Origin: a virus
Lineage: Duplodnaviria; Caudoviricetes
Direction: 5' to 3' (one strand)
Virus record (IMG/VR): IMGVR_UViG_3300045557_000057
Location: 1-26,682 of that record
DNA: 26,682 nt
Shown here: piece by piece, positions 1 to 26,682 of the stretch
Layout: every line of letters starts with the position of its first letter
Numbering within the stretch: position 1 is the stretch's first letter
Notes under the pieces: generated by a model
What the model was told of the DNA's origin: nothing
The model's input: the letters and a program-made list of their open reading frames with translations, nothing else
Databases searched by the model: none
Program-made: the position numbers and the translations under genes

Positions 1-1008
1 ATGAAAGAGAGGATTATCAATGAAATCTTAATGCAGATGGAACCACATATAAACACGGAAACACTGAGGATACTGGAAACGGTAATAATTAAGGCTCTGT
101 ATTATGTGGAAGTTCAGAAGAAAGAAACGGAGTTATCTACGGAAATGGACGATAATCTATACTTATTGGATTTGTATGAGATGCATGTCACAAAAGATGG
201 GTTAAGTGAAAAGACTGTCAGGGTGTACCTTGGAGCCATGCGCAACATGCTCTGCGTGACTGACAAGAACATTCGCCATATCACGGCGGTGGATATCAAG
301 TATTACCTGGACATGTATGCCAGCAAGGGTAATTCAGTCAGGACCGTAAACAACGAGAGACGCTTCCTCTCAGCAGTATTCACATGGTTCCGTAAGCATG
401 GGGTTATCAGTACAAACCCGGTTGAAGCTGTACCAGTTAAGAAAGAACGTAAACCGCCTATTGATTACCTTAAGGGCGTGGAGATTGAACGGTTGAGAGT
501 GGCATGTACAAATCCAAGAGAGCGGGCCTTGATGGAGTTCTTACTCAGCACTGGTGTAAGAATCGGAGAGGTTCCGCAGCTGCGCAAACAGGATATTGAT
601 TGGAGTACCGGAGAGATCGTGATATATGCACATAAGACCTCAGATTACCGGACCGTCTATTTAAATGATGTTGCAAAGGTCCACCTGGAAAAGTATCTGG
701 CCTCCAGGAGTGACAACAGCGATGCATTGTTTGCACGGGTAAGGGCTCCACACAATGCGGTCAATGAGGACGGGTTAAGGTTGGTTATTAAGCAGATAGG
801 AGAAAAGGCCGGGCTTAAGCGCCGGGTATATCCTCACCTCTTCCGCAAGACCATGGCAACCACACTTAGAATCAAAGATTGTGCCATTGAGGATATTCAG
901 CAGATACTTGGGCACAAGGACGCATCAACAACACTTGGATTCTATGCAGCTGCCAACGGGGAACATTTAAGGCAGGTACATAACAGATATATGAGCATTG
1001 GAGCATAA
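1..1008 (+). CDS. XerC/XerD-like tyrosine recombinase with N-terminal SAM-like domain
   Basis: Catalytic motifs STGVRIGE (R), HK (K), YPHLFRKT (HxxR), ILGH (H) and TTLGFY (Y). It lies among accessory genes rather than at a visible att boundary. Confidence 0.92.
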   Translation: MKERIINEILMQMEPHINTETLRILETVIIKALYYVEVQKKETELSTEMDDNLYLLDLYEMHVTKDGLSEKTVRVYLGAMRNMLCVTDKNIRHITAVDIKYYLDMYASKGNSVRTVNNERRFLSAVFTWFRKHGVISTNPVEAVPVKKERKPPIDYLKGVEIERLRVACTNPRERALMEFLLSTGVRIGEVPQLRKQDIDWSTGEIVIYAHKTSDYRTVYLNDVAKVHLEKYLASRSDNSDALFARVRAPHNAVNEDGLRLVIKQIGEKAGLKRRVYPHLFRKTMATTLRIKDCAIEDIQQILGHKDASTTLGFYAAANGEHLRQVHNRYMSIGA

Positions 1009-1024
1009 AAGAAAGGGTAATAAC

Positions 1025-1234
1025 ATGAAGAATAAATTTAAGAAAGCAGCAATCATCCTAATTAAGCTATATGCATTGTACGTCTTTACCATAGCTACCA
1101 TGTTGGCAATGATGATAGGCATAGCAAAGCCGGTCCTTGGAGTGGGAGGCGTGGTTGTGGCAGCGATTGTATTAACAGCACTGAGCAGTGGAGGAGGAGC
1201 AGATGACAGCGGCAGAAATGAAGATGGAACATGA
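1025..1234 (+). CDS. small hypothetical membrane protein
   Basis: ATG at 1025 after AAAGGG, basic N-terminus, two hydrophobic segments. Confidence 0.55.
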   Translation: MKNKFKKAAIILIKLYALYVFTIATMLAMMIGIAKPVLGVGGVVVAAIVLTALSSGGGADDSGRNEDGT

Positions 1235-1448
1235 TCGGGAGTATTTCAGTATGCGGGCTGCAGAAGCAGAACGGGCCGAGAACCAGATAAACCAGATCCG
1301 GGCAGCGATAGCAATACATAAACAAAATCACAGTGACACCATGGTAATGACACATGACCAGAAGAAAAAGGCGGAAGAACAGTGTGCATGGAAGGCCTTG
1401 GATAATATCGAAAAGGAAATTGAGGCTATTATAGGACAGGAGGGATAA
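1203..1448 (+). CDS. hypothetical phage protein
   Basis: GGAGGAG RBS before ATG 1203; helical composition; packed in the operon. Confidence 0.7.
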   Translation: MTAAEMKMEHDREYFSMRAAEAERAENQINQIRAAIAIHKQNHSDTMVMTHDQKKKAEEQCAWKALDNIEKEIEAIIGQEG

Positions 1449-1450
1449 TA

Positions 1451-1708
1451 TTGGCGAAAGCAAAGATATATACCGTTTATGATAATGGAGAGCGTATAGG
1501 AGCCTGGACGGCCCAGGTTGCTAATTTAATATTAGGGATATCCGATGGAGACATTATGAATTGTGCAAGAAGTGAAATGTGGTACAAGGGAAGATATCAT
1601 TTTGTACCGGAAGCTGATAAATCTAATACCGGTATGATCAAGAAGAAACTGGCAGACGATTGGGACTTTACGGTTAAGGCATTACCGCTGATGTGTGGGA
1701 GGCGATAA
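1451..1708 (+). CDS. hypothetical phage protein
   Basis: AGGAGG RBS before the TTG start; tightly packed between its neighbours. Confidence 0.7.
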   Translation: MAKAKIYTVYDNGERIGAWTAQVANLILGISDGDIMNCARSEMWYKGRYHFVPEADKSNTGMIKKKLADDWDFTVKALPLMCGRR

Positions 1709-1710
1709 GG

Positions 1711-2124
1711 TTGGATATTAAAATAACCAGGAAATTACTGAAGGATTATAAAAAAACATTGAGGGAAATCCCGATTCTAGAATATGAACTGAATGAAATG
1801 CAAACTACTGATGCCGGGATCGGTAACAGTACCATCTATGATTATCGTGACGGCTATGCTAAGCCTCAAAGCGTTATAGGGTTTGATTGGCCGCGGTATG
1901 AAAAAAGGAAAAAAGTATTAGATCGAAAAAAAGAAGAAGTAAAAGCTGCGAAGAAATGGATTGAATCAATTGAAGATGGACAGACAAGATGCATATTCCG
2001 AATGAGGTATATAGACGGGATGGAATGGGTAAAAATAGCAGTTCAGACAGGATACGGAGGGAGCCACGACTATCCACGGAAATGCATTCGCGATGCTTAT
2101 TTAAAAGAAATGGGCATCAGATAA
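1711..2124 (+). CDS. ArpU/RinA-like late transcriptional activator
   Basis: C-terminal sigma-region-4-like segment IEDGQTRCIFRMRYIDGMEWVKIA; last gene before the packaging module; GGAGG before TTG 1711. Confidence 0.75.
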   Translation: MDIKITRKLLKDYKKTLREIPILEYELNEMQTTDAGIGNSTIYDYRDGYAKPQSVIGFDWPRYEKRKKVLDRKKEEVKAAKKWIESIEDGQTRCIFRMRYIDGMEWVKIAVQTGYGGSHDYPRKCIRDAYLKEMGIR

Positions 2125-2130
2125 AGATTT

Positions 2131-2161
2131 TCCGTTCTATCCGTTCTATCCGTAATAGAAT
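2131..2161 (+). promoter_or_regulatory. putative activator-dependent late promoter: TCCGTTCTA x2.5 tandem repeat followed by a -10 TAGAAT
   Basis: Repeats at 2131-2139, 2140-2148 and 2149-2153; TAGAAT at 2156-2161; no consensus -35; directly downstream of the activator gene. Confidence 0.6.
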
Positions 2162-2293
2162 AATAGTAGGTCAAAAGGCAAAGCCGAAAGACCTCACCCA
2201 AAAGGTGTGAATAGAAGTGTACACTGCTTTCATGCTATACTGTAAATGGAACAAGTGAATCATAAACCCCCTTATGTTCACTAGGTATCATGG

Positions 2294-2442
2294 AGTCCGA
2301 CTAGTCTTGACGGACTATAATATCAAAGGCGCACCTGGCAATGCGGTGCTAAAAGATTGCTAGTCTGATCTAACCTTTCCAGACTATAAACTGAACTCTA
2401 AGGCCAGTCTGACTTTACCTTACCAGACTATAAACAATAAGG
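2294..2442 (+). repeat. three imperfect repeats AGTCYG-N11/12-CRGACTATAA...AAGGC (predicted H-type pseudoknots)
   Basis: Units start at 2294, 2362 and 2406. The stem shows a compensatory change (AGTCCG/CGGACT vs AGTCTG/CAGACT). Loops are complementary to the downstream AAGG. Confidence 0.75.
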
Positions 2443-2464
2443 CGTGCCGGTGAATCCGGCATAT

Positions 2465-2538
2465 CGGCGCATAGTTCAGCGGCAGAACAACAGTAATCCC
2501 CCTGACTGGAAACCCTGGTTCAAGCCCAGGTGCGCGGA
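2465..2538 (+). ncRNA. tRNA-like element 1 (aberrant anticodon arm)
   Basis: Acceptor CGGCGCA/TGCGCGG (one G.G mismatch), TA, D arm GTTC-AGCGGCA-GAAC, T arm CCTGG-TTCAAGC-CCAGG. Anticodon arm is CAGT/ACTG with a 10-nt loop AATCCCCCTG. No encoded CCA. Confidence 0.75.
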
Positions 2539-2597
2539 TTAAAAGGCTGGGTTCCCGAACGGGAGTAGGTCGTAAGACGTAGAAATCCTTTGCCTTT

Positions 2598-2685
2598 GGC
2601 TCCTGATGGCTTGCTGGCGTAAGCTAACGCATAATAACTATAGATAAAAGCGTATCAGGGCTCGGTTCGATTCCGAGAGGGGCCA
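2598..2685 (+). ncRNA. tRNA-like element 2 (expanded anticodon loop)
   Basis: Acceptor GGCTCCT/AGGGGCC plus A, D-like arm GCTT-GCTGGCGT-AAGC, T arm CTCGG-TTCGATT-CCGAG. The ACGC/GCGT stem closes a 19-nt A-rich loop. Confidence 0.72.
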
Positions 2686-2719
2686 TGCCGAGAAAGAAAA
2701 ATAACTACACAAGTAGTGA

Positions 2720-2777
2720 CGGAACGTAGCCATTAGACGGCAGTATGTAAATTCGGGTTCGCAATCCGGCGTTCCGA
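2720..2777 (+). ncRNA. tRNA-like element 3 (anticodon arm absent)
   Basis: Perfect acceptor CGGAACG/CGTTCCG plus A, TA, D arm GCC-ATTAGAC-GGC, T arm TCGGG-TTCGCAA-TCCGG. Only 11 nt lie between the D and T arms. Confidence 0.72.
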
Positions 2778-2803
2778 TTCAGCTTCATCATAATATACCT
2801 CCT

Positions 2804-2849
2804 AAGGAAGCGCCTGTCATGGTTATGCTGTGATGGGTGTTTCCTTTTT
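2804..2849 (+). terminator. intrinsic terminator closing the ncRNA leader
   Basis: Long G.U-rich stem AAGGAAGCGCCTGTCATGG..CTGTGATGGGTGTTTCCTT followed by a T run. Confidence 0.75.
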
Positions 2850-2894
2850 GGCAATTTTGGCGTATGATAGAAGAAAAGCAAAGGTGAGAAACTT

Positions 2895-2972
2895 ATGTAT
2901 GTTTTAGGTTTTCTTTGTTACTTTGCACCTATAGCGGTAATTATCATAATTTTAGCGATAATCAATAGCTAA
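2895..2972 (+). CDS. 25-aa hydrophobic peptide MYVLGFLCYFAPIAVIIIILAIINS (not in ORF track)
   Basis: AAGGTGAG RBS, TATGAT -10-like box at 2863-2868, and its own terminator immediately after the stop. Confidence 0.55.
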   Translation: MYVLGFLCYFAPIAVIIIILAIINS

Positions 2973-2997
2973 GAGGCGGTCAACCCCGTCTCTTTTT
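2971..2997 (+). terminator. intrinsic terminator
   Basis: AAGAGGCGG-tcaacc-CCGTCTCTT followed by T run. Confidence 0.7.
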
Positions 2998-3026
2998 GAT
3001 ACAAAAACAATGAAAGGAACTTTGAT

Positions 3027-3236
3027 ATGCTAAGAGAATTACGGGCTTACATTAGGATAACATGGGCAGTGATTAGAGAATTGAATCTGGAAACGAAACT
3101 GATAAAGCACCGAAATAAAATGATAGACACATACCTGAGTGTTAACAAGGAATTCCCCGGAAGGCGGTTCACAATGGATAATGTGCAACATGAGTTTGGA
3201 CAGCTTGAATCCAGGATAAAGAACCGGTTCAATTAA
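3027..3236 (+). CDS. hypothetical phage protein
   Basis: GAAAGGA RBS; 69 aa; immediately upstream of terS. Confidence 0.6.
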   Translation: MLRELRAYIRITWAVIRELNLETKLIKHRNKMIDTYLSVNKEFPGRRFTMDNVQHEFGQLESRIKNRFN

Positions 3237-3270
3237 TAAAGCAAAAACAACACAAGTGAGGTGGTGAGGC

Positions 3271-4125
3271 TTGGCAAGAGCACCAGATGAGATTAAAGAG
3301 AAAGCCAGATTACTCTATGAGAGCGGTATAATGCTAAAAGATATAGCCAGCCGCTTAGATGTACCAGAAGGTACGGTACGGTCATGGAAGAATAGAGGGA
3401 AATGGAGTTGCAACGCAACGCAGGAAAAGGAATGCAACGTTGCAAAGAAAACGAAACGCAACAAGGTAAAGAGACAGGTCGTAGCGAAAGAAGTTGAGTC
3501 GGTAATGAGTAATGAGGACTTAACCGATAAGCAACGGCTTTTTTGTATTTATTATAGCAAGTCATTTAATGCAACAAAATCTTACCAGAAAGCATATGAC
3601 GTAAGCTACACGGCGGCGAATGTGGAAGGGTGCAAGCTCCTAGCAAATCCCAGTGTGAGAGAAGAAATCATGAAGCTAAAGGAAATGGCCTATTCCAAGG
3701 CTCTCCTGAGGCCGGAGGATATCTTTCGGAAGTATATGGACATAGCATTTTCCGATATCACAGACTATTTATCGTTCGGGCAGGAAGAGGTACCGGTTAT
3801 GGGAGCATTCGGACCTGTGATTGATAAAGAAACGGATAAGCCGATTACTAAAATCGTAAACATAGTTAAATTCAAAGATAGCTCAGAAGTTGACGGTTCT
3901 ATTATACGGGAAGTAAAACAAGGCAAGGACGGCGCAAGTATCAAACTGTCCGACCAATTAAAGGCCCTTGACTGGCTGACGGACCACATGGACATGGCAA
4001 CGGAGGAACAACGGGCCAGGATAGCGCAGATTAAGGCGCAGACGGATAGGCTAAATAAAGAAGCACCTGGAAAAGAAGATGATGGGGTGGAGATAATTAA
4101 TGATGCGCCAAAAGAAGCAGATTAA
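3271..4125 (+). CDS. terS: terminase small subunit
   Basis: N-terminal HTH (LKDIASRLDVPEGTVRSWKNRGKW), LTDKQRLFCIYY..NATKSYQKAY and IKLSDQLKALDWL motifs; precedes terL. Confidence 0.9.
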   Translation: MARAPDEIKEKARLLYESGIMLKDIASRLDVPEGTVRSWKNRGKWSCNATQEKECNVAKKTKRNKVKRQVVAKEVESVMSNEDLTDKQRLFCIYYSKSFNATKSYQKAYDVSYTAANVEGCKLLANPSVREEIMKLKEMAYSKALLRPEDIFRKYMDIAFSDITDYLSFGQEEVPVMGAFGPVIDKETDKPITKIVNIVKFKDSSEVDGSIIREVKQGKDGASIKLSDQLKALDWLTDHMDMATEEQRARIAQIKAQTDRLNKEAPGKEDDGVEIINDAPKEAD

Positions 4126-5455
4126 AATATCAGATATCATCATACCTAAGTACATGCCCCTATTCAACGATACAAAACATAAGCATATCATTCTTACTTC
4201 CGGGCGTGCGGGTACTAAATCAAGTTATGCAGGGGTAAAGTCAATTTATCAGACAGTATCAGATCCTGCTGGATCCGTGGTGGTCCTGCGAAAACGTCAC
4301 AATAAATTGAGGAAGACGGTTTACAAGGAAATGATACGGGGTATTAACCGCCTGCAGATAGATAAGAACTGCTTTGATATTGGCAAGTCTCCAATGGAGA
4401 TACGATATAAAAAGCACGGTACTGTTCTCTATTTTTCTGGCTCTGATGGAATCGATGATACAAAGGGTATTATAGACGAGGATAAGCCCATTAAGCTTGT
4501 TGTCCTAGACGAGTTGACAGAGTTCTTTGACGATGGTGAAGGAGAAGAAGAACTAGCCAATATAGAGGCAACCTTCGTAAGAGGAAATAAAGCAGGATTT
4601 CAGATGATCTATCTTTATAACCCTCCCAAGAATCCAAACGCACCAATTAACCTTTGGTGTAAGAAAATGGAGCAAAGGCCAGATTGCATACACATTCATA
4701 CTGATTACCGTGATGTGCCTGTGGATTGGCTTGGAGAAGACTTAATAGCCTCTGCTAAGATGATGGAACAATCGGATCCTAAGATGTACCGCTGGACATG
4801 GCTTGGGGAGCCTATAGGCGTTGATGAGCTGATTTACTACATGTATAGTGAGAAGAACCGGTATAAGCCAGAGAATGAGCGATATCGCATCATCGGAGTT
4901 GGAGTGGATTACGGTCAGCAAAATGCAACTACCTACCAGCCATTTGGATTAAACCTTGAAAAAAGAAAGCTGGAAGGCCTGATAGAATACTATCACTCTG
5001 GAAGAGAAACTGGGAAGCAAAAAAGCCCATCTATATACGCAAAGGACTTTATATCATTGACTGATGAGCTGCACGAGAAATATAAGTGCAGTATTTTTTA
5101 TGCCTATATTGACCCATCAGCCGGAGGACTTGCGGAAGAGATTCGAAGACAGGCAATGAATTGTGATTATCAGATCACTATCAAAAAAGCTGAAAATGAT
5201 GTGAAAGTCGGGATCCAGCGTGTACAGAAATGTATGTCCTATGGAATACTTACCGTTTCCCCAATGCAGCCAAAGTTAGACTGGGAGCTGGGATTGTATG
5301 AGTATGAGAAGAAGTCCATACAAAAAGGCAAGGAAGAACCAGTCAAGGAAAATGACCATGGGTGCGATGCCATGAGATATTGCATCATGGGCCTCTGGAC
5401 CAAAATAAAATATTTTATGCCAAGAGCAGAACAGGGAGAAGGTGAAGAAGATTAA
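4100..5455 (+). CDS. terL: PBSX-family terminase large subunit
   Basis: Walker A-like SGRAGTKS, Walker B VVLDE, YNPP coupling motif, nuclease motifs GVDYG, IDPSA and NDHGCDAMRY. Confidence 0.93.
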   Translation: MMRQKKQIKISDIIIPKYMPLFNDTKHKHIILTSGRAGTKSSYAGVKSIYQTVSDPAGSVVVLRKRHNKLRKTVYKEMIRGINRLQIDKNCFDIGKSPMEIRYKKHGTVLYFSGSDGIDDTKGIIDEDKPIKLVVLDELTEFFDDGEGEEELANIEATFVRGNKAGFQMIYLYNPPKNPNAPINLWCKKMEQRPDCIHIHTDYRDVPVDWLGEDLIASAKMMEQSDPKMYRWTWLGEPIGVDELIYYMYSEKNRYKPENERYRIIGVGVDYGQQNATTYQPFGLNLEKRKLEGLIEYYHSGRETGKQKSPSIYAKDFISLTDELHEKYKCSIFYAYIDPSAGGLAEEIRRQAMNCDYQITIKKAENDVKVGIQRVQKCMSYGILTVSPMQPKLDWELGLYEYEKKSIQKGKEEPVKENDHGCDAMRYCIMGLWTKIKYFMPRAEQGEGEED

Positions 5456-6857
5456 TATAATAACGTTTTTGCAGAAGAAAGATTATGACACGGTTCCAGG
5501 GGATCAGTACCGAGCGATTGGAGTCTGGAAAAGCTGGTATCAGGGAAACGTCAGAGGGTTCCATAGATATAAAATCTGCAATGGTGCTAATACCGTGAAA
5601 TGCGATCGCTTATCAGCAGGTATGGCAAAGATGCTGAGTGAGGATCTGGCAGACGATCTGATGAATGAGAAGGTTGGAATCACGATTGCTGATGAAGCAG
5701 AAAAGGAGTTCGTTGATGAGATCTTGAACCAAAATAACTGGCAGATTCAGTCAAATATCTATCAAGAACGGAAGTGTTATACCGGTACTGTGGCCTATGT
5801 CCCGTTTCTTGACAAAGTGGAGATTGATGAGGAAGGAAATGTCATACCGGGATCTGGCACTGTGAATATTAATTACTTTGATGGCGCGGACATTTATCCT
5901 CTCTCTTGGGTAAATGGAATCATAACAGAATGCGCTTTTGTTTCAGTCCATGTTATCAGAGGAAAAAGGTATGCTCATATCCAGATGCATGTGACAGAAG
6001 GTGAAGAATATGTTATTCAGAATTATGTGGTTGAATGCTCTTCTGGATCCGGCACTGAAATACCACCGGAAGGCTGGAAGAGGTTAAAACCTTTTGAAAA
6101 CATGACAGAGAAAGTTTATACCGGATCTAATAATCGGCAGTTTGTTATAGACCGGCTGAACAATACGAATAACATAGACCCTGATTGCCCTATGGGTGTT
6201 GCTTTATTTGCAAATGCAATAGATCAGCTTAAGGGGATAGACACTGTCTATGACTCTTATGTAAATGAGTTTGTACTTGGGAAAAAGCGTATTTTTGTTG
6301 CTCCTGAAATGCTTGCAAGAAATGCAGATGGCGATCCGGTATTTGATCCAAGCGATGTAACATTTTATCAGCTTCCGGAAGACTCTCTGAAAGAAAAACC
6401 TCTGGTAGAAGTGAACATGGATATCCGTGCGGAGGAGCATAGCAGAGCGATTAATGACTTCCTGAATATCCTTTCAGTGAAATGTGGATTTGGTACCCAG
6501 CATTACCGATTTGAAAGCGGCAGCATACAGACGGCTACTCAAGTTATCAGTGAAAATTCTGATATGTACAAAACCATAAAAAAGCATGAAATCATATTGG
6601 AATCTGCTATAAAGGAACTGGTATTCATCATTCTTCGTCTTGGTAATGTGCTTGGTAAGGGGCTTAATGACGAAACTGAGGTTCTTGTAGACTTTGATGA
6701 TTCTATTATTGAGGACAAAGGCACAGAACGCAAGGAAGATAGACAGGACGTTGCTATGGGAGCCATGAGATTAGAGGAATACCGCGCTAAATGGTATAAC
6801 GAGACCTTAAAAGAAGCAGCGGCGAGTTTGCCGGATCCCGTAGAAGTAGAAGAGTAG
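5442..6857 (+). CDS. portal protein (A118/SPP1-like)
   Basis: Follows terL; 471 aa; TATQVISENS and DFDDSII motifs typical of A118-type portals. Confidence 0.88.
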   Translation: MKKINIITFLQKKDYDTVPGDQYRAIGVWKSWYQGNVRGFHRYKICNGANTVKCDRLSAGMAKMLSEDLADDLMNEKVGITIADEAEKEFVDEILNQNNWQIQSNIYQERKCYTGTVAYVPFLDKVEIDEEGNVIPGSGTVNINYFDGADIYPLSWVNGIITECAFVSVHVIRGKRYAHIQMHVTEGEEYVIQNYVVECSSGSGTEIPPEGWKRLKPFENMTEKVYTGSNNRQFVIDRLNNTNNIDPDCPMGVALFANAIDQLKGIDTVYDSYVNEFVLGKKRIFVAPEMLARNADGDPVFDPSDVTFYQLPEDSLKEKPLVEVNMDIRAEEHSRAINDFLNILSVKCGFGTQHYRFESGSIQTATQVISENSDMYKTIKKHEIILESAIKELVFIILRLGNVLGKGLNDETEVLVDFDDSIIEDKGTERKEDRQDVAMGAMRLEEYRAKWYNETLKEAAASLPDPVEVEE

Positions 6858-6867
6858 GTGATGCTAA

Positions 6868-8031
6868 ATGACTCCTGATGAGTTTGAACGGCTTCCAAAG
6901 CCAATAGAGCGTATCATGACAATCATGGAATTGTCTATCATGGCGGAGATTGTGGAGCGCATAGAAAACTCCGGATTAATTACTCCGCTCATTGACTGGA
7001 CAATCGGGCGTATGGCTGCCATAGGTAAAAGCAAGGCCAGGATTAAGAAAATAATCAGAGATACGCTGAGAGATAGTGACCTACAGATAGATAAAATCTA
7101 CGAACATGCAATTAAAGCTGATTATGTAACGAACAAGGAGCTTTATCAGGCCGTAGGAAAGGATTATATCCCGTATCAGGAGAATAAATGGCTGCAGCAA
7201 GTTGTATCGGCAATAAAAGCGCAGACAAAGGACAGTCTGCGTCCCATGGAGAATATTACACAAACCACAGGTTTTAATGTGATGGTAGGTAAGAAAAGAG
7301 TATTCACACCCCTTTCTGAATATCTGGAAAGAACGCTGGATAAAGCCATGATGGAGATTACAACGGGGGTTAAGACATACAGCCAGGCCATTAATGGAGT
7401 GATTGACGAAATGACTTCCAGTGGTTTGCGTACTGTTGATTATGCTTCTGGTAGATCGGATCGTGTGGAGGTAGCCGCCAGGCGTGCTGTTATGACTGGG
7501 GTAGCCCAGCTGACCGATAAAGTCAATGAAAATAACGCCAAGGAGTTGAATACTGACTATTGGGAAGTAGAATGGCACATGGGAGCCAGAAATACAGGTA
7601 CAGGATTTATGAATCATCAAAGCTGGCAGGGTAAGGTGTACAGTTCGGAAGAGATGCGAACTGTCTGTGGCTTGGGTGAAATGTTAGGATTTGCTGGAAT
7701 CAACTGCTACCATATTCGCTTTGCATTTATTCCTGGTATTTCAAAGCGCAAGTATACTGATGAATGGCTTAAAGAGCAGAATCGTAAGGAGAATATGAAA
7801 AAATCCTTTAACGGTAAAGAATATGATACCTACGGTGCATTACAGTATCAGCGTAAGCTTGAAAGAACCATAAGGAAACAGAAGCAAGATATAAAGCTGA
7901 TGGGAAAGGCGAAATCAGATAAAGATGAGATCACAGCGGCGAAGAGCAGAAGAAGATTAACTGAAAAGACCTATGCGGATTTTTCAAAAGCCATGGGTTT
8001 GAGACAGCAAATGGAAAGGTTGAAAGTATGA
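6868..8031 (+). CDS. phage minor capsid protein
   Basis: EVAARRAVMTG, HMGAR..HQSWQGKVY, GINCYH and QRKLERTIRKQK motifs; follows the portal. Confidence 0.85.
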   Translation: MTPDEFERLPKPIERIMTIMELSIMAEIVERIENSGLITPLIDWTIGRMAAIGKSKARIKKIIRDTLRDSDLQIDKIYEHAIKADYVTNKELYQAVGKDYIPYQENKWLQQVVSAIKAQTKDSLRPMENITQTTGFNVMVGKKRVFTPLSEYLERTLDKAMMEITTGVKTYSQAINGVIDEMTSSGLRTVDYASGRSDRVEVAARRAVMTGVAQLTDKVNENNAKELNTDYWEVEWHMGARNTGTGFMNHQSWQGKVYSSEEMRTVCGLGEMLGFAGINCYHIRFAFIPGISKRKYTDEWLKEQNRKENMKKSFNGKEYDTYGALQYQRKLERTIRKQKQDIKLMGKAKSDKDEITAAKSRRRLTEKTYADFSKAMGLRQQMERLKV

Positions 8032-8339
8032 TAACTATAACTTTTACTAATAAAGATGGTGAGTGCAATGGATTTACTGCCTATGGTCACGCAGGTTATG
8101 CCGAAATTGGAAAGGACATTGTATGCGCCGCTGTTTCCGCATTAGTTCAAGGTACTATTGCAGCAATCAATAATATGACCATTTGCGAGACGGAAGTGTC
8201 AAAAAATATAATTGGTGGAATTCGTTTTCAGGTACAGGTTCCAGATATTACGACACAAACGCTACTTGCTGGGCTAGAAATTGCATTAAATGAATTACTT
8301 GAAGATTATGGAGCTTATTTAGAAGTGTGTCATGGATAA
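8028..8339 (+). CDS. prp: Prp-family (ribosomal L27-processing) cysteine protease
   Basis: GHAGY (catalytic His) and DIVCAAVSAL (catalytic Cys) signature; 103 aa. Confidence 0.9.
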   Translation: MITITFTNKDGECNGFTAYGHAGYAEIGKDIVCAAVSALVQGTIAAINNMTICETEVSKNIIGGIRFQVQVPDITTQTLLAGLEIALNELLEDYGAYLEVCHG

Positions 8340-8419
8340 CATGGCACTTTTATTATGTCCAAAACGTGATGACGCAAAAAGCACCGGAAAAGTTAACGCA
8401 CTTAAAACGGAGGGAAATC

Positions 8420-8995
8420 ATGTATAAGAGAATAAACTTACAGCTTTTCGCAGACGGCGGCGAAGGCGGCTCTGGAACACAGAGTACAACAGCTGGATCG
8501 GGCGCAGGCGCTCAGAATGGAACCTATACTTACCAGCAGGCAGAAGAGATCGCAACGGCAAGGGCAGAACGGGCAGAGAAGGCGGCGTTAAAATCATTCT
8601 TTCAGCAACAGGGAATGAGTGAGGCAGAGGTCCAGCAGGCAATGGGTGATTATAAGGCCAATAAGGAAAAGAATAAGCCGGATGTTTCAGCGATTGAAAA
8701 AGAGAGAGACGAAGCAAATGAAGAACTGAACAACCTAAAAAACGAAAAGGTTATTTCAGGAATGAAGGTTAAGAGTGAGGATCTTGATTACGTCATGTAC
8801 AAGGTCAATAAGCTGGTTTCCGACAAGAAGGATTTTAAAACGGCTGCCGAAGAGTGGCTGAAAGAGAACCCAAGGTATAAAGAGGGCGGCGGGTATCGGG
8901 TTGTAACCAGTACAAACACCGGAAGCTCTGTTGAAACAGGTAATGGTAATGAAGCAATTAACAACATGATCCGAAGTTCATTCGGAAGGAAGTGA
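8420..8995 (+). CDS. capsid scaffolding protein
   Basis: GGAGGG RBS before ATG 8420; N-terminal INLQLFA Prp-type leader; coiled-coil composition; precedes the capsid gene. Confidence 0.82.
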   Translation: MYKRINLQLFADGGEGGSGTQSTTAGSGAGAQNGTYTYQQAEEIATARAERAEKAALKSFFQQQGMSEAEVQQAMGDYKANKEKNKPDVSAIEKERDEANEELNNLKNEKVISGMKVKSEDLDYVMYKVNKLVSDKKDFKTAAEEWLKENPRYKEGGGYRVVTSTNTGSSVETGNGNEAINNMIRSSFGRK

Positions 8996-9002
8996 GGAAT
9001 TT

Positions 9003-9992
9003 ATGAGAAAGAAACCAATTAATATTCAGATGTTTGCAGGAGATGTAAATATTATTGATCGATCAGGTGCGGATGCGCTGATTCCGGAGCAGGTAAGCAG
9101 AGAGATTATCCAGGGAGTAACAGAAGGGTCCGCCGTTCTTTCTATGGGGCGCAAGCTCCCTAACATGACATCGAACCGCACTGTTATGCCGGTACTTGAT
9201 ATGTTACCTGTTGCCTACTTTGTAAACGGTGATACAGGCACAAAACAGACCACAAAAATGATGTGGGATAAAAAGCGGATTTATGCCGAAGAGATCGCCG
9301 TCATCGTTCCGATCCCTGAGGCCGTTCTCGATGATGCTGACTATGATATTTGGGGTGAGGTAAGGCCTCGTCTGGTTGAAGCGTTCCATAAAAAGATTGA
9401 TGGTGCTATTTTATTTGGTGATGAAAAGCCCAGCAACTGGCGTAAAGACATTGTATCCACTGCAACAACAGCAGGCTCGGCGGTCACTGCAACAGCAAAC
9501 ATGTATAAAGACATTATGGGTACTAACGGGGTAATTGCCAAGATTGAAAAATCAGGCTATTTCCCAACTGGTCATATTGCTGATATCTCCATGCGCTCAG
9601 AATTAAGGGAGCTTGTTGACGGGAACAACCGTCCATTATTCAAGTCAGATATGCAGGGCAGCACCCAGTATTCTTTAGATGGAAACGCCATGACATTCCC
9701 TAGAAACGGCGCTTTTGATGTTACAAAGGCTAAGATGATTTCAGGAGATTTTTCACAGCTTGTCTACTCTATCCGACAGGATATCACATTCAAGATGTTT
9801 GACCAGGGTATTGTCCAGGATCCTGCCACAGGAGAAATCATTTATAACCTGATGCAGAATGACATGGTTGCCTTACGCGCGGTTATGCGTCTTGGCTGGG
9901 AGATTCCTAACCCGATCAATAGCCTGGAGCAGGATAAGACAAAGCGCTGTCCATTCTCTTTATATGTGCCGAAGGCTGGAACTGAAGGTTAA
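9003..9992 (+). CDS. major capsid protein (HK97 fold)
   Basis: ALIPEQVSREII, IAVIVPIPEAVLDDA, GDFSQ and QNDMVALRAVMRLG motifs; N-terminal INIQMFA leader. Confidence 0.9.
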   Translation: MRKKPINIQMFAGDVNIIDRSGADALIPEQVSREIIQGVTEGSAVLSMGRKLPNMTSNRTVMPVLDMLPVAYFVNGDTGTKQTTKMMWDKKRIYAEEIAVIVPIPEAVLDDADYDIWGEVRPRLVEAFHKKIDGAILFGDEKPSNWRKDIVSTATTAGSAVTATANMYKDIMGTNGVIAKIEKSGYFPTGHIADISMRSELRELVDGNNRPLFKSDMQGSTQYSLDGNAMTFPRNGAFDVTKAKMISGDFSQLVYSIRQDITFKMFDQGIVQDPATGEIIYNLMQNDMVALRAVMRLGWEIPNPINSLEQDKTKRCPFSLYVPKAGTEG

Positions 9993-10011
9993 GTAAAGGA
10001 GGCCGGAGCTG

Positions 10012-10386
10012 ATGAAAGTCTATGCTGATGATGCATTTTACAAAGGTACATATTTGCTTGGAAGGAAGCCGGTAATCAGCACCGGCTTTAGCTTCTATGC
10101 AAGGAGTGCCAGCCGGATTATGAACAGCCTGACATTTGGTAGGATTGATAAGCTGAATGACCTGACCGAAGATATCAAGATGTGCTGCTGTGAGATTGCA
10201 GAGCGTTGTTATACCAACGAGAAGGAACGCAAGGCGGCGGGTGGTAAAACTTCTGAAAAGAATGGTACCTATTCCGTAACCTATTCGGATAAGACCATTT
10301 CAGATTCGGAAATCAGTGCCTCAGACGCTTACCGGATCATGAATAAGTGGCTCAGCGAAACCGGGCTATTGTACAGGGGGATTTAA
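10012..10386 (+). CDS. head-tail connector/adaptor
   Basis: YAD..FY, IKMCCCEIAE, SEKNGTYSVTY and C-terminal TGLLYRG motifs; synteny. Confidence 0.78.
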   Translation: MKVYADDAFYKGTYLLGRKPVISTGFSFYARSASRIMNSLTFGRIDKLNDLTEDIKMCCCEIAERCYTNEKERKAAGGKTSEKNGTYSVTYSDKTISDSEISASDAYRIMNKWLSETGLLYRGI

Positions 10387-10387
10387 T

Positions 10388-10768
10388 ATGTTTACCAATG
10401 CAGACGCAACAATGTATTTGTGCAGCAAGGAAAACGGTGTAGATAAGTATACCAGGCTCCCGATTGAGGGCGTGTACTGGGAAGAAATAACCCAATCGAC
10501 CCTACTAAGGACAGGAGAAAGAAACTCTGCTTCTGTTCTCCTTGTAATTCCTCTGGAAAGTCTGGAATCTCCTGTTGAATTTACACCGGGTAAAGACATT
10601 GCTGTAAAGGGGATCATTGAAGATGAAATCGACAGCAGCTCACAGGCGGTCCTGTCAAAGTCTTTGACGGCATTTAAAGCAGCCCATAAGTTTATCACGA
10701 TAACAACAGCAGATGCAAAGCTGTATGGTAGTGAAGCAGTACAACATTATGAGCTTTCCAGCAAATAG
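10388..10768 (+). CDS. putative head closure protein
   Basis: Synteny, size and C-terminal H-Y-E-L beta strand. Confidence 0.6.
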   Translation: MFTNADATMYLCSKENGVDKYTRLPIEGVYWEEITQSTLLRTGERNSASVLLVIPLESLESPVEFTPGKDIAVKGIIEDEIDSSSQAVLSKSLTAFKAAHKFITITTADAKLYGSEAVQHYELSSK

Positions 10769-10779
10769 GAGGCGATAGA

Positions 10780-11199
10780 ATGAAAGTTGAACTTGATATG
10801 CTTCCAAAAGAGGAACTGTTAAAACGCCGTGGCCTGCAAGAGGGTGGCCCGGTACAGAAATTTATAGATAGTGAATCCATGCGGTATATGAGCGATTATA
10901 TGCCACGTAGACAGGCTGGAGAGCTGGAACATATGATGGTGCTTGGAACGGTGATAGGATCTGGACAAATTGATATACCAGGGCCATACGCTCATTACCT
11001 TCACGAAGGAATTCTATTTGTTTCACCGACAACCGGAAGCCCTTGGGCCAAGAAAGATGAAATAAAGATTCCAACGGGCCGGGAATTACAGTATACCGGT
11101 GCCCCAATGCGTGGAAAGAAGTTCTTTGACCGCATGGCGGCAGATCATAAGGACGATATCCTGGAAGGTGCGCAGGCAGTCGCAGATAGGGGGATTTGA
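10780..11199 (+). CDS. neck/'minor capsid' protein
   Basis: YMP...GEL, PYAHYLHEG and GKKFFDRM motifs; synteny. Confidence 0.7.
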   Translation: MKVELDMLPKEELLKRRGLQEGGPVQKFIDSESMRYMSDYMPRRQAGELEHMMVLGTVIGSGQIDIPGPYAHYLHEGILFVSPTTGSPWAKKDEIKIPTGRELQYTGAPMRGKKFFDRMAADHKDDILEGAQAVADRGI

Positions 11200-11657
11200 A
11201 TATGACTATCATTGATTTTATGAGAAAGAAACTATCAGAGTATCCAAAGATTCAAGAGTTCCTCGCAGGAGAGGAATTACATATTGATTTTACGGATCCT
11301 GATGCAACCAGTTACGGCCTTTCAAGTGCCGGTGATACCCTGGTGAAAGAAGATTTACTGGGTAACCAGCAGCGAAGACACAGTTTTGTGTTATACGCCG
11401 TTAACCAGTCATTTACAGATTATTGCAGGCTAGCAAACAGTAACTTTCTCCTAGAGCTTGGCTACTGGCTAGAAAGGCTTCCAGAAGAGGACGGGATTCA
11501 GGTAGATATCGGTGAAGAAATGCTAACTGGAATATTTTTGAAAGCAACAGCGGCCAATGCCATGGCTATGCAGCCCATGGGATCAACCGTGAACGATGGT
11601 GTACTGTACCAGATACAGATATACGCCAACTATGAAATAGAAATGGAGGAATTATAA
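11196..11657 (+). CDS. putative tail terminator protein
   Basis: Directly before the tail tube gene; C-terminal YQIQIYANY. The start may be ATG 11202. Confidence 0.62.
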   Translation: MNMTIIDFMRKKLSEYPKIQEFLAGEELHIDFTDPDATSYGLSSAGDTLVKEDLLGNQQRRHSFVLYAVNQSFTDYCRLANSNFLLELGYWLERLPEEDGIQVDIGEEMLTGIFLKATAANAMAMQPMGSTVNDGVLYQIQIYANYEIEMEEL

Positions 11658-12163
11658 TGCCGGAAGTAGTAGGAAAGATTAAACGTCAGTTTATGGCACA
11701 TTACATTAATGCCGCAAAGCCTGGAGACCCTGCGGAGTATGAAAGGCTCGGAAAGGATCTTGAAGAATATAAAGTTGAGATGAACGCCAATGTTGATACC
11801 AAGAATAATATTTGGGGTGAAACGTCGGTAATACTTGACAGTTATCAGCCGCAGGTCAGCGTGGAACCGTACTATGCTGAGGTTGGTAGCCCACTATTTG
11901 AGAGGCTACAGGATATCATCGACAAGCGCCTGACGCTTGATGAATTAAAGACAAACGTTGTGGAGGTTCACACCTGGGAAAGCAAGATTGCGGGCAAATA
12001 TACGGCTTACAGAGAGGATGCTATTATTGAAGTAAGCAGCTACGGTGGAGATACCACTGGATATCAGATCCCATTCAATCTCCATCACACAGGAAATAGA
12101 ACGAAAGGAACTTTTGATCCTGCAACTAAAACATTTACTGCGGATTCTGGAACCGAAGAATAG
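11657..12163 (+). CDS. major tail tube protein
   Basis: YERLGKDLEE and SYGGDTTGYQIPFNLH..GNRTKGTF motifs; position before chaperones and tape measure. Confidence 0.75.
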   Translation: MPEVVGKIKRQFMAHYINAAKPGDPAEYERLGKDLEEYKVEMNANVDTKNNIWGETSVILDSYQPQVSVEPYYAEVGSPLFERLQDIIDKRLTLDELKTNVVEVHTWESKIAGKYTAYREDAIIEVSSYGGDTTGYQIPFNLHHTGNRTKGTFDPATKTFTADSGTEE

Positions 12164-12174
12164 GAGTGATATAG

Positions 12175-12618
12175 ATGAAGAGTCTTAAGTTTAACGAAGG
12201 TCTTGAAAGCTTTATGGTAAATGACGATCCGGGCAGGGTGATTTATTTTAACCCTGCAGATCCGGAAATCATAAACCGTCTGCTGAAAATGCAGAGTGAT
12301 TTCCAGGACTACAAGCCGGAAGAAGACATAGAACTGAAACCTGATGGAAGTCCGAAAGATGAGTTGGAAAAGGAAGCTGCCTATGTAGCGGAATTTACAA
12401 AGGCCATGAGAAAAGCCATCAACGATGTGTTCAATGCGGATATGTTTGATACCATCTTTAACGGGCAGTCACCGCTTTGCATTGTAGGTTCCAGAGGGAA
12501 GGAAAAGTACCTATTTGAGGAAGTTATTGATGCTATAATGGGGCTTATGGGACCGGCTATTGAGGCATATAACCGGAAATCAGAGAAGAAGATGAATAAG
12601 TATCTGGGAGATATTTGA
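12175..12618 (+). CDS. tail assembly chaperone
   Basis: IYFNPAD motif, acidic composition; lies between tail tube and tape measure. Confidence 0.65.
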   Translation: MKSLKFNEGLESFMVNDDPGRVIYFNPADPEIINRLLKMQSDFQDYKPEEDIELKPDGSPKDELEKEAAYVAEFTKAMRKAINDVFNADMFDTIFNGQSPLCIVGSRGKEKYLFEEVIDAIMGLMGPAIEAYNRKSEKKMNKYLGDI

Positions 12619-12620
12619 GA

Positions 12621-13184
12621 ATGATCGGCGTATTGCCAACCTGCCTAGGTATAAATGGAAATAATTACCCCATTGAAACCGATTATAGAAATATACTGAT
12701 TGCCTTGACTGCCTGTGCAGATCCGGAATATAACGACAAAGAAAGACTGTACATATTGATGAAGCGACTCTTCCGGGATAGTTTAAATGAAATCCCGGAA
12801 GATTGCATTACAGAGGCCGCAGAAAAGGTTAAATGGTTTGTTGACTGTGGTCATACGGCGGACGATAAAAAGCCTCCTATAAAAGTTATTGACTGGGAAC
12901 AGGATGAGCCTATTATTTTCCCGGCAATAAATAAATTAGCTCACAGAGAAGTAAGGTCTGCGGACTATATCCATTGGTGGACATTTATGGGTTACTTTAT
13001 GGAAATTGAGGATGGAACTTTTTCCATGGTTCTAGGGATTCGCCAGAAGATTGCAAAGGGGAAGAAGTTGGAGAAATGGGAAGAAGAATTTTATCGTAGC
13101 AACAAAGCTCTTTGCGATATCAAGGCCCGTTACACGCAGGAAGAACATGAAGAAATCGAATATTTAAATCAGATATTTGGATAG
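12621..13184 (+). CDS. Gp15-like (A118) tail assembly protein
   Basis: YPIETDYR, DWEQDEPIIF and HWWTFMGYF motifs. Confidence 0.78.
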   Translation: MIGVLPTCLGINGNNYPIETDYRNILIALTACADPEYNDKERLYILMKRLFRDSLNEIPEDCITEAAEKVKWFVDCGHTADDKKPPIKVIDWEQDEPIIFPAINKLAHREVRSADYIHWWTFMGYFMEIEDGTFSMVLGIRQKIAKGKKLEKWEEEFYRSNKALCDIKARYTQEEHEEIEYLNQIFG

Positions 13185-13229
13185 GCGCTGTGAAGCGTCT
13201 TATTTTATGCCCGGAAATGAGGTGAAAGC

Positions 13230-16200
13230 ATGGCTTTTGATGGGAGTCTTAAATTTGATACTAAGGTGGATACAAGCGGATTCGATGAAGGAAGTTCAAC
13301 GCTTAAAAATGCATTGGAAAAGCTTACCTCTACTATCGAAAGATTATCAGATAATATCACAAGATCTTTTCATGGAGCAGGTAAAGCGGCAGAGGGAGTT
13401 GGAAGCAGTGCAGAAAATACCGCCTCTCAGGTAGAAGAGATCGCGAAAGCTGCCAAGAAGGCCCAAGATGAAACTGCAGCACTTAAGGGGCAAATGGATG
13501 AAATCTCGGTGAGTCATGGCGAAAAAGCCACAGAGCCTATGGCAGAACCACGGGCTTCACATGCACCAGGAGAGTATCAGACATATGGAAACGAAGTCCA
13601 GGAATTTGTGGATAATTACGTGAAGAATATGGAAAAAGCTTCGGAATCCACCAATGAATTTAAGTCAGAAATCGAATCTCTCTCCGGGCAATTAAAGCAG
13701 ATGGAATCCCAAGGATTGTATTTTGGAGATGAAGAATATGACAATGCCTTCTTGAAACTTGCAAAGGTAAAACAAGCGCTGTCTGACTACAAAAAAGAAA
13801 TGTTAAGCCCAACTGAAATACCAGTCAAGTTCGACATGAACTCATTCGAGGGACAGAAACAACAGCTTAAAGCAAAACTCGCAGAATTAGGGAGTCAGGG
13901 AATATCTATTGGAAATCCAGATTATGATTCTACCTATGTAGCCCTTCAAAGGGTAATTCAGGCTGAAAACGAATACAAAAAGTCCTTGCTTAGTTCCAAT
14001 GAAGAAACAAGCAAGTTTTCTACTTGGATGAAAATAGCCGCGAACAGTGGACAGAAGCTTTTCGGTGTTGTGCAGAAACTTGGTGGTGCAGGATTCAAAA
14101 AGATTGGTAATGTTGCTAAGAAAGCGGCCGGCAGCCTCATGGATGTTGGAAAGTCTTTTCTGTTTGGGAAAAAACAGGCGGGAGGATTTCATCGTAGTCT
14201 TGGAGGAATCTTAAAACGTTTGATTTTGTTTTCGATTATTCGAAAGATTATCAGTGGAATTGCGACAGCCTTCAAGGAAGGAACGCAGAACTATGCCCAG
14301 TATTCCAGCAGCTTCAATTCTATTATGAGCTCCTTTGTTTCCACCTTGGATCAGTTAAAAAACAGTGTTGCAGCAGCTTTTTCACCAATTACATCAATAG
14401 TAGTTCCTATCTTAGACGTGCTGGCACAGAAATTGATTTACGTAATAAACCTGATCGGACAATTTTTAGCGGCTCTGTCTGGAAAAGGAATGTTTACAAA
14501 AGCGGTAAGGATTAATAAGGATTATGCTGATGGTCTGAAAAAGACAGGAGGAGCAGCAAAGAAGGCCGGAAAAGATATGAAGAAAGCCCTAGCTCCCTTT
14601 GATGAACTAAACCAGCTCCAACAGCAGGCAAATGATTCAAAAAGCAATGGGGCCGGTGGTGTGGATCCGTCCCAGATGTTTACTGAGTCTAAGATTGACA
14701 GTGAAATCAGTGATTTCGCAGGTCGTATTATGAAAGCTTTTAAGGCTGGAGATTTTGCAGCAATCGGTCAGATCATTGGAGAAAAGATAAACGACGAAGT
14801 TCAGAGATTCACCAATTTTATCAGCTGGGATAATGCTGGTGCAAAGATCACGGCTTTTGTCACCGATTTTACGGATTTATTCAACAGCCTTGTTAGAACA
14901 ATAGACTGGTATTCCATTGGAGTTATGATGGGGACAGGTACCAATACCCTGGTTAATACTCTATATTTGCTTATAACTCAGCTTGACTGGGGTCTTATTG
15001 GTGAAGCATTCGCCCTGGGATTGAACGGAACAATCGATACCATTGACTGGGCAAAGATCGGTCTTTTATTTGCAGCGGGCTTGAGTAGTTTATTTACTAT
15101 GGCTTCACACTTTGCTGAAACTTTTGACTGGACGGGATTCGGCAGTTCTATTGCATTAAGCCTCAGTACGTTTTTCCAAAACTTTGACTGGGCAGGAGCT
15201 GGGACAGCGGTCAGCGATATCGTAATAGGTTTATTAGATGCATTGATCACTTTTGTTGTAGAAACTGACTGGTGGGCATTCGGGGAAGGTGTTGCAACAT
15301 CTCTGGAAAATATAGACTGGGCCACGGTAGCAAACAGGCTGTTTATGGCAATCGGGGCAGTACTTGGCGGTATTGCTGCCTTTTTAGGTGGTTTAATATC
15401 AGATGGAGTAGAAGCCGCTCAGACATACTTCCAAAATAAGATTGAAGAGTGTGGAGGGAATGTAGCTCAGGGGATTCTAAAAGGAATTGGTGATGCACTT
15501 GTTGGAATTGGAGGCTGGATAAAAAAGAATATATTTGATCCATTTATCAATGGTTTTAAAGATGCATTTGGCATTCACAGTCCATCAACCGTCATGGCTG
15601 AAATGGGTAAATATCTTTGGGACGGGTTCTGCAACGGAATAAAGAACTTCTTCTCAAATCCAGGGGCATTCATAAAAGCCAATATCACCGATCCTTTTGT
15701 AAATGGAATTAAAGGTCTTCTTGGTATCCACAGCCCTTCTACAGTACTGAAAGAAATTGGTGGGTATACAGTTGATGGATTTAATCAGGGAGTAGAGAAC
15801 GGTCAAAGCAACTCACAGAGCATAGTTCAAAAATGGGCTTCCGGTATTTCAAACTGGTTTACCAGCAAGCTTGGCCTTTCAGGAAACAATTCAGATGAAT
15901 CAAAGAAATGGGCCACCGGTATCATATCCGGTTACAACAGTGCTATAAGCCAGGATTATACAAAATCCCAAAGTATAATGGAGACCTGGGCGGACGGCAT
16001 ACGGAAATGGTTCACCGGAGAAGGGGAAGGGAAAGGCGTAAATGAAGCAGCTTGGAAGAAATTTGCAGACCAGATAATCAATGCTTTTAAGGAGAAAATA
16101 CAGTCAGGATTTACCGATTCACGTGCGCCTATGGAATCATGGTCAGCAAATTTAAGAACATGGTTTTGGGGAGACTCTAACTATACTGGAACCGGTGGAC

Positions 16201-16799
16201 TATACAATGTGTTTTACATGATGGCTAAGCGTATCAATGAAGGGTTTGCAAACGGTATATCTGACTTTTCAAACCTGACAAAAGCAGCAATGACAAAGTG
16301 GGCGCAGGGTGCCATACAAGAAGCAAAGGAAGGACTTGACATCCATTCTCCGTCAAGAGAATCATACTCCATTGCAGAGTATTTTATCCAAGGATTTAAC
16401 AATGGTATCTCTGACATGGCAAAGTCTTCCGCAGGTGCGGTTAAGAGCTGGCTCGATGGTGTTAATAATGTACTTGATGGAGCCGATCTACAGCTTTCCA
16501 CCGGGATTAATATTCCAAACGCTGCCGCCTATCTGCCAAAGATGGCACAGGGTGTTATTGTTCCTCCAAGAGCAGGAGAGTACCAAGCGCTTAAAAACTC
16601 TGCGGAAGGGAACTCATTTTTAGAGGGCCTTTCAGCGCTCATTCGGCAATTGAAGTCTTCTGGCGGGCAGGGAACCGATTCTGGTGATGGTAACATAAAC
16701 CTTAATCTGTACCTTGGCGAGGATATAGTATACCAGACTGTGGTGAGCAAAAACCAACAGGTAGTAAGAAATACAGGAACTAATCCACTAATGGAGTAA
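13230..16799 (+). CDS. tail tape measure protein
   Basis: 1189 aa; N-terminal DGSLKFDTKVD; periodic xDW repeats; repeated (G/D)IHSPS motifs; Ala/Gly-rich helical composition. Confidence 0.9.
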   Translation: MAFDGSLKFDTKVDTSGFDEGSSTLKNALEKLTSTIERLSDNITRSFHGAGKAAEGVGSSAENTASQVEEIAKAAKKAQDETAALKGQMDEISVSHGEKATEPMAEPRASHAPGEYQTYGNEVQEFVDNYVKNMEKASESTNEFKSEIESLSGQLKQMESQGLYFGDEEYDNAFLKLAKVKQALSDYKKEMLSPTEIPVKFDMNSFEGQKQQLKAKLAELGSQGISIGNPDYDSTYVALQRVIQAENEYKKSLLSSNEETSKFSTWMKIAANSGQKLFGVVQKLGGAGFKKIGNVAKKAAGSLMDVGKSFLFGKKQAGGFHRSLGGILKRLILFSIIRKIISGIATAFKEGTQNYAQYSSSFNSIMSSFVSTLDQLKNSVAAAFSPITSIVVPILDVLAQKLIYVINLIGQFLAALSGKGMFTKAVRINKDYADGLKKTGGAAKKAGKDMKKALAPFDELNQLQQQANDSKSNGAGGVDPSQMFTESKIDSEISDFAGRIMKAFKAGDFAAIGQIIGEKINDEVQRFTNFISWDNAGAKITAFVTDFTDLFNSLVRTIDWYSIGVMMGTGTNTLVNTLYLLITQLDWGLIGEAFALGLNGTIDTIDWAKIGLLFAAGLSSLFTMASHFAETFDWTGFGSSIALSLSTFFQNFDWAGAGTAVSDIVIGLLDALITFVVETDWWAFGEGVATSLENIDWATVANRLFMAIGAVLGGIAAFLGGLISDGVEAAQTYFQNKIEECGGNVAQGILKGIGDALVGIGGWIKKNIFDPFINGFKDAFGIHSPSTVMAEMGKYLWDGFCNGIKNFFSNPGAFIKANITDPFVNGIKGLLGIHSPSTVLKEIGGYTVDGFNQGVENGQSNSQSIVQKWASGISNWFTSKLGLSGNNSDESKKWATGIISGYNSAISQDYTKSQSIMETWADGIRKWFTGEGEGKGVNEAAWKKFADQIINAFKEKIQSGFTDSRAPMESWSANLRTWFWGDSNYTGTGGLYNVFYMMAKRINEGFANGISDFSNLTKAAMTKWAQGAIQEAKEGLDIHSPSRESYSIAEYFIQGFNNGISDMAKSSAGAVKSWLDGVNNVLDGADLQLSTGINIPNAAAYLPKMAQGVIVPPRAGEYQALKNSAEGNSFLEGLSALIRQLKSSGGQGTDSGDGNINLNLYLGEDIVYQTVVSKNQQVVRNTGTNPLME

Positions 16800-16811
16800 A
16801 GGAGGGAGAAT

Positions 16812-17219
16812 ATGGCATTTCAAGGCTGGTTGGTGAAGTTCGGGAATACAGTTCTCCCGAATAGCTACTTAGAAAAATATGATGAAACACCAAACCAAAG
16901 GCTGGAACTTGACGCCTACAGAGAATCAGCTACGGCAACGCTCAGGAGGACCACTTCTCCATACTTCAAATCAAAGATAGAAATACCTATTCGTAAACTG
17001 TATTATGGAGAAAAGATTGTTTTAAAGGCTATCGTGGATTCCGGAATCACCAATGCAGTAGAACGAAAGGTGAACCTTACATATTGGAATAGCGAGATCA
17101 TGGACTATGCAAGCGGAGAATTCTATATGCCAGATATCAAGTACACGATCAGCCATATAGACAGGAACCGGCTGAACATGGTCTATGATCCGTTTACTAT
17201 AACTTTGATAGAATATTAG
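16812..17219 (+). CDS. putative distal tail protein
   Basis: Immediately follows the tape measure; ends in FTITLIEY. Confidence 0.62.
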   Translation: MAFQGWLVKFGNTVLPNSYLEKYDETPNQRLELDAYRESATATLRRTTSPYFKSKIEIPIRKLYYGEKIVLKAIVDSGITNAVERKVNLTYWNSEIMDYASGEFYMPDIKYTISHIDRNRLNMVYDPFTITLIEY

Positions 17220-17229
17220 GAGGTGCAAG

Positions 17230-19116
17230 GTGTTAAATATCCCGGAAGAAATAAAGGCCCTATACCGGCGGACTAACAGCTCATTGGATACATGGCGTAA
17301 ATTTAATATGCGTTTCTATGATAAACGCGATTTTAATGTAGAAACCGATACACCGATCTGTACCATAGACGGATCACAGGTGCCTGATGATAATCTTGTA
17401 TTGACTCAGGTACTATGCTCCACAGAATCCCTGACATTTGGACAGTGTGGTTCAGCCATGGTAGAGGTTACGGTAACTAATGTATTGATGGATCTGACTG
17501 GGAAATGGTTCACATTGTCCATAGAGGCAGGCGGCTATGAAATTATGATGGGTATCTACAAGGTAGATAGCTTTGAACGGCAGGCAGATAAGAATAAGAA
17601 AAAGATTGTAGCCTATGACCGAATGCTTAATTTCGCTGTTGATGTATCCTCATGGTATCAGGGATTAGAGTTTCCTATGAGTCTGAAAGAGTTTCGTACC
17701 ACTCTTTGCGACTATATAGGAGTCAAACAACAGGAAGCCACTCTTCCTTTGGATGATATGCAGATATCAAAGACTATTGATCCGTCAAAGCTATCAGGTC
17801 GGGACGTAATGAAATCTATTTGTGAGATCAACGGCTGCTTCGGTCAGATTGACAATACAGGGAAGTTTAAATATGTTTTCCTAGGATCGTCAGGACTCTA
17901 CCCATCGGAAGAACTATTCCCGTCCGATGATTTATATCCGTCTGAAATGCAGGGGGAGAACTTATCCCATCTTAGAGAAGCCAAGTATGAGGATTTTCTT
18001 GTAAAGGGTTTCGATAAGGTACAGATACGACAGGAAGAGGGGGACGTAGGGGCAGCTTATGGCCTTGGTACCAATACTTATACCATACAGGGTAATTTCA
18101 TCGTCTACGGCAAAGGAGCGCAGGAACTGCTTAATATAGCGGCTACAGTGCATGAGAATATTAGCAGGAAGACATACCGACCTTGTAGGATCGTAACTCA
18201 GGCTCTTCCTTGGGTAGAACCAGGAGACGGGATCATATGCTATACTTCTGATGATGTGATTGAAACATACTGCCTAAAACGTACCATAAAAGGCATTCAG
18301 GCAATGATGGATACCTTCGAAGCCCAAGGGACCAGGGAGAGAAAAGAAAACTTTGGAATCGGTACGCAGATCATACAGCTTGAAGGAAAAACGGCAATCA
18401 TAAAGAAATCAGTGGAAGAAGTATCTATAAGAGTCACGGACTTAAAAGCGGAAACCGAAGCAAAGTTCGCTATTACCGCTGAACAGATCATTGCAGAAGT
18501 AACCAGGGCAAAGCAGGCAGAAGCTTCTTTAAGCATCAGGGCGGACCAGATAGCTTTATCTGTTACTAACCTTGCGAATGATACTAATTCCAAGTTTATA
18601 CAGACGGCAGATCAGATCTCCCTAAAGGTGAGTAAAGGGGAAGTTTCTTCTCAGTTGTCGGTGGAACCAAATGCCGTCACTATTAAAACAAACCGGTTGT
18701 CGTGGGAGTCAAACTATTCCAGTATGACAAGTGATGGAAAACTGACCTGTAGGAATATTGTTGCTACTAATGGTACTTTCACTGGAAATCTGGAATCTCA
18801 AACATTTTATGCCAATGGAAGCGCCGTTGGATTTGGCGATTATTATGTGAGCGCTAACGGAAGTAACTTGCTACGCTCTACCGATGGATCTGTGATTATC
18901 CAAACAGCACAGGGAGGTCCTTTCGGTAAATATGCGGCAATAAATTTGAGTTCTCAATCGGGCACTACTATATTGACTGACCACCATCTTGAAACACCAC
19001 TTGTTAACGCAGGAAGAATTAATGGGGATTGCAAACTACATGGTAATAACTGGTGGAAAGATTACACATTATTTGGAGCACTTGACTATCTGTACAATAG
19101 AATAGTAAACGTATAA
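17230..19116 (+). CDS. tail tip/baseplate hub-spike protein
   Basis: Synteny; LYPSEELFPSDDLYPS motif; repeated TA(D/E)QI coiled-coil region; beta-rich C-terminus. Confidence 0.7.
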   Translation: MLNIPEEIKALYRRTNSSLDTWRKFNMRFYDKRDFNVETDTPICTIDGSQVPDDNLVLTQVLCSTESLTFGQCGSAMVEVTVTNVLMDLTGKWFTLSIEAGGYEIMMGIYKVDSFERQADKNKKKIVAYDRMLNFAVDVSSWYQGLEFPMSLKEFRTTLCDYIGVKQQEATLPLDDMQISKTIDPSKLSGRDVMKSICEINGCFGQIDNTGKFKYVFLGSSGLYPSEELFPSDDLYPSEMQGENLSHLREAKYEDFLVKGFDKVQIRQEEGDVGAAYGLGTNTYTIQGNFIVYGKGAQELLNIAATVHENISRKTYRPCRIVTQALPWVEPGDGIICYTSDDVIETYCLKRTIKGIQAMMDTFEAQGTRERKENFGIGTQIIQLEGKTAIIKKSVEEVSIRVTDLKAETEAKFAITAEQIIAEVTRAKQAEASLSIRADQIALSVTNLANDTNSKFIQTADQISLKVSKGEVSSQLSVEPNAVTIKTNRLSWESNYSSMTSDGKLTCRNIVATNGTFTGNLESQTFYANGSAVGFGDYYVSANGSNLLRSTDGSVIIQTAQGGPFGKYAAINLSSQSGTTILTDHHLETPLVNAGRINGDCKLHGNNWWKDYTLFGALDYLYNRIVNV

Positions 19117-19134
19117 GTCTAATTTGTCTGATAG

Positions 19135-19163
19135 TTGCATAGTATGAAAGATTGTGCTATTAT
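19135..19163 (+). promoter_or_regulatory. sigma-A-type promoter of the moron gene
   Basis: TTGCAT, 17-bp spacer ending TGC (extended -10), then TATTAT. Confidence 0.65.
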
Positions 19164-19196
19164 GTAAAAAAAGACATTGAGAGGTGAAACCATAAA

Positions 19197-19574
19197 ATGA
19201 AGCGTTTATTTACTATTCTGGCAGTGCTGATTTTTTCTTTAAACATTACCGCCTTTGCTGAAGAGCGGAGACCATTAGCAGAAGGAGAAACAAGGCCCAG
19301 ATTATCAGCAATTAACGAGGACTATCTTCTGATAAAAAATGAATGGTATCATAATTATGATGGAGCATGGCTATATCTTGATGAAGAAGGACTGGCATTG
19401 CAAAACACATGGTTTAAAGATATAGACGGAAAGTGGTACTATTTCGATGAATATTGCTATATGCTTCACGATACCACAACTCCAGACGGATACACTGTAG
19501 GACCTGATGGTGCGTGGACAAAAGACGGTAAGGTCGTTATTGAAACGGATACCAGCGCAGCAGCAAATAATTAA
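19197..19574 (+). CDS. secreted cell-wall-binding-repeat protein (moron)
   Basis: Signal peptide MKRLFTILAVLIFSLNITAFA; repeats GAWLYLD, GKWYYFD and TTTPDGYTVGPDGAW; own promoter and terminator. Confidence 0.8.
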   Translation: MKRLFTILAVLIFSLNITAFAEERRPLAEGETRPRLSAINEDYLLIKNEWYHNYDGAWLYLDEEGLALQNTWFKDIDGKWYYFDEYCYMLHDTTTPDGYTVGPDGAWTKDGKVVIETDTSAAANN

Positions 19575-19587
19575 ATAAAACTATTGC

Positions 19588-19620
19588 AGAGAGCGAGGAT
19601 TGATTCCCCGCTCTTTTTCT
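19588..19620 (+). terminator. intrinsic terminator
   Basis: AGAGAGCG..CGCTCTTT followed by TTCT. Confidence 0.65.
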
Positions 19621-19641
19621 ATGCCGAAAGGAGGAAATACC

Positions 19642-19896
19642 TTGAAAAAAGTAATCACATTCACTGAGGAACAGGTGATGCAGATACAATACATGCTGAA
19701 TGCTGTCACCGTAACCGGAATCCAGAATGCCAAGCAGGTGGCAGCCATTGCGCAAATGTTGGAATCTGGAACACCTGGAGAAGTAAAAGATTCTGAAAAA
19801 TTTAAAGACGTTTACTCGCCGGTCGATTGGGAAAATCTACCTGAAAGGAAAACCAAAATCAGCAATGAACCTGAAAAGAAAGAGGGTGCCAGTTAA
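19642..19896 (+). CDS. hypothetical tail-module protein
   Basis: AAAGGAGG RBS before TTG 19642; stop overlaps the next start. Confidence 0.65.
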
Positions 19897-20825
19897 TGGC
19901 TTATGGACCATATTACTACATAACAGACTGGAAGAACGAACCTTCACAGGAAACACCCATAAACCGAACGAACCTGCTTAAGATTGAGAACGGCATCAAG
20001 GAGGCAGATAATCGGATAGTCCAGATAGATGCAAAAAAGGCGGAGCTTTCTTTGGTCAATACCTTGGTAAGAGAAATTACCCTGGACACAGATACAGGTA
20101 TCCTGACCGTAACCCAGCAGAATGGAACCGTAACAACTTATGATCTGGCTATCGAAAAAGTAGTTGCAAACTTTGATATCAATGATGATAATGAGCTGGT
20201 TCTCACCCTGGCAGACGGTACACAAAAGGTAATTGACCTTACCCGGTTTGTCTATTCTGTTGATAGTACCGCAACTATTTCCATGAAGATCCTGAACCGG
20301 ACTATTACCGCAGAGATAGTGGACGGCTCTGTTACTCTGGCTAAACTGGACGCTTCCATTCAGATGGAGTTTAGACAGTATATGCTTGATACTCAGGCTG
20401 CTAAGGACTTGGCTCTCCAATATCAGAACAATGCCAAGACTTTCCGGGATCAGACTGAGGTAATAGCAAATGATGCTGTAACGGAAATAGCTGCAGCCGG
20501 GGGCCGGGTAGATGAAACCTTGACAGATTTTAATACTAAACTGATGAATGGGTACTTCAACGGACCTATGGGACCACAGGGGCCACAAGGAAATCAGGGA
20601 ACCACTGGTGCAACAGGAGGACAGGGTCCACAGGGGATTCAGGGAATCCAGGGACCACAGGGTAAACAAGGCGAGAGAGGGTCTGATGCAGTAGTGACGC
20701 AGGCTAATGGTAATTATATTTTCCAGATACGTAGCGGACACTTGTATGTGATTTATCCAGATGCGTCCGCAGATCCGCCGCCAGTAAGAATCAACGAAGC
20801 AGGGCACTTTATAGTGACTTTTTAA
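19896..20825 (+). CDS. collagen-like tail fibre/baseplate protein
   Basis: N-terminal [22 protein letters not shown]; Gly-X-Y run near the C-terminus. Confidence 0.75.
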
Positions 20826-20837
20826 AGGAGGTCAGAT

Positions 20838-21908
<1,071 letters not shown>

Positions 21909-21916
21909 ATGATCAT

Positions 21917-22174
21917 TTATACGATTGTGGTTGTTCCTGTACTGGTATCTTCAAACGTACCGTCTGGCTTGACAGTGAACGTAAAATTGCTCAAATACAA
22001 ATGGTTATCTCTTATACCAAGTCTTGTAGCGGTACCTGTGGCAAAATTGCGTGATGTAATATATGTTCCGGTCGCATCATTATAGATAGTCGATCTTAAT
22101 GTATTTTCGCTATTAATTAAACTCATAGACTTCTGTAATCCACTACCAAACAGTCCTACTAAATTGCTATTTAA
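21917..22174 (-). CDS. silent alternative tail-fibre C-terminus (tip variant B, 80 aa after LNSNL)
   Basis: Open frame from the inverted repeat to the stop at 21917; shares TLNSNL with the fibre; no credible RBS/start of its own. Confidence 0.72.
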   Translation of the reverse strand, partial: LNSNLVGLFGSGLQKSMSLINSENTLRSTIYNDATGTYITSRNFATGTATRLGIRDNHLYLSNFTFTVKPDGTFEDTSTGTTTIV

Positions 22175-22218
22175 CGTAGAACCGGAGTTGTCCGCAAACA
22201 GCAGAAAGAGAAGAAAAT

Positions 22219-22497
22219 ATGAATAAAAACGAACCATGGAAAGATTATGTGGGAGCGTATGGACTTGCGGATCCAAAGGGTGAAAAGTTAAATATCATGT
22301 TAAAGAGTGTTGGCATAGAACCTTTAATGAAAGAAGATGAAAAGATTAAGTATATGATCCATTACCATTGCCCTGCCTGTGATAATCTTATCGTAAGCTC
22401 CGATGGTTATAGAGGTAACGGAAGAAAAACTAATTATTGCTGTGATTGCGGACAAAAGCTTGATTGGAGCAAGATACCTAATTCGGAATGGCTGTAG
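22219..22497 (+). CDS. small zinc-ribbon protein
   Basis: CPAC...YCCDCGQKLDW motif common in Firmicutes phages. Confidence 0.72.
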   Translation: MNKNEPWKDYVGAYGLADPKGEKLNIMLKSVGIEPLMKEDEKIKYMIHYHCPACDNLIVSSDGYRGNGRKTNYCCDCGQKLDWSKIPNSEWL

Positions 22498-22576
22498 AAA
22501 ATAAAAAATATTTACGTATAAGATCAGGAGCCAACTGGCTCTTATTTTTATGCCGAGAGGCGGAAAGGAATTTATT

Positions 22577-22981
22577 ATGAGCAACATAGAAAAAATCAAG
22601 TTCGGTGATCAGGCCTTTGACCTGGTGGCCGCAGGAGTGGATTTAGGAGAATCAGGAGGAACTATCAAATTCCAGAAAGGAAGATTGACTTTTGATGAAA
22701 TCGAAGCGATCTTGAAATCCAATGCCAGCATTACACAGATCGGACTATCCGGGGAGGCTGACTGGAAGCGGTCAGATTTGGTGTATGTCGGCAGACTGAC
22801 AAAACAGTCCGATTATGTAATTGGGTTAGAAGAGGACGGAATCACAGAGGTTAAGGCCGATGTTATGATTGCAGCTTTCAGGACGCCTGATTTAAATGAA
22901 ATAGTAGCGGCGCAGGCTGCAGAAATCAAAGCGCTAACCGCAACCGTTGACACGTTGGTATTATCAAGTCTGGAGGTGTAA
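22577..22981 (+). CDS. hypothetical protein (XkdW-like position)
   Basis: GAAAGGA RBS before ATG 22577; C-terminal coiled coil; precedes the XkdX-like gene. Confidence 0.65.
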   Translation: MSNIEKIKFGDQAFDLVAAGVDLGESGGTIKFQKGRLTFDEIEAILKSNASITQIGLSGEADWKRSDLVYVGRLTKQSDYVIGLEEDGITEVKADVMIAAFRTPDLNEIVAAQAAEIKALTATVDTLVLSSLEV

Positions 22982-22983
22982 GC

Positions 22984-23115
22984 ATGTTTGAGACATTAAT
23001 GAGGTTGTATGATTGTGGTAATGGTCCGCTTACTGTTGTAATGCTGGCTAATGCAGTAATCAAGAGCTGGATTACAGAAGTCCAGAAACAGGAAATTCTT
23101 GCATCTAAAAATTAA
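22984..23115 (+). CDS. xkdX: XkdX-like small protein (not in ORF track)
   Basis: GGAGGT RBS; MFETLMRLYDCGNGPLTVVMLANAVIKSWITEVQKQEILASKN carries the AV.K.WIT...QEI motif. Confidence 0.7.
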   Translation: MFETLMRLYDCGNGPLTVVMLANAVIKSWITEVQKQEILASKN

Positions 23116-23130
23116 GGAAGAGTGAGGAAT

Positions 23131-23556
23131 ATGAGAATGAAAAATATATTATGTACAGCTGCGGGGGTGGCAGGTAGCTTTATAGCATCTTTATTTGGAG
23201 GGTGGGATACCGGTATCGGAACTTTAATGCTTTTTATGGTGATTGATTTTCTTTCCGGATTGGCTGTAGCCGGGATATTTAAAAACAGCACTAAGACTGA
23301 AACCGGTGCCCTGGAATCAAAGGCAAGTTGGAAAGGACTGTGTCGCAAATGCATGACACTCCTGTTTGTACTGGTAGCCCACCGCCTGGATTTGGCTATT
23401 GGAACTAATTACATACGAGATATGGTGGTTATTGGTTTTATTGCAAACGAGTTGATCTCCATCGTAGAAAATGCCGGACTCATGGGTATTCCGCTTCCTG
23501 CAGTCCTGATCAAAGCCATTGATGTGTTAAAAAAGAAAGCAGAAGTAACAGAATAA
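23131..23556 (+). CDS. holin (toxin secretion/phage lysis holin family)
   Basis: FGGWD, IDFLSG, WKGLCRK and NELISIVENAGLMGIPLP motifs. Confidence 0.9.
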   Translation: MRMKNILCTAAGVAGSFIASLFGGWDTGIGTLMLFMVIDFLSGLAVAGIFKNSTKTETGALESKASWKGLCRKCMTLLFVLVAHRLDLAIGTNYIRDMVVIGFIANELISIVENAGLMGIPLPAVLIKAIDVLKKKAEVTE

Positions 23557-23579
23557 CGAGTTGTAACATCACAACTTTT

Positions 23580-23606
23580 AGGCCTGGGATTTTCCTGGGC
23601 CTTTTT
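23580..23606 (+). terminator. terminator-like hairpin between holin and endolysin
   Basis: AGGCCTGGGA/TCCTGGGCCT stem followed by TTTT. Confidence 0.55.
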
Positions 23607-23621
23607 CAATTGGAGGTATAC

Positions 23622-24455
23622 ATGGGTTCTTTAAAAGGATTAATTAGCAGAGGGGTAGAAGAGGAAGGGTATATTGAAAAGGAAACCAACGCTCAGTTGG
23701 ATTCTAAGACAGCTAATAAGGGTAGCAATAACTACACAAAATATTCCCGTGATGTAAATAATTGGGGACTGATGGGCTGTCAGGGACAACCCTGGTGCTG
23801 CACAATGCAGTTTGCGTTAGAAGGCTATGAGTACGGTAAAGATGTTGCATTACAGCACTGGAATATGACTCCTAGTACCTATGTAGGCTATAACTGTTTT
23901 TCCACCTATAACGCCTTTAAAAAGGCTGGTAAAGTAGGCATGACACCACAACTTGGATCTGTGGTTATATTTGATTTTTCCCACGCTGGCAGAGTAATCC
24001 GGATATACTCCCAAAATGGGCAGAAGTGGTGGGATTGTCTTGAGGGTAATACGTCATCGAATCTATCTGAGCGTAATGGTGGACAGGTTAAGATCAAGAC
24101 AAGGCCGTGGAATGACGCTACTGTAAAAGGGTTTTGTTATATCAACTACGATGAAGATGATAAACCGGGATGGATAAAAGATCAGAAAGGCTACTGGTAT
24201 CGTAGAGCAGACGGCAGCTACCCGGCTAATAAGTGGTGTATTATTAATCATCATTACTACCTGTTTAACCGTGACGGATATATGGTCACTGGTTGGCATC
24301 GCTGGGACGGGAAAGTTTGTGATCCTGATGACGGATCTGGCGATTGGTATTTCCTGGACAGCACGAAAGATGGGCCTCTGGAAGGCGCCTGCTGGCACAC
24401 CAAAGATAACGGGGCTCAAGAGATTTGGTTGATTGATGAGAATGATAATATCTAA
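23622..24455 (+). CDS. endolysin: CHAP domain plus cell-wall-binding repeats
   Basis: GSNNYTKY, QPWC, SHAG and LEGNTS motifs; C-terminal GW..YWYR, YYLFN.DGYMVTGW repeats. Confidence 0.88.
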   Translation: MGSLKGLISRGVEEEGYIEKETNAQLDSKTANKGSNNYTKYSRDVNNWGLMGCQGQPWCCTMQFALEGYEYGKDVALQHWNMTPSTYVGYNCFSTYNAFKKAGKVGMTPQLGSVVIFDFSHAGRVIRIYSQNGQKWWDCLEGNTSSNLSERNGGQVKIKTRPWNDATVKGFCYINYDEDDKPGWIKDQKGYWYRRADGSYPANKWCIINHHYYLFNRDGYMVTGWHRWDGKVCDPDDGSGDWYFLDSTKDGPLEGACWHTKDNGAQEIWLIDENDNI

Positions 24456-24475
24456 GCCACACAGGGATAAAAAAC

Positions 24476-24507
24476 AAGGACCGTGACACTAAAAAGTCGC
24501 GGTTCTT
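24476..24507. terminator. probable bidirectional terminator
   Basis: AAGGACCGTGAC/GTCGCGGTTCTT stem between convergent genes. Confidence 0.6.
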
Positions 24508-24728
24508 TACTTTTCTCCATCTGGTACCCACTCCATCAAGTCTCCAGGCTGACAATTGAATTCTTTGCAAAGACGATCAATGGATTTTCCGTCTAAATTT
24601 GTAGTGCCGTCTTTGAGCTTTTGGTATGTACTCTGAGATAGTAACTTTGTTTTTTTCATTTTGTACGTATTATATCCTGCATCTTCCAGAAGTTTTAATA
24701 CCTTATCATATTTTAACATATTCGTCAC
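24507..24728 (-). CDS. Cro/C1-type (YozG-like) HTH regulator
   Basis: LSQSTYQKLK..IDRLCKEFNCQPGDLMEW motif. Confidence 0.85.
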   Translation of the reverse strand: MTNMLKYDKVLKLLEDAGYNTYKMKKTKLLSQSTYQKLKDGTTNLDGKSIDRLCKEFNCQPGDLMEWVPDGEK

Positions 24729-24831
24729 CTCTTACCCAGAATCATATCACGTTTTCAAATTCCAATCTACGTATAGTAATTGCGTGACAAATTGAACAAT
24801 AAAATATCCCGTAATCTAGTGACAATGTCAA

Positions 24832-24860
24832 TTGCTTGTTCCGTTATTACGTGCTAGAAT
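24832..24860 (+). promoter_or_regulatory. sigma-A-type promoter for 24903..25148
   Basis: TTGCTT, 17-bp spacer ending TGC, then TAGAAT. Confidence 0.6.
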
Positions 24861-24902
24861 CCCCTTGTAAGGTTAAGACGACAAAACAAGGAGGACGCCA
24901 AT

Positions 24903-25148
24903 ATGAAAATAGACTATACGGACTATTGCAATAGAAATCTTGAAATTGAAACAGATAAAACCAAAATAGAAAAAATGTCTACTTTGCTACAAGCGGCGTT
25001 AATTGGGCAAGGAGTTAAGGGAAAAATTAGCGCGACCTATTACACAGACGGAAACGTCAAGGTAGAGGTTGATGGAAAGTATTACAATATGTTCAATTCT
25101 GTCAAGAACAAGTTTTTTAGCGGCAATGTTGGAGAATACGATAATTGA
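24903..25148 (+). CDS. hypothetical protein
   Basis: AGGAGG RBS, own promoter, downstream GC hairpin. Confidence 0.72.
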   Translation: MKIDYTDYCNRNLEIETDKTKIEKMSTLLQAALIGQGVKGKISATYYTDGNVKVEVDGKYYNMFNSVKNKFFSGNVGEYDN

Positions 25149-25182
25149 GGTATTTCTACAGTGCAAATCATCATATTAAAAC

Positions 25183-25208
25183 GGCGGGTGCCGTATACCG
25201 GCCCCGCC
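25183..25208. terminator. GC-rich hairpin between convergent genes
   Basis: GGCGGG..CCCGCC stem with an A tract upstream (T tract on the minus strand). Confidence 0.5.
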
Positions 25209-26140
25209 TACACTTGACATTCTAAAGCTGTTTTATCTTCTCTTATTCCCTTGAAAACGGGTTGTCTAAAGCCTTTATTTTCAGACGGCATGGATTCCAC
25301 AATGCAAACCAGATCCGGGGCCAGCCAAACGGCATTTTCGTTTCCTGCCGGCACAAAGCCAAACGGCGAATAATCGATCACTTTGTAATCGTATTGATTT
25401 AGAACCCTTAAGCTTACCCCAAGCGTAACATGGCCCTTATATACAAGCACATCTTCATCGTATTGCCCTATGATAAGGCTTGTCATACTTTTCTCTTTGA
25501 TGATATATCCGCAGATAATACAATCATCAGAATCTAATACCTTGAACTTGACCCAATCCTTAGAGCGTTTCCCCTGCCAGTAAAGACTACTTTTCTTCTT
25601 TGCGACCACACCTTCAAGGCCCTTTTCTTTTACAAGATCAAATAGCATGACCCCGTTATCTTCAATGTACCTGGATACGGATATCATACCATTCTCGACT
25701 ACAACGTCCTGCAGATACTTTTTTCGTTCAATAAGTGGGAGCATGGTTATATCCTTGTCTTTGTAGTATAGGATATCATAGGCGATGATGCTGGCCGGAT
25801 ATCTCTCAGAGGATAATTTGATCTTAAATGGATTGGTCATTGTCGCGCGCTTTTGGACCTCGTAAAATTCCGGCATCCCATTTCTGAGCACAAGCAATTC
25901 ATGGTCAAGGATACACTTCACTTTTACCTGCTCATGGAGATTTTGCAGTTCAGGGAAGATAGGAGCCATGAGTTTATTCCGTTTATTTCTTATGTCTGTT
26001 TCTGTTCCCAAATATGAAACACATCTGATTCCGTCCCATTTAATTTCAAAAATGTAATCCGGAGAATCGAAGGGATCCTTCATTTCCGCAATTAACATCG
26101 GGCTTATCTTTCTGTTGTCGAATATATCCATTATACACAC
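25208..26140 (-). CDS. ATP-dependent DNA ligase (LigD/LigC-type ligase domain)
   Basis: EIKWDGIR (KxDG), ILDHE, AYDILY, GLEGVVAKKKSSLY..GKRSKDWVKFK and FRQPVFKGIREDK motifs. Confidence 0.92.
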   Translation of the reverse strand: MCIMDIFDNRKISPMLIAEMKDPFDSPDYIFEIKWDGIRCVSYLGTETDIRNKRNKLMAPIFPELQNLHEQVKVKCILDHELLVLRNGMPEFYEVQKRATMTNPFKIKLSSERYPASIIAYDILYYKDKDITMLPLIERKKYLQDVVVENGMISVSRYIEDNGVMLFDLVKEKGLEGVVAKKKSSLYWQGKRSKDWVKFKVLDSDDCIICGYIIKEKSMTSLIIGQYDEDVLVYKGHVTLGVSLRVLNQYDYKVIDYSPFGFVPAGNENAVWLAPDLVCIVESMPSENKGFRQPVFKGIREDKTALECQV

Positions 26141-26185
26141 CGCCTTTTTGATAGTGGTAGTGTGCTGATATGCAATGATATTTAT

Positions 26186-26497
26186 TCAAACGACCATAAC
26201 CCATTGGCAGCTCAAGATGTAGAAAATAAGCTTGAATCCAAATCGTATTCCACCAATTATTGCGTCACACCTATACTCATTTACTTGCTCACCGTCATAA
26301 CACTTGAAATCAGTATGGCTTATTTTTATATCGGTAATGGTTTGTAAAACCCCGTCCTCACCCTCAAACTTAAAAAGCAGCGGCCTTGGCGGGCAGCCAG
26401 GAGCATACCAGGCCATGCAAGCAATTGGGTAGATAGTTCCTCTTATAATTCCGCTATTGATTTTTCGCACGTTAGTGCCAATTCCAAATACTCCCAT
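26186..26497 (-). CDS. conserved-looking hypothetical protein in the ligase operon
   Basis: Co-oriented and closely spaced upstream of the ligase; beta-rich. Confidence 0.7.
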   Translation of the reverse strand: MGVFGIGTNVRKINSGIIRGTIYPIACMAWYAPGCPPRPLLFKFEGEDGVLQTITDIKISHTDFKCYDGEQVNEYRCDAIIGGIRFGFKLIFYILSCQWVMVV

Positions 26498-26505
26498 ATC
26501 TTTTC

Positions 26506-26682
26506 CTATCTATCGTAGTATTGCTCAAACCACTTTGGCTGTCTTTGATTGTTTATTTCTTTTTTTACTTCCGGGTTTCTGAAAAATCCACACACATTAT
26601 TATTGGTAGTACAGCTCCCCATATTTGCATCGTAATGTGGACACTTATTAATGTCTGGCGCAAGCCCACATATTCCTTTCAT
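26506..26682 (-). CDS. 58-aa four-Cys small protein (not in ORF track)
   Basis: MKGICGLAPDINKCPHYDANMGSCTTNNNVCGFFRNPEVKKEINNQRQPKWFEQYYDR; stop 8 nt before the next start; RBS lies outside the window. Confidence 0.6.
   Translation of the reverse strand: MKGICGLAPDINKCPHYDANMGSCTTNNNVCGFFRNPEVKKEINNQRQPKWFEQYYDR

Follow-up and report, generated by a model that had tools for sequence, protein, structure and literature searches.

Short tRNA shapes with a reduced anticodon arm, such as mascRNA, menRNA and the t-elements of archaea or plant mitochondria, mark cleavage sites of RNase P and RNase Z and set where an adjacent RNA ends. Canonical tRNA genes of phage late leaders (RF00005) have the order acceptor–D–anticodon–T–acceptor, a 7+5 branch and no encoded CCA. 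Mimicry of tRNA is also seen in the YrlA Y RNAs (RF02553), which occur in phages and possess D, T and acceptor stems; in these the T arm precedes the D arm, the acceptor is a closed hairpin, the gene lies near that of Ro60, and a YrlA RNA with a 7-bp acceptor stem is cleaved by RNase P and receives CCA (PMC4201824). Irregular tRNA polycistrons and allo-tRNAs form arrays of non-canonical tRNA-like RNAs for which a toxin–antitoxin link has been suggested and among which UAU anticodons are frequent; they keep their anticodons and have an 8/4 or 9/3 branch, with a long V arm in the allo-tRNAs (PMC5389517).

Phages carry other non-coding RNAs as well. GOLLD and ROOL are found beside tRNAs in phage tRNA islands, in accounts whose accessible portions do not mention anticodon-less neighbours (PMC12990946, 10.1101/2024.12.08.627333). 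Pseudo-ToxI of phage phiTE is reported to be a phage-borne version of an RNA linked with a defence nuclease (PMC3475682), and the work on AbiF/RCd22 describes AbiF as a HEPN toxin held by an RNA (10.1101/2025.04.15.648962). In type III toxin–antitoxin systems a repeated RNA is situated upstream of the toxin gene, with a terminator between the two.

Here we describe a window of 26,682 nucleotides (positions 1 to 26,682 of the IMG/VR record IMGVR_UViG_3300045557_000057), a provirus that is 67% complete, which carries three tRNA-shaped elements. They are a real, selected feature of the phage, in which tRNA mimicry is combined with an undescribed cargo RNA, here called M. The elements share the slot, the arm order, the 7+5 branch and the lack of encoded CCA with canonical late-leader tRNA genes, but lack the 5-bp anticodon stem and 7-nt loop (having instead a 10-nt loop, a 19-nt loop or nothing), and all three score below the cut-off of the RF00005 tRNA model. 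Unlike the YrlA RNAs they keep the tRNA order; the window holds no match to RF02553 and none to Ro60/TROVE, with 2.4 kb upstream of the elements covered against a criterion of about 4 kb and a control that was positive in 2/14 genomes. From mascRNA and the t-elements they differ in their bacterial phage context and in the existence of several interchangeable types, and no Rfam mascRNA match was obtained at 1-8000 or 2100-3050, where Rfam scans returned chance matches only. In contrast to the irregular tRNAs their branch is 7/5 and they have no decoding anticodon. The cassette contains neither GOLLD nor ROOL, and the abiF, tRNA, ToxI and YrlA models run on the window found nothing there. M resembles pseudo-ToxI as a phage copy of an RNA associated with a defence nuclease; however, it has no Rfam match to ToxI or abiF and its antitoxin role is putative, and in being single-copy, downstream of and convergent to the DUF3644 gene it departs from the type III arrangement.

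Setting of the elements

The elements occupy a non-coding stretch between a gene of the late-activator type and terS (Table 1). The activator, which we take to be ArpU/RinA-like, had no relative among the genome contigs searched. Close relatives of the phage that carries the cassette were found on contigs labelled Lacrimispora, Hungatella and Clostridium sp. The right end of the record carries an ATP-dependent DNA ligase gene (25208-26140).

Table 1. Features of the cassette and its borders, in window positions
Feature	Position	Strand	Basis or remark
Late transcriptional activator gene, upstream border	1693..2124	+	PHROGs phrog_36 (E 9e-17), phrog_248
Predicted late promoter: short direct repeats, -10-like hexamer at 2156-2161	2131..2161	+	Sequence, inferred
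Two tandem stem-loop units, predicted H-type pseudoknots	2359..2442	+	33-nt repeat, 85%
Conserved hairpin just 5' of element 1	2445..2461	+	Serves as anchor in 37/37 cassettes
Element 1, full tRNA shape with 10-nt C-rich loop replacing the anticodon loop	2465..2538	+	Sequence
M, uncatalogued structured RNA core, 57 nt	2541..2597	+	Between elements 1 and 2; no DUF3644 gene here
Element 2, tRNA shape with 19-nt A-rich loop	2598..2685	+	Sequence
Small hairpin, 5' leader of element 3	2704..2717	+	Travels with element 3; before it in 6/6 copies seen
Element 3, 58-nt tRNA shape without anticodon arm, divergent D and T loops	2720..2777	+	Sequence
Conserved 3' module ending in anti-Shine-Dalgarno-like ACCTCCT	2778..2803	+	
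Predicted intrinsic terminator, long hairpin with T tract, closing the cassette	2804..2851	+	Fold, inverted repeat
Terminase small subunit gene (terS), downstream border	3271..4125	+	phrog_2606 (E 2e-100)

The predicted late promoter was not reported by the promoter scan; a TATAAT-like hexamer occupies the equivalent position in sister loci. Within the predicted pseudoknots, the loop CCTTA (2418-2422) is able to pair with the downstream TAAGG (2438-2442), and across cassettes the pairing varies between CCTTA/TAAGG and CCCTTA/TAAGGG. These units have an A-rich loop and a topology resembling type III antitoxin RNAs (ToxI/CptI), without a match to the Rfam ToxI model (RF02519), and an exact-pattern scan for them gave eight matches, two of which lie in known cassette contigs. 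Folded with the preceding unit, the conserved hairpin has a z-score of -3.65.

On the minus strand the 3' module reads as a Shine-Dalgarno sequence plus ATG; the ORF is not conserved, and a putative minus-strand peptide running through element 3 was rejected as a conserved product, being only 28 codons long here and in a different frame in sister loci. Positions 2778-2803 and 2258-2274 are conserved modules of the form CAT-N-CCTCC / CCCCTT with complementarity to start regions, and the former pairs with start regions better than shuffled sequences (7/300). The terminator scan did not list the hairpin that closes the cassette.

Contigs from RNA runs (8 runs, 8 studies) fall within 2200-2521, none spanning element 2 or 3, and two of them cross the conserved hairpin into the tRNA-shaped type of a sister cassette. 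These runs had been picked by those same sequence words and contribute small shares, a DNA origin is possible, and neither ends nor levels can be read from them; they are at most a weak hint that the cassette is transcribed.

Shape and detection of the elements

A first-pass annotation, made from the sequence alone, had reported three tRNA-shaped elements in 2465..2777. A structural scanner applied to both strands of the 26.7 kb returned exactly these three, with none in 100 whole-window shuffles and one match in 2/2000 shuffles of the intergenic region, under criteria (acceptor, D-like and T stems plus discriminator A) that were written after the elements had been seen and are hence tuned to them. 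Most of the annotated architecture was borne out: each element has A73, a D-like arm, a T stem paired at 5/5 positions beneath a 7-nt loop and no CCA at its 3' end, and the anticodon region is a 10-nt loop, a 19-nt loop and missing (58 nt), respectively. The 7-bp acceptor stem claimed for all three is present in elements 2 and 3 (7/7 each); element 1 pairs at 6/7 positions, with a G2-G71 mismatch.

Element 1 is the most tRNA-like in its details, with canonical U8-A9 and D arm, the D-loop GG, and a 4-bp anticodon stem closing the loop at 2495-2504. Element 2 keeps the GG without U8-A9; its acceptor includes one G-U pair, its D-like stem is 4-5 bp, and a 4-bp stem lies under the 19-nt loop, with an alternative pairing of 2602-2607 with 2654-2659. 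Element 3 has U8-A9 and a 3-bp D-like stem without GG, an 11-nt linker where the anticodon arm would be, and two G-U pairs in its 5-bp T stem. Folding z-scores of elements 1, 2 and 3 are -0.02, -2.27 and -2.76; the minimum-energy fold of element 1 is not a cloverleaf and is no better than those of shuffled sequences. Pseudo or undetermined calls had been expected from ARAGORN, which called element 1 alone, as tRNA-???, and neither of the other two.

Conservation across sister cassettes

Pattern scans gave 61 distinct anchor matches, 37 of which were kept as cassettes while 24 were discarded by eye as chance; L194 is a chance match. The 37 distinct cassettes belong to Lacrimispora/Hungatella-type prophages and lie between the ArpU/RinA-like activator gene and terS, reshuffling eight tRNA-shaped types, and counts over them are not independent because the phages that carry them are related. 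All 37 show the conserved hairpin, then at least one tRNA shape, then the conserved 3' module with a terminator-like hairpin. Element 1 is present in 32/37 cassettes, in 20/37 as the sole tRNA shape and without M; element 2 is found in 4/37 and in L192, in near-identical copies, and element 3 in 5/37 and in L192. At L192, a short look-alike stretch joins element 2 to the beginning of a terS-like gene, by recombination or chimeric assembly.

Seven of the 37 cassettes (L001, L010, L015, L023, L035, L048, L188) contain a canonical-looking tRNA-Ile(UAU), and four further aberrant tRNA-shaped types are spread across six cassettes. The tRNA-Ile, with pyrimidine-1/G72 and no CCA, is the only decoding-type tRNA of the family; since it too lacks CCA, this lack is nothing special to the elements. 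Aberrant anticodon arms, with a 12-nt loop or extended or mismatched stems, are seen at L014, L033, L037/L043/L050 and L317.

The first-pass annotation had argued against random decay, and had named canonical tRNAs at this place in close relatives as the finding that would speak for it. Its argument stands: among the 37 cassettes no canonical tRNA replaces elements 1-3, and stem pairing is extensive. Counted over 23 of the 24 variants of element 1 (L115 left out), the D stem and the anticodon stem are each paired in 92/92 cells, the acceptor in 140/161 and the T stem in 105/115, the last figure including four variants misregistered by one base (L004, L008, L012, L016), three of which are really 5/5. 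The loop has 10 nt in 22/23 and CCCC in 22/23, in a listing whose L048 row is a different type and whose L016 and L115 rows are shifted. The acceptor is imperfect, by mismatch or bulge, in 21-23 of the 24 variants and a clean 7/7 in one. Because its stem is paired, its loop length fixed and its CCCC retained, the anticodon arm of element 1 is rebuilt and conserved; the earlier description of the arm as destroyed is not apt for this element. Over six variants of element 3 the stems are paired in 90/90 cells.

Covariation of the stems, proposed as a check, gave an uneven picture. Double changes occur in all four stems of element 1, mostly following one split between two subtypes, whilst the six variants of element 3 show no significant covariation (351/500 shuffles). 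Element 2 is nearly invariant over five copies, and its structure is therefore without comparative support; a relaxed search recovered only three near-identical copies.

A wider class lacking the anticodon arm

The L048 cassette holds a unit that has canonical D and T arms, no anticodon arm and most of the acceptor stem of element 3. A class pattern in which only the D-arm letters, a 12-18-nt gap and the start of the T loop are fixed found 111 viral loci, 31 of them with short flanks. Among 85 distinct parsed matches (L197-L307), 61 pair at least 6/7 acceptor positions, as against a mean of 3.6 and a maximum of 12 in strand-swap shuffles and 0-4 in slid registers. Across these 61 units the acceptor 5' strand takes 52 forms and the discriminator four (A in 30, G in 15, C in 9, T in 7), a diversity which fits generic readers of shape better than one synthetase; CCA follows only three of them.

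ARAGORN called none of the 66 anticodon-less units given to it. Run on 54 viral and 6 genomic loci, the Rfam tRNA model gives many of them a score over its threshold, so that pipelines may list such units as undetermined tRNAs. Some adjoin terminase or late-activator genes, some lie in tRNA clusters, and some are located directly behind GOLLD (L237) or ROOL (L314 and L248, one lineage). The ORFs that flank the class include terminase, activator and HNH genes and no toxins, most of the 91 having no match. A scan of genomes gave nine matches, of which L315 has masked bases and L316 no acceptor stem. Element 3 shares the architecture of the class and not its D-loop letters, and is thus a divergent case that the class pattern does not match. 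As judged from sequence, tRNA shapes without an anticodon arm are widespread in unrelated phages.

The M RNA

Positions 2541-2597, which the first-pass annotation had not picked out, match Corynebacterium and Flavonifractor phages, in which a stand-alone M has its own promoter-like site, a closing stem and a T tract and is convergent with a gene for a DUF3644 + EC042_2821 protein. A relaxed scan yielded at least 120 loci (40 of 120 with short flanks) and 93 distinct copies. Among the matches listed, M is convergent with DUF3644 genes in 35/93 distinct viral copies, being single-copy and downstream in all 35; a further 36/93 have no DUF3644 match despite at least 600 bases of flank, and 22 are too short to judge. 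M accompanies DUF3644/PDC-S19 in phages of both Firmicutes and Actinobacteria (L136, L140, L142, L144, L146, L165, L167, L169, L005, L006). The closing pairs of M covary (75/91, shuffle mean 52.5, maximum 61).

DUF3644 is given as a HEPN domain in PMC3710099. The partner proteins of M match the PADLOC candidate PDC-S19, with R-x4-H kept in 6/6. M had no Rfam match in 12 loci and none to abiF (RF03085), its partner being DUF3644 + EC042_2821 and not Abi_2. The sequence associations make M a candidate RNA antitoxin partner of DUF3644/PDC-S19 HEPN nucleases; given its downstream, convergent position and the 36/93 copies without DUF3644, M might also be an antisense or terminator element.

Within the cassettes M directly follows a tRNA or tRNA-shaped unit in 6/6 cases, and on its 3' side stands a tRNA shape in 5/6 and, in the remaining one, a remnant of element 2 five bases long. 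Unlike stand-alone M, M in the cassettes no longer has a promoter, closing stem and terminator of its own. The same order around M, with an anticodon-less unit, is found in a Corynebacterium prophage (L308/L219/L367). Among the matches listed, a tRNA-shaped 3' end lies at most 45 nt upstream of M in 5/56 copies without a DUF3644 match, as against 0/34 with one. DUF3644 itself is absent from the window and from 5/5 M-bearing records tested (positive control 3/3), and was found in 0/49 genomes of the presumed host genus, being seen only in other genomes of the family.

The neighbours of unpaired stand-alone copies are integrases and a mixture of other genes, RhuM, PemK and SIR2 among them. One phage group has M in cassette-like arrays whose modules are bounded by repeated AACTGG (L327, L344, L346, L347, L352, L361, L365, L370, L371, L373, L379, L380, L385, L396), and at L349 M comes 40 nt after a reverse transcriptase gene that has the same orientation.

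Possible functions

The explanation that we prefer, to which we would give an even chance, is that the elements are conserved, interchangeable modules of the cassette, which likely serve as handles for RNase P and RNase Z and so free stable RNAs, among them M as a predicted neutraliser of DUF3644. The cassette would be transcribed from the late promoter, and the host enzymes would cut the transcript at the tRNA shapes into separate stable RNAs. Cleavage behind A73 of element 1 and ahead of G1 of element 2 would excise M almost exactly (2539-2597), with the pseudoknot region upstream and the tRNA bodies as further products. M may then neutralise DUF3644 HEPN defence nucleases in an antitoxin-like role, whilst handles without an anticodon would stay clear of translation and of anticodon nucleases. 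Processing punctuation was among the functions first suggested, and the support gained for it is positional: M lies between tRNA shapes or a remnant in 6/6 cassettes, and units of the wider class follow GOLLD and ROOL. Position, together with the lack of a shared acceptor identity, supports the role as handles.

A number of findings run counter to this role. Element 1 stands alone, without M, in 20/37 cassettes, though with structured RNA upstream, and a loop of constant length, with CCCC, on a paired anticodon stem exceeds the needs of a handle. The L048 cassette has a canonical-looking tRNA-Ile upstream of M, so mimics are not required. Among the matches listed, 51/56 unpaired M copies have no upstream tRNA shape. 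In element 3 the D loop is without GG and the T loop is odd, and the acceptor of element 1 is imperfect. Counter-defence by M in this phage also has against it the count of 0/49 for DUF3644 in the presumed host genus.

A possible alternative, which we hold only tentatively, is that the effector role falls to the tRNA-shaped RNAs, as abundant decoys, uncleavable or uncharged, for tRNA-targeting enzymes or toxins, each type directed at another enzyme, with processing serving only to mature them. Eight distinct types swapped in one slot look like a variable set of cargo, element 1 is often alone and keeps a specific loop, and there is no Rfam RNA close to many of the 61 anticodon-less units. The neighbouring M belongs with a HEPN defence candidate, which is guilt by association only. 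Precedents are phage RNA mimicry of an antitoxin (PMC3475682) and the occurrence of irregular tRNAs near toxin–antitoxin genes (PMC5389517). Against this, a decoy for an anticodon nuclease would be expected to retain an anticodon-like arm, of which element 3 has none, and the ORFs beside the anticodon-less class are terminase, activator and HNH genes rather than toxins (most of 91 without a match). The conserved loop and frequent solitude of element 1 argue for a further function of the bodies, of which that of decoy is the most plausible and is compatible with their being handles. Both roles would be joined in a programmable, all-RNA counter-defence, in which RNA antitoxins captured from an undescribed HEPN system (DUF3644/PDC-S19 plus M) sit between genes of a widespread, overlooked anticodon-less tRNA class that act both in cargo release, by way of host tRNA processing, and as uncleavable decoys against tRNA-targeting defences; we put this forward as speculative.

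It is improbable that the elements are stable scaffolds displaying guide loops, with the C-rich loop of element 1 pairing with ribosome-binding sites. That loop is an exact 10-nt complement of the ribosome-binding site before gene 10388 and matches 9/10 before 11202. However, across 30 phage stretches the match tracks the morphogenesis module and not the loop, being present at a start in 5/11 loop carriers versus 8/19 non-carriers; carriers of variant loops match their own genes in 2/15, and the pairing averaged over 26 start regions does not exceed that of shuffled loops (57/300). The suggestion of guide loops thus fails for the phage's own late genes, and was rejected for them.

That the elements are decaying tRNA pseudogenes, carried by recent common descent, is very improbable. 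It would suit the mismatch or bulge in the element 1 acceptor of 23/24 variants with a fold no better than shuffles, the near-identity of element 2 copies, the non-significant covariation of element 3 and the descent of most element 1 double changes from one subtype split. But the slot holds no canonical ancestor in 37 cassettes, the D and anticodon stems of element 1 stay fully paired with a loop of fixed length, and 61/85 unrelated anticodon-less matches retain a paired acceptor with unrelated sequences. Least probable of all is charging or another unusual entry into translation, as tmRNA-like molecules or as EF-Tu or synthetase sinks: elements 1 and 3 share C1-G72 and A73, presumably a tRNA-Pro-like combination, and the 7+5 branch is intact, but pair 3-70 is G-C or C-G and not G3-U70, there is no tag frame, ARAGORN finds no tmRNA, and acceptor identity is not conserved over the wider anticodon-less class.

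Significance

In the open literature searched, which takes in few subscription papers, we found no account that treats phage tRNA genes without an anticodon as a class, and no RNA tied to DUF3644 or PDC-S19; these motifs could be present in the candidate RNA tables of PMC10690425 or the supplement of PMC5389517. Two directly testable objects emerge, the anticodon-arm-less tRNA-shaped genes and M. With M, a HEPN defence family that is uncharacterised gains a candidate RNA partner, and the occurrence of M alone in phage late leaders is the pattern expected of an RNA counter-defence, of which few cases are known; tRNA-shaped flanks offer a systematic way to find such cargo RNAs. Genes without an anticodon arm, which ARAGORN does not see, turn up repeatedly in unrelated phages, and part of the question of why phages carry tRNAs may therefore concern RNAs that never decode.
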